Origin: a virus
Length of the DNA: 64,000 nt
Reading direction: 5' to 3' (one strand)
IMG/VR virus record: IMGVR_UViG_3300035232_000453
Part shown: positions 1 to 64,000 of the stretch, in pieces
How the letters are laid out: each line of letters begins with the position of its first letter
How positions within the stretch are numbered: the first letter of the stretch is position 1
Notes under the pieces: model-generated
What the model saw: the letters and a program-made list of their open reading frames with translations, nothing else
Told to the model about the DNA's origin: nothing
Databases searched by the model: none
Position numbers and translations under genes: made by a program

Positions 1-1
1 C

Positions 2-493
2 ATTTTTTACATGTTGTGCGTCTTTAAATCTATCTCTTAATTTTGTAAAGTTTTCATCTGCTTCAGCTTCGTGAAAACTAATCATAAACACATCAAATTC
101 TGCAACATGATAGCTAGATACAATTTTATTTTGTACTGTTGTATGCGAAACACCATTAGTAGGCACTAACTGAATATCTCCCCAACTAACAGGTCTATTT
201 GTTCGTTTAACTACTCTGGGAAATGTATGAATTACATTTTTTGCAAGTCCATCACCTGGTTTGTATGTCCAAGGAAAATTAGGATTTATTTCAATATCAT
301 CAAATACTACCCACACCATGTCTGCTTTATCTTTATAAGTAGATGCTGTTTCCAGTAGTGAATCTTCGTCTTTTATTTTAACAGGAGTCTTAATAACTGG
401 ATATGAATCAAAAATAAATTTCTTTAATCTATCCCAAGGTGTTATAACATTCTGTCCTTGATATTCTCTTTGTACATTGTGTAAATTAATCAT
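2..493 (-). CDS. Glycosyltransferase-like protein, partial (runs off the window start)
   Basis: Not in ORF track. ATG at 493 overlaps the end of the 486..1136 gene and reads MINLHNVQREYQGQNVITPWDRLKKFIFDSYPV...FDVFMISFHEAEADENF..., resembling the FDIVFISYDEPNADENY start of the 63142 ORF. Confidence 0.65.
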   Translation of the reverse strand, partial: MINLHNVQREYQGQNVITPWDRLKKFIFDSYPVIKTPVKIKDEDSLLETASTYKDKADMVWVVFDDIEINPNFPWTYKPGDGLAKNVIHTFPRVVKRTNRPVSWGDIQLVPTNGVSHTTVQNKIVSSYHVAEFDVFMISFHEAEADENFTKLRDRFKDAQHVKN

Positions 494-1136
494 TGCAATC
501 GCCCTTAATTGTATATGCACGTGTTCCTATATGTGCAATTCTGTCACTTAACTCGTGACTAACATTTACTTCGTATCCATTTTCGTTTGCTAGATTACAA
601 AAGTAAATATCTTCTCCTACTAAACTAGTATAACCTTCGTTATACTCAATTTTATAATGAGGACGAGAAATATTTTCGTATACTTCTCTTTTTACTAACA
701 TCATTCCACTTCCTACGGCCCATACTTTTTCAATTCCTTTTCCTGTAAAAACTCTGCTATCTAAATTAGCTTTGCTTTTAAAGGCAACTGGCCTGTGGGG
801 CGGAACTCTTGTTGAGTAATTTCCAGCAACAATATCTTTGTTTGCTGCTAATAGTATATTTAGCGTATCTACTGGAAACTGCATGTCTGCATCAATCCAC
901 ATAATATGAGTGCAATCTGTTTCTAATGCTTGATCTACTAACTGTTGTCTTTGCATTGCAACTTCACTACCCATATTAAAATGTAATGAAGTTGCAAGCC
1001 CAGTTTCGCCACACTTTTTTTGAAGCATGGCTAAACTATAGGCAAAGACCGCTGTAGTCTGATTTTGCACAGGAACACAAATTGCCACATTAGCGGAATT
1101 GTCTTTCTTGTAATAATGGTTAGTTACACTGACCAT
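486..1136 (-). CDS. GT-A fold (GT2-like) glycosyltransferase
   Basis: THIMWIDADMQFP DxD motif, GSGMMLVKREVY and GEDIYFC motifs typical of GT2-like enzymes. Confidence 0.75.
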   Translation of the reverse strand: MVSVTNHYYKKDNSANVAICVPVQNQTTAVFAYSLAMLQKKCGETGLATSLHFNMGSEVAMQRQQLVDQALETDCTHIMWIDADMQFPVDTLNILLAANKDIVAGNYSTRVPPHRPVAFKSKANLDSRVFTGKGIEKVWAVGSGMMLVKREVYENISRPHYKIEYNEGYTSLVGEDIYFCNLANENGYEVNVSHELSDRIAHIGTRAYTIKGDCND

Positions 1137-1139
1137 TAA

Positions 1140-1562
1140 TTATTTTTCAGAAGCTAGTTCTGACTGAAGTTCAGCTTCAATTTGCTGTACTTCGTAATTT
1201 AATTGTTTAGCAATCGAAGTTGCTTCTTTGACACATGCCGAGAATGCCTCATCTTGTAATGAAACCATATAGTTCATATGTTCTGGTTGTACCTTACCTA
1301 ATGTAAGAATGTCAATTGCTGCCAATTTTGCTAAACGGTGTACCCAATATTCTTCTTCATTACTTTCAATGTCTCTCATCAGAGATTCAATATCATGCTT
1401 CTCTGAGAAATCTTTATAAATGATTTCTAATATTGGTAGATCTGGATGTTGTTGTTCACGAGCTTGTAATAGCTCTGTTGTTAGTGCTTGTGCTTTTCGA
1501 CCCAGTGTCGGATGTGCACCTAACACAAACGTTTCAATTTCAAAACGTGTTCTTATACTCAT
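1140..1562 (-). CDS. Hypothetical phage protein
   Basis: 140-aa ORF with AGGAG RBS, first gene after a consensus sigma70 promoter. Confidence 0.7.
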   Translation of the reverse strand: MSIRTRFEIETFVLGAHPTLGRKAQALTTELLQAREQQHPDLPILEIIYKDFSEKHDIESLMRDIESNEEEYWVHRLAKLAAIDILTLGKVQPEHMNYMVSLQDEAFSACVKEATSIAKQLNYEVQQIEAELQSELASEK

Positions 1563-1603
1563 TGTTTTCTCCTGTGGTTGAGTTTACTTTTGTAAGTTAG
1601 TAT

Positions 1604-1632
1604 ATTATACTATAAAGTAATAACGCTGTCAA
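1604..1632 (-). promoter_or_regulatory. Consensus sigma70 promoter TTGACA-N17-TATAAT
   Basis: Minus strand: TTGACA (1632-1627) gcgttattactttatag TATAAT (1609-1604). Confidence 0.85.
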
Positions 1633-1651
1633 TTAAATAACAGCGTTATTA
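1618..1651 (-). terminator. Inverted repeat / probable terminator after the fibre operon
   Basis: taataacgctgt-N10-acagcgttatta stem; overlaps the -35 box of the downstream promoter. Confidence 0.6.
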
Positions 1652-1674
1652 TTAGTTTTATTTAGCTAATTAAA

Positions 1675-1860
1675 TTAACCGTGTGAACCTGTTGGGTTCG
1701 GGTTTTGCCATCCACCAAACGTAGCTGAAAGCTGAATGTTTGTTGTTACTGATGGTGAAATGTAGTTACCTAATGTACTCATAGAAATTGTTCCACTTAG
1801 TCCAAAGTAGTTACGTACTGTTCCCATTGTCATTGCGGCGCCTGTTGCTGGTAATGCCAT
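1675..1860 (-). CDS. Small virion protein resembling the N-terminal attachment module of fibre-tip adhesins
   Basis: MALPATGAAMTMGTVRNYFG start, AGGAG RBS, late box GATAAATA at 1917-1924, directly downstream of a fibre gene. Confidence 0.55.
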   Translation of the reverse strand: MALPATGAAMTMGTVRNYFGLSGTISMSTLGNYISPSVTTNIQLSATFGGWQNPNPTGSHG

Positions 1861-1956
1861 ATTGTGACTCCTTGCTTGTAATTATCGATAATTGCATGCT
1901 ATAGTGCTTGCTATTATATTTATCTTATATACTTCATAGCATATAGTAGTATATTA

Positions 1957-4068
1957 TTATTTATTTTTTTCTGCTCGTTCTTGCTCTTTTTTTGCTTGAG
2001 CCATATATAATGTTTGCAAATCATATATATGTTTTTTCATATCTTCTATAGTTTTTTGTTGTTCTTTGATTGCTTCAATTAGTAATCCAGATATATTTCC
2101 GTATGCTACAGACTTCATTCCATCGGCATCAGTGTGAACTACTTCTGGGAAGAACTCTTCTATTTCTTGTGCAATAACACCAGTGCTATGTCTGCCGTCT
2201 TTTTCGAAATTAACACCTCGTAAACAATTAACTACGTCTACTGCATTAGTTATTGTTTCTACGTTTCTTTTCAACCTTTGATCTGAATAAGCAGTAACGT
2301 CACCAGTTGCAGTAAAGTCACCCGTGTAACTTCCACTCATTGTGAATTCTGTACCAGTTAATGTTAATCCATTACCTGCTGTATATGTTGTATTTGTATC
2401 TGTTGAAGATATAACATTAGAACCATCTATTGCTACATTTGTTCCAGCTGTGTATGTTGTGTTAGTATCAGTGTTTGTATCCGTGCTACTAATAGTAAAG
2501 TTAGGATAAGTTCCACTGATACTTGTAGCACCCGAACCTGTCAGACTTACAGTTTGATCTGGTGCAGTATTTTGAAACTCTGTTCCAACTAAGTTTAATC
2601 CTGTGCCTGCTGTATATGTTGTGTTTGTGTCAGTAAAAGATGTAATATATCCTGCACCGTTAGTTAACTGATTGTTATTAGTAGGTATTGTTGGCTTATT
2701 AGATAAGTCATTATAATTAATTGTTCCTACACTTGTTAAATATCCGCTATCATTTGTAAATGTGCTTACATTGGTTGGTATACGTGCATCTACTCTAGCA
2801 TTTGTATAATATAAATTTCCTGCTTCTGTAATATCGTCTGTATCTAATGCGCCTGTTCCGCCTGTTACTGCACTATCTACATATGCCTTGGTTGCGGCAT
2901 GATTTGCACTACTTGGTGCACCACTTAATGTAAGTGTGCCCGTCATTGTGTCGCCAGATTTAGAAACTTTTGTTCCTATTTGTGTGCTGAGTGTTGTGCT
3001 GAGATTTGCATCATCGCCAAGTGCTGCAGCTAATTCGTTTAATGTGTCTAGCGTTCCTGGTGCGCCATCAACTATTGCAGAAATTTCTGCATCGGTATAT
3101 GCGTTTGCAGTTGTTACTGCATCTGCTTCGGCTGTATCTGCATATGATTGTGCTGATGCCAGTGCTGCGTTTGCTTTAGAAGTTGCATCACTTGATGCAG
3201 TTGAAATTGCGTCTGCTTCGGCTGTGTCTGCATATGCTTTTGCATCCACTAGTGCTTGGTTAGCCTTAGTAGTTGCGTCTGTTGCCGCTGCATTAATTGC
3301 CGCTAATTGAGCCGCATTTGCTTTAGAAGTTGCGTCTGTTGCCGCTGCATTAATTGCCGCTAATTGAGCCGCATTTGCTTTAGAAGTTGCGTCTGTTGCC
3401 GCTGTACTAATTGCATCTGTTTCAGCGGTGTCTACATATGTTTCTGTAGCATAGCTCTTCGTTCCTAGTAGCGTGTTTACTTGTGCATCTGTGTAATATA
3501 AATTAGTACTACCTTCTGCTATATCATCTGTATCTAACACAACTGAACCAGTTGCTGAATTAACACTTACTACTGGTGCTGTGGTTGCAGAAAAACTAAT
3601 TACACCTGTTGTACTATTGTATGCTAAATCACCGCTTACACTAATAGCACTTCTAGATCGTGCATCCGTATAATATAAATTACTACCTTCTGACAAATCG
3701 CTAGTGTCTGCTGATGCTAGTTTCGAATCCCAACGTGCAGCAGTATAGTATAAATTTGTACCTTCGCTTAAATGTGTAGTTGTTTTGGAACTTAGATCTA
3801 AATTAGCACCTGTTTGTAAAGTTATACGTGCATCAACTAATGCATCATCATAAAATAGATTTGTTGTGCCTTCTGTTAAATTGTCTGTATTGATACTAAC
3901 CTCTACACCATCAGCAATATTTACGTTCTGTAATGTAATTGTTCCTCCGCTGTGTGTTAGAACATCGGTACCATTGATTTGCAATACATCAACATTACTA
4001 TTTGCCACAATTGGGGCAAGTGGATCTGCATCATGTATTACTGTTTTGTTTCCTATAATAAAAGCCAT
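1957..4068 (-). CDS. Tail fibre protein with C-terminal intramolecular chaperone (peptidase S74-like)
   Basis: TDxLxEGxxNLYYT repeats, GAPGTLDTLNELAAALGDD motif, C-terminal AYSDQRLKRNV...GVIAQEIE...LIEAIKEQ. Confidence 0.85.
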   Translation of the reverse strand: MAFIIGNKTVIHDADPLAPIVANSNVDVLQINGTDVLTHSGGTITLQNVNIADGVEVSINTDNLTEGTTNLFYDDALVDARITLQTGANLDLSSKTTTHLSEGTNLYYTAARWDSKLASADTSDLSEGSNLYYTDARSRSAISVSGDLAYNSTTGVISFSATTAPVVSVNSATGSVVLDTDDIAEGSTNLYYTDAQVNTLLGTKSYATETYVDTAETDAISTAATDATSKANAAQLAAINAAATDATSKANAAQLAAINAAATDATTKANQALVDAKAYADTAEADAISTASSDATSKANAALASAQSYADTAEADAVTTANAYTDAEISAIVDGAPGTLDTLNELAAALGDDANLSTTLSTQIGTKVSKSGDTMTGTLTLSGAPSSANHAATKAYVDSAVTGGTGALDTDDITEAGNLYYTNARVDARIPTNVSTFTNDSGYLTSVGTINYNDLSNKPTIPTNNNQLTNGAGYITSFTDTNTTYTAGTGLNLVGTEFQNTAPDQTVSLTGSGATSISGTYPNFTISSTDTNTDTNTTYTAGTNVAIDGSNVISSTDTNTTYTAGNGLTLTGTEFTMSGSYTGDFTATGDVTAYSDQRLKRNVETITNAVDVVNCLRGVNFEKDGRHSTGVIAQEIEEFFPEVVHTDADGMKSVAYGNISGLLIEAIKEQQKTIEDMKKHIYDLQTLYMAQAKKEQERAEKNK
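3271..3404. repeat. 57-bp in-frame tandem repeat (about 2.35 copies) in fibre gene
   Basis: Unit agttgcgtctgttgccgctgcattaattgccgctaattgagccgcatttgctttaga starts at 3271, 3328 and (partial) 3385. Confidence 0.9.
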
Positions 4069-4083
4069 TATCTACTCCATCTT

Positions 4084-4734
4084 TTATGTATTTATCACTT
4101 TAACTGCAAATACATTCCAACATGGATATTTTCCCCACTCGTTATGAGATTGTAATACAGTATCATCTAATATTTTGATATTCAAATAATCAAATTCATT
4201 CCATGTATGTTTTTCTACAGTAGGTGGTTGAAAATTGTATGGATTGTTTGGGAATTCTTCAATTTTACCAGGTTCTGGAATAAATTCTTCATCTATATTA
4301 TTATGCCCGCTTTGATTAATATATATTCCATTATCTTTAAGTACGGCACGTAGTTGTTGATGATAAAATAGTCTTTGTTGTTGTTTATTATCTACTGTAT
4401 GAATTGATGTACAAAACTGATGGAAATATCCAAAGTCAATTACAACATCATATGTATTGTTACTCCAATTTTGTTCTTCTAAATTCTTAAATTCAAATGT
4501 TACATTACTATGTTTTGCAGTTGCTTGTTTTATTGCTTCTTTAGAATTATCAATAGCATGAACATTAAAGCCTTGTTCTGCTAGATAAAATGCATTTCTT
4601 CCTATTCCACATCCAATGTCTAATATTGTTGCATTTTGTGGGAATTTACTTATACATTGTTTAAGGAATAATGCAGGTTCGTGTCCCCATGCAGGGTTGC
4701 CTTTTTTATATATACTATCAAATGAATAAGTCAA
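4084..4734 (-). CDS. Class I SAM-dependent methyltransferase (TehB-like)
   Basis: ILDIGCGIGRNAFYLAEQGFNVHAIDNS motif I; TTG start with AGGAG RBS. Confidence 0.85.
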   Translation of the reverse strand: MTYSFDSIYKKGNPAWGHEPALFLKQCISKFPQNATILDIGCGIGRNAFYLAEQGFNVHAIDNSKEAIKQATAKHSNVTFEFKNLEEQNWSNNTYDVVIDFGYFHQFCTSIHTVDNKQQQRLFYHQQLRAVLKDNGIYINQSGHNNIDEEFIPEPGKIEEFPNNPYNFQPPTVEKHTWNEFDYLNIKILDDTVLQSHNEWGKYPCWNVFAVKVINT

Positions 4735-4747
4735 TTAATGACTCCTA

Positions 4748-5908
4748 TTAGGGAGTAGACTGAAAAGTTGATGGTACAAATTGTACCCATGCTGTTCCGT
4801 CATATCCTTCAAACATACTTGTTCCTTCGTTAAAGAACATCATTCCTGCCACTGCTGGTGATGGACGATCTACTGTTAAGCCTTTTGGTAATCTAAATAC
4901 ATCAGGAGAAAGTGAGCCTGAGTTATCAATTACAACTTGTCCTTGCGAATTAATAATACCACCTTCGAGGTTACCTGTAACATTACCATCTACATTACCT
5001 ACAAGGTTACCTAAAACATCACCAACAACGCCGCCTTGTATGTTTGCGTAAACAATTGGTTTAGGTACGGCAGTATCATCAATAATAAGTGTAGAACCAG
5101 TTCTATCATAAACTGCACCGTTCCAATTACCAAAAGCAGTTGTTCCAGTAAAGTCTGCACTACCACCAGTAAATGTAGCAATGCCACTAATATTAGTAGT
5201 GCCTGCATTTAATGTTGTAGTGGTTGCTGAATCAACCGTTAAGGCAGAATCTAAATTTCCAGTTCCGCTTTCTAAAATTTTATTTGCACCAGTTGGGTTG
5301 TAAACATCACCATATGCATCGCCCACTAGTCCACCTGTAAATGTAGTAGTTGTGCTTGATACATCAACAATAACGTTTCCACTATTATCAACTACATCGC
5401 CACGATATGTTGCTGGTGTACTTGCATCTCCTGGGTTTAAAACAATTGATGTTGCGTCTGTTTCGTCTGCTAAGTTATAACCAACTTTAGTAGCATATGC
5501 AGAGTCTGTATCAGTAAAACTAATAACACCTGTTGCACTATCATAAGATAAACTACCAGTTGCTGATATGGCTGCTCTTGCATCTGCATCTGTATATTGT
5601 GTTGGTAAATTACCTGCAATAATTGTATCTGCAGTAATTGTTCCTACTGTAATACTACCTTTTACTATGCTTGCATCTAAGGCACTTACATCATTAATAG
5701 TAGAAGGTGATAATTGAATTGAATCAAGTAAAAGAAAGTTGTTTGTTTCACTATCTCTAACAAGACCTGCATATGTAGTTGGTCCTAGTTTTCCTAAAAA
5801 CCCAACATCTGTTGCTTGTAATCCATCTTTATTTAATATTAATAGTGGGTCAGAAAACCCAACATCTGTACTAATTATATTAGTAGTTTGTATTCCTCTA
5901 AATGCCAT
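4748..5908 (-). CDS. Virion structural/fibre-like protein
   Basis: G/T-rich beta repeats and C-terminal LPKGLTVDRPSPAVAGMMFFNEGTSMFEGYDGTAW motif common in phage structural proteins; late box GATAAATA at 5934-5941. Confidence 0.65.
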   Translation of the reverse strand: MAFRGIQTTNIISTDVGFSDPLLILNKDGLQATDVGFLGKLGPTTYAGLVRDSETNNFLLLDSIQLSPSTINDVSALDASIVKGSITVGTITADTIIAGNLPTQYTDADARAAISATGSLSYDSATGVISFTDTDSAYATKVGYNLADETDATSIVLNPGDASTPATYRGDVVDNSGNVIVDVSSTTTTFTGGLVGDAYGDVYNPTGANKILESGTGNLDSALTVDSATTTTLNAGTTNISGIATFTGGSADFTGTTAFGNWNGAVYDRTGSTLIIDDTAVPKPIVYANIQGGVVGDVLGNLVGNVDGNVTGNLEGGIINSQGQVVIDNSGSLSPDVFRLPKGLTVDRPSPAVAGMMFFNEGTSMFEGYDGTAWVQFVPSTFQSTP

Positions 5909-5965
5909 GATACAATTCCTTTAATTATAGTAGTATTTATCACAAACAAACTTTTACACGGCCAT

Positions 5966-5993
5966 AAAAAAAGCAGGGCTTTCACCCTGCTTT
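5966..5993 (-). terminator. Rho-independent terminator
   Basis: AAAGCAGGG-TGAAAG-CCCTGCTTT followed by T-run on minus strand. Confidence 0.85.
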
Positions 5994-6014
5994 AGTTTTG
6001 TAATTAAAGTTTAA

Positions 6015-8336
6015 TTACTTCTTTTTTAGTTCTTCTACTTGAGCTGATAATTCCTTAACTGCTTCAATTAGTAGACCTGTAATGTTTCCGTATGCTACTG
6101 AATGAACACCTTCTGCATCTGTATGTACTGCTTCAGGAAGTACTGCTTTAAGTTCCTGAGCGATAACACCTGTTGATACTGAACCGTCTTCAATTCTTTC
6201 AAATGTAACACCACGAATTGCTTCAACTCTACCTAATGCACCGTCAATAACTTGAACGTTAGTTTTTAAGCTATCATCTGAATAAGCAGTAATATCACCA
6301 GTTGCTGTAAAGCTACCAGTGTATGAACCACTCATTTTGAACTCTGTGCCACTTAACGTCATACCGTTACCTGCTGTGTAAGTAGTATTTGTATCAGTGT
6401 ATCCAGTAATATAACCAGCACCGTTAGTTAGCTGGTTGTTATTAGTTACATTTGTAGCGCCTGTGGCAATACCGTCTAACTTAGTCTTCAATGTAGAAGT
6501 AAAGTTTTTCTGAGTTAAGCCACCATCGCCTACTGAATACGTAGTATCCGAGTCTGCCGCTAATGCTGATGCCAATGCTGCGTTTGCTTTAGTAGTTGCA
6601 TCACCTGCCGCTGTAGAAATAGCTGCTGCCTGTGCCGCATTTGCTTTAGAAGTTGCATCTGTTGCCGCTGTAGAAATAGCGTCTGCCTCAGCTGCGTCTG
6701 CTTTAGTAGTTGCGTCTGTTGCCGCTGCACTAATTGCCGCTGCCTGTGCTGCATTTGCTTTAGAAGTTGCGTCTGCAGAAGCAGTAGAAGCCGCTGATGA
6801 AGTAACACTAGAGATTGCTGAACTTAGTTCTGCATCTGTTGCCATTGCATCTTGGATTTCTTTAAGCGTATCAAACGCTGCGCCTGCACCGTTAGTTACT
6901 GACGAAATAGCTGCTGCCTGAGCTGCATCTGCTTTAGCAGTTGCGTCTGCACTTGCAGTTGCTTCTGCTGCCGCCTGTGCCGCATTTGCTTTAGAAGTTG
7001 CATCTGCTGCCGCTGTACTAACTGCATCTGATTCTGCTGTATCAGCATAAGTTTGTGCTGATGCCAACGCTGCATTTGCTTTAGTAGTTGCGTCTGTTGC
7101 CGCTGCCGACTCTGCGTCTGCTTCGGCTTGGTCTGCATATGATTTAGCTGCTACCAATGCCGCATCTGCTTTAGAAGTTGCATCGCTTGCCGCTGTACTA
7201 ATTGCATCTGCTTCGGCTGTATCTGCATATGATTGTGCTGATGCCAGTGCTGCGTTTGCTTTAGAAGTTGCATCTGCTGCCGCTGCCGACTCTGCGTCTG
7301 CTTCGGCTTGGTCTGCATATGATTGATATGCAGTTGTAATTGCAGTTTCACGTGTATCAGTATATGCTTTAGCATCTACTTCAGCTGCATTTGCTTTAGA
7401 AGTTGCATCTGCACTTGCAGTTGCTGTAGCTGCCGATACTGCGTCTGCTTCAGCTGTATCTGCATAAGTTTGTAATGCTGATGTTTGAGCTGAATCTGCC
7501 GCTGCCCATGCTGTATTAATTGCAGTTTCACGTGTATCAGTATATGCTTTAGCGTCTGCTTCGGCTTGATCTGCATATGTGTTTGATGCAGTTACGTTAA
7601 GTGCCATTTGAGCATCTACATAAGCTTCGTTTGTTTTAGTGTTAATTGCAGTTAAGTTAGAAGCAATTGCAACTGTGTTAGTGGCAATGTCTGCTGCGTT
7701 TGTGGCAATATTTGTGTTTGCAGTAACAATATCTGCTGAGTTAGTTGCAATTGAGTTAGTTACTGTTGTACTAAAGTTTGCATCATCACCCATAGCATTA
7801 GCAAGTTCGTTTAGTGTATCCATCGCACCAGGGGCGCCATTTACTAAGTTTGAAATTGCACTATCTACATAGCTTTTGTTTGCTGCATCAGTACTAGCTA
7901 CTGCTGTACCAATGTTAGTGACTAAATTGTTGTTCATATCAATTTTGTCACCGAAAGAAACGGCGTTTCCTGCCGAATCAGTAATGTTATTTCCGGTCGC
8001 GATTTGAAGCGTACCGTTTACGTTGACTGTAGTTGCTGACTGAAGTGCTAAAACACCTGTACCAGTTGTTTTAACTGTTAAGCCTTGGTCTTCATCTGCA
8101 CTAACAACAATTGTTCCAGAATCATCTTGTAGAACTTTTTGGTTGTTAATGAATAACGAACCTTCTGATAGATATAAGTCTCTCCACTTTGCAGTAGTTG
8201 AACCTAAGTCAAAACCAGTAGAACCGTTTGAATCTACGTTAGGTAGAATGTGTCCACCCATAGTTAGATTTGCTAATAATTCAGAAGCATCATCAGTTTT
8301 AAAACCACCGTCAATTATAAATTTTCTTTGTGCCAT
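6015..8336 (-). CDS. Tail fibre protein with Ala-rich coiled-coil repeats and C-terminal S74-like chaperone
   Basis: Start reassigned to MAQRKF (AAGGAG RBS); DATSKANAA repeats; AYSDDSLKTNV...GVIAQEL...LIEAVKEL. Confidence 0.85.
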   Translation of the reverse strand: MAQRKFIIDGGFKTDDASELLANLTMGGHILPNVDSNGSTGFDLGSTTAKWRDLYLSEGSLFINNQKVLQDDSGTIVVSADEDQGLTVKTTGTGVLALQSATTVNVNGTLQIATGNNITDSAGNAVSFGDKIDMNNNLVTNIGTAVASTDAANKSYVDSAISNLVNGAPGAMDTLNELANAMGDDANFSTTVTNSIATNSADIVTANTNIATNAADIATNTVAIASNLTAINTKTNEAYVDAQMALNVTASNTYADQAEADAKAYTDTRETAINTAWAAADSAQTSALQTYADTAEADAVSAATATASADATSKANAAEVDAKAYTDTRETAITTAYQSYADQAEADAESAAAADATSKANAALASAQSYADTAEADAISTAASDATSKADAALVAAKSYADQAEADAESAAATDATTKANAALASAQTYADTAESDAVSTAAADATSKANAAQAAAEATASADATAKADAAQAAAISSVTNGAGAAFDTLKEIQDAMATDAELSSAISSVTSSAASTASADATSKANAAQAAAISAAATDATTKADAAEADAISTAATDATSKANAAQAAAISTAAGDATTKANAALASALAADSDTTYSVGDGGLTQKNFTSTLKTKLDGIATGATNVTNNNQLTNGAGYITGYTDTNTTYTAGNGMTLSGTEFKMSGSYTGSFTATGDITAYSDDSLKTNVQVIDGALGRVEAIRGVTFERIEDGSVSTGVIAQELKAVLPEAVHTDAEGVHSVAYGNITGLLIEAVKELSAQVEELKKK

Positions 8337-8443
8337 TTTATTGACTCCTTTTTGATCAAAAAAGTTATGATACATAGAGTATCATACATATTTATTTCTT
8401 TTTCTTAATTGTAAACAACTATTATAAGCAGTTTCCAATTAAT

Positions 8444-8467
8444 GGGACGTTGCTTTCACAACGCCCC
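8444..8467 (-). terminator. Hairpin, probable terminator or stabiliser
   Basis: GGGGCGTTG-TGAAAG-CAACGTCCC on minus strand; same loop as the 5966 terminator but poor U-tract. Confidence 0.5.
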
Positions 8468-8481
8468 TAGTTTTTTAGGTA

Positions 8482-11400
8482 TTAAACATCAATGTAAGTT
8501 GCAATAACTTTCACTGTTGCTGTACCTGAAGTTGGTGTATACTGAAGTTGAACATTGTTGCCCGACATAGTAACACTTGCATCACCAATTAAATCTGTTC
8601 CGGTATAAACCATTGCAAATTCAGTAATGTATGCAGTTGTACCATCGTGTACAACCAATGCTTCTCTTGTTTCGTAGTTACCAGCGCCATCATCAACTTG
8701 AATAATATACTTTGCAGAACGATATAATACACCGTTGAAAGTATCTATTGTTGTTGAACCTGTTGCTGATACGTCCATTCCTTGCACATAAGCCTTAATG
8801 TCTGATGACAAGATATCTGTAGTAACCTGACCCGCTGTCAATACTGGTGTTAAACCATTTTGATTAGCTACAACTACTGCTTGTGTTCCAACCGGTAAGG
8901 CTGAAGCAAACGTAATTGTTTTAGCACTACTGTTGATAGTATAGTGAGTTGCCGGATCCTGAATAACACCACCAACAAATACCATGCTGTTTGCTTGGTC
9001 TGTTGTAAATGTTAATGAATACGTTGTCGCACTACCATCACCTGGGATAGTCTGACGATTGTTACTTGTAAAGATCTCTAGTGGATCTGCAAGTTCCATT
9101 CCAGACTCATCTGCTTTAACTTGTAAAACAAAATCTGCTTTACCTGTATATGAGTTGTCTGAAACGTCAGTTAAGTCAAGTACTGATTCGTTAGTATTAA
9201 TACTAATTACACCAGTTGAACTATCATAAGATGCTAAGCCGTTGCCTGCTACGTCTGTTACAGAAATTGCTGCTCTTGCTCTAGCTGGAGTAAAGTACTG
9301 GTTGCTTCCTTCAGCTAAGTCATCTGTGTCATAAACACTGATGTCTTGTGCTGTGATTGCCGCTTGCATTACTGCTAATGAAACTGCATCACTTGATGCT
9401 GAAGCTGTACCTAGTCCAGTTATCATGTTACTATCCATATCAACATCACCTGACATAGTTCCACCAGCTAGTGGTAGTCTTGCCGCGATTGCTGTTACGT
9501 TAGTTGCGATATCTGTTACGTTAGTTGCTACTTGTGTTGTGTTAGCCGCTACTGCGCCTGTTAAAGTACTGTCTGCATTTGTGAATGCATTAACAATTTC
9601 TGTTAATGAATCTAAAGCTGCTGCATCTGTATTGTTTTGAATAAACGCAATATCAGTTTCGTTTGCACCCACACGTGTATCTAGTGCCGTAATTGCACTT
9701 GTGTTAGTTGCCACATTAGCTGTTAATGTTGCATCTGCTGCCAAATAAGCTGTATCAACTGCTTTAATTGCCGCGTCCAGTTTCATATCAGCGTCTGCTA
9801 ATGTTGAAGCTGCATCGTGGTAGTTAGATGTAGTTGGAGCTACATAGGCACCCGATACGTCTAAGCCTGCGCCTGCCTGTGTTGCAGTAATTTCAACTAA
9901 GTTAGCCGCCGAAGCTGCTGCGTTTGCTGATTCTGCCGCTCTTGCAGTTGAAGCCTCAGAAGTGATAGCATTAGCATTAGCTAATTCTGCCGCTCTTGCT
10001 GTTGATGCTTCTGCTGAAATAGCCGATGCATTTGCTTGTTCTGCCGCTCTTGCCGTTACTGCTTCTGCTGTAATATCACTTGCGTTTTGGGCAATTGCTG
10101 TTACGTTAGTTGCAATACCACTTGTGTTAGTTGCAATGTTAGTTACGTTAGTTGCAATATTAGTTGCGTTTGTACCTTCAGCTGCTCTAGCCGTTACTGC
10201 CTCTGCTGCAATTGCGTCTTCATTTGCTTTAACTGCCGCGTCTAGTAATACGTCTACTGCTTTCATTGTAGAACCACTATCCATGTAGTTTGTTCCACTA
10301 TGTGCTGTAAATGAACCGTCTGCGTTTAAGCCAACTGCTGTTTCTATTGCGTCAACTTCAACTTGTAATGCTTGCAATCCTGCTGTTGAACCTGTGTTCA
10401 ATTCATTGATCGCTGCAGTTACAGTTTGTGCTGTAGTTGTAAGTACTGTTGAACCCATTTTTGTTTCTAATGCGTCAACATTTGCTTCTTCAGTTGTTAA
10501 GCGTCCGTCTAGTGCTGTATCTGCCGCTGCAAACTCTGTACGAATTAACGCACGGTCTGAAGTTGCTGCAGTTGACAAACCAGTTAATGTTGCGTCAACA
10601 CTTTGGAATTCAGTAACAATTTCTGCTAATGAGTTAAGTGCTGTTGCATCTGTGTTTGACAAGATGTTAGCAATTGCAGTTGTGTTAGTTGCCACGTCTG
10701 CTGTTAGTACACCTTCTGCCGCTCTTGCAGTTGCTGCCTCAGTGTTAATCGCTGATGTATTAGATGCGATATCTGAAGTGTGTGAAGCTAATAAAGTATC
10801 ATGTGCATTATCTTTATTTGTTGCACGAGTTACTTCGTTAGAGATAGCTAGTGTATTAGCTGCCTCAGCCGCTAAAGCACGAGTTTCTTCTGCCGCAATA
10901 TCGTTTGCGTTTTGTAGTTCTGCTGCACGAGCTGTTGAAGCTTCTGCAGTAATGTTGCCTTGCAATGTAGTATCTGCAGATGTTCTGTTAGTGATTTCAC
11001 TAGCAAGACCTGCCGTGTTAGTTGCAATATCACTTGTGTTAGTTGCAATGTCACCTGTGTTAGCAGTGATAGCCAATGCATTTACTTGCTCAGCCGCTAA
11101 AGCACGAGTTTCTTCTGCTGTAATTGCTGCTACATTTAAAGCTACTTGTGTTGTGTTAGCCGCTACTGCGCCTGTTAAAGTACTGTCTGCATTTGTGAAT
11201 GCATTAACAATTTCTGTTAATGAATCTAAAGCTGCTGCATCTGTATTACTAATGATGTTAGTAATGCTACCTTCTGCTGCAGTTACACGTGTATCTAACG
11301 CTGTATCTGCACTTGCTCTAGTAGTTGCTTCAGCATTAATGTCTGTTGCGTTTGCTGCCTCTGCCAAACCTGCACGAGTTACCTCTGCTGATAAGTTTGT

Positions 11401-12246
11401 TGTCAACGTTGAGATATCTGCATTAGTGGCTGAAATTTCAGCTGCTAAACCATTTGTTAATGTTGTGATATCACCTTCGTTTGCAGTTACACGAGTGTCT
11501 AGTGCATTATCTGCCGCTAGTCTTGTTGCTGCTTCTGAAGTTATTGCTGATGCATTTGCTTGCTCTGCCGCTCTTGCCGTTACTGCCTCTGCTGCGATTG
11601 CAGTTGAGTTAACGCCCTCTGCTGTTGTAGCACGATTTACTTCGTTTGTAATTGCAGTACCGTTTGCTGCTACTGCTGCCGTTAATGTACTATCTGAACT
11701 TTGGAATTCTGCAACGATCTCTGCAAGAGAGTTCAATGCAGTTGCATCTGTGTTCTGAATAATATTACTAATTTGTGTTTGTAAACCAGCGTCTGCTGCC
11801 TTATAAGCTGTGTCTAGCGCCGTATCTGCCGCTGTACGATCACTTACTTCAGTAGCAAGGTTGTTAGTTAATACAAGCTCTGCTGCCAACGCACGAGTTT
11901 CTTCTGCAGTAATGTCTGTAGCATTCTGAGATTCTGCTGCACGAGCAATTGACGCCTCTGCTGCAACTGCTGACGCAATGTCTGCCGCTACTGCCGACTG
12001 AGCACGTGCTGGTGTAAAGAATAATGCACCTGCATCTTCAGTTAGATCTGATGTATCAAAAGATCCAATTAAATTTGCTGCCGTAATTTTCTTTAATGTT
12101 GACGTACCTGAGTCATGTACTAATAGTGTGTCTAAATCCACTAGAGCTGTTGTTGCACCTTGGCCTGAAACTGCACTTGCATCTAGTTTTGTGTTAAGAA
12201 CTGAATTGTCCCCTAACGCTGGACTCTTAATTTGTCTAAAAGCCAT
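8482..12246 (-). CDS. Long coiled-coil fibre protein (head/neck/tail fibre)
   Basis: Start reassigned to MAFRQIK (GGAG RBS); ExxRAxAAE heptad-like repeats, four NTDxxALxSLxEIV motifs, C-terminal YRSAKYIIQV beta domain. Confidence 0.8.
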   Translation of the reverse strand: MAFRQIKSPALGDNSVLNTKLDASAVSGQGATTALVDLDTLLVHDSGTSTLKKITAANLIGSFDTSDLTEDAGALFFTPARAQSAVAADIASAVAAEASIARAAESQNATDITAEETRALAAELVLTNNLATEVSDRTAADTALDTAYKAADAGLQTQISNIIQNTDATALNSLAEIVAEFQSSDSTLTAAVAANGTAITNEVNRATTAEGVNSTAIAAEAVTARAAEQANASAITSEAATRLAADNALDTRVTANEGDITTLTNGLAAEISATNADISTLTTNLSAEVTRAGLAEAANATDINAEATTRASADTALDTRVTAAEGSITNIISNTDAAALDSLTEIVNAFTNADSTLTGAVAANTTQVALNVAAITAEETRALAAEQVNALAITANTGDIATNTSDIATNTAGLASEITNRTSADTTLQGNITAEASTARAAELQNANDIAAEETRALAAEAANTLAISNEVTRATNKDNAHDTLLASHTSDIASNTSAINTEAATARAAEGVLTADVATNTTAIANILSNTDATALNSLAEIVTEFQSVDATLTGLSTAATSDRALIRTEFAAADTALDGRLTTEEANVDALETKMGSTVLTTTAQTVTAAINELNTGSTAGLQALQVEVDAIETAVGLNADGSFTAHSGTNYMDSGSTMKAVDVLLDAAVKANEDAIAAEAVTARAAEGTNATNIATNVTNIATNTSGIATNVTAIAQNASDITAEAVTARAAEQANASAISAEASTARAAELANANAITSEASTARAAESANAAASAANLVEITATQAGAGLDVSGAYVAPTTSNYHDAASTLADADMKLDAAIKAVDTAYLAADATLTANVATNTSAITALDTRVGANETDIAFIQNNTDAAALDSLTEIVNAFTNADSTLTGAVAANTTQVATNVTDIATNVTAIAARLPLAGGTMSGDVDMDSNMITGLGTASASSDAVSLAVMQAAITAQDISVYDTDDLAEGSNQYFTPARARAAISVTDVAGNGLASYDSSTGVISINTNESVLDLTDVSDNSYTGKADFVLQVKADESGMELADPLEIFTSNNRQTIPGDGSATTYSLTFTTDQANSMVFVGGVIQDPATHYTINSSAKTITFASALPVGTQAVVVANQNGLTPVLTAGQVTTDILSSDIKAYVQGMDVSATGSTTIDTFNGVLYRSAKYIIQVDDGAGNYETREALVVHDGTTAYITEFAMVYTGTDLIGDASVTMSGNNVQLQYTPTSGTATVKVIATYIDV
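9527..11247. repeat. 107-bp perfect direct repeat (9527-9633 and 11141-11247)
   Basis: Identical sequence gctacttgtgttgtgttagcc...gcatctgtatt, 1614 bp apart (in frame). Confidence 0.9.
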
Positions 12247-12418
12247 ATAGATTTCTCCAATCAAATATATTTGATTCCTTATAATCTTTACAAGGAAAAA
12301 TTAAATGTGGTATATGAACTCCACATTTAATACACAGGTTGAAACCCGTGCAATGTATTTACCTATACTGCAATAGAATTAAGTTATTTGAGAACTTGTT
12401 TTTTGAAAATATATTTCC

Positions 12419-14002
12419 CTAGATTGGGAAATATCTGAAGTCAACTGTTGAACTTGTTGACGGTGCATTTGTGATTGTTAATGTTGATCCACTAATGCTA
12501 TACTCTGTTGGTTGTAGAATTAAACCATCTACAATAACTAACATACTGTGAACGCTGTGTCCGCTCTGAATAGTATATTGTGTTGTAGTGTTATCTCCCA
12601 CATATTGACTACTAGTATATATCAAATTTAAGTGCTGGTTTCCTACAGAGTTATTTAATAAATTTACATTAGTTGCACTTGGATATCTATACTTGACATA
12701 TATTTCATCACCACTTGCAGGAATTTCATTAAATGATAGTGTTGTTCCATTTAGTGAATAAATGCTAGGACGTTGTAAAACATCATTTACGTATACGTCA
12801 ATTGATTCTTCATCTGCTGGTGCATCTGTTAATGTGTACGATGTTAATGATCCGTTTCCTGTAAATACTTGAGAAGCAGGTAACGGATTGGATGTAATAC
12901 TGTTGTTTGTAAAAGAAAAATTTCCATTACCATCTGTTTGTAATACTTGTCCACTTGTACCATCGCTAATACCTAAGTCAAGTATTCCACTTACGTCACT
13001 AGCAATTGTTATACCTTTAGAACCAGTAGTAGTAACCGGAGTAATTGTAATATTATTACCAGCACGTATTGATATTTCATCAACCGCTGCCGCTATAATA
13101 TCAGTTGGTGTTGTATCACTAACTGTATCATAAATGTGCCACGTTTTAAATGTGGATTCAATTGTAACTGTTACTGTACCGTCTGCGTTATCAGTTAATG
13201 CAAAACCGCCGTCAACATTGAAGTTAATACCTGTTACATTTGCTACTTCTACGTTTGATACTGGGTCGTTAATTTCCTTAACTGAGAGCGCCAAATCGCT
13301 TCGTATAGAGGTGTTTATGTTTGCAAGCTCTGTTGATGTTGCAAAGGCACTATCTGCTGACTGGAAGCTATTTACAATTTCTGTAAGAGAGTCTAGTGCT
13401 GCAGGATCTGTATTTGACAGTATGTTATTAACTTGCGTTTGTAATGCAGTAATATCAGCAGTAATACTAGATGATACTACTCCTCTGTTACCAGAGTATG
13501 TTGCACCTGTAATATAAACACTTTTGCCAGAAAAATTAACACCATTTGGTAAGTTATCACCAATAAAGTTTAGTACACCTGATTGATAATCAAAGAACCA
13601 TTCATCGTTATTACCACTACCAGTAGTAAAGACTTTGTTGGACATTGTTTCAGCACCAGCGGCATCACCACTAGTATGAACATAAACATTTACAAGATAT
13701 GTTGAACCAAATTCTGTTGGAATCCAATCTGTGATTCCTGTTTTCCAAGTTCTATTGCCTGTTGCAGTAATATCTTCGGTTGCTTCAATTGCCGTTTGTA
13801 GTGTTACATAACTATTAGAAGCAGAAGGCTTTACTGCTGGAATACTTCCAGACTCTGCCCAAATCGTATCACCACGTATTAGTAATGGACTTGGTAAACT
13901 TTCGTTGGCTGCAAGTTTGTTAAAGACTGTATCAGTTTTAGTTGCACCAAAACCAACTTTCTTAAATAGATAGTCTAACTTTTGATTATCGGAAATTGCC
14001 AT
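12419..14002 (-). CDS. Virion structural protein
   Basis: WFFDYQSGVLNF motif, NTDPAALDSLTEIV motif, two C-terminal GNGSxTxYTL...VYVNDVLQ beta domains. Confidence 0.7.
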   Translation of the reverse strand: MAISDNQKLDYLFKKVGFGATKTDTVFNKLAANESLPSPLLIRGDTIWAESGSIPAVKPSASNSYVTLQTAIEATEDITATGNRTWKTGITDWIPTEFGSTYLVNVYVHTSGDAAGAETMSNKVFTTGSGNNDEWFFDYQSGVLNFIGDNLPNGVNFSGKSVYITGATYSGNRGVVSSSITADITALQTQVNNILSNTDPAALDSLTEIVNSFQSADSAFATSTELANINTSIRSDLALSVKEINDPVSNVEVANVTGINFNVDGGFALTDNADGTVTVTIESTFKTWHIYDTVSDTTPTDIIAAAVDEISIRAGNNITITPVTTTGSKGITIASDVSGILDLGISDGTSGQVLQTDGNGNFSFTNNSITSNPLPASQVFTGNGSLTSYTLTDAPADEESIDVYVNDVLQRPSIYSLNGTTLSFNEIPASGDEIYVKYRYPSATNVNLLNNSVGNQHLNLIYTSSQYVGDNTTTQYTIQSGHSVHSMLVIVDGLILQPTEYSISGSTLTITNAPSTSSTVDFRYFPI

Positions 14003-17000
14003 TAACTAGCCTCCCCAATTGATATACTAGTTATTTCTTTTCCACTTGCTAATGCTACTCTAACCAACACAACATTATTTGTTGCGTTACTCATATTTTC
14101 ACTACCTAGTGTCATTGTATAACTTGAATTGATACTGGAACCTGTTGGAACAACATCAGCACCTGTTAACGCACAACCATCTGCACCGTTACCGCCATTA
14201 GCAGTATCGCTACCCGGTATACCAGCACCTGCGTACTGACTTGTACATTCAATCCATCCATTTAATCCACTAGCATTATCTACGCCAGTTCCAGGAGCTG
14301 CAATCCACATACCAGCTATTCCGTTTGAAGTAATGTTAATATCAAAATTAGCAACAACTTGTCTGCGGAAAGCAAAAGTAAAATACTGTGTTCCAGTATC
14401 TGCACTTCTGTCTGGTCCAACTGGTAAAAATCCTGTTGAATAGTCTGTAGTATTATGTTCTAATGTACCCCATCTTACAGTAGCTTCTTGTGTTCCACTT
14501 ACACTTACTGCACCAGTAAATGGTGTAGCAGTATAATCTGTTGAACCTGTTATAGTTGGTGTATCAGTTGTAGCATTTACAAAATCTGCAATACGCAAAC
14601 CGTCTTCAGTAATTGTTCCATTACCTAAGCTATTTGCTACTGGTATATTGTCTTCTATAACACCTGTAGGATTAGCAGTATGCACCTGTACAGCGGTGTT
14701 AGTTAGTTCTGCATAGTTTGAGCTACCATTTACATTATTCGCTTTAAATTTAAGCGTTTCGACTGCTTTAACACTACTTGTAGTAATGTTAATTGTTTGG
14801 TCTGCTAATGCATATGATGAACCAAATCCAGTATTAGCATTTGGTATACCTGCTGTTAAATACGAAACTGCTTCCAGGTTTGCATATCCTTTATACTGTG
14901 TACTAATGGTTGCACCACTTGTACTTTCTGAATTAGTACCGTTAGCAATTTCAAATACATTGTTTGTATCTCTATATGCTTGACCAATCCAGTCAGAAAG
15001 TGATGCACCACTAAGTGTGAGGGTAGGGCTTCCTGTGTTGTAGTATGGAATTCCAGATATGTATCTGTAACTACCTGCGGTGCTTTCTGTCAAAGTAGCA
15101 CTTGTTAAGTCAATAGTAGGAACGCTAGTTAAGTCATCACAAATAACTGTCACGTAGTTAGTATTGCCTGTTGCATTATGCTCTATTCTTTGATCATTAA
15201 CACCAGTTGAATATTCAGCAAATGGTTTAGTAATTTTTGCATCAAATGTTTGGAAAAATCCAGTAGGATAAGTTGAAGAACTTATACTGTCATTTGCATC
15301 TCTTTGATCACTAATTACCAAGCTGTCAAAAGTACCGTTTTCATTTAAGGAAGTAGTAAACGCTTTTGAACCATCTGCTGAACCGTTAACAATTGCAGTT
15401 GCAGTACCACTTAAACCATTATATACATTTTGTGCAATGCTGGTGTCAATAGTACCGTTAGTATATCGTCTTTCGGTATTTGTTTTTAAACTTGCTCCAG
15501 CCGAGACTGGTGATGTTGCACTATTATCAGTAAAGTTATTAGCTAGTTTAGGATCAATACCCTGTGCGGAATCAGTAAGTGTAATTGTTTTTGTACTTAA
15601 TCCGCCTGGTGCGTTTGGCACTGCATTAACTTGAAAAGTTAAGCTGGCCGAATCTGTTTGAGCTGTTATATCTGGAGTACCTGTTGCGGTAAAATCTAAT
15701 TGATAGTTACCCGGTGTTACTCCTGTAAAGTCGTGTTGGACACTTGTTAGTCCTGCTTCATTATTATTAGCACTACCATCGTTCCAATCGTATTCATGAT
15801 TGTCACCATTTTCACTTGTGTTGTTTACAGTAACTAATGCTCTGTTTACGCCGGTATAATCTACGCCGTCATATACATCATATTGATTATCGCCGTTGCG
15901 ATCTGAAACTGTATCTGCACTACCCAAGATGTTTGCTCTAACATCTGGTTCTACGTGAATTACAAAATCTATACTTTCAAAAGGACTGCTAGTATGATCG
16001 CTTAAAACTTGCAAATTACCTGTGTAGTCCATTGCTACACTATTATCTAATAAAGTGTATTTGTGTGTTATTGTTCTAGCAGTATCTCCACTTTGATTAC
16101 TGCCTACATTTACAGTTGTAATTGTACCATCGCCAAAGTCCCATAGATAACGTGTTCCGTATGTACTATAGCTTCCTATAGTTGCTTCAGTGCCATTAGT
16201 AAATGTTACTGTTAATCCGTTATTTGATTCTTCGTTAATACCTGTTGTAATGTCTGATGTTGCATCTGGTGTATGTGTGTCATAAATTTTATAACTTGCA
16301 TCATCATCTAATGGAAGTAATGATGGCGTAGCTGTGCTATGACTGTCTAATGTTAGTGTAACGGTTCTTTGCACTTCTTGTTGTGTGCTAAGAGCAAATG
16401 TGTGGGCTATACGTCCTCCGCCTACGCCACCTGCTACACTATCTAAGTTAATAACATCATCTGCGGAACCATCTGCCCAATCCCATGTGTATTGAATTAC
16501 TGCTCCCGATGTGTTAGTTGTTGTATTTTCAAAATAGACAGTATCGCCATCATCCCAATGTGTAATTGCGTTGCCACCAGTTGGTGCATCGTATACTACA
16601 AATGAAACGGCTGGATCGCCTGTGAAGATTGTAATATAATCTTCTCTTAATTTTTGTACTGAGCTACCAGCGCCTGTTCCTGTGTTATTAAATGCTGTAA
16701 CATTTACATCAAAGGGACTACCAGTGTTGGTTGCGTATGTGTGAGTTGGAGTTGAGTCTGTTGTTGCGGTTGTTTGAGTGCCATCGCCCCAATCAATTGT
16801 ATATCTGTTTGGGTCGCCAACAGTACTGATGGTTAATGTTGCAGTTAGTCCTGCTCCACCTGTTACTATATCAGAAACAAAATCTACAGACTTAACATAA
16901 GCACCTATTCTTATGTTTTCAATAATTTCTAAAACAGTAGCAGTATCGGCATCGCCGCCTGCATCAACATTTGATATTGCTGTTTCTAAAAATACTTTTG

Positions 17001-17145
17001 TTACAAGGTCTTGCGGGTCAACTGGGTCTGATGCGTTTTTTACAATTTTAGCGGAAACATCAATATTGTTTGCCGCTCCTGCATCTAGTATTAGATCAGA
17101 TTCAGATTTAATTTTATCTGCCTGATGATTTATGTTTATAGCCAA
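14002..17145 (-). CDS. Virion protein with multiple PKD/Ig-like domains
   Basis: Repeated YxWDW/FGDG...xHTY motifs; TTG start; late-like box GTTAAATA at 17198-17205. Confidence 0.75.
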   Translation of the reverse strand: MAININHQADKIKSESDLILDAGAANNIDVSAKIVKNASDPVDPQDLVTKVFLETAISNVDAGGDADTATVLEIIENIRIGAYVKSVDFVSDIVTGGAGLTATLTISTVGDPNRYTIDWGDGTQTTATTDSTPTHTYATNTGSPFDVNVTAFNNTGTGAGSSVQKLREDYITIFTGDPAVSFVVYDAPTGGNAITHWDDGDTVYFENTTTNTSGAVIQYTWDWADGSADDVINLDSVAGGVGGGRIAHTFALSTQQEVQRTVTLTLDSHSTATPSLLPLDDDASYKIYDTHTPDATSDITTGINEESNNGLTVTFTNGTEATIGSYSTYGTRYLWDFGDGTITTVNVGSNQSGDTARTITHKYTLLDNSVAMDYTGNLQVLSDHTSSPFESIDFVIHVEPDVRANILGSADTVSDRNGDNQYDVYDGVDYTGVNRALVTVNNTSENGDNHEYDWNDGSANNNEAGLTSVQHDFTGVTPGNYQLDFTATGTPDITAQTDSASLTFQVNAVPNAPGGLSTKTITLTDSAQGIDPKLANNFTDNSATSPVSAGASLKTNTERRYTNGTIDTSIAQNVYNGLSGTATAIVNGSADGSKAFTTSLNENGTFDSLVISDQRDANDSISSSTYPTGFFQTFDAKITKPFAEYSTGVNDQRIEHNATGNTNYVTVICDDLTSVPTIDLTSATLTESTAGSYRYISGIPYYNTGSPTLTLSGASLSDWIGQAYRDTNNVFEIANGTNSESTSGATISTQYKGYANLEAVSYLTAGIPNANTGFGSSYALADQTINITTSSVKAVETLKFKANNVNGSSNYAELTNTAVQVHTANPTGVIEDNIPVANSLGNGTITEDGLRIADFVNATTDTPTITGSTDYTATPFTGAVSVSGTQEATVRWGTLEHNTTDYSTGFLPVGPDRSADTGTQYFTFAFRRQVVANFDINITSNGIAGMWIAAPGTGVDNASGLNGWIECTSQYAGAGIPGSDTANGGNGADGCALTGADVVPTGSSINSSYTMTLGSENMSNATNNVVLVRVALASGKEITSISIGEAS

Positions 17146-17221
17146 CTTCTTCTATTCCTCACAATTTCGCCGCTCTTGCGTTTTTGTTATACTTACTTAT
17201 TTAACCAGCGTTTATTAATTA

Positions 17222-17830
17222 TTAATTTACGCTAGGGTTTCCATATAAGGAAAGAATAGCCCAACCAGACTCAGTAAAAATAAATTCTGCACACTGACCA
17301 ATGGTTACAAATGATATGTCTGTTCCATTTAAGAACGTGTCTGGTGTGACAACAATTGTACTACTTGGAGTATCAGTTACTACTAAAATTTTTCTTTCAC
17401 CTTCAATGCCATCTGCTAATGTTAGTGCAGTGCTAGTTGATGCATTTAGATAAACTGTGCCAGATGTTGATAAGGATACAGAGTTTGTAGCTGATGTTTT
17501 AACTGATACTACTTTTTGTAAAAATGCAATATCCCAAGGACTACTATTTGTTCCTAGATCATATTGTATTCCAGAATCAGTATTTGGTACAACATTACTG
17601 TTTACGTTTGCATTCAGCGTTAATGATCCTCCTGCGTTTCCTAATGATATAACGTTTCCGTTTACAACAAGAGTACCGCCGACATATAAATTGTCTAATA
17701 TGCCTGCTCCGCCTCTTACGCAAAGAGCAGATGTTGTTGATGCTAAATTCAAATCAGCAGCATTAACGTCTAATACGTTAGTGCTTTCTATTACTAGTGT
17801 TCCAGAATCTGGGTTAATGTGTGATGACAT
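17222..17830 (-). CDS. Virion structural protein
   Basis: ALCVRGGAGILDNLYVGG beta repeat and LTLADGIEGERKILV motif; late box GATAAATA at 17868-17875. Confidence 0.6.
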   Translation of the reverse strand: MSSHINPDSGTLVIESTNVLDVNAADLNLASTTSALCVRGGAGILDNLYVGGTLVVNGNVISLGNAGGSLTLNANVNSNVVPNTDSGIQYDLGTNSSPWDIAFLQKVVSVKTSATNSVSLSTSGTVYLNASTSTALTLADGIEGERKILVVTDTPSSTIVVTPDTFLNGTDISFVTIGQCAEFIFTESGWAILSLYGNPSVN

Positions 17831-17903
17831 AATACTTTCTTCCTACTACTTCCTTTTATTATATATGTATTTATCAAAGACAAACCTTTTTGGCTGCTCA
17901 AAG

Positions 17904-17927
17904 AAAAAGACGCCAAAGCGTCTTTTT
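17904..17927 (-). terminator. Rho-independent terminator (bidirectional-looking) ending the candidate ncRNA
   Basis: AAAAAGACGC-TTTG-GCGTCTTTTT. Confidence 0.85.
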
Positions 17928-18146
17928 AGAATAAGCAAAATAGGTAGGATTCGGTTATACCTACAACCCCATAACACAGATACCATCTGAAATAAGGGAG
18001 CCAAGTTCCGCTTAGTATTGCGATGTGACACAGCGTATTTCTACTACCACGCCTGGGTACTACCCCTAACTTGCCAAGTTCGACCCTCTGGTAAAGGCCT
18101 CTTCCTTGCACTATAAACATTGAGCCGCTAAACTCTTTGTTGCTAT
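17904..18146 (-). ncRNA. Stand-alone structured RNA, about 240 nt (possibly manA-motif-like, unverified)
   Basis: Own promoter and terminator, GC-richer than flanks, several hairpins by eye (GAGUU/GGCUC, GGCCUUU/GAGGGUC, GGGU/ACCC, GCGU/ACGC, CAGAU/AUCUG, GUAGG/CCUAC); no credible ORF. Confidence 0.7.
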
Positions 18147-18152
18147 GTACTT

Positions 18153-18181
18153 AATATACAACATATTTGTACAAAGGTCAA
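18153..18181 (-). promoter_or_regulatory. sigma70-type promoter TTGACC-N17-TATATT
   Basis: -35 at 18181-18176, -10 at 18158-18153, immediately after the capsid-gene terminator. Confidence 0.7.
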
Positions 18182-18222
18182 CCTTTATTTAATAAAAAAT
18201 TAATCTTTTTTAAAAATAAGCC

Positions 18223-18253
18223 AAAAAAATAGGCCCAATAAAGGGCCTATTTT
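18223..18253 (-). terminator. Rho-independent terminator of the capsid operon
   Basis: AAAATAGGCCC-N6-GGGCCTATTTT plus T-run. Confidence 0.85.
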
Positions 18254-18275
18254 AGTATTACTTGTTAAGTTCGGT

Positions 18276-19439
18276 TTATGAGAACTTAAGGTTACCTGAT
18301 GCAACGTCAATTTTCGCTAAGTAGTCAGCTGCATTACCAAGAGATGAAGCTTGGTTGTTTAGCTCAACATAGCCATAACGTGTCATAAATGATACTGTTG
18401 GCTCGAAAGTTGATGGATCAAGTACTGTGCCTGAAGACATTAATGGAATGTATGGGCAATAGAATGCTGCCGCATCAATTTCACCGTCGCCTTTATAGCC
18501 AACTAGTACTGGAGCATTATCTGCCGCGTACTGGTCAACGAAAACACGCATAGTATTATTCAAAGTACCAACAAATTTAGTGTTAGTTGGAGCTTCAAAT
18601 GGACCTTCAGTTGTTCTTGCAAACGCTGAAGTTGTCGCACTTTGTAGTACTGTTAACATTGTTGGTGAAACAACAACGTAGTTACCTGCGCCACGACGTG
18701 TACGTGTAGCGATTAGGTTTGCAGATCTGTTAATAAGAACCGCTAGTGCAGCATGCTCGTCACCGACGAAAGTTGCTTGTCCTGAAACAGCGCCTTGGTC
18801 GTATGTGTCTGCAGCTGTACCTGCTAATGTACGTAGTGAAGTTAAAACTTCTTGATCGATTTCAGCAGTAATTTCTTGTGCAAGTGCTTGCATGATTTCT
18901 GCTTCAACGTCTAGACCGTGCATTGAATTAGCATCTTGTGCCGCTTCAAAAGTCCAACGTGCTGATAGTTTACGTGTTTTAGCTTCAACAGTTTGTTTCA
19001 ATACTTGGATTGAAAGTTTACGACCTGCTTCTGCTTCTAAAGAAGAAGTTGAAGTCGCTTTACCTGTTGCTGCGTCACCTGAGTAACCTTTTGCAATTGC
19101 AAATGGGCTTAGTGCTTCGTCGCCTGCTGTTGCAGTTGCGGCTGTTTCACCATATCTTACTCTTAGTGTGTGAATTTGTCCTACTGGACCTGTCATAGGT
19201 TGTACACCTACTAGTTCGTTCGCGATAACTGTTGGCATTACACGACGAATAACTGGAAGAATCACTTTGTTAAGTGATGCAACGTTACCTGCCATTGTTG
19301 TACCAGCTGCGGCTGATTCTGAAAGATAGCTCTTAGTGTTTTCTAGAACTGACTCCATAACAACCTTTTTGTTACCTGATAAACCATCTGTTAGTGCGTC
19401 TTTAGTTACGCCCCAATTTTCAAATAGATTCTGTGTCAT
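18276..19439 (-). CDS. gp23: Major capsid protein (T4 gp23 family)
   Basis: VGVQPMTGPVGQIHTLR, KTRKLSARWTFEAAQD, FYCPYIPL, FMTRYG motifs. Confidence 0.95.
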   Translation of the reverse strand: MTQNLFENWGVTKDALTDGLSGNKKVVMESVLENTKSYLSESAAAGTTMAGNVASLNKVILPVIRRVMPTVIANELVGVQPMTGPVGQIHTLRVRYGETAATATAGDEALSPFAIAKGYSGDAATGKATSTSSLEAEAGRKLSIQVLKQTVEAKTRKLSARWTFEAAQDANSMHGLDVEAEIMQALAQEITAEIDQEVLTSLRTLAGTAADTYDQGAVSGQATFVGDEHAALAVLINRSANLIATRTRRGAGNYVVVSPTMLTVLQSATTSAFARTTEGPFEAPTNTKFVGTLNNTMRVFVDQYAADNAPVLVGYKGDGEIDAAAFYCPYIPLMSSGTVLDPSTFEPTVSFMTRYGYVELNNQASSLGNAADYLAKIDVASGNLKFS

Positions 19440-19451
19440 TTGGAATTCTCC

Positions 19452-20549
19452 TTAGTTGATTCCTGCTAACTTTTTAAGGTTAATAATTTCGGCTTCATTT
19501 GCAGTTTCATTTGCAGTTGCTGCCTTGTTACCGGTAATCACAGTCTTCTGTGATTCTGTTAGTTTTTGTGATTTAACTGTGCTTGATTCATTTAATACTG
19601 TTGGTAAGTATTTGTTGAATTGAGCTTTAAGTTTACTTGTGCTTACGCTTTCAAGTAAGTTGTTCATTAATTCACGCTTATCTTTAGATAGTGGAGACAT
19701 AAGTTCAGTTATAACTGCCTCACGCTCACGGCTTTCGTTAATTGCTGCAACTTTATCAGTTGCTTCGGTAATTTTTGCCTCTCTATCTGCAATTTCTTTT
19801 TGTGATTCGTCAAGTTGACTCTTCACATCTGAAAGTTCTTTTGAAAGTTTAGAAATATGTGTTCCTTCAGCTATATGTGAACTCATAAACTCAGCTGCAA
19901 AAGTTTCGAACAGTTTACGTCCAAACATATTTTCTTTTGCTTGCTTTATATCTTCTTTCAACGTACCTAATTCAGTTGATAATGTTGTATCAACAATATT
20001 AGCTAGTTTAGTTGAAGCTTTGTCAATGAAATCAGTTTTAGCTTGATTGATCATTTCTTTACCTTCCGCAACAAGTTTTACCTTTTGTTCAATAAGGTCT
20101 TTCTTGTCATTATGGAATTCATTAAGTTCTGAAGTAAGTTGTTCCATCACAAAATCTTCTAGCTTCTCAAAGTTGCCTTCTTGTAGCTTTCTGTCTTTGC
20201 GTAGTTCTGTAATTTCCTTGTTAAGCGTTTCCATAACAAACTTATCAAGTATTTCTGCATGTTCTGAGATTTTACGTTTGTACTCAACTTGAGCTTCTAC
20301 TGCCGCTTTTTTGTCCGCTGCAAATTCTTGCAATTCAGTGTTAATCGTATCTGATACCATGGCATCTAGTGCTTCCACCATTGATGTCTTATCAGTTTCG
20401 TATCTGTTTGCGAATTCTTCACGTAATTCAGCAGTGATCTCTTCTCGAGCTTCTGTTAAACGTTCTTCCCATGCTTCTGAAAGTGTTGAACGCACTTCCT
20501 CAGAAAGGACTTCGGAACTTAGGAGTTGTTCTATTGCATTATTAGCCAT
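19452..20549 (-). CDS. gp22: Prohead core scaffolding protein (gp22-like)
   Basis: Glu-rich coiled coil between protease and capsid; FGRKLFETFAAEF motif. Confidence 0.8.
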   Translation of the reverse strand: MANNAIEQLLSSEVLSEEVRSTLSEAWEERLTEAREEITAELREEFANRYETDKTSMVEALDAMVSDTINTELQEFAADKKAAVEAQVEYKRKISEHAEILDKFVMETLNKEITELRKDRKLQEGNFEKLEDFVMEQLTSELNEFHNDKKDLIEQKVKLVAEGKEMINQAKTDFIDKASTKLANIVDTTLSTELGTLKEDIKQAKENMFGRKLFETFAAEFMSSHIAEGTHISKLSKELSDVKSQLDESQKEIADREAKITEATDKVAAINESREREAVITELMSPLSKDKRELMNNLLESVSTSKLKAQFNKYLPTVLNESSTVKSQKLTESQKTVITGNKAATANETANEAEIINLKKLAGIN

Positions 20550-21179
20550 CTAGCTTCTCCTAATGTTTAGTTTTTCAATGAACTTTAATACTTCCTTCTG
20601 GAGGTATTGATTTGCTATTGTGTCGTCTTTTACTGCGGTTGCAACATCCAATAAAATATTACCACGGTGTCCATTCATGATCTGCTCATATAGAGGATCT
20701 GGGTATGCATCCGGGGCACTTGGATTAGCAACAATATCAACAGTTTGTATTTCAAAATCACTGACATTACCGCTTTCTGCTACGTTACCACTACCTCTTG
20801 ACGAAACGCCAAGTTTTACTCCGTTTTCTAAAAGGGTTTTACAAATATTTCCCATTGGAGTTGGTAACAGTTTTAAACGACCATAACCGTCTTGGCCGTC
20901 CATCCACATTTTTTCAATCATGTGAGATACACGGTCCAAATTGACTTGCAAATCATCTGGATGATCTGCTTCGCCTAATACTGAATAACCAGTTTCAATT
21001 TTTTCTTGTATTGCCTTAACGGCTTTTGAAATTTCTGTAACTGGATAAACTCTACTATTTTGATTACGCTTGTCACCTTGTACAAAGATACCTTGCATAA
21101 ACAAGTTCTTACCTTCCTGATCTGACTCAGTAATGATTTTTGCTTGATCGTAACTTAGGTTCTCTTTTAGTGTAAGCAT
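20550..21179 (-). CDS. gp21: Prohead protease (T4 gp21 family)
   Basis: NQNSRVYP, LGEADHP, LGVSSRGSG, DIVANPSAPDA motifs. Confidence 0.95.
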   Translation of the reverse strand: MLTLKENLSYDQAKIITESDQEGKNLFMQGIFVQGDKRNQNSRVYPVTEISKAVKAIQEKIETGYSVLGEADHPDDLQVNLDRVSHMIEKMWMDGQDGYGRLKLLPTPMGNICKTLLENGVKLGVSSRGSGNVAESGNVSDFEIQTVDIVANPSAPDAYPDPLYEQIMNGHRGNILLDVATAVKDDTIANQYLQKEVLKFIEKLNIRRS

Positions 21180-21181
21180 AA

Positions 21182-22024
21182 TTAGTTAGCCTTGCCTTTT
21201 TTCTCAGCACCGTGGCCTGCTGGGTTTGCTTTAAGATCGTCTATGTCTTGTGGACCATCAACGTTCATATCTTTAGCATCGCCTGTTAAGCCTTTTTTAG
21301 CGCCTTCTGAAGATTTCTTAGACATGTCTACTGTTTCGCCGCCCATGTCGTTCTTACCTGCAACTGGTGACGCTTTACCGTCATCGCCTGCTGGCATACT
21401 TACTGGAGCTGCTTTTAGTTCTGCACCTTCTTCGATTTCTTCTGAGTCTTCATCAGTTTCAGCATCAGTTTCTTCAATTACTGGAGATACTGCTTCTTCC
21501 ATTTCTGGTTCCATTTCTGGTTCCATTTCTGGCATAGCTTCTTCTTCTGAATCACCCATTACTTTGGCAAATTCTGCTTTAAGATCTGCTAGTGCGTCTT
21601 CGACGTTTACTAACTTATCTTCAATTTCTTCATGCTCTTCTTCGTGTGCTGATTCTTCACCATCACCGTCAAAGTCCATGTCGCCATCTTCGTCTGATAA
21701 TTCCATTTCAGCTTCTGGGTCGCTTAGATCTGATTCAGGAGCGTCTTCGCCGTCTTCATCTTCACCGAACATTTCTTCTGCTTCGATTTCTTCATCATCT
21801 TCTTCGATGTCGCCGATAAAGTCGTCAGCTTTTTCGTCGCTGATCGCTTCATCAATTTCTTCTTCTGCAACTTCATCTTCAACAACTTCGTCAGCTTCGA
21901 CTAGGTCATTCCAGATTTCACGTGCTTTTTCTACGAATGCTTCGTGTAATAGATCCGATGCTTGTGCTTCTTCACCATTAACTAGGCTTTCAATTACTTT
22001 AATATAACGTTCGCGAGTACTCAT
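21182..22024 (-). CDS. Highly acidic prohead core protein (gp67/gp68-like position)
   Basis: Start reassigned to MSTRERY (AAGGAG RBS, ACTAAATA box at 22057-22064); D/E-rich; 12-bp tandem repeat x3 at 21497-21532. Confidence 0.7.
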   Translation of the reverse strand: MSTRERYIKVIESLVNGEEAQASDLLHEAFVEKAREIWNDLVEADEVVEDEVAEEEIDEAISDEKADDFIGDIEEDDEEIEAEEMFGEDEDGEDAPESDLSDPEAEMELSDEDGDMDFDGDGEESAHEEEHEEIEDKLVNVEDALADLKAEFAKVMGDSEEEAMPEMEPEMEPEMEEAVSPVIEETDAETDEDSEEIEEGAELKAAPVSMPAGDDGKASPVAGKNDMGGETVDMSKKSSEGAKKGLTGDAKDMNVDGPQDIDDLKANPAGHGAEKKGKAN

Positions 22025-22093
22025 TTGACATTCTCCTTTAAAGGTTATAACATGTGTATTTAGTCTTGGCATAGAGCAAGATGTCTTAAATAC

Positions 22094-22122
22094 AAAAAAA
22101 ACCGTGGTTTTGAAGTCACGGT
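22094..22122 (-). terminator. Rho-independent terminator
   Basis: ACCGTGACTT-CA-AAACCACGGT followed by T-run on minus strand. Confidence 0.75.
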
Positions 22123-22156
22123 AGTGATTTTAGGCATTATAAGTGTATATTACTTA

Positions 22157-22351
22157 CTATGCTTCGGGGCTAGCGCCGTACTGTAGTTGCACATCTTCTA
22201 TCTTATCTGCATGCTCACTACGAGTCATTTCGCGTCTATTACGCATTTTGTTTAGATGTTTTAGTGTCAATTTAGGTCTACGAGTATCATCCTCGTCCCA
22301 TTTATTGAAGTTATCATCTTGTTCATTTTGTGCTAATTCATTAAATCGCAT
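22157..22351 (-). CDS. Small conserved head-module protein (64 aa)
   Basis: Start reassigned to MRFNELAQNE overlapping the portal stop; DTRRPKLTLKHLNKMR motif. Confidence 0.65.
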   Translation of the reverse strand: MRFNELAQNEQDDNFNKWDEDDTRRPKLTLKHLNKMRNRREMTRSEHADKIEDVQLQYGASPEA

Positions 22352-24014
22352 CGTCTGGTACTCCTGTGTCTCCACCTGTATCGGCATCGCCACCGTCTGT
22401 TGGTAGATCATCTAATCCTTCGTCATTGGCATTCTCTGCTCCTACGTCTGTAGGTTCAAAGCTATCTACGTCTGAGCCTCTTAGACCCATTCCACCTAAG
22501 TCGCCTGTAGCTGACCCGGCTGGTTGATTGCCTGCTTGATTTTCTTCTTTCCACATTCTTTCGTTCTCAACCATTTCTTCTTCGTTAAGTCCCAAATATC
22601 TTTGAAGTATAAATCTCTTAGATAAGTATGGAACACCTTCGATAGAACTAAATAGGTTTGCCTTTTGAGCATCAATTTCAATTGTTCTATATTGTGAGAA
22701 ACTCTGTGGTTCACTAAATGTTAAATTAAACAAACTAGCACTAACATCAACACCTCTATGCTTACAGAATAATTTAAACTCGTGGTCTAAAGACTGTTGT
22801 AGTGTTAATTGTAATCTTTCGCAATATTTTGCAAAACGGAATTCTTGGATCATTGCAGTACCAATTCGTCCGTCATTAAACGCCGCTATACCGTCTTCAC
22901 TTCCAGTAGGAAGGTACGATGTTGGTACACGAAGTCCACGCATAAGTTTGTTGTTAAAGTACTTTAAATCATCAATCTCACCTAGGTTTTCACCACCTGG
23001 TAATACTTCAACTTTAGATCCACGTCCTTCAGCTGTTTGAGCAAAGAAGTAATCTTCCATTATTGATAACGGGTTATAAGCTGCATCAACAACTTTAGTA
23101 CCACCGCCACTCATATTTGGAATACGTGTTTGGTGTACTTCATTTTTAACTCTTTCAACAAAGCCCATTGCCTTGTGTGCTGGCATATTACCAACATCAA
23201 CATAAAATACTCTACGCTCTGGAGCTCTTTGTACACGATAGATAATAATACTATCTTCTAATAATTCTTTTTGTTTGTATACTTTAAATACTGGTTCTAG
23301 TATACTATCACCAAATGGCCAGTTGCCATTCATTCCGTCTGATAAACTAACATGTACTACATGTCTAGCATCAACGGCAAATTCTGAATTTTGTCCACCT
23401 GATGAATTTGGTGTAACAATGCCCGAGTTTCCTTTACCAACTGTATAACCAGTTGTTGGATTTACTGCGGTTGAATCTGAATGTTTCTTAGTATCAGTTG
23501 CTACCAAGTCATGTAAGTTAAGTGCTATATTTTTAATAACATATTGATCAATTTCTCTGCCTTCACTTTCGTTAACAATTGCTTTGGCAATGTCACCCGG
23601 TTGTACAAAGATAAGTTTATATGTTTCTGGATCTCTGATAAAGAACTGATCACCGTATTTAATACAAGATCTAAACATAGTAAATATTCTACGTTCAAAG
23701 TTATTAATAGCAACCCACTGCTTTAATGTAGTTTCTAATGCACTTACTTCTGAGTCAGTTGGGCTTGTTTTGTAATTAATTTCAAAAGGCAAATTTGATT
23801 CTGGGTTTAATTGTGTACTAAATTCTGCAATAGTATCTAGTGCTGCATTAATCTCACTGTCTTGGTCCATTTGATCGTACTGTGTGTAACGCTCAACACG
23901 ATTTGGTTGACCTGAATATACTTCCGGTAGCCAACTTTGCCAGCGATTGTTACTCGTGGTTCCGGTTGTTCCACCTGGTGGATTATATTTTGTAAAGTGT
24001 TTTTTCCAACTCAT
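22341..24014 (-). CDS. gp20: Portal protein (T4 gp20 family)
   Basis: LLEDSIIIYRVQRAPERRVFYVDVGNMP, EDYFF, LPGGENLGEIDDLKYF motifs; late box GATAAATA at 24039-24046. Confidence 0.95.
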   Translation of the reverse strand: MSWKKHFTKYNPPGGTTGTTSNNRWQSWLPEVYSGQPNRVERYTQYDQMDQDSEINAALDTIAEFSTQLNPESNLPFEINYKTSPTDSEVSALETTLKQWVAINNFERRIFTMFRSCIKYGDQFFIRDPETYKLIFVQPGDIAKAIVNESEGREIDQYVIKNIALNLHDLVATDTKKHSDSTAVNPTTGYTVGKGNSGIVTPNSSGGQNSEFAVDARHVVHVSLSDGMNGNWPFGDSILEPVFKVYKQKELLEDSIIIYRVQRAPERRVFYVDVGNMPAHKAMGFVERVKNEVHQTRIPNMSGGGTKVVDAAYNPLSIMEDYFFAQTAEGRGSKVEVLPGGENLGEIDDLKYFNNKLMRGLRVPTSYLPTGSEDGIAAFNDGRIGTAMIQEFRFAKYCERLQLTLQQSLDHEFKLFCKHRGVDVSASLFNLTFSEPQSFSQYRTIEIDAQKANLFSSIEGVPYLSKRFILQRYLGLNEEEMVENERMWKEENQAGNQPAGSATGDLGGMGLRGSDVDSFEPTDVGAENANDEGLDDLPTDGGDADTGGDTGVPDDAI

Positions 24015-24063
24015 AATGTATGCCTTTTATTGTATTTGTATTTATCTATTTACTTATTAACGT

Positions 24064-26082
24064 TTACGCTGAAAATCTCATACGCTGTTTTCTAAGTTGA
24101 TCAAAATTAAGATCTTCTGCATTTTTTACCCTAACTTCAGCTAGTTTATTACTTTCTTGCAATATATCCATTTCTCGTTTAGCTCTCTTAATAGCATCAT
24201 CTGTTAAACTCAGCCATGCAGTTTTATGTATTATACTACTATTATCATCATTTGTCAAGTTCGCTGTGCTAAAAGACATGGGTTTACTCTCTACAACACT
24301 TGCTGTTTCAGGTATTTCGTTTGCAAATGCAGAATCTGACCCACGTGTTACTTGTGCGTCACTAGTAGATGCAGTAGGTGTAAGCGAGGAAGTTTCTGTT
24401 GTTGTTTCATTTAATTCAGTTGCATTACTACCAAGTATATGCTCAAATAATGAATTAGATGATTTATTTAATGTTGAAGTAGTATCTGTTGCCCAACTAG
24501 TCATTGTTTCTAATGCACTACCAAATGTTTGCATAGGAACTGTAATAAACTCCTGTGCTGTTAAAAACATTTTAGCCATATCATTCATTGCTACTGTGGT
24601 TTTTCCAGACTCACCTAGTTTTGATTTAGTATCAACTAAATACCCATCAATTTCGGTATCAGTTTTATTGATCCAGTTTTTAAAATTCTTATTAATAAGT
24701 ATACCAGTTGATTGCAATTCTTGTATTAAACGTAAAGGCGAACCTGCTTCAGATCCAGCAGTTGCAATTTTTGTCATGTCTATTTTAGCAAATTCTTTGA
24801 CCATAAAGTTTTTAGCAACTTCTTCGCTTGCTTCACCGGAACGCACCATATCATTAATTCTGCCTAGGAAGCCTGGCATAGCTTTATCAAATGCTGCTCG
24901 TTGTTCTGTTGACATACCTGTTTCAACTTGAAACCTACTTATATCATCTGAAAACTCAACTAAGTTTCTATTAAATGCATCTTCGAGAGATTGCATTATT
25001 CCTGCCGCTGGTCCTGTGTCTTTAATTTGACCTAATTGTATCATTAATTGTTCAGCTGCTTTGGCAGTTTTTTCTAATCCCTGATCTCTTAAAGTTTGCG
25101 TACCTGCTGCTAAAAATTCATTACTCATTGCTGTCATAGCTGCCTGCAATGCTTCGCTTCGATTTAATGATGTTAGACTTGCCATAGCTGAACTTTCAAC
25201 TACTAAATTTATAAAACTCTTTTCTAACTCTTCGCCATTGTTTGCTAATTTTTTATCAAGGGCGCCAGTTAAACGTTGTGTTTCCATATACTGTGTATAC
25301 GTTTGCAATAATTCATTATTCAACATTCCAAGATCGCCTAGCGAATCTGTAGTAGTTGACATGCTTTTAAACATTTGTAATAATCTTACAGAGCCACCAG
25401 ATACATCACCGCCAAGTGCTGTCATTGTTCCACCGAAGTTTCCAACTGTTTCTGCAAATTTATCATATGTTATACCTGCCTGAAAACTATCTGTATATAA
25501 ATCATCAAAAATATCACCTGTCTCATAAAATATAGAACCAGCATCAATCATTGTTCGTTGTACTTTTGCAAACTGTTCGTACTTGGCTGCATTCCAACCT
25601 GCAAATGCTAATGCGGCATCTGTAGCAACTGCCATGCCTCCGCCAAACTTTTCAAAGAAAGGTTTAATACTTGGAATTTTTTCTGTTAAGTCCATTAGTC
25701 CACCTTTACCATTTGCATCTTTCATTTTGTCTGCTAATGTTCCAGCTGCATCAACTAAACTACTTAACGGTGTTTCAGAGTCTCCAAAAAAGTCTGCTAC
25801 GCTATTAACTTTTTTAACACCACCCATTATTGAATTAGCTGCATTTTCTGATTGTTTTTGATTTGTCTCGGCATTTCTAGCAACTGCATCAATGGCAGTT
25901 TCAACTGCATCTAATGTTGCTTGATTAATTTTTGCTGATTTTTTTGCATTTTGTAAAAGTTTTTTAGATAACACGTTAGTACCGTATGTGATATTTCCTA
26001 TACGTGCCATTGTGGCTTCTGTTGCCCAAGCTGGAACAACTAGCTCACCGTTTTGTGTTGGTATGTTATATGATTTTGCCAT
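24064..26082 (-). CDS. Tape-measure-like protein B
   Basis: Long helical A/G/M-rich protein; paralogous to 26084..27997; adjacent to gp26 locus. Confidence 0.55.
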   Translation of the reverse strand: MAKSYNIPTQNGELVVPAWATEATMARIGNITYGTNVLSKKLLQNAKKSAKINQATLDAVETAIDAVARNAETNQKQSENAANSIMGGVKKVNSVADFFGDSETPLSSLVDAAGTLADKMKDANGKGGLMDLTEKIPSIKPFFEKFGGGMAVATDAALAFAGWNAAKYEQFAKVQRTMIDAGSIFYETGDIFDDLYTDSFQAGITYDKFAETVGNFGGTMTALGGDVSGGSVRLLQMFKSMSTTTDSLGDLGMLNNELLQTYTQYMETQRLTGALDKKLANNGEELEKSFINLVVESSAMASLTSLNRSEALQAAMTAMSNEFLAAGTQTLRDQGLEKTAKAAEQLMIQLGQIKDTGPAAGIMQSLEDAFNRNLVEFSDDISRFQVETGMSTEQRAAFDKAMPGFLGRINDMVRSGEASEEVAKNFMVKEFAKIDMTKIATAGSEAGSPLRLIQELQSTGILINKNFKNWINKTDTEIDGYLVDTKSKLGESGKTTVAMNDMAKMFLTAQEFITVPMQTFGSALETMTSWATDTTSTLNKSSNSLFEHILGSNATELNETTTETSSLTPTASTSDAQVTRGSDSAFANEIPETASVVESKPMSFSTANLTNDDNSSIIHKTAWLSLTDDAIKRAKREMDILQESNKLAEVRVKNAEDLNFDQLRKQRMRFSA

Positions 26083-26083
26083 A

Positions 26084-27997
26084 TTATTCTAATCCTAATC
26101 CTTGTTTTGTTAACTCGCCTTCTTTTGTTAAAAGTTTTTGTTCGTATATTCTTAATTCAATTATCTGATCCTGTAATGATCCTAACTGGTTCTGTAATTT
26201 AACTATCTCTTCTTCAGTTAAATTTTCTTCAGTTTCTGGGTTTTTTCCATCTTCGATTAGTTCAAGTAATTCGTTTTTACTGTCTGTTCTAATTTGTACT
26301 GTATTTTTAACTGCCTCTATGTTAGCGTATATGTTATCGCTTGTCATAGTGTCAATACTTTCATTGTATCGTTTTTCTAAATCTCTGGCATATATTTCAT
26401 TAAATCTATCTTCGTGTTCTTTTCCAAATAATTTAGCAAGCCCTTTTCCAAGACCCATTAATCCACCAGTTAATACTGAAAACCCAGTTCCTAGTGTATC
26501 AAACCCAGGTGTAATAACTTCTTGTAAATTTTGAAAAGATACCGATACATTGTCAATTACATCAATTGATGTATCTGCATTTTCAACAAGTTTGGCAATA
26601 TAGTCGTTATCAGCTAGTCCACTTAAATCTGCTTTAAAATAAGAATCAGGTATAATTCTAGCCAGTGTTATTAGTTTAGTAGTTTCAAACAATTCAGGAG
26701 CATAAGCTGATACTCTCATAGTTCCATCTCTTATCATCTTAACAAACGCTCGTTGTCTTTCTGTTGCTTGTTCTTCTGTTGTTATTTGTCCAGTAGCAGT
26801 ATCCTCTACCATTTGGATGTATTCTTCTGCAACACCCGGTCCTACTAATCTTAACTTTGCTAAAAAGTCAGTATCAATATTATTAACTGCTGACTGATCG
26901 TATGAAATATCATTTAGCGTAGATGCAACATCGTCGCTAAAATTTTCTGCAAATTCCTGACCCATTGTAGAGTTATTAAGTACTGCAAAGAAACCAACAG
27001 CATCCGTAATATTTTTATCAGCAGTTTCTCCGTATTTCTCTTGTATAAATTTTGTATTCTGAATTAATGCAGTTTGTAATTCAACGTTATTTCTAGCTTC
27101 GTCTCTTAATTTTAATGCTTCGTCACGTTGTGTACCTAAAATGTTACCAGTAAATAATGCAAGTTTATTTGCAGATTCAAAACCTTCAAGTACTCGTTTT
27201 TTAGTTTGTGCATTGAATTCTGTTACTTGTCCTGTTTGATAAAGAGTTTCTGTTTCTTGTGTAATAAATCTAGCCTGATCTTGTATAGAAAAACCAAAGT
27301 CATTAAACCCATCACTCTTATCGATACTATCAATAAAGTCTGCCATATTTCGTTGTCCCATGTATGCTGACTTTCCTGCACTAACAATAAACGGCTTTGC
27401 TGCCTCTGTCATTTCCACATAGTCTTTTAGTCCCATACCGAGTAATCGTGTTTTACTTCTAAGTGTAGTCCACATCTGCTGATCACTTACTGTTGATCCA
27501 AATTCAATAAATGATCTACTTAACTTTTCTTGTTCTGTCATTAATTTAGCAAATACCATTGCTAATCCAGTTGCTGCAACTCCGCCCGTGCCTACGCCTT
27601 TTAGCACAGCTGCGGCGCCTTTTCCAGCTACTCCAAATCTAGAAGTAAAGTTACCGGTGGCTATTCCTGCATTTGCTAGATGCTTTGCTGCTTCATGTGA
27701 TAATTCTGCTACGGCGTTTGCTGCTGAGCTACCCGAAGTTGTAATATCCATACTTTTTTTAAGTTCTTTACCAACTGCTGTTGCTTTACTATCGCCTTTG
27801 TTTGCATCAGTTTTTGCATCGTCGGCTTCTTTGGCTATTTTTCTAACATCAGCTGGACTTAGTTTTCCAATTTGAGCTACTACCTGTGAAAGAGTTAATC
27901 GCATACCACCGAAGTTATTTGCAACAGATTGCAATGTTTCTTCTGATGCCCAGGGTGGTAAATTACCGAGTATAGCGTTTATATCTTGTTGGTCCAT
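26084..27997 (-). CDS. Tape-measure-like protein A
   Basis: Helical protein with G/A-rich hydrophobic segment; late box CATAAATA at 28055-28062 (minus). Confidence 0.55.
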   Translation of the reverse strand: MDQQDINAILGNLPPWASEETLQSVANNFGGMRLTLSQVVAQIGKLSPADVRKIAKEADDAKTDANKGDSKATAVGKELKKSMDITTSGSSAANAVAELSHEAAKHLANAGIATGNFTSRFGVAGKGAAAVLKGVGTGGVAATGLAMVFAKLMTEQEKLSRSFIEFGSTVSDQQMWTTLRSKTRLLGMGLKDYVEMTEAAKPFIVSAGKSAYMGQRNMADFIDSIDKSDGFNDFGFSIQDQARFITQETETLYQTGQVTEFNAQTKKRVLEGFESANKLALFTGNILGTQRDEALKLRDEARNNVELQTALIQNTKFIQEKYGETADKNITDAVGFFAVLNNSTMGQEFAENFSDDVASTLNDISYDQSAVNNIDTDFLAKLRLVGPGVAEEYIQMVEDTATGQITTEEQATERQRAFVKMIRDGTMRVSAYAPELFETTKLITLARIIPDSYFKADLSGLADNDYIAKLVENADTSIDVIDNVSVSFQNLQEVITPGFDTLGTGFSVLTGGLMGLGKGLAKLFGKEHEDRFNEIYARDLEKRYNESIDTMTSDNIYANIEAVKNTVQIRTDSKNELLELIEDGKNPETEENLTEEEIVKLQNQLGSLQDQIIELRIYEQKLLTKEGELTKQGLGLE

Positions 27998-28030
27998 GTG
28001 TTTCTGCTTATTAAGTACTGTTTTAATTTG

Positions 28031-28062
28031 GATAAATACTATTGTATTATACAGTATTTATG
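28031..28062. promoter_or_regulatory. Opposed late-promoter boxes for the divergent gp26 and tape-measure genes
   Basis: GATAAATA on + at 28031-28038 and CATAAATA on - at 28062-28055. Confidence 0.65.
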
Positions 28063-28102
28063 GCTTACCGTAATATACGTATATAATTGGAGAATATAAA
28101 GT

Positions 28103-28933
28103 ATGACAAACCCACTAATTCAGGCATATAAAAAGCCTTCTTTGTTTATTCCACTACCAAGCCAGGGCAAGTATTATAAAACCAAGCCAAAACTTAGTAT
28201 TGATAACGAACTAGCAGTATATGCCATGACAGCAAGGGACGAACTTATTACTAAAACACCAGATGCTCTGTTTAATGGAGAAGCCACTATAAGTTTAATT
28301 AAAAGTTGTTGCCCAGACATTGAAGAACCAGAATCAATGCCTGTAAACGATTTACTTGTAATTTTAATTGGTATTAGGCAAGCAAGCTACGGTAAAGAAA
28401 TTGACGTAGATGTAAAGTGTCCAAAGTGTGAATTTCAAAACCAATTGCAACTAGATGCAAACGTAATGCTATCCACAATAAATAATGATCCTATAGATCC
28501 TAGTGTAACATTGCCAAGTGAGTTTAAAATTATCTGTAATCCTTATACATTAACCGACAGAACTTTATTACAAGTTCAACAAGTTAAACAATCAAAAATG
28601 ATACAAGGACTAGCAGATGAAAACTTAGATGATGTTGATAGACAAAATTTATTCGGAAAAACATTTGTTGAAATTGCAGAACTTACTGTTGATTTAATTA
28701 CTAACAGTATTAGCAGTGTACAAGGAAAAGATACCGACGTAATTGATGATAAGGAAACTATAAGAGAATGGTTACAATCAATTACTAAATCAGATTATGA
28801 TTTAATAAAAAGCAAAATTGAAGAATTAAGTGAAAGTGGACTAGAAACTGAATTTAATGCTAACTGTCAAGATTGCGGTCATAGTTGGAAAACTGGTATT
28901 GACTTAGATATTGCAAATTTTTTCGAGGGCTGA
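28103..28933 (+). CDS. gp26: T4 gp26-like baseplate hub/tail assembly protein
   Basis: LPSQGKYY, LLVILIGIRQASYG, CPKC and CQDC zinc-ligand pairs, C-terminal NFF. Confidence 0.8.
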   Translation: MTNPLIQAYKKPSLFIPLPSQGKYYKTKPKLSIDNELAVYAMTARDELITKTPDALFNGEATISLIKSCCPDIEEPESMPVNDLLVILIGIRQASYGKEIDVDVKCPKCEFQNQLQLDANVMLSTINNDPIDPSVTLPSEFKIICNPYTLTDRTLLQVQQVKQSKMIQGLADENLDDVDRQNLFGKTFVEIAELTVDLITNSISSVQGKDTDVIDDKETIREWLQSITKSDYDLIKSKIEELSESGLETEFNANCQDCGHSWKTGIDLDIANFFEG

Positions 28934-36777: not shown

Positions 36778-39159
36778 ATGGCAAATACACTAGCGGACAG
36801 AAACAACAATCCAGGTAATATAAGATATAACAGTAACATACCTTGGCAAGAGAAAATACCCGGCGGAGGCGAAGGAGGATTTGAAGGATTCACCACTCCC
36901 GAGCATGGGGTAAGAGCCGCTGCTAAAAATCTATATACATCTCAAGAACGATATGGAAATAATTCAGTAGCGTCTATTGTTTCACAATGGGCACCACCAG
37001 GTGAAAATCCTACGGATGCATACATAAGCAAAGTAGCAAATGATTTGGGCGTTGATCCATATGCTGATCTAGGATCACTAAGAGATAATCCACAACTAAC
37101 CGCAGACTTGGTAAAGTCCATGACAAATATGGAAGGTGGTACTGTTGGCGCTGATGGAAAATACACAGATAACGTAATTAAAAATGGTGTGGCTTTAGCA
37201 AACGGAACACCAGAGTCAGATATTACATTTTCCGAACAAGACACAGACCATAACCCAAATTTATATAGTGAAGCAGAAAACAACACAGATGAAATTGATA
37301 CAAGTGAGGCAGCAGCAGAAAGCAGTTCTAGTAGCATAGCTACTGTAAGTGATATAATTACACCAAACTGGTTAAGTACTGTTGATAGCCCAACTTATAG
37401 GTGGACGTTATACATAGTTGATAACGAAACTTTTAACAATCCAAGCTCACTAGGAAATGATGACGCATTGCTTAATAGCAAGAAAGCATTTATTATTGCT
37501 AAGACAGGAGAGACAACGGAATTTTCTATAGACAACTTTGCATGTATATCAGTTGTTACACCTGGACAACGTCACGGTAATACAACTCCTGGAATAATAC
37601 AATTTGATTTATTTGAGACATTGGGTTTTACGTTTTTAGACAAGGCGCTTAAAGCAGGTATAGTATTAAACAAGCCAGCAAGTTTACATTCTCAGAATTA
37701 TATTTTAAAACTAGAATTTCTAGGAAGAGATGCAGCAACAGGCGGCTCAACAATATATCCAGGAACATTTTTATATCCAGTAAAATTAAATCAAATTAGA
37801 AGTACAACTGGTCCAGAAGGAACACGCTATAATATAGTTGCATGGTCGATAATCAAACATGCACAAACTGAAAGTGTCACTGATACACCGATAACAATAA
37901 AATCTGTAACTACAGTAAAAGATTTTGCTGAAGGTTTAGAAAAGGCATATAATACTGGAATCATAGATGGAATGAATCCAAAAGACTATAAAGAAGGTAC
38001 TCCTCCTCCTAAGCAAATAAAAATTGTATTTGATAAATCATCAAGAATAGTATCACGTCCTAATACAATTACAGCAAAATTAGATAGTTTTGATTTAAAA
38101 TATAATGCATGGGGTGAAGCAGATGGAAGTGGCGGTCCACGTTCGTTTTCAGATGTAAATTCATTTGATGTAACAATAGAAAGAGAAACAAATCTATCAA
38201 TGAGCATTGCAGAGTTGATTGAAAAGAATTGTATACCTTGGCAAAATTATGTTATAAAGTCACAAGAAGAAGGCCTTACTCCGTATATTACAGTAGATCC
38301 AATATATGCATATCCTCCACGTGCACCAAGAAAGTACTATGCTAATTTAGAGCCAATACTAATTACATATCATATTAAAATAGGAATAAGTACTAGTACG
38401 CCAAATCTAAGTATAGCTGAACATAATAAACAATTTAAGGATGCATCCTTTCAAACATCAAAAATTAATTCATTACCTATTGAAAAATCATATACGTTTT
38501 TATATTCTGGATTAAATACAGAAGTAATAAATTATCAAATTGATTTAGAGGGATTGTATGTAGTAGTTGACACTCCTGCTTCTGGAGTATACAGAAACGG
38601 AAAAGATGCAGATGGTGAAGAACAATTTGTTAGCACAGAATTAACGTCTCCTTATTTAGAAGATATACCACAAGGTTCTATTTCATCTGGATTTAATAAT
38701 TTAGTAGTAGGTGGAACTGCAAAAGCAGATTCGGCAGATAATGCACAAGTAAATGAAATTAGTAAAAATAATATTGCAGCGATATCCTCTAGGGCATCAC
38801 AAATGGCAAAGCGTGAATTTGATGCTTATCAGTTTGATTTAGAAATTAAAGGTGATCCGTACTGGATGGGAAATATGCAAGCAACTATCAAAGGAAAACT
38901 ACAAACACCAGATTATAGTACACGCGATGCATTGATAAGTTTTGTACAATACAATCCCAATGCAGATAAGTTGCTCACCGAGCAAACAAAAGGACCAGTT
39001 GATATTGTTTCATCTGGAATATATAAATTAACAAAAATTGAAAGTAGATTTCAAGGTGGACGTTTTACACAATCATTAAGTGGTTACAAGGATGTTACAA
39101 CAAATACAGCATTGGTTTTAAATAAACTAATAGATTTATCAGAAAAAGGCGGAGGTTAA
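36778..39159 (+). CDS. Baseplate hub protein with N-terminal muramidase-like domain
   Basis: RNNNPGNIR...FTTPEHGVRAA...WAPPGENPTDAY N-terminus; C-terminal LEIKGDPYW...GIYKLTKIESRFQGGRFTQ hub-like motif. Confidence 0.7.
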   Translation: MANTLADRNNNPGNIRYNSNIPWQEKIPGGGEGGFEGFTTPEHGVRAAAKNLYTSQERYGNNSVASIVSQWAPPGENPTDAYISKVANDLGVDPYADLGSLRDNPQLTADLVKSMTNMEGGTVGADGKYTDNVIKNGVALANGTPESDITFSEQDTDHNPNLYSEAENNTDEIDTSEAAAESSSSSIATVSDIITPNWLSTVDSPTYRWTLYIVDNETFNNPSSLGNDDALLNSKKAFIIAKTGETTEFSIDNFACISVVTPGQRHGNTTPGIIQFDLFETLGFTFLDKALKAGIVLNKPASLHSQNYILKLEFLGRDAATGGSTIYPGTFLYPVKLNQIRSTTGPEGTRYNIVAWSIIKHAQTESVTDTPITIKSVTTVKDFAEGLEKAYNTGIIDGMNPKDYKEGTPPPKQIKIVFDKSSRIVSRPNTITAKLDSFDLKYNAWGEADGSGGPRSFSDVNSFDVTIERETNLSMSIAELIEKNCIPWQNYVIKSQEEGLTPYITVDPIYAYPPRAPRKYYANLEPILITYHIKIGISTSTPNLSIAEHNKQFKDASFQTSKINSLPIEKSYTFLYSGLNTEVINYQIDLEGLYVVVDTPASGVYRNGKDADGEEQFVSTELTSPYLEDIPQGSISSGFNNLVVGGTAKADSADNAQVNEISKNNIAAISSRASQMAKREFDAYQFDLEIKGDPYWMGNMQATIKGKLQTPDYSTRDALISFVQYNPNADKLLTEQTKGPVDIVSSGIYKLTKIESRFQGGRFTQSLSGYKDVTTNTALVLNKLIDLSEKGGG

Positions 39160-39161
39160 AA

Positions 39162-40370
39162 ATGGCAGGACTAATAAAGCACGACGGTGTGCATGTTTCA
39201 AGTAGAGGCAAACAAAGCAGTGGAGTAGGTGTTAATAATCTCAGCGGAATATACATAGGCGAAGTTATAGATAATAAAGACAGTTTATATACTGGCAGAA
39301 TAACTGTGCGTATATCTGAATTTGGTGCAAAGGATAATGATCGAATTTGCCTATTAGCAGTACCATACGGCGGCCACTCAAAAGTCAATGATAGTGGAGC
39401 AGATGAACAAAATGAAGCAGAAGCACCGCTTAGTTATGGAATGTGGCCACAGCCACCAGAACTAGGATCAAATGTTATTGTTGCATATACAACCAGTCAC
39501 GAAAATGGTGTTGTAATGGGTTCATTGATCTCAAAAGATAGAAATGCTATGATGGGCGGAAGAGCAAGCGGACCAATATATGCAGACGGCGAAACTAGCC
39601 TAGGACCAATTGGTGCTGAGAAAAATCCAAGAGATAAAAATGATGCAGACACAAAACCACTAGATGAATACTTCCAGTCAGTATTAAATCAACAAGGCCT
39701 AAGTGTTGACTATGTTAGAGGACATAGTCAAAGTAGTGCAAGAAGAGAATCACCTAGTAAGGTATTTGGAATTACGACACGCCAAGGACATGTACTGTCA
39801 ATGGACGACGGTGATGACAGTGGTGCTAGTAACAATATTAGATTGAGAACTAGAAGCGGCGCTCAGATTTTAATGGATGATAGTAATGGATTTGTTTTCG
39901 TTACAAATCAATCAGGCGATGCTTGGGTTGAAATGGATGCTTCTGGACATGTAGATGTTTATAGTAAAGCAGGCATAAGCATGCACACTGAAGGCGACTA
40001 TAATGTACACGCTAAAGGTAGTATTAACATGGAAGCCGAAATTGGAGTTAACATAAAAAGTTCAGGCGGCGATGGAATAAAATTAGAAACAACAAGTGGT
40101 GGGATAGATATTTTTAGTGAACTATCTATGCACATAGAATCAAAAGCAAATTATCATTTATTAGTAAGGGGTAATCAAGTTATCAAAGGCGCCAAGATAG
40201 ACATGAACGGACCACAGCCAGAATCTGCTACAAAAACTACAGTACAAAATCAAACACCAAATGATAACGTAAAAACTAGTGTAGCTAGTAGAGTTCCAGA
40301 ACATCATCCTTGGAAGGGTGTTAGTGCAGTCGAAGAAACGTTCACTGCTGGTAAGGGTAATACTGTATAA
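39162..40370 (+). CDS. gp5: Baseplate central spike (gp5/VgrG-like OB fold plus beta helix), no lysozyme domain
   Basis: GEVIDNKDSLYTGRITVRI, GMWPQPPELGSNVIV, RTRSGAQILMDD, GAKIDMN. Confidence 0.8.
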   Translation: MAGLIKHDGVHVSSRGKQSSGVGVNNLSGIYIGEVIDNKDSLYTGRITVRISEFGAKDNDRICLLAVPYGGHSKVNDSGADEQNEAEAPLSYGMWPQPPELGSNVIVAYTTSHENGVVMGSLISKDRNAMMGGRASGPIYADGETSLGPIGAEKNPRDKNDADTKPLDEYFQSVLNQQGLSVDYVRGHSQSSARRESPSKVFGITTRQGHVLSMDDGDDSGASNNIRLRTRSGAQILMDDSNGFVFVTNQSGDAWVEMDASGHVDVYSKAGISMHTEGDYNVHAKGSINMEAEIGVNIKSSGGDGIKLETTSGGIDIFSELSMHIESKANYHLLVRGNQVIKGAKIDMNGPQPESATKTTVQNQTPNDNVKTSVASRVPEHHPWKGVSAVEETFTAGKGNTV

Positions 40371-41077
40371 TGCAATCGTTTAATTTACAATCAACTGTTA
40401 ATAATAAAAACCTAATAGACTATTCTCTATTTAAAGTTTTAGATAGTGTTGCAACAAGCACACAGATACCATTGTCGCAACTAGAAGCAAGTGACAAATT
40501 AATAAACTTAAAACTTAGAACTACTGAATGGCTTGGATATGAAAAAAATTCCATGATAGGATATAAATCAAAAACTGGCTTAGGTGGATCAGGAATAACA
40601 GAACAAGATGCTTATATTGTTTGGATAGAAGATTTTAAAGATAAAGAAAAAAGATTTAAAAAGTTATTTCCATTAACTTCATTAACACAATCACAATACG
40701 ATTCTATGCTAGGTCTATACACAGATACCGGTTCGTTTAGATTTGTTGGTACTGAAAATAGAAAATTTGAACTACAACAATTTATTATTGACGGCAAATG
40801 GGATCATGTCGCTACTGCTTTAACAATTAGCGGCGCAAACAGATTATCGAGACAAGCAGAAGCAAAAATACTAATGCTTGGAGATTACGGAGCAACTAAA
40901 AGTAGAACACTTATTAAGCAACAAGGAATACAAACACTTGTTAAAGAATACAGTAACAAGCAACTATCTGATTTACAATCAAATCAAGCCGAATATGTTT
41001 ATTATGCTGAAACAAAAAGATTTTTACCTAACATGACTGAAAGTAGAAAACAATTACTAGTTAAACAACTCAGTTAA
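40370..41077 (+). CDS. Degenerate GH24 lysozyme-like protein
   Basis: IGY, ITEQDA, LTQSQYDSMLGLY, RQAEAKIL resemble GH24 landmarks; catalytic region looks eroded. Confidence 0.5.
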   Translation: MQSFNLQSTVNNKNLIDYSLFKVLDSVATSTQIPLSQLEASDKLINLKLRTTEWLGYEKNSMIGYKSKTGLGGSGITEQDAYIVWIEDFKDKEKRFKKLFPLTSLTQSQYDSMLGLYTDTGSFRFVGTENRKFELQQFIIDGKWDHVATALTISGANRLSRQAEAKILMLGDYGATKSRTLIKQQGIQTLVKEYSNKQLSDLQSNQAEYVYYAETKRFLPNMTESRKQLLVKQLS

Positions 41078-41126
41078 CTCACTGCATAAATATTTAAATA
41101 CTAATATAATACAAGGAATTTTTATC

Positions 41127-41681
41127 TTGAATAAAAGCGTTTTACTACTTAATGCTGATGGGCAACCATTATCACAAATGCCACTTAGCACAGTTAGTTG
41201 GCAAGATGCAATCAAGGCCATGTGGTCACAAAAAGTACATGTAATTAGAAATTATGATGATGAGTTTCTCCGGTCACCGAGAGTAACTATTCCATACCCA
41301 AGCATTATTATGCTTAACACTTATCACAAACAACCCTCCAAAGCAAAATTCACTCGTAGAAATTTATATGTCAGAGACAAATACTGTTGCCAATACTGTG
41401 GCGATAGGTTTGCTTATGCTGACTTAACAATTGATCATGTTATTCCAAAGTCAAAAGGTGGAAGACTAACATGGGAAAACAGTGTTACTGCTTGTGGTCC
41501 GTGCAATGTAAAGAAAGGCGATAGCTTATATCCTTTACCTATGCAACGACCAACACACCCTTCGTGGTACCAAATAAACTATGCTTACCAGCATCATACA
41601 CTCACAATACCAGACGCAGCCTGGCAAAAGTACATACATTGGCAAGAAGATAAGCTAATTATAGAGCCGTTATCTACCTAG
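41127..41681 (+). CDS. HNH endonuclease
   Basis: RDKYCCQYCG, LTIDHVIPKSKGG, WENSVTACGPCNVKKG; TTG start. Confidence 0.92.
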   Translation: MNKSVLLLNADGQPLSQMPLSTVSWQDAIKAMWSQKVHVIRNYDDEFLRSPRVTIPYPSIIMLNTYHKQPSKAKFTRRNLYVRDKYCCQYCGDRFAYADLTIDHVIPKSKGGRLTWENSVTACGPCNVKKGDSLYPLPMQRPTHPSWYQINYAYQHHTLTIPDAAWQKYIHWQEDKLIIEPLST

Positions 41682-41705
41682 TTAATCTTTTGCATAAATA
41701 GTTGT

Positions 41706-42092
41706 ATGAGTAATAATATATTTGGATATACAACAATTAATCAACCTTATACTAGTAAAAGCCTTAGCGGCTTAGATCTAGCGAAGCAGGACTTATTGAA
41801 TCATTTTAAAATCCGTAAAGGAGAAAAATGGTCAAATCCTGACTTTGGTTGCGACTTAGAATTATATGTGTTTGAACCACTAGACCAAGCAACACAAGAT
41901 GCTATCGAAGAAGAAGTATATAATGTTGTGAGCTATGACCCTAGATTTGAAGTAAACAATTCAGATATAAGTGTAAACCACGACACACATTCAGTAACAG
42001 TTAATGTGAAACTGACTTACCTACCAACAACAACTGCAACAGAGTTGCAGATTAAATTCGATAAAGAATTTACAGAAAACGCAGAGTTTTAA
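41706..42092 (+). CDS. gp25: Baseplate wedge subunit (gp25 family)
   Basis: IRKGEKWSNPDFGC, FEPLD, YDPRF. Confidence 0.9.
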   Translation: MSNNIFGYTTINQPYTSKSLSGLDLAKQDLLNHFKIRKGEKWSNPDFGCDLELYVFEPLDQATQDAIEEEVYNVVSYDPRFEVNNSDISVNHDTHSVTVNVKLTYLPTTTATELQIKFDKEFTENAEF

Positions 42093-42094
42093 TT

Positions 42095-45000
42095 ATGGCA
42101 CAAAAATCAAGACAAAATAGACTATTTGCGGCAGAGGACTTTACAGTAATCTACGAATCATATATCAATGCAAACTTTCAAGCATTTGATTATGATACTA
42201 TTAGAACTGCAATGGTTGACTATGTACGCAATAATTATCCAGAGAACTACAACGACTGGGTAGAATCAGCTGAATTTGTATCACTACTAGATGTAGTTGC
42301 ACAGTTTGGACACAACTTAGCATATCGAGTAGATGTGAATGCGAGGAACAATTTTTTAAGTACCGCAGAAAAACAAGAGAGTGTTTACAAATTAGCAGAA
42401 TTTTTAGGATATCAACCAAGACGCAATGTGCCAGCGTATGGTGAAATGAAAATAGTTAGCGTAAAAACAAACGAGCCAGTTATTGGTAGTGCGGGTATTA
42501 GTTTAGGTGGAACAGATTTAAAGTACGAAGTATCTAACAATGTAAATAATTTAGATGACTTTGTTACTGTAGTAAATGCAGTACTACAAAACAGTAACCA
42601 ATTTGGTAGTCCAAAAAAATCAGTAGTAATTAATAATATAAAAACAGAATTCTACGATTTTAATAATACACCCAATCAGGTTAAATTTGATGCACAAGGA
42701 TCAGTATCTGGTGCAAGTGTTACATTTAATATCATAAGCAGTGACTATGATAATTATACAAGATCATTTACAGAGAAATACCCTGACCCAGTTAATTCAT
42801 TTGGATTATATTATAAAAATGATGGCAAGGGAATAAGCAGTGTCAATACTGGATTCTTTTTTGGATTAAAGCAAGGCTCGTTGCAGTATGAGGATATTGT
42901 GATTAGTGAGCCTATTGACAATGCTTCTTTTGATATTAATGCAACAAACGTAAATAATTCAGATGTATGGGTACAAAATATTAATAGCACAGGAAACGTT
43001 TTAAAGAACTGGACAAAGGTTGTTGACGTTAACAGTAATGTAATTTATAATAATCTAGCACAAGGCGAAAGAGATGTTTTCAGTGTAAAAACTAGAAAAG
43101 ACAATGCAATATCTGTTGTGTTTCCTGATCGTACATTTGGTAACGTTCCAACAGACACATTAAGAGTTTGGTATAGAACAAGTGTTAACAGTACATACAT
43201 TTTAAGACCAGATGACATTGCAACACAAAAAGTACAAATAAATTATACAGGAAGTGATGGCAACAACTACAATGCAGTATTCACTTTACAATTAAAGCAA
43301 TCAATATCAACTGCAAGTTCAAATGAAACATTAGATCAAATTAGAGAAAATGCTCCAAGAAACTATGCTAGTCAAGATAGAATGATTACCGCACAAGATT
43401 ATAATACAATGCTTGGTAATAGTAACGGCGGCATCTTAAAAATTAAAAGTGTAAACAGAACATTTAGTGGACATAGTAGATATTCTAAATTTACAGATCC
43501 AACTGGAACATACAGTAATTTATACTTGCAAGGAAATGACGCAACGTTATATTCTGAAAATAAATTAGTAGCAGTATCGGCTTCAATTTCAGATACGGCA
43601 AATGGGATATATCAAAAATATGTTAAAGATATATTAGACAATGACGAATTCATAAACTTATATTATGATGGATTTAGGTCAGCAACAGAAACTCTTAAGA
43701 CTACTGATCAAACACTTGATTCAAATGGTAACGTTGCAGTATTTACATGGAACAACGAAAGTAATTCTGCAAGTGGTGTACTAAGTGGATATTTAACAGA
43801 CCCAGTAACATCTAACACAACTAGAGTAGGTACAACTGCTACTACATATATGAAACATCTTAAGCCAGGCGCATTAGTTAAATTTGCCGGAGGCAGTGTA
43901 ACGGCTGGTAGTTTTGTTGTGGGAACAGAATATGAAATTACAGTACCAGGCGACACAGACTTTACATTAATCGGATCACCAAACAGTTATGCAGGTACAG
44001 TATTCACTGCCGCAGGTGTCGGAATAGGAACAGGAAAAGTTAAGCCTACTAAAAATATTTGGGCAAAGGTTGTTGACGTAAACAATAATGGACTTGGTGT
44101 AGAAGGAACCGGTGTTAACGCAGGTAAGCCTACAGGGCTACAATCAAATGGAACTGGCGCTATAGTGTTAGATAGAAAAATACCTACTAACAGTACAGTT
44201 GATGTTATCTATCCTGCACTATCGAGAAAATTTTCTAACAGAGAAAAAGATTTATTTATTTCTTATTTTGAAAAGAAAAAGCCATTTAGCATAAAATATA
44301 ACCAACAAAAAACAACATGGGAAATTGATACTACACCTCCTCCATTTTCTCAAAATGATACATACCCAGCTAACTTTAACGTAGCTGATATTGACAACAA
44401 CTGGGTAGTCTATTTTAACTACACAGGTGTGTCTTATGATATCTATATTAGAACAAGAAGATTTATTTTTAATAGTGCATCTACTAAATTGGGAAATATC
44501 CAAAACGAAGTAGAAATAGGCTCGTTTACTAAAAAAGCAAAAAGAGATACTATTACTCTTAAGCAAGTAAACACAGACTTTAGTAACCCACAGTTTATTA
44601 GTGCTGGATCATTTTATGTATATGGATATGATTCTGCAAGTTCAAATGAATACAGACTATCTCTAATTGATAGTAATGCTGATTCAAGACCAGATAATCC
44701 AAATGTATTTTATGATATTGTTGGATTAAGTAACACGTCCGAAACATCAAGTGGAAACAGTGAGAATGGTAAAATAAACAACCAATTCGAATGGGAGCAT
44801 ATTGCTGCTGATAATCAAGTTGTTGATCCTAGTTTCACTAATGTTATTGATGTGTTTGCATTATCAAAATCATATGATACTGAATACAAGAATTATCTAA
44901 AAGGCGCAACAACTACAGTACCTACTCCGCCAACTAGTTATGAACTAGGAACACAATTCACAGGCGTAGTGGACAAAAAAGCAGTAAGTGACACCGTTGT

Positions 45001-45391
45001 ATATAAACCAGTTAAGTACCGACCGTTGTTTGGTACACATGCTGATCCACAGCTTAAAGCTAGATTTAGAATTATTAAACTATACGGCTCAAATGTTACA
45101 GATACTGATTTAAAAACAAAAACAGTAGATGCAATTGATTCATTTTTTAATTCGAGTAATTGGGACTTTGGTGAAACTTTTTACTTCACTGAATTAGCTG
45201 CATATGTACATAAAGAACTAGCAGGACTATTGAGTAGTTTTGTTATTGTACCACAAGGTGCAGGAAGTGTATTTGGCGATATGTTTGAATTTACGCCAAA
45301 CGCAGACGAACTTATTATTGCAGATGTAAATGTCAATGACGTTGATATTATTACAAATATTACAGATGCAAATATTAAAGCAGGAACATAA
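42095..45391 (+). CDS. gp6: Baseplate wedge subunit (gp6 family)
   Basis: FDYDTIR, LAEFLGYQP, ETLDQIRENAP...QDRMITAQDY motifs. Confidence 0.88.
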   Translation: MAQKSRQNRLFAAEDFTVIYESYINANFQAFDYDTIRTAMVDYVRNNYPENYNDWVESAEFVSLLDVVAQFGHNLAYRVDVNARNNFLSTAEKQESVYKLAEFLGYQPRRNVPAYGEMKIVSVKTNEPVIGSAGISLGGTDLKYEVSNNVNNLDDFVTVVNAVLQNSNQFGSPKKSVVINNIKTEFYDFNNTPNQVKFDAQGSVSGASVTFNIISSDYDNYTRSFTEKYPDPVNSFGLYYKNDGKGISSVNTGFFFGLKQGSLQYEDIVISEPIDNASFDINATNVNNSDVWVQNINSTGNVLKNWTKVVDVNSNVIYNNLAQGERDVFSVKTRKDNAISVVFPDRTFGNVPTDTLRVWYRTSVNSTYILRPDDIATQKVQINYTGSDGNNYNAVFTLQLKQSISTASSNETLDQIRENAPRNYASQDRMITAQDYNTMLGNSNGGILKIKSVNRTFSGHSRYSKFTDPTGTYSNLYLQGNDATLYSENKLVAVSASISDTANGIYQKYVKDILDNDEFINLYYDGFRSATETLKTTDQTLDSNGNVAVFTWNNESNSASGVLSGYLTDPVTSNTTRVGTTATTYMKHLKPGALVKFAGGSVTAGSFVVGTEYEITVPGDTDFTLIGSPNSYAGTVFTAAGVGIGTGKVKPTKNIWAKVVDVNNNGLGVEGTGVNAGKPTGLQSNGTGAIVLDRKIPTNSTVDVIYPALSRKFSNREKDLFISYFEKKKPFSIKYNQQKTTWEIDTTPPPFSQNDTYPANFNVADIDNNWVVYFNYTGVSYDIYIRTRRFIFNSASTKLGNIQNEVEIGSFTKKAKRDTITLKQVNTDFSNPQFISAGSFYVYGYDSASSNEYRLSLIDSNADSRPDNPNVFYDIVGLSNTSETSSGNSENGKINNQFEWEHIAADNQVVDPSFTNVIDVFALSKSYDTEYKNYLKGATTTVPTPPTSYELGTQFTGVVDKKAVSDTVVYKPVKYRPLFGTHADPQLKARFRIIKLYGSNVTDTDLKTKTVDAIDSFFNSSNWDFGETFYFTELAAYVHKELAGLLSSFVIVPQGAGSVFGDMFEFTPNADELIIADVNVNDVDIITNITDANIKAGT

Positions 45392-45393
45392 TA

Positions 45394-48300
45394 ATGGCTA
45401 AGAAAAAAGCAGGCAAACAACAAGTCAATAATATAAAAACTAGTAATTTTTTACCAAATGTTTTTCAAACAGACTTAAATAAAAATTGGTTAGACAGTAC
45501 ACTAGATCAAATGGTGTCAAAGGGACCATTAGATGATATAGATGTATTTGTTGGTAGTAGAAAAGGTGATGTAGCTGAAAGTGGTGATGTATACTTAGAA
45601 CCAAAAGTTTATAAAGACCTGCAACGAACTACACAACTTTCTCCTGGAATTGTTGCATATAACAACTCAGGAAAAACAACAAACACTATTACATTTGATG
45701 ACGTAGCTCATTCAATCAATCAAAACTTTAGTACATATAATTATAATTCTGCATACGCCTCACATAAGTATGGATTTAACCCACCAATTGATATTGATAA
45801 ATTTGTTAACTATGTAAACTATCGTTGGGTAGAAGAGTTGCCTATATACGAAAGTATATATACAGGAAGTACAGTAAATCCATTAACAGAAATTAATACT
45901 AATAACATGTCAACTATAACAGATGATAATAATTCTTTTGTACTTGAAAATCAAATGCTTATTAAGTTCACTGGCAGTGGTTGGCATACTGACGTTTTAA
46001 ACAAAACATATATTGTTACAGGTAGTGTATCAAAATATACATTACGTGAATATATCAGCAATGACGGTATAAGTCGAGTATATGAAAATAATGTTAAGCA
46101 CAGTGTTTCTGCAAACGGTGTATGGTTTAATAAAATATTATACAATGCAGAATTAAACTCGGCATATGGAGCAAGTAGTACTCCAGAACAATTAGTAGAT
46201 GATTATAATAATACACCTGTTAACAGTAGATTACCATTCTTTGATGGGTTTGATTTCCCACAGTTAGAATCTAACACTACTGTTCTTGATAAAGATATAC
46301 TTGTAAAATTTACAGGCACCTGGACACATGGCAGTGGAACAAACAATAATGATATATTTTCATTAACAATTAATGCTACTACTGGCAACGTATCTATATT
46401 ACCAGCAACTACTCAACAAATTACTTTAGCAGAAACAACACTATCACCGGATAATAATTTAATGTATAACGATGGTATAGTAATCTCACCAGACAAAGAT
46501 TACATTGTTGTTAACAAAAATGACTCATATCAATCTGCATGGAGTAGAAATAATCATTGGGTAAACATAAGCACAATTAATAAACTACAAGAATTAATCA
46601 CTGGATATGATTTTACTGAAATAAGAAATAAACAAAGAATAGCACTTAGACCAATTATTGAATTTAATGCATCAATTGAATTTTATACCCATGCTGGATA
46701 TAAGCAAGATCAGTATGTTGGTGCAGTTACACACGGTATTAAACAAAATGATAGTGTACCAACCGGAGCAGGTGAAACATATGTATATGTTGATAATCAT
46801 ATTCCGTCAGGAACTGATCATAAAATTTATGTAGTTGGTGGCACAGACATAGTACTAGAAGAAAATGACACATTTACTATTAATAATGCCGTCGACACTA
46901 CATATAAAAATGCAGACATGTATTTCACAGATAAAATTAAATTTGCTCAACAAAAGCACACAGTCAATCAAAATCCACTTTATAGCTTTTACAATCACTA
47001 CGGAAACTACCTAGGATCAATAAATGGTAAAAAGTTTGATGGAGATAAAATATTTGGCTACAAAATTGGAACAGGCGCAAACGACACTGAACTAGGATTT
47101 CCATTAAGTTATAAAGACACTCCAAAGGGAGCTGAGTATGAATTTGAAAACTTTATTATAACACAAAAATATTATAGTAATTATGCAAATTCTGAGTATT
47201 CAAGAGGAACATATTCAAAAGATCAAATTGGTTTTAATTTGTTTAAACAACATGGTGTATTAAAATCAATATATGCACCATCTGGTGATCCTGCTGGCGC
47301 ACACGAACACAAACAATATAAAATTAATGCTGCTGACGATTCTTTTGTAATACCGTATGGATGGGATAACTGGAGACAGGATGATGAATTTGTTGTTCAT
47401 CAAGAACTTGAGACATTTGTACTTACAAGAAAAAATATCAGTGGAAATAATAACTTAATAGATCAAACACACCAAGTATATACAGTAGGCGAAAGTCAAG
47501 AAATTAAATTTACTAACCTGACTGGAGACACTTTATACATAAAATCACATGGATCTGTTATTTCAGATAACTCAGCTTCGTGGGTAGACACTTATACATC
47601 TTCTGGAAGCATAACAACATTAACAACTAGTGCATCAAGTAACGACACATATTTTGATATATATCTAGACAACGAATTGGTACAATGTTTTATTGTGTCA
47701 AAACAATATGACCAACCATTTTACAAAATAACACAAAATGGGAATCCAATATCTCCTAGTAATATTACAGTTACAAATTCTTCGATTACATTAGATCAAA
47801 GTATTCTTGTAGAAAATGACTTAATTGATTTTGAATGGACTAACAATGATCTAAATAATAGTACACTTAATGTAAGCATGCCAGATGTACACAAACATAA
47901 TGCAAACAATGATATATTGGAAACATTTACAATTAGTCAAACTTTAAATCATTGGAAAGACAAACTAAATGTTATGCCAGGATTTGATAATAACACATTT
48001 GGCGAAAATAATTATGCCAGCGTTCCACATACTCCATATTATGGCGGTACAATCTTTTTACACGAAGATCTAAGTATAATGCACGATATCAACTATGCTG
48101 ATACTAAGCTATCTATTACTGGTTCGTTACTCGAACAGGGTACAGAGTTTGTTGCATTTAGACAACGAGTATCAGATGCGGCAAGGAAAATTTGGACCAA
48201 AACCGGCGCTATGACAATACAACAATTAACTGATAATGCTATTGGTTCAGTAACAAAAGTAAAACCAATTTATACCAACTCAAACATGCTTGTACTTCAA

Positions 48301-51300
48301 TCAGCTGATAGACAAGAATTTATATTAAGAGACATAGATACTACACAAAACAAAACATTTAATACAAGGTTTGAATTTAACGGAGACGTTAATATACGTG
48401 ACCATGTGTATGTTTACTTAACACAAGATAATGGAAATGAAACACAAGTACGAAAGCTTCTTATAAAAGACAAAGACTATACAATGATAGGAAACACTAT
48501 TAAATTAATACTATCATATGAGCCATTGGATAGTAAACTTACTAACCCAATGTTAGAAGTGTACTGGACAGGCATGGACGACTGGTGTTTTGTTCCTGCT
48601 AGTTTAGTAAAGCTAGGACTAGGATTTGCTACAGAGCCACAAGTTAATAACAATATATTGTATACACATGATGGTACTGAAATAGATGTAACTGGAAAAG
48701 ATTTAGAAAATGTTAATGCAGGTGCAAGTTTTGATCCTGCTAATGCAGTAATATTTGAGATGGAAAAACGTATATATAATGGTCTTGTTAAAGAAGATAA
48801 TATGTATAAGAGTTCTTCTGTAATTAACGTAGGCTTAGAAAAGTACCATAGCCCGATTAAATATTTGCCAGCACCTCATCACAACACATGGTATGAATTA
48901 GCCGATTTAAATAACTATTTAGAAAAACATTATTACCAATGGACAACTAACAATAATATTAAAACATTAAATTCTAGTAACTACTATGATGCTAATGATA
49001 GCAGTACATGGAACTATAGTACTCTATCAGCAGGAGGCGATTTTACAGACAAGTTGCCAGGACATTGGAAAGGTGCATACACACATATATTTGGAACGTG
49101 TACACCACATATTACTCCGTGGCACATGCTAGGCTACGCATTTAAACCAACTTGGTGGGATAAGCACTACAGTTGGACAGATCCAACAAAACGTGATAAA
49201 CTAATAGTTGCATTAAAAACTGGATTAACATCGGAACCAGGATTACCAAAAACACATGTACCGTTGTTTGCAAGACACACATGGAATTGGTCAACACAAT
49301 GCCCAGTTACTACAACAGGCACATTACAAGATCCTAGCACAGTATTAGATCCTACATCATCTCTTTCAAATGTAGATAAAGAAAAAGAATTTGTATTTGG
49401 AGATTGGGGACCAGTTGAATTTAAATGGAGATCAAGTGATATAGGCAGATCATTATTACTAGACGGTGTGTTAAAGTTAAACCCAACAAAAGCATGGTCA
49501 GACTTTTTTCAACCAGGAAGTATTAGTAAACATAATTCACTAATAAGAAGCATAACTCATTATGATAGATTATTACCATCAAGTCATTCATTTAAAACAC
49601 CTAATAAAGTTTATGGAAAAACTATCACATCTATAAAAATTAAACCTGGCTCGTCACCTAGCACATTTGAAAATAACGGATTCTTCCAACTACTTGACGA
49701 CTTTGATAGTACACTAGGCAGAGCTAATTTTGAAATTACAGAATCATCTGGGCCTGGCACTATTACTGCAATAAGTATGATTGAACGTCCACTAGACATA
49801 GTAGGACAATATATTATTTCATATGCTGGCAACGATGCAGACCCATCGGGCATAGACTTTGATGTTAAACTTAATACTGTTTCTTTTGTTGCAAATGGTA
49901 TAGCACAAGCACAGTACAACTTTTTAACTAGACATGGTCGTGAGAACATACTAGAAGAACATTATGGTAACTTGGATACTAAATTAGTATTCAAATTAGG
50001 TGGCTTTACAAGTAAACACCTACTACACCTAAGTACAGAAACAAGTGAACAAGGATGTGTAATACTAGGCGATGCAGACTACAATGTAGAAATGTATAAA
50101 GGTGCAGTATCAAAATTAATTACTGCAAGTGCATTAACTATTACAAAAACATTAACAGGATATAAAGTATCTGGTATAAATCATAATACTAGAGAATTTA
50201 AATTCCTTGAACCAAATATTACTAACCCAACAGATTATGTATCTATTGAGATTTTGAATCAAACATTAAGACGTTATAATAAATTTGTTGTAACACCTAG
50301 CATAGTAGAATATGATGCTGAGTTTACAAAAATACAAGATGTGTATAACTTTATTAGAGGATATTGGGAATGGATGCGTGTTAACGGATACGAGCTACAG
50401 TATGATGGAAACACATCAGCATACGACTTTGTTACATGGACTACTACTGCTGAAGTTGGATTTAGTCATATTTTACAAATAGGTAGAAAATTAAAGTACA
50501 CACCAGCTCATGGTCATGTGTCAGAGTTTAATACACTAACTTATAATAACAATAGCATACTGTCAAGTGATTCTATAAAAATAGAAAATACAAAATTAGG
50601 TATTACACGTACAGACGGTAAAGTTTCAGTGGAAACAAAAAGTAAAGAATTTATAGGAAGTATCACTAGTGCAGAGCTAGACTTTGAACATGTAGTTATA
50701 ATTGAAGACAGTACAACGTTAGGAATAACACTGTTTGATGACGTTAAAGATAGTATGCAATCTAGATTATGCTTATGTGGACAACGAACACAAAACTGGA
50801 ATGGTGAGAAAAAAGCACCAGGATACTTAGTATCAGACGATCATATTATACAAAACTTTGATAGTGCAGTACAAAGCATTGATGACTTGTATAGAACAGA
50901 CGTAGATGAGTTTAATAGATCTTTTGGAAAAGCCAAAGACATAACAATTGGAAAAACAGAAGGTTTGTTGTTAGAAGGTTTGGGCCTTAATGAAAACATT
51001 CTTACTAATTATTATCAGGGAATGATAAAAGAAAAAGGTACACGCGGTGCTATAGAGCATATAGGTAAAAGTAATATATTAAACTTCAATGAGACTACTA
51101 TATCTGCATATGAACAATACATGTTTAGACAGTCTGTTTTAGGAAATGACGATTTACAAGATCCACTAGAAATAGAAATAGTGTCAAGTGATATTAATTC
51201 TTCTCCTCAAACTATATCATTAAATACCGGAGCATCTGCTCCTAACTTCCAATCAGACGCTAATGTAATCGATGCATACATTGACGCAGATCAAGATAAT

Positions 51301-54300
51301 ATTAACGAAAGAATTGTTAACAATAAATCAATAACATTTGATACATTAAGCTACGATGAATCAAACAGTGACATACTTACAGGTGGTGAAGCATTAGAAA
51401 CAGAAACAACATACAGAGTTTTAAGCACATCTGATATATCATCGGTATTTGATAGCACAGCCGAATATGCTAATATCGAAACATGGGCTCCTAACAAAAG
51501 TTATCGTCTAGGTGATCAAGTAAGAATGAACGGTGAGTTATGGGAATGTAACGTTGAGTTTACTGGAGTAACACAAGTATCATCAAGTATTGAAGTAACT
51601 TCTAGAAGAGCAACTGATACTGCAATTATTCCAAATGGAACACAGGCTAATATTGCAGGCATACCTACTACACTTATAAAAAATGACGAAAGTTTTGCTA
51701 ACGTTGTAGTTAATGGAAATGATGGCTCACATACATATGTTCCAATAACAGGTGATGCATCATCTACATTGGTAATAAATGGAGCGCCAATTACATTTAA
51801 TAAGATTAAGTTAGTACCAACAATAAATGGACCAGCAGTAATATATGCAGATGGAACTGGAGACTTTTCTGATCCTGTTACAGGTGTTACAAACCATTCA
51901 ATAAGTATTACAACTAGAAAAACTCTTGCAAACAACACCGTACAAGACACAACTCAGGTAGTTGACTTTGATACTACTCCAGGCAATATAACAGAAACAT
52001 TTACAGGAGATGCAATTGAAACAATATTTACTCTCTCGCAACCGTTATTAGGAGCAAGGCCTAATAACTATAATGTTAGTTCTGTAACAGTTGATGGAGT
52101 GTTATTAACTGATCCAGCAGATTATAGTGTAGACACAGGAGCAGGTAACATTACATTTACAACGGCTCCAAGTGTAGGGGTTGATAATATCGTAGTTGTA
52201 TTAGTACACCAAGTTGATACAATGACTCAATCAGAAATTATAACTCATATTGATAGTTATAATATTCCTAACTTAACAACTTCTCTTACACCAATAAATG
52301 GTACACAAAGAATAACACTAAGTTTTCAAAGTTCAGATCACACAGAACGTTTAATATTAGACGCAGATCTCGGTAATGGTACAAATGCACAATTAGATTT
52401 ACCTCCAGCTGGTATTAATGTTCAGCAAGATGTTACTGATGTTGAAGCTCCAGATGTTTTAACTGTTGAAGAAGTTAGAGACCAAATTAACAATACAAGT
52501 TCTTCATTGCTTACTTATATTTCAGCAAGTGTAATAACTGGTAACATAGTCATAACACAATCTAATAGATCAGACACTTCACCACTAGTTATGTCAGGAA
52601 ATGTACTAACATCATTAGGACTATCAGCATCAACTCCTGGTACAAGTTTACAAGTTCCGGTACCGGTTAGTTATGACGAAGCAGCAAGCCAAATACAAGC
52701 ACAACTTACGCTTAATAGTATTACAGGCGTTACTGTTATTGGACTTGGAAATAGAATTAAATTTGAATCTACAAATGCATCACTTGATTTAGGCGACACT
52801 AGTTTTAACACAGTAATTGGATTACCAACAGGAACAGTTACGTCTTCAGAAGTTAATGTTGATAATGAATGGGACACTGGCAGCACTCCACACCAGACAA
52901 AATTTACTAGAGTTGATCAGTCGCTGGACCCAGCATTATATAATATATTAATATCCGATGATAGTGATTTTGTAAACAGTACAGTGGGATCAACTGAAAC
53001 AAAATTTTGGAGTTGGAATGTACTTCAAGTCACACAAAGATATGCTGCTCCAGGCAACGAAACATTGTATACCAAACCCGATGAAGCTATAAACATAGTA
53101 ACAGACAATCCAACTACATGCGGTATATGTGCAGGAACAGCCAGTATTGATGGTAACGATGCAGAAGTAACAACAAATGTTGACCATGGATTAAAAGTGG
53201 GCGATTACGTACAACTACTAAACACAACAACTACACCTAACATTGATGGTATCCATAAAGTAACTAAAATTGGATCAAACAATAAAATATTTTATATAGA
53301 TGAATATATTGAATCATGCGGTAATGCAGTTTCAGTTATGCCATTAGTTACTACTAGATTTGAAACAACTGAGCAGAAAAACTTAGCAGTCTCATCAACT
53401 GATTGGAACTTGCCTACTGGTACAACTGTATTTGTTAATAACAAAGACAATGTACGAGGAACATATGTGCATACAGTATCACAGTATAATACAGAATCAG
53501 TTGCAAATACAGTAACTGGCACTACATATAGAATTATCACAACAGGTGATACTAACTTTACATCAATTGGAGCTGCAGACAGTGAACCTAACACTGTATT
53601 CACTGCAACTGGAATTGGATCAGGAACAGGTACAGTTGAGAAAGTAACATACACTGATGTAAGAAGCACAACTACAAGACCTACTAACACAGATATAGAC
53701 AGTGTATTAATTTATAGTCACACTAATAATCAATCAAAAATACAACTAGAAATTTGGGATCCTATGAGAAAGATCTTGCCGGGTGTTGCACAGCAGAATT
53801 TAGACTACAGTAACTTTACAGACAATGCAGTGTACACAACATCAACAGATGACAACCAATATACAGATGTTGAGGTTGCATGGAGCAACGACCAAGTAGG
53901 TACAAGATGGTGGGACACAAGTAAAGTTCGTTATTACGATTACGATCAGGGTGACTCTGTATACAAATCAAACTATTGGGGTAAATTATACCCAGGCAGT
54001 GAAGTAGTAGTTTGGGAATGGTCCAAGTCAACAGTTTCGCCAGATGAGTACGCTGAGCAAGTTACTAATCAAAAAGAAATGTTTGGTAAACCTGCAACAG
54101 GTGAAGCTTATTCAAAATACGACAACACATTAAAAGAAACACTTTATTATTATACAACAGAACAAGAATGGAATGTTAGAACTAATGCATATGATACTGT
54201 TTATTACTTCTGGGTTAAAAATAAAACAACAATAGAAGATAGTAGAATATTATCAGCATACGATGTAGCAAACATTATTGCTGATCCAACAAATGCAGGT

Positions 54301-56091
54301 GTTAGTTGGTTTGCAGTTATCAGTGATAAAGAATTTATTGTTGATAATATTAATTACTACATAGACGATATAGGAACAGTACTACAGATTAATAAGGCAG
54401 GTAACAAATATAGTTCACATAACGAATGGACACTTATTGCTAAGGATTCAGATACAATACCTGAATACTATATTGATAGAATGAAACGTAACTTTGCAGG
54501 AAGAGACTCTAACAAAGTAAACATTCCATTCTATACGTTACATAAATTTAATAGGTATGGAGATGAAATAGAAATTGGACAAACTTGGTTTAAAGATTTA
54601 TCCGATGCAAGAAGAAATGCAATAATAACAATTAACTCACTAATGAAAAATATTAATTTAGCAGACGAGTATAAAGATACATGGGATAGAACATTTAACA
54701 AAAATAATTTCCCTTCATTCTTGTGGATATGGTCTGATTATGTATCAAGTACATATCACGGAACTTATAACTTTACTACAAAAATTAATGAATACAAAGA
54801 CCTCAATACAATTGACAAAACTCTACATTCGGTAGTTAAGTATGAAATATTTGATACAGAAGTACAGCTTGACAGAAGTGAAACATACGCATATAATAAA
54901 GAAATATTAGCATGGGAATTAGTTTACAAGTCTAATAATACTATTCAGTTTAATGAAGAATTATTAGTAGCAACAGGTGGATGGGATGTTGAGTCATGGG
55001 ATGCATGGCCATATGACCAGGCAGACATTGCAGAGTATTGGGAAACACTAATCGAAGCATTGTATAAAGATATGTTTGTTTCTTACAATGTATTAAAGAT
55101 GAATACCTTCTTCTTTAGTGTGATACATTATGTACTGAGTTCGTTTGAACAAACTAACTGGATTAAGAAAACTACATATATCAAACTAGACTTAGTTGAC
55201 CAAATAAGAACACAAAGTAGAAAATACAGAAAAGATAAAACAAATGATATACTAGGTTATATACATGAAGTTAAACCATATCACACTAAGTTAAGTAGTA
55301 TTACTGCAAAAAATACGCACTTAGAAGATGTAATGTTAACAGTTACTGAACAAGAACATAAAACACATATTACTATGAATATCAATGATACATCAAGTGA
55401 AAATAAATTTGGTGGCGGAATAGTATACGAAGGTGAAGACTTTAATGAAGGCGACACACCAACTGATATGTTTAGTCCAACAGTACTGACAGACTTTACA
55501 ACTACACCAGATAACGAGATAGTGTACGGTGTAGACTTTACAGAAGCTCAAGCATTTAATTATATAGAAGAATTAGATGGCTTGCCACGTAATGGATACG
55601 TTAAACTTAGTCCAATTGAAAGATTAAGTATTGGTGTACAAACTAATACAGCAGGTAGTACACATAACAATAACTCTAGAACATTTGCACATATGATCGG
55701 ATCAGATGGATTTGTTAGATCATATGCATTAACAGAAGCAAACGAAACAACATTGACTGCAGACTTTACGGCAAGTGCTAACATAATACAAGTAGTTAGT
55801 ACAAGCTCGTTTGATCAAACAGGCACAGCATATGTAGGCGGCGAACTAATTGATTATACAATATTAGATGCTACTACATTATCTTGTACTAAGCGAGGTG
55901 TACTAGGAACATTTAATGTTTCTGCCCTCAACGGAACATCGGTGATACAAGTTGATAAAACTCAACTTACATTTGCAAATGATGATCCAAGTGAATTGCA
56001 ATATAACACACTTGGTGATACAATTTTAAACAGCCCAGGCTCATTACAAGCACAAGAGTTGCAAACATATGGCAAGGGTGTAGGATTATAA
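45394..56091 (+). CDS. Giant (3565 aa) baseplate wedge protein, gp7-like position
   Basis: Follows gp6; N-terminal LPNVFQT and FNPPIDIDKFVNY, C-terminal YIHEVKPYHTK motif typical of wedge proteins. Confidence 0.7.
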   Translation: MAKKKAGKQQVNNIKTSNFLPNVFQTDLNKNWLDSTLDQMVSKGPLDDIDVFVGSRKGDVAESGDVYLEPKVYKDLQRTTQLSPGIVAYNNSGKTTNTITFDDVAHSINQNFSTYNYNSAYASHKYGFNPPIDIDKFVNYVNYRWVEELPIYESIYTGSTVNPLTEINTNNMSTITDDNNSFVLENQMLIKFTGSGWHTDVLNKTYIVTGSVSKYTLREYISNDGISRVYENNVKHSVSANGVWFNKILYNAELNSAYGASSTPEQLVDDYNNTPVNSRLPFFDGFDFPQLESNTTVLDKDILVKFTGTWTHGSGTNNNDIFSLTINATTGNVSILPATTQQITLAETTLSPDNNLMYNDGIVISPDKDYIVVNKNDSYQSAWSRNNHWVNISTINKLQELITGYDFTEIRNKQRIALRPIIEFNASIEFYTHAGYKQDQYVGAVTHGIKQNDSVPTGAGETYVYVDNHIPSGTDHKIYVVGGTDIVLEENDTFTINNAVDTTYKNADMYFTDKIKFAQQKHTVNQNPLYSFYNHYGNYLGSINGKKFDGDKIFGYKIGTGANDTELGFPLSYKDTPKGAEYEFENFIITQKYYSNYANSEYSRGTYSKDQIGFNLFKQHGVLKSIYAPSGDPAGAHEHKQYKINAADDSFVIPYGWDNWRQDDEFVVHQELETFVLTRKNISGNNNLIDQTHQVYTVGESQEIKFTNLTGDTLYIKSHGSVISDNSASWVDTYTSSGSITTLTTSASSNDTYFDIYLDNELVQCFIVSKQYDQPFYKITQNGNPISPSNITVTNSSITLDQSILVENDLIDFEWTNNDLNNSTLNVSMPDVHKHNANNDILETFTISQTLNHWKDKLNVMPGFDNNTFGENNYASVPHTPYYGGTIFLHEDLSIMHDINYADTKLSITGSLLEQGTEFVAFRQRVSDAARKIWTKTGAMTIQQLTDNAIGSVTKVKPIYTNSNMLVLQSADRQEFILRDIDTTQNKTFNTRFEFNGDVNIRDHVYVYLTQDNGNETQVRKLLIKDKDYTMIGNTIKLILSYEPLDSKLTNPMLEVYWTGMDDWCFVPASLVKLGLGFATEPQVNNNILYTHDGTEIDVTGKDLENVNAGASFDPANAVIFEMEKRIYNGLVKEDNMYKSSSVINVGLEKYHSPIKYLPAPHHNTWYELADLNNYLEKHYYQWTTNNNIKTLNSSNYYDANDSSTWNYSTLSAGGDFTDKLPGHWKGAYTHIFGTCTPHITPWHMLGYAFKPTWWDKHYSWTDPTKRDKLIVALKTGLTSEPGLPKTHVPLFARHTWNWSTQCPVTTTGTLQDPSTVLDPTSSLSNVDKEKEFVFGDWGPVEFKWRSSDIGRSLLLDGVLKLNPTKAWSDFFQPGSISKHNSLIRSITHYDRLLPSSHSFKTPNKVYGKTITSIKIKPGSSPSTFENNGFFQLLDDFDSTLGRANFEITESSGPGTITAISMIERPLDIVGQYIISYAGNDADPSGIDFDVKLNTVSFVANGIAQAQYNFLTRHGRENILEEHYGNLDTKLVFKLGGFTSKHLLHLSTETSEQGCVILGDADYNVEMYKGAVSKLITASALTITKTLTGYKVSGINHNTREFKFLEPNITNPTDYVSIEILNQTLRRYNKFVVTPSIVEYDAEFTKIQDVYNFIRGYWEWMRVNGYELQYDGNTSAYDFVTWTTTAEVGFSHILQIGRKLKYTPAHGHVSEFNTLTYNNNSILSSDSIKIENTKLGITRTDGKVSVETKSKEFIGSITSAELDFEHVVIIEDSTTLGITLFDDVKDSMQSRLCLCGQRTQNWNGEKKAPGYLVSDDHIIQNFDSAVQSIDDLYRTDVDEFNRSFGKAKDITIGKTEGLLLEGLGLNENILTNYYQGMIKEKGTRGAIEHIGKSNILNFNETTISAYEQYMFRQSVLGNDDLQDPLEIEIVSSDINSSPQTISLNTGASAPNFQSDANVIDAYIDADQDNINERIVNNKSITFDTLSYDESNSDILTGGEALETETTYRVLSTSDISSVFDSTAEYANIETWAPNKSYRLGDQVRMNGELWECNVEFTGVTQVSSSIEVTSRRATDTAIIPNGTQANIAGIPTTLIKNDESFANVVVNGNDGSHTYVPITGDASSTLVINGAPITFNKIKLVPTINGPAVIYADGTGDFSDPVTGVTNHSISITTRKTLANNTVQDTTQVVDFDTTPGNITETFTGDAIETIFTLSQPLLGARPNNYNVSSVTVDGVLLTDPADYSVDTGAGNITFTTAPSVGVDNIVVVLVHQVDTMTQSEIITHIDSYNIPNLTTSLTPINGTQRITLSFQSSDHTERLILDADLGNGTNAQLDLPPAGINVQQDVTDVEAPDVLTVEEVRDQINNTSSSLLTYISASVITGNIVITQSNRSDTSPLVMSGNVLTSLGLSASTPGTSLQVPVPVSYDEAASQIQAQLTLNSITGVTVIGLGNRIKFESTNASLDLGDTSFNTVIGLPTGTVTSSEVNVDNEWDTGSTPHQTKFTRVDQSLDPALYNILISDDSDFVNSTVGSTETKFWSWNVLQVTQRYAAPGNETLYTKPDEAINIVTDNPTTCGICAGTASIDGNDAEVTTNVDHGLKVGDYVQLLNTTTTPNIDGIHKVTKIGSNNKIFYIDEYIESCGNAVSVMPLVTTRFETTEQKNLAVSSTDWNLPTGTTVFVNNKDNVRGTYVHTVSQYNTESVANTVTGTTYRIITTGDTNFTSIGAADSEPNTVFTATGIGSGTGTVEKVTYTDVRSTTTRPTNTDIDSVLIYSHTNNQSKIQLEIWDPMRKILPGVAQQNLDYSNFTDNAVYTTSTDDNQYTDVEVAWSNDQVGTRWWDTSKVRYYDYDQGDSVYKSNYWGKLYPGSEVVVWEWSKSTVSPDEYAEQVTNQKEMFGKPATGEAYSKYDNTLKETLYYYTTEQEWNVRTNAYDTVYYFWVKNKTTIEDSRILSAYDVANIIADPTNAGVSWFAVISDKEFIVDNINYYIDDIGTVLQINKAGNKYSSHNEWTLIAKDSDTIPEYYIDRMKRNFAGRDSNKVNIPFYTLHKFNRYGDEIEIGQTWFKDLSDARRNAIITINSLMKNINLADEYKDTWDRTFNKNNFPSFLWIWSDYVSSTYHGTYNFTTKINEYKDLNTIDKTLHSVVKYEIFDTEVQLDRSETYAYNKEILAWELVYKSNNTIQFNEELLVATGGWDVESWDAWPYDQADIAEYWETLIEALYKDMFVSYNVLKMNTFFFSVIHYVLSSFEQTNWIKKTTYIKLDLVDQIRTQSRKYRKDKTNDILGYIHEVKPYHTKLSSITAKNTHLEDVMLTVTEQEHKTHITMNINDTSSENKFGGGIVYEGEDFNEGDTPTDMFSPTVLTDFTTTPDNEIVYGVDFTEAQAFNYIEELDGLPRNGYVKLSPIERLSIGVQTNTAGSTHNNNSRTFAHMIGSDGFVRSYALTEANETTLTADFTASANIIQVVSTSSFDQTGTAYVGGELIDYTILDATTLSCTKRGVLGTFNVSALNGTSVIQVDKTQLTFANDDPSELQYNTLGDTILNSPGSLQAQELQTYGKGVGL

Positions 56092-56108
56092 TGCTATTTA
56101 ACGATTTG

Positions 56109-56116
56109 TATAAATA
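56109..56116 (+). promoter_or_regulatory. T4-type late promoter TATAAATA
   Basis: Exact T4 late consensus 19 bp before the 56136 ATG. Confidence 0.75.
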
Positions 56117-56135
56117 GTGTATAAGGAATAGGATA

Positions 56136-56738
56136 ATGAAAACATTAAATGAAAACTCAAATGTCGCAGTAGAAGGGCACGTTTTAATCAAAGACTTTGA
56201 TTCAGGCGAGGTTCTACTTGACAAATATAACGCTATAAACTTTCAAAACTTTGCATTTGCAGTAGCACATGCATTAGGAGGCGACGGCACAACATACGGT
56301 ATATCAAAACTAGCACTTGGAATGGGCGGATCAACAGTTGAAGCAAACGGATCAGTTACATATAAACAACCAAAGGTAAGTGGAGCCACAGGCCAATTGT
56401 ATACTGCATGTAAAGATAATTCAGGAGCATCGTCGGTTGACTTAACAGTGCCGGTAACTTTTGTAGTTAACAATGCATCAAATCAACCATATTCAGATTT
56501 AGAATGTCGTGCAGTGTTGGATTACAATTTTCCAGCAGATGCACAAGCAGTTGATAATTCGCCAACAATGGATGAGATATCTGATACTAATTTTATATTT
56601 GATGAAATTGGACTAATGACAGGCTCAACAACAGGTGAAGGTAGTTTCTTAACACACTTAATTTTCCATCCTATTCAGAAAAGCAAGAACAGAAAACTAG
56701 AAATACTTTACACATTACGAATTAGAGCAGGAGTTTAA
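56136..56738 (+). CDS. Baseplate/tail-collar structural protein
   Basis: ISKLALGMGG, FDEIGL, HLIFHPIQKS motifs and position. Confidence 0.55.
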   Translation: MKTLNENSNVAVEGHVLIKDFDSGEVLLDKYNAINFQNFAFAVAHALGGDGTTYGISKLALGMGGSTVEANGSVTYKQPKVSGATGQLYTACKDNSGASSVDLTVPVTFVVNNASNQPYSDLECRAVLDYNFPADAQAVDNSPTMDEISDTNFIFDEIGLMTGSTTGEGSFLTHLIFHPIQKSKNRKLEILYTLRIRAGV

Positions 56739-56741
56739 ATT

Positions 56742-57665
56742 ATGGCATATAATATTAAAAAATATCCAAACGGAGCTTTAGACTATTTCAGAATCGATGA
56801 CAACTCACAAAATGTTGCTAACACTAGTTTAACACTAGTAGGCAAGTACTGGGTAGGCTACGGTGAAAGTATAGCACAAAATTCAGTAAGACTATTAGAA
56901 AACTTTGCAAGTGATACCGCACCAGATAATGCAATTGAAGGTCAGCTATGGTGGAAACCAGTAGAGCAGCAGTTGTTTATAAGACACAACAATGATTGGC
57001 TTGGTATAGACTCTGATTCAAAAACAACAGAAGTAATGGATACTAATAATGTAAAACATAAAGTTGTTGTATCTAAAGTAAATGGAGTTATTATATCAAT
57101 AACAAGTTCAGACACTACACCTTGGGTTATTAACACAAGCGAAACATTAATTGAACCTTATTTTAGAAACAACGGAGAAGTAACTATATCAGATAGTGCA
57201 ACTATTCTTCCTGGTATTAATTTAACTACAGATAAAAACAAAGAGGCAGTATTCCATGGTACAGCAACACACGCCAGATACGCTGACGTGGCAGAGCTTT
57301 ATGCTTCGGATAACGAATATGGACCTGGACACGTTATGAAAATTGGTGGAACTGATGAAGTTACAGAAACATCTCAAGAGCTTGACGAAGATGCAGTGGG
57401 AGTTGTTACAACAGACCCAGCATTGTTAATGAACAGCAGATTACCTGGCATAACAGTAGGTATAGCACTACTTGGTAGAGTACCATGTAATGTTGTTGGT
57501 AAAGTTACCAAAGGGGATAGAATCGTTACAAGTAATACACCTGGACACGGCCAATCTGCACGTAATGTTAGTACGTATGGATATCAACATGTTATCGGAA
57601 GAGCAGTTGAAGATAAGACAACTGACGACACAGGAACCGTTGAAGTAATAGTTGGAGTAAAGTAA
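56742..57665 (+). CDS. Short fibre/baseplate protein with C-terminal autoproteolytic chaperone-like (peptidase G2-like) domain
   Basis: SLTLVGK...YGE...LLENFA N-terminus; YADVAELY...IALLGRVPC...KGDRIVTS...IGRA C-terminus. Confidence 0.65.
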   Translation: MAYNIKKYPNGALDYFRIDDNSQNVANTSLTLVGKYWVGYGESIAQNSVRLLENFASDTAPDNAIEGQLWWKPVEQQLFIRHNNDWLGIDSDSKTTEVMDTNNVKHKVVVSKVNGVIISITSSDTTPWVINTSETLIEPYFRNNGEVTISDSATILPGINLTTDKNKEAVFHGTATHARYADVAELYASDNEYGPGHVMKIGGTDEVTETSQELDEDAVGVVTTDPALLMNSRLPGITVGIALLGRVPCNVVGKVTKGDRIVTSNTPGHGQSARNVSTYGYQHVIGRAVEDKTTDDTGTVEVIVGVK

Positions 57666-59300
57666 ATGCCAGTGTCATTAACACCTGTTAATACTGGAGA
57701 CAAAGTAAAGGCACAAGACCTAATAGATCTAGTTGACTATTATAATGAAATATGGGACGGTGGCGCATACTTGTATGATGCAAATCATCACACTGATGCT
57801 GAAAGAAGGTATGGCTGGGGACAAGGACAAATAACACTTAACACTCCACCTATCAGTTTTCAAAAAAATGGATCAGCAGTAATTGATGGTACACTAATAA
57901 CTGCTACAGACTTAAACGAAATAACTGCATACATGAATGCAGGATTATATCATGGCGAAGACGATCCAATTTCATCGGCTAATGTAGAAGGCTTACATAA
58001 CTTAATAGATTTAACTACTTACCCAAAAACAGAGATACTAGCTGCATATCACAACAGCATACTAAATAAAATTCAATGGTTTAGACAAGCTCCAAAAAAC
58101 AAGTACCAAATAGACTGGGCTAACTTTGACTTAGCATCATTAACAACTACAACAACTGCTAATTGGGATAATAACTTAGAGATAGTTCATAAATTTACTT
58201 TTCAAAGTTATAATAAAGCAAGACATTTCTTTAATGCAGGTGGCGAACTAACACTTGAATTAGAAATGAATCCTGGAGGATCATCGGGTAATCAAGTATG
58301 GGAAGGTATATTTGATCAGTTTGATAGTATTAGAATAGGAGCAGAAGGATGTAGAGTAGTTGCAGATAATATCTATGATGTTATTGCTACTAGTGGTGTT
58401 AACTATGGATTTTACAACGGCTTACAGTATCTATACGGTGGCGGGTCAACTGCTAGTGAAGATGATTTTAGAACTATCCTAGACGCAGGTGTATTTGCAT
58501 ACACAAATAATACTGCCACAGAAGCAACTGTATACTTATACAGTGAGTATAACAGTAGAAGAATTAGACTTCAGATGCGAGCAGAAGATATAGGTTCTGA
58601 ATTTAATATTTATGTAAGACTTATATTAGTTGAAGATATTGATGATAATTTTGATATCACTCAACCAATAACATTGAGCTCTGGATATGTACAACCAGCT
58701 ACAACTCCGTTAGCAACTGATCCTAACTTAGCAAAATTTACTGTTGACAGTTATCCATATTATAAATTTACAGAAATACCTGCACCAGATGTTTCATTGG
58801 ATACTAATTGGCAAGAACCAGCAATTAATGAATCGCATGCTCAACTTGATTGGAGAGGTCATGCTGTATCAAATGTGGATGCAGGACACTTTATAACTGG
58901 ACAAGAATATACAATTGTCTCTGTTAATGATAATATCCAAGTAGAAATACCATACCCAGGCACTGGTGTACTAACACAACAAGTTATAACTGGAAAACAA
59001 TACAGAATTGTATCAGTAGGCACAACTGACTTTACTAAGATGGGAGCAGCTAATAATAACGTAAACACTATATTCACTGCTACACGTAGAGGAACTGGTA
59101 CTGGTATAGTCGGCGGCGCAACATCTGTTGACACTGACTTTGTATTAATAGGTGCCGTAGACAATGTCCCTGGTACTGTATTCACAGCCACTGGACCTGG
59201 AACAGGTTCGGGTATTGCAACCGAAACACCAACTGGTTCACCAGTTGATCCAGGTGAGATATGGCAAAGCACCGGTTTATTCAGATATAACAAAATCTAA
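57666..59300 (+). CDS. Tail/baseplate structural protein
   Basis: YGWGQ and ARHFFNAGG motifs; C-terminal nested TDFTxIGA mini-domains. Confidence 0.6.
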   Translation: MPVSLTPVNTGDKVKAQDLIDLVDYYNEIWDGGAYLYDANHHTDAERRYGWGQGQITLNTPPISFQKNGSAVIDGTLITATDLNEITAYMNAGLYHGEDDPISSANVEGLHNLIDLTTYPKTEILAAYHNSILNKIQWFRQAPKNKYQIDWANFDLASLTTTTTANWDNNLEIVHKFTFQSYNKARHFFNAGGELTLELEMNPGGSSGNQVWEGIFDQFDSIRIGAEGCRVVADNIYDVIATSGVNYGFYNGLQYLYGGGSTASEDDFRTILDAGVFAYTNNTATEATVYLYSEYNSRRIRLQMRAEDIGSEFNIYVRLILVEDIDDNFDITQPITLSSGYVQPATTPLATDPNLAKFTVDSYPYYKFTEIPAPDVSLDTNWQEPAINESHAQLDWRGHAVSNVDAGHFITGQEYTIVSVNDNIQVEIPYPGTGVLTQQVITGKQYRIVSVGTTDFTKMGAANNNVNTIFTATRRGTGTGIVGGATSVDTDFVLIGAVDNVPGTVFTATGPGTGSGIATETPTGSPVDPGEIWQSTGLFRYNKI

Positions 59301-59309
59301 AAATCCCTA

Positions 59310-59338
59310 TTGACAAATTCTACTAAATAGTGTATTAT
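59310..59338 (+). promoter_or_regulatory. sigma70 promoter TTGACA-N17-TATTAT with an embedded late box ACTAAATA
   Basis: -35 at 59310-59315, -10 at 59333-59338, ACTAAATA at 59322-59329. Confidence 0.75.
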
Positions 59339-59364
59339 ATACATATATAATAAAGGAGTATTCT

Positions 59365-59712
59365 ATGGACGAAAGACTCGAGAAAGCACTAGACTTTAGT
59401 AATTATGCATTAACTTTAAATAATCAAAAAAGAAATATTCGAAACAGAGTAGCACAGTTACAAATCGTACATCACTTGGGTGGTGTGTTTATTGCTGATC
59501 ACGAAACAATTGCTTTTGTAAAAACATTAATAGATTTAAAACATAAGGAATCTATTGTTATTGATAGCAAAAACAATCCTATTACAGTAAAAAGTTTATC
59601 TGAGCTATTAGAAAAACTTATCAATGCATATACTAGTGCTACTACTGAATTTGATATTGAAAATGAAAAATTAAAGAAATCAAGAAACATTAAGAAAATT
59701 ATGGACTGGTAA
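59365..59712 (+). CDS. Hypothetical phage protein
   Basis: 115-aa ORF with AAGGAG RBS. Confidence 0.7.
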   Translation: MDERLEKALDFSNYALTLNNQKRNIRNRVAQLQIVHHLGGVFIADHETIAFVKTLIDLKHKESIVIDSKNNPITVKSLSELLEKLINAYTSATTEFDIENEKLKKSRNIKKIMDW

Positions 59713-60608
59713 TGCCTACTATTCAAGCACCAGAGGGTGTATGCTTTTTTGCATATAACAACAGTCAATTAGATTATGTTAACATGGCAATTACTAGTAG
59801 TAAGTTTGTTAAGAAGAATCTACAACTACCTGTTTGTTTAATTACAGACGAGGGTTCACTGTCTTGGCTAGAAGAAAGTCATTCAACAGAAGAAATTGAA
59901 AAATGTTTTGATTATATTGTAACAACTAATGACAATATGAAGGCTAACAGTAGACGACACTATGATAGTCCTTGGACAGAATTTACTGCACAATTTAATA
60001 ACAGCAACAAACATAAAATCTATCAATACAGTCCATTTGAAAAAACACTACTATTAGATATTGATTACATTGTTAAATCGGATACACTACTAAAATATTT
60101 TGATAGTGATTATTCAGTAAGTATGTTTGATAATGCAACTACATTAAGAAATGAACCTCCGCTCTTCTTAGAAAGATTCTTATATGATGCTGGGATTAAA
60201 ATGTGGTGGAGTACAGTTGTATATTTTGATCGCAGTGACTTTAGTGAACTATTTTTTAATACATGGTCGCATGTAGCAGATAATTATGACTACTATCAGT
60301 ACCTATATAATTTTCCTAGAAAGATGTTTAGAACAGACTACTGTGTTAGTATTGCAGTACATATACTTTCGGGCATGACTGCTGAGCAAGATAACATAGG
60401 TAACTTTGATGGAACATCATTACTTAATATGAGTCAGAAAGACGACATTATTGAAGTAACATCAGATAACACATGGGTTATGTTATCTCATGATTCAAAA
60501 GAAGTTTGGAAAAATATTTTAGTAAAAACAAACAATCAAGATATACATCTTATGAATAAAAGAGCGTTTGACAGAATTATTCCAAAACTAACGGAGTATC
60601 TTTTATGA
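59712..60608 (+). CDS. GT-A fold (GT8-like) glycosyltransferase
   Basis: SPFEKTLLLDIDY DxD motif, LPVCLITD. Confidence 0.7.
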   Translation: MPTIQAPEGVCFFAYNNSQLDYVNMAITSSKFVKKNLQLPVCLITDEGSLSWLEESHSTEEIEKCFDYIVTTNDNMKANSRRHYDSPWTEFTAQFNNSNKHKIYQYSPFEKTLLLDIDYIVKSDTLLKYFDSDYSVSMFDNATTLRNEPPLFLERFLYDAGIKMWWSTVVYFDRSDFSELFFNTWSHVADNYDYYQYLYNFPRKMFRTDYCVSIAVHILSGMTAEQDNIGNFDGTSLLNMSQKDDIIEVTSDNTWVMLSHDSKEVWKNILVKTNNQDIHLMNKRAFDRIIPKLTEYLL

Positions 60609-61456
60609 TTGAAAAACAAGAGCAGGGTTATGTAATAATTGCAATGCAAGAGTTTGAATATATTCAAGCAACTGCACTTGCATATAGTATTAAAATACAT
60701 AACAAAGATGCTAGTGTTACATTAGTTACTAACTACATAGACCGTGTTCCTGCACACTACGAAGAAGCATTTGATTATTTGGTAGACATGCCATTTCCTT
60801 GTAATGAGGTTACTAGAATTAACGACTGGCAGTTGTACTGGGCAACACCATATATACATAACATTGTAATAGACTGTGCAAGCCTTGTTAAAGAAAATCA
60901 CGATAGCATATGGGAATATTTAAAAGATCAGCATGACATATACTTTTTCAATCAGTCTTATGATTTTAAAGGTGATGTATTAAAAAACAAACAAGTTAAG
61001 ACTATAGAAGCAGAGTACAAACTTAATGCAGTTTATTCGCATATGTTTTACTTTAAGTTTGATACAGATTTAGCACTTGCATTTTTTAAATTAGCAGATG
61101 TGTTTATGCAAAATTGGAGACAAGTAATGCCAAAGTTTTTCAATCAATCTCATTGCCCAGAATATTATAACAGTGACATAATGTATAGTCTGCTAAACAC
61201 AATAGTATTGTACGAGCATCCTCCAATACATAATATTATTAATACAATTAATATGCCAGTAACGTTAACTGATGGAGTGATTGGTCAGTGGGATAAATGG
61301 TCAGAAAGATTAAACGTTTGGAGTAGCAAAGGAGCAAAAGTAAAAATTCAAAACTTTGCAATGGGAACTAACCTATACTATGGAGAACACGAGTTTATAA
61401 CAGAAGAGATATTTAATGAACACAGAGACACTTACAGAGCCACAAGTAAACATTAA
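60605..61456 (+). CDS. GT8-like glycosyltransferase paralog with degenerate DxD
   Basis: ALAYSIK, TPYIHNIVIDCAS aligning with SPFEKTLLLDIDY of the upstream gene. Confidence 0.6.
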   Translation: MIEKQEQGYVIIAMQEFEYIQATALAYSIKIHNKDASVTLVTNYIDRVPAHYEEAFDYLVDMPFPCNEVTRINDWQLYWATPYIHNIVIDCASLVKENHDSIWEYLKDQHDIYFFNQSYDFKGDVLKNKQVKTIEAEYKLNAVYSHMFYFKFDTDLALAFFKLADVFMQNWRQVMPKFFNQSHCPEYYNSDIMYSLLNTIVLYEHPPIHNIINTINMPVTLTDGVIGQWDKWSERLNVWSSKGAKVKIQNFAMGTNLYYGEHEFITEEIFNEHRDTYRATSKH

Positions 61457-62384
61457 AAGAAAGTACTTTATAGTATTTAACAATGATAATGGAAAAATAC
61501 TAAGAATTAATAGTACTAAGGTTACTAACATTGCTAACAATACAACTCAGGCTGAATCAACTGACCCAATATGCAAAAAATTAATCAATGGTACTAGTAG
61601 CTTAAAAAAGTATGGCATGATATGGGATTTAATAAATCACAAATGGGAACTTAGTCACCGTGGGAATGTATTAATAATTGAATCAGATGATAATAAATTA
61701 GTACCGTTTGCAAAAGATGTTGCTCCCTCTTCTGTTGATTTGTATGTGAATATATTTTATAATTCAAATCAAATACTTGTAACTGCAAATATGCCTTCAA
61801 TTAGAAAAAATAAAAATTTAGCAACAATATCAGAAATATCATTAAACGAAACTAATGCATTAGATATACATATTACAAGAAAGAATGATCCAGACTATCT
61901 AGTACATACACTTAAACTTGATCCAAAAGAATTGTTTACACACGGACAACAAATTATAACACTTGACAAGAATATAGATAAAGAACTAGACTGGAACAAC
62001 ATTAGTCTGTATTCAAAACACGTATTTAATAATTACGGATGGTCGTTAACTGAACTCAAAATAGAAAACCAACGCAACGAACATTTGTTACAAACTTCTG
62101 CAAAAACAAACGAACCAAGTCACATAAATATTAACGTAGTGGATAATAGATTAATAGTTAGTAATAATTTATCTATAGCCGATAAACATTTACTATCTGG
62201 TATTAAATTATTTAAATTTATTGTCTGTAATGAGACTCCGGACGTATTTGTAGGTGCAATTCAAATAGAACGATCTCAATTTGAAAATAAAACGTTTGAG
62301 ATAGAAATAAACTTTGATTGGCCAGATACTCCACTGTTAGTACACAAGTACAATAACATAGAAATAAATTTAGGAGAACAATAA
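61416..62384 (+). CDS. Hypothetical protein
   Basis: 322-aa ORF within the glycosyltransferase cluster. Confidence 0.65.
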   Translation: MNTETLTEPQVNIKRKYFIVFNNDNGKILRINSTKVTNIANNTTQAESTDPICKKLINGTSSLKKYGMIWDLINHKWELSHRGNVLIIESDDNKLVPFAKDVAPSSVDLYVNIFYNSNQILVTANMPSIRKNKNLATISEISLNETNALDIHITRKNDPDYLVHTLKLDPKELFTHGQQIITLDKNIDKELDWNNISLYSKHVFNNYGWSLTELKIENQRNEHLLQTSAKTNEPSHININVVDNRLIVSNNLSIADKHLLSGIKLFKFIVCNETPDVFVGAIQIERSQFENKTFEIEINFDWPDTPLLVHKYNNIEINLGEQ

Positions 62385-62385
62385 G

Positions 62386-63132
62386 ATGAATAAATTAAAT
62401 CCCCTTGTATGGGAAAATAGACACACAACAAGATTATTTTCAGACACAGGTCCAATACCAGATGAAGATGTCGAATATTTAGCAACAGTAATAAATCACG
62501 TTCCTACTCAATGTAGTATTAAATCTCATTTTTGGATGTATTTAGGCCAAGGCGATGAAGACATGAAGATGCGTACATGGCTAGCTGATAATATATATTA
62601 CATGACTAATAAGGAAGAACACGGTGATGACAAAGAACACATGCTTGCAGTTGTACAAGCACCAGCAGTACTTGTATGTGTTAGAACTTCAACACCTTGG
62701 GCTAATCCAGAAGAAGGAAAATCAGCAGAAGATCAAAATCATTTAGCAGATAGAAGTGAAGGCTTTGTTGCCGGAGCAATACTTTCTACATTATTAAATA
62801 TGGGATACAGCGTTGCAACATTTGGATGTACACATGGAATGCATGCAGAAGGAAATGGTCGAGAAAAATGTGAAACATTTACAAAAATGATCAAAGAAAG
62901 ATTTGGAACTGAACTAGAAAATATGATTAACACATATCCAGGAAAGCAAGGCAATTGGGATGATATTAGTTTTTTCCCAGGTCTTACTAATAGTTTTGGC
63001 CCAGAGGCAATAGATAGCCTAGCGCCAACAGAAGGTGAACTGGAAACATGGGTTAGTAAAGCAGGCAAAGAATATAAATTTATAAACGGAACAAAATTAC
63101 GTACACCAGTTGATTCAACTGTTGGATTTTAA
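62386..63132 (+). CDS. Nitroreductase-fold protein
   Basis: RHTTRLFS...PIPDEDV...VPTQCS N-terminal FMN-binding motif. Confidence 0.65.
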   Translation: MNKLNPLVWENRHTTRLFSDTGPIPDEDVEYLATVINHVPTQCSIKSHFWMYLGQGDEDMKMRTWLADNIYYMTNKEEHGDDKEHMLAVVQAPAVLVCVRTSTPWANPEEGKSAEDQNHLADRSEGFVAGAILSTLLNMGYSVATFGCTHGMHAEGNGREKCETFTKMIKERFGTELENMINTYPGKQGNWDDISFFPGLTNSFGPEAIDSLAPTEGELETWVSKAGKEYKFINGTKLRTPVDSTVGF

Positions 63133-63141
63133 GGAGACACT

Positions 63142-64000
63142 ATGAGTAGTATGGAAAGTATTAATGAATTTGATATAGTGTTCATTAGCTATGATGAACC
63201 AAATGCAGATGAAAACTATAACGATTTAATTAATAAAGCACCGTGGGCAAAGAGAAGCCACGGTGTGTTTGGCAGTGATGCAGCACATAAGGCAGCAGCC
63301 GACCTAGCAGAAACAGATAGATTTATTACTATTGATGCAGACAACATTGTCAAGGATGATTTCTTTGGTGTTGAAGTAGACATGAGTAAAATAAAAAACA
63401 CAGATGTTATTAGTTGGGCTGGAAAAAATACAGTGAACGGATTAGTATACGGAAACGGAGGCATTAAGTGTTGGCCAAAAGAAGTAGTATATGGAATGCA
63501 AACACATGAGAATGCACCAGCGGGCGACAAGCGAGCCCAAGTAGACTTCTGTTGGAATATCAACTATGTGCAAATGAATAACATATATTGCGATGTAATG
63601 AATAATGCGAGTCCACTACAAGCCTGGCGTGCAGGTTTCCGTGAAGGAGTTAAGATGGGATTAGTTGACGGAGACGTTATCGATCCATTACAACTAAAAG
63701 AAAAAGTACACGATAAGAACTACAAGCGACTGCTTACTTGGATGAGTGTTGGTGACGACAGTGAGAATGGACTGTGGGCAATATACGGTGCAAGACTTGG
63801 GTGCCACATGACAAACATTGGTAGAGAAGATTGGGACTGGAGAAATGTTCGAGACTTTGATTGGCTTACAAAATATTATAAAGAAAATGTATTACCTAAC
63901 TTTGAGGCTGACAGTGATCAGTTATGTTCACGTACAGGTATGCGTTGGAATTACGACACACTACAAAACGAAAGTAACAGACTTGGTTACGATTTAAGAT
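63142..64000 (+). CDS. Glycosyltransferase-like protein, partial (runs off the window end)
   Basis: Not in ORF track. AAGGAG RBS, MSSMESINEFDIVFISYDEPNADENY...FITIDADNIV (DxD)...NGLVYGNGGIKCW...AWRAGFREGVKM. Confidence 0.75.
   Translation, partial: MSSMESINEFDIVFISYDEPNADENYNDLINKAPWAKRSHGVFGSDAAHKAAADLAETDRFITIDADNIVKDDFFGVEVDMSKIKNTDVISWAGKNTVNGLVYGNGGIKCWPKEVVYGMQTHENAPAGDKRAQVDFCWNINYVQMNNIYCDVMNNASPLQAWRAGFREGVKMGLVDGDVIDPLQLKEKVHDKNYKRLLTWMSVGDDSENGLWAIYGARLGCHMTNIGREDWDWRNVRDFDWLTKYYKENVLPNFEADSDQLCSRTGMRWNYDTLQNESNRLGYDLR

Follow-up and report, generated by a model that had tools for sequence, protein, structure and literature searches.

The manA RNA motif was described in 2010 as a probable riboswitch residing in 5′ UTRs (Weinberg et al. 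2010, PMC2864571), and this view was repeated later (PMC9964418), the motif having been carried ever since as a probable riboswitch without a ligand. In the literature on manA function, we found nothing beyond that description, and nothing experimental until July 2026, when an unreviewed preprint reported that five manA RNAs assemble in vitro into RNA-only particles based on pentamers, that is, octamers, decamers, or a T = 1 cage of 60 subunits (Ren et al., 10.64898/2026.07.01.735769). According to the cryo-EM analysis therein, A0F1 forms the 60-mer and pho34, pho_A28C, and 67AA form decamers; one set of assemblies is held together by the kissing loops L5-L7′ and L8-L9′, and the other set by L6-P6′ (a GNRA loop-receptor contact), L5-L7′, and L3-L8′. 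The particles were obtained in vitro in 10 mM Mg2+ after heating, and the preprint still refers to manA as a putative 5′-UTR element (10.64898/2026.07.01.735769). ROOL, GOLLD, and OLE are likewise ornate RNAs borne by phages or bacteria that form protein-free multimers, some of them near tRNA genes (PMC12286853), but they are 2–4 times longer than the RNA described here and unrelated to it in sequence and fold; Rfam scans of the 64,000-nt viral sequence that we analysed (IMG/VR record IMGVR_UViG_3300035232_000453, hereafter designated the window) gave no match to any of the three.

The classic form of manA is carried by cyanomyoviruses, as in the T4-like Prochlorococcus phage P-SSM2 (181.6 bits), where the RNA is preceded within a few bases by a TTGACA-N17-TATAAT promoter in the same arrangement as in the window. 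The window RNA shares with the P-SSM2 RNA the same helices, junction, and pseudoknot over 192 positions, the same conserved core letters, and the same complementary L5/L7 and L8/L9 loops. It differs in having an AU-rich pseudoknot (AUAG/CUAU, as against GGGAG/CUCCC in the classic form) and an added helix, P0, that closes its ends, in having on its 3′ side a hairpin terminator and then a late promoter apart from it, where P-SSM2 has a start codon 15 nt away, and in being carried by a giant phage. In Pelagibacter phage Mosig EXVC030M (MT647606, 108164–108371), the RNA has the same promoter type and a P0 helix formed by AAUGC/GCAUU, and ends 20 nt before the start codon of a rubrerythrin gene without a terminator, unlike the window RNA; this stretch is not annotated in MT647606. 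Mosig also carries, approximately 3 kb from manA, a permuted tmRNA of alphaproteobacterial type (L001, 592–930; RF04321, 93.6 bits), which is annotated as SsrA.

The RNA described here is not a new class; both the manA family and its fold, already solved, are known (10.64898/2026.07.01.735769). What the locus adds is an insertion polymorphism at a hotspot next to the capsid gene, inverted and tRNA-fused forms of the cassette, the P0 helix, covariation of the loops that form the cage contacts, and a branch of the family below the Rfam cut-off. Together with about 20 syntenic relatives, it provides genomic evidence that manA is an independent gene throughout a large clade of phages that abound in the ocean, and the question moves from what manA senses to the job that a manA particle may do in the infected cell.

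Results

Organization of the locus

The window comes from a giant phage of the sea that has not been cultured and whose T4-type capsid belongs to the PA5oct/Rak2-like group. Its gp23-type major capsid protein is 67–70% identical to those of jumbo or giant phages (PA5oct, Vibrio phage 2.275.O, Sinorhizobium phage Phosso, and Rak2-like phages), and a megablast search with 10 kb around the locus gave no match among 50,697 phage records. The genes in this part of the window all lie on the minus strand, and the capsid gene is separated from the following gene, which codes for 202 residues, by a gap of 445 nt that holds a promoter, the RNA, two terminators, and a late-promoter motif (Table 1). The original prediction had read the gap as a capsid terminator, a sigma70 promoter, a GC-richer multi-hairpin RNA with its own terminator, and the next late promoter, and this order, with the 202-aa gene after it, stands on the minus strand. 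The interval that it delimited, 17904–18181, runs exactly from the end of the terminator to the −35 box, and the GC content there is indeed higher, being 0.43–0.48 compared with about 0.29–0.33 in the flanks.

Table 1 Features of the manA locus and related elements (window coordinates unless a contig is named)
Feature	Position	Strand	Remarks
manA-family RNA body	17931–18146	−	From the predicted start, A at ~18146, to the end of the closing helix P0
sigma70-type promoter of the RNA gene	18153–18181	−	−35 TTGACC 18181–18176; N17; −10 TATATT 18158–18153; 10 of 12 positions match
Intrinsic terminator of the RNA gene	17904–17927	−	A5-GACGC-UUUG-GCGUC-U5
P0, 5′ strand AUAGCAA	18140–18146	−	Pairs with UUGCUUAU 17938–17931; closes the RNA end to end
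Pseudoknot, 5′ strand AUAG	18111–18114	−	Pairs with CUAU 17943–17940
Loop L5 UAGUA	18058–18062	−	Complementary to L7 UACUA 18017–18013; five Watson-Crick pairs
Loop L8 UGGU	17982–17985	−	Complementary to L9 ACCG 17955–17952
T4-type late-promoter-like motif GATAAATAC of the next gene	17867–17875	−	7 copies in the window; 1.1 expected
GATAAATAC, copies in the window	4088–4096, 5933–5941, 17867–17875, 24038–24046, 28031–28039, 35230–35238, 35390–35398
Major capsid protein gene, gp23 type (upstream neighbour)	18276–19439	−	phrog_138, E 3.4e-100; Pfam Gp23, E 2.4e-100
Intrinsic terminator of the capsid gene	18226–18253	−	11-bp hairpin, then T-run; same element in L004
Downstream gene, 202 aa	17222–17830	−	No PHROG or Pfam match
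PKD-domain protein gene, 1047 aa (after the 202-aa gene)	14002–17145	−
freshwater-2 copies in relatives	L043:4702–4784, L032:4540–4623, L042:4700–4784, L045:5230–5313, L029:3450–3533, L058:4702–4772

In Vibrio phage 2.275.O and Phosso, which have the closest cultured jumbo-phage capsids, only about 100–120 nt lie after the capsid genes, and RF01745, the Rfam model of manA, is absent throughout the records of both phages and of cyanophage Syn9. The C-terminal third of the 202-aa protein is 40% identical over 63 aa (E 5e-5) to a hypothetical protein of Pelagibacter phage HTVC008M; this match, together with the presence of the nearest DNA relative of the RNA in a Pelagibacter phage, hints weakly at a gene pool or a host in common with SAR11 phages.

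Assignment of the RNA to the manA family

In E-value mode, the RNA matched RF01745 over the whole model (positions 1–192) with 50.2 bits and an E-value of 7.6e-12, whereas a scan of the whole window at the gathering threshold, which is 55.2 bits for this family, gave no match. The likeness to manA, proposed at the outset with an Rfam scan as its check, was recovered by that scan, though below the gathering cut-off, and was confirmed by homologues above it: direct homologues of the RNA scored 61.9 (L004), 57.8 (L006), 56.4 (L039), 64 (Mosig), and 79.9 bits (L058) against RF01745, and the RNA matched that of L004 in an nhmmer comparison with an E-value of 5.5e-68. On the basis of this homology to syntenic relatives scoring above the cut-off, we accept the RNA as a divergent manA RNA. 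Routine annotation misses it because its score lies under the cut-off, and the Rfam cut-off misses this branch of the family. A covariance model of our own (R1), constructed from an alignment of nine homologues, gave the window RNA 214 bits and found exactly one copy in the window and 25 copies over 82 sources. At the DNA level, the sole match among the 50,697 phage records was that in Mosig, with 73% identity over about 230 nt.

Promoter, terminator, and transcripts

Taken by itself, the match to a sigma70-type promoter is not significant, 4 promoter-like sites having been found in comparison with 7.2 expected. The predicted promoter is borne out by its conservation: the arrangement TTGACx-N16-17-TAtAtT (N14 in L014) lies directly upstream of manA in all 22 homologues, including Mosig, and a conserved start, CAUAAG, follows 6–7 nt past the −10 box in the 22 homologues. 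At the other end, a hairpin with a U-run is located 4–14 nt after manA in 18 of the 19 capsid-linked homologues as detected by a scan, and in the remaining one, L014, by eye, so that the terminator assigned to the RNA in the window has equivalents in its relatives; the stem sequences are unrelated between homologues. A standard terminator scan missed the terminator of the window RNA, probably by counting the A5/U5 extension as part of the stem, and a dedicated scan found it.

The late promoter of T4 has the element TATAAATA, which GATAAATAC resembles. For six of the seven copies of GATAAATAC in the window, an ORF on the same strand starts 20–65 nt downstream, and the copy that follows the manA terminator, standing where the next late promoter had been predicted, is kept in the relatives. 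Thus, GATAAATAC is probably the late-promoter core of this phage clade.

In a search with the 801 bases at 17700–18500, six seawater metatranscriptome runs matched at least half of the words sampled. Contigs from four of these runs cover the RNA, which is a weak indication of its transcription, and the capsid gene is covered at far higher depth. Being contigs, these data show the presence of the locus sequence in RNA libraries and say nothing of where transcripts end or how abundant they are. In an RNA run, a single contig (X16), derived from a variant strain, joins manA to the 3′ end of the capsid gene, which may reflect read-through or DNA carry-over. No contig covers the promoter and spacer (18164–18271) in three of the four runs, such holes not delimiting transcripts, and contig depth over manA differs from that over the flanks, a quantity that does not rank transcripts. 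No joints within manA were reported among the metatranscriptome contigs, which gives no sign of circular or permuted forms.

Covariation of the fold

The folding energy of the single sequence is unremarkable in comparison with shuffled sequences (z −0.59), and the evidence for structure is therefore covariation and not stability. In a model-free MAFFT alignment of nine homologues, compensatory changes were found at 27 of 42 pairs. When 24 distinct homologues were aligned with R1, 97.4% of the cells were paired, as against 35–48% with the partners slid by 1–3 columns, and 36 of the 42 pairs showed double changes, none of 500 shuffles reaching the observed values; an alignment of homologues, recommended at the outset as a check on the fold, thus revealed strong covariation. 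All of the consensus helices of RF01745 are present and kept by compensatory change. The pseudoknot occurs in the relatives as GGGU/ACCC, UAUUAG/CUAAUA, GAGUAG/CUACUC, and GAUAG/CUAUC, and the observed complementarity was reached in 0 of 2000 permutations, relatedness being uncorrected. P0, a helix outside the Rfam model, also covaries (AUAAGU/ACUUAU, AAUGC/GCAUU, and AUAAGCAA/UUGCUUAU), and 5 of 2000 permutations, again uncorrected for relatedness, reached the observed value.

The original prediction had noted that GAACUUGGC occurs twice and had supposed that CCAGG could pair with either CUUGG as a pseudoknot or a switch. The repeat is real (18081–18073 and 18008–18000), its copies forming the 3′ strands of two helices, CAAG/CUUG and CAAGUU/AACUUG, which vary independently in L032 and L045. 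The supposed pairing did not hold: CCAGG consists of the end of helix P5 and the start of P6, and the letters concerned belong to helices P5/P6, P2, and P4, whose covariation is independent, for which reason we rejected it; the true pseudoknot is that formed by AUAG and CUAU (Table 1).

The same alignments bear on the reading of the tract as a small protein gene with frames of 61 or 64 aa (17846–18031 and 17926–18120). Both frames exist, and L004 has a frame of 63 aa at the same place; however, across the 24 homologues the longest open frame is found on different strands and in different frames, the substitutions track base pairs and not codons, and the indel lengths are not multiples of three. 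Codon-level conservation of these frames, which had been named in advance as evidence against an RNA gene, was not seen, no reading frame being conserved in this set. We rejected the coding reading, whose probability we regard as negligible.

An autonomous cassette at an insertion hotspot

As relatives, we used 80 IMG/VR contigs whose capsid proteins are 72–93% identical to that of the window. About a third of them have a homologue of the window RNA just downstream of the capsid gene, and the cassette is present in 21 of the 59 capsid-linked loci having at least 600 nt downstream. In L007, L009, L012, and L013, the site is empty, the capsid terminator being followed by the late promoter and a fibre-like gene; in L007 and L009, homologues of the 202-aa gene directly follow the capsid gene. 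The cassette is inverted as a whole in L047, where it is convergent with the capsid gene and faces its 3′ end, and in L030, manA runs straight into tRNA-Gly, which is followed by the terminator. What comes after the cassette varies. It may be a protein gene (the fibre-like gene of 202 aa, a gene that begins MGRPLNK and has freshwater-2 in its leader, or an MPSFR gene), but also a tRNA or the antisense 3′ end of the capsid gene, and no protein gene consistently accompanies the cassette.

Phage morons are inserts consisting of a promoter, a gene, and a terminator that lie between late genes, as in lambdoid phages. The manA cassette likewise has its own promoter and terminator, occupies one site between two late genes at which some close relatives carry it and others lack it, and is tolerated in either orientation, but its cargo is a structured RNA and not a protein gene. 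The Rfam type of RF01745, Cis-reg, places the RNA in a 5′ UTR; in the window, its own terminator and the late-promoter motif intervene between the RNA and the next gene. Collectively, the promoter, RNA, and terminator behave as an autonomous RNA gene, similar to a moron, rather than as a leader, and the insulated, self-contained RNA gene that had been predicted is upheld by the conserved promoter and terminator, the variable presence, the inversion in L047, and the fusion with tRNA-Gly in L030.

Alternatively, the cassette might be a riboswitch or attenuator, in which the sensing of a ligand by manA decides between a stop at the terminator and read-through into the 202-aa gene, implying early, condition-dependent expression of this gene besides its late expression. 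manA is indeed catalogued as a cis-regulatory riboswitch candidate (PMC2864571), the succession of promoter, aptamer, terminator, and gene is the classic layout of such elements, and true glutamine riboswitch aptamers occur in the same intergenic island of the relatives. Moreover, manA adjoins a start codon, at a distance of 15–20 nt and without a hairpin terminator, in Mosig and P-SSM2, so that a leader role exists or coexists elsewhere in the family. In the cassettes, however, the terminator lies outside the conserved RNA, 4–14 nt beyond it, and pairing of the 5′ arm of the terminator with the RNA was no better than that of shuffled arms (mean z −0.33), the best partners being scattered along the RNA, which gives no conserved antiterminator. 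The downstream genes belong to no consistent class, are unrelated among the relatives, and have their own late promoter; the cassette of L047 is aimed at the 3′ end of the capsid gene, and in L030 a tRNA stands between manA and the terminator. No ligand has emerged although 16 years have passed since the description of the motif, and manA is not mentioned in a review of orphan riboswitches (PMC7266159). We therefore consider control of the 202-aa gene by ligand sensing distinctly unlikely.

Complementary loops and predicted self-assembly

The loops were numbered by helix order, with L6 taken as the GNRA loop of the relatives, and under this numbering the two complementary pairs of the window RNA, L5/L7 and L8/L9, match the kissing-loop contacts L5-L7′ and L8-L9′ of the preprint. 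Both loop pairs that hold the A0F1 pentamer together are thus present in the window RNA. In the relatives, L5/L7 varies as UGGUA/UACCA, UGGU/ACCA, and UAGU/ACUA, and L8/L9 as AGGAU/AUCCU, AUGAU/AUCAU, GAGA/UCUC, CUGAU/AUCAG, and GUGG/UCAC. The complementarity between cognate loops was reached in 47 of 2000 permutations for L5/L7 and in 3 of 2000 for L8/L9, as against 423 and 1391 of 2000 in the controls, relatedness being ignored; covariation of this kind does not separate contacts between molecules from those within one. None of the loops is palindromic, that is, self-complementary, as ring formation from head to tail would require. Given the complementarity and covariation of the loops and the behaviour of other manA RNAs in vitro (10.64898/2026.07.01.735769), we infer that the window RNA may oligomerize through L5/L7 and L8/L9.

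We favour, as reasonably probable, the reading in which manA is here a free-standing gene for an early RNA made by the host enzyme, protected at its ends, with copies linked by their loops into closed, trans-acting particles. From the onset of infection, transcription by the host polymerase and sigma70 would start at approximately 18146 and stop at the terminator near 17900, yielding an RNA of approximately 245 nt. This RNA would fold, as the covariation indicates, into the manA core with its multi-helix junction and pseudoknot, with P0 pairing both ends, and P0 and the terminator hairpin would shield the ends of the RNA. The downstream gene would escape control by the RNA, which would be a free product and, presumably, trans-acting. 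Through L5/L7 and L8/L9, copies would then be joined head to tail into pentamer-based closed oligomers, as are other manA RNAs in vitro. As to function, our guess is an RNA scaffold or decoy, stable and abundant, whose production would begin with the infection itself.

Another reading keeps the RNA monomeric, as a compact, end-paired molecule by which a protein of the host or the phage is sequestered or recruited, or as a processed stable RNA, the oligomers being a by-product of the conditions in vitro. Stable small RNAs typically have their 5′ and 3′ ends paired, as by P0 here, and carry a terminator hairpin, the conserved single-stranded nucleotides of the core could form a protein site, and the co-transcription with a tRNA in L030 is in line with such a molecule. 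Two covarying pairs of complementary loops nevertheless fit RNA-RNA contacts better than a protein site, and the cassette lacks a constant companion among protein genes. A monomeric decoy or processed RNA is, in our estimation, rather unlikely compared with the loop-joined particle favoured above.

That manA RNAs form cages inside infected cells as a working part of the infection cycle is a more far-reaching proposition, which we regard as very doubtful at present. If it were true, the cage could serve as an RNA compartment, as a decoy for host RNA-binding factors of defence or decay, or in head assembly, possibly as a packaged particle, and the recurrent place of the gene directly after the major capsid gene of giant marine phages would be functional rather than a convenience of the insertion site.

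Other cargo of the capsid-downstream site

Relatives carry other inserts at the site occupied by the cassette. L005 has a sigma70-promoter-driven gene for a secreted or periplasmic-looking protein (4250–4340), L002 a gene for a 251-aa protein with an N-terminus that resembles metallophosphoesterases by eye (4249–5004), and L003 a gene for a membrane protein behind a structured leader (1401–2360). This variety of cargo after the capsid gene points to an insertion hotspot.

In L004, the closest relative, a glutamine riboswitch aptamer (RF01739, 47 bits) comes after the capsid terminator, along with a mini-ORF of 28 codons that ends with TGA within the −35 box from which manA is expressed (2935–3090). 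The window retains no more than the final ~35 nt of this mini-ORF, at 18182–18225, and the module was accordingly either lost in the window or gained by L004. Glutamine aptamers also lie between the capsid gene and manA in L058, L043, L042, L045, and L032. Another catalogued RNA, the freshwater-2 motif (RF02980, 54–77 bits), is absent from the window and is located in relatives directly after GATAAATAC, in the leader of the conserved MGRPLNK gene (Table 1). With the glutamine aptamer, manA, and freshwater-2, the gap downstream of the capsid gene forms an island of up to three catalogued RNAs. In L002, the contig of which has no manA, a tRNA-Trp with two glutamine riboswitch aptamers in tandem behind it (66 and 61 bits) is found at 6018–6233, approximately 2 kb past a capsid gene whose product is 93% identical to that of the window.
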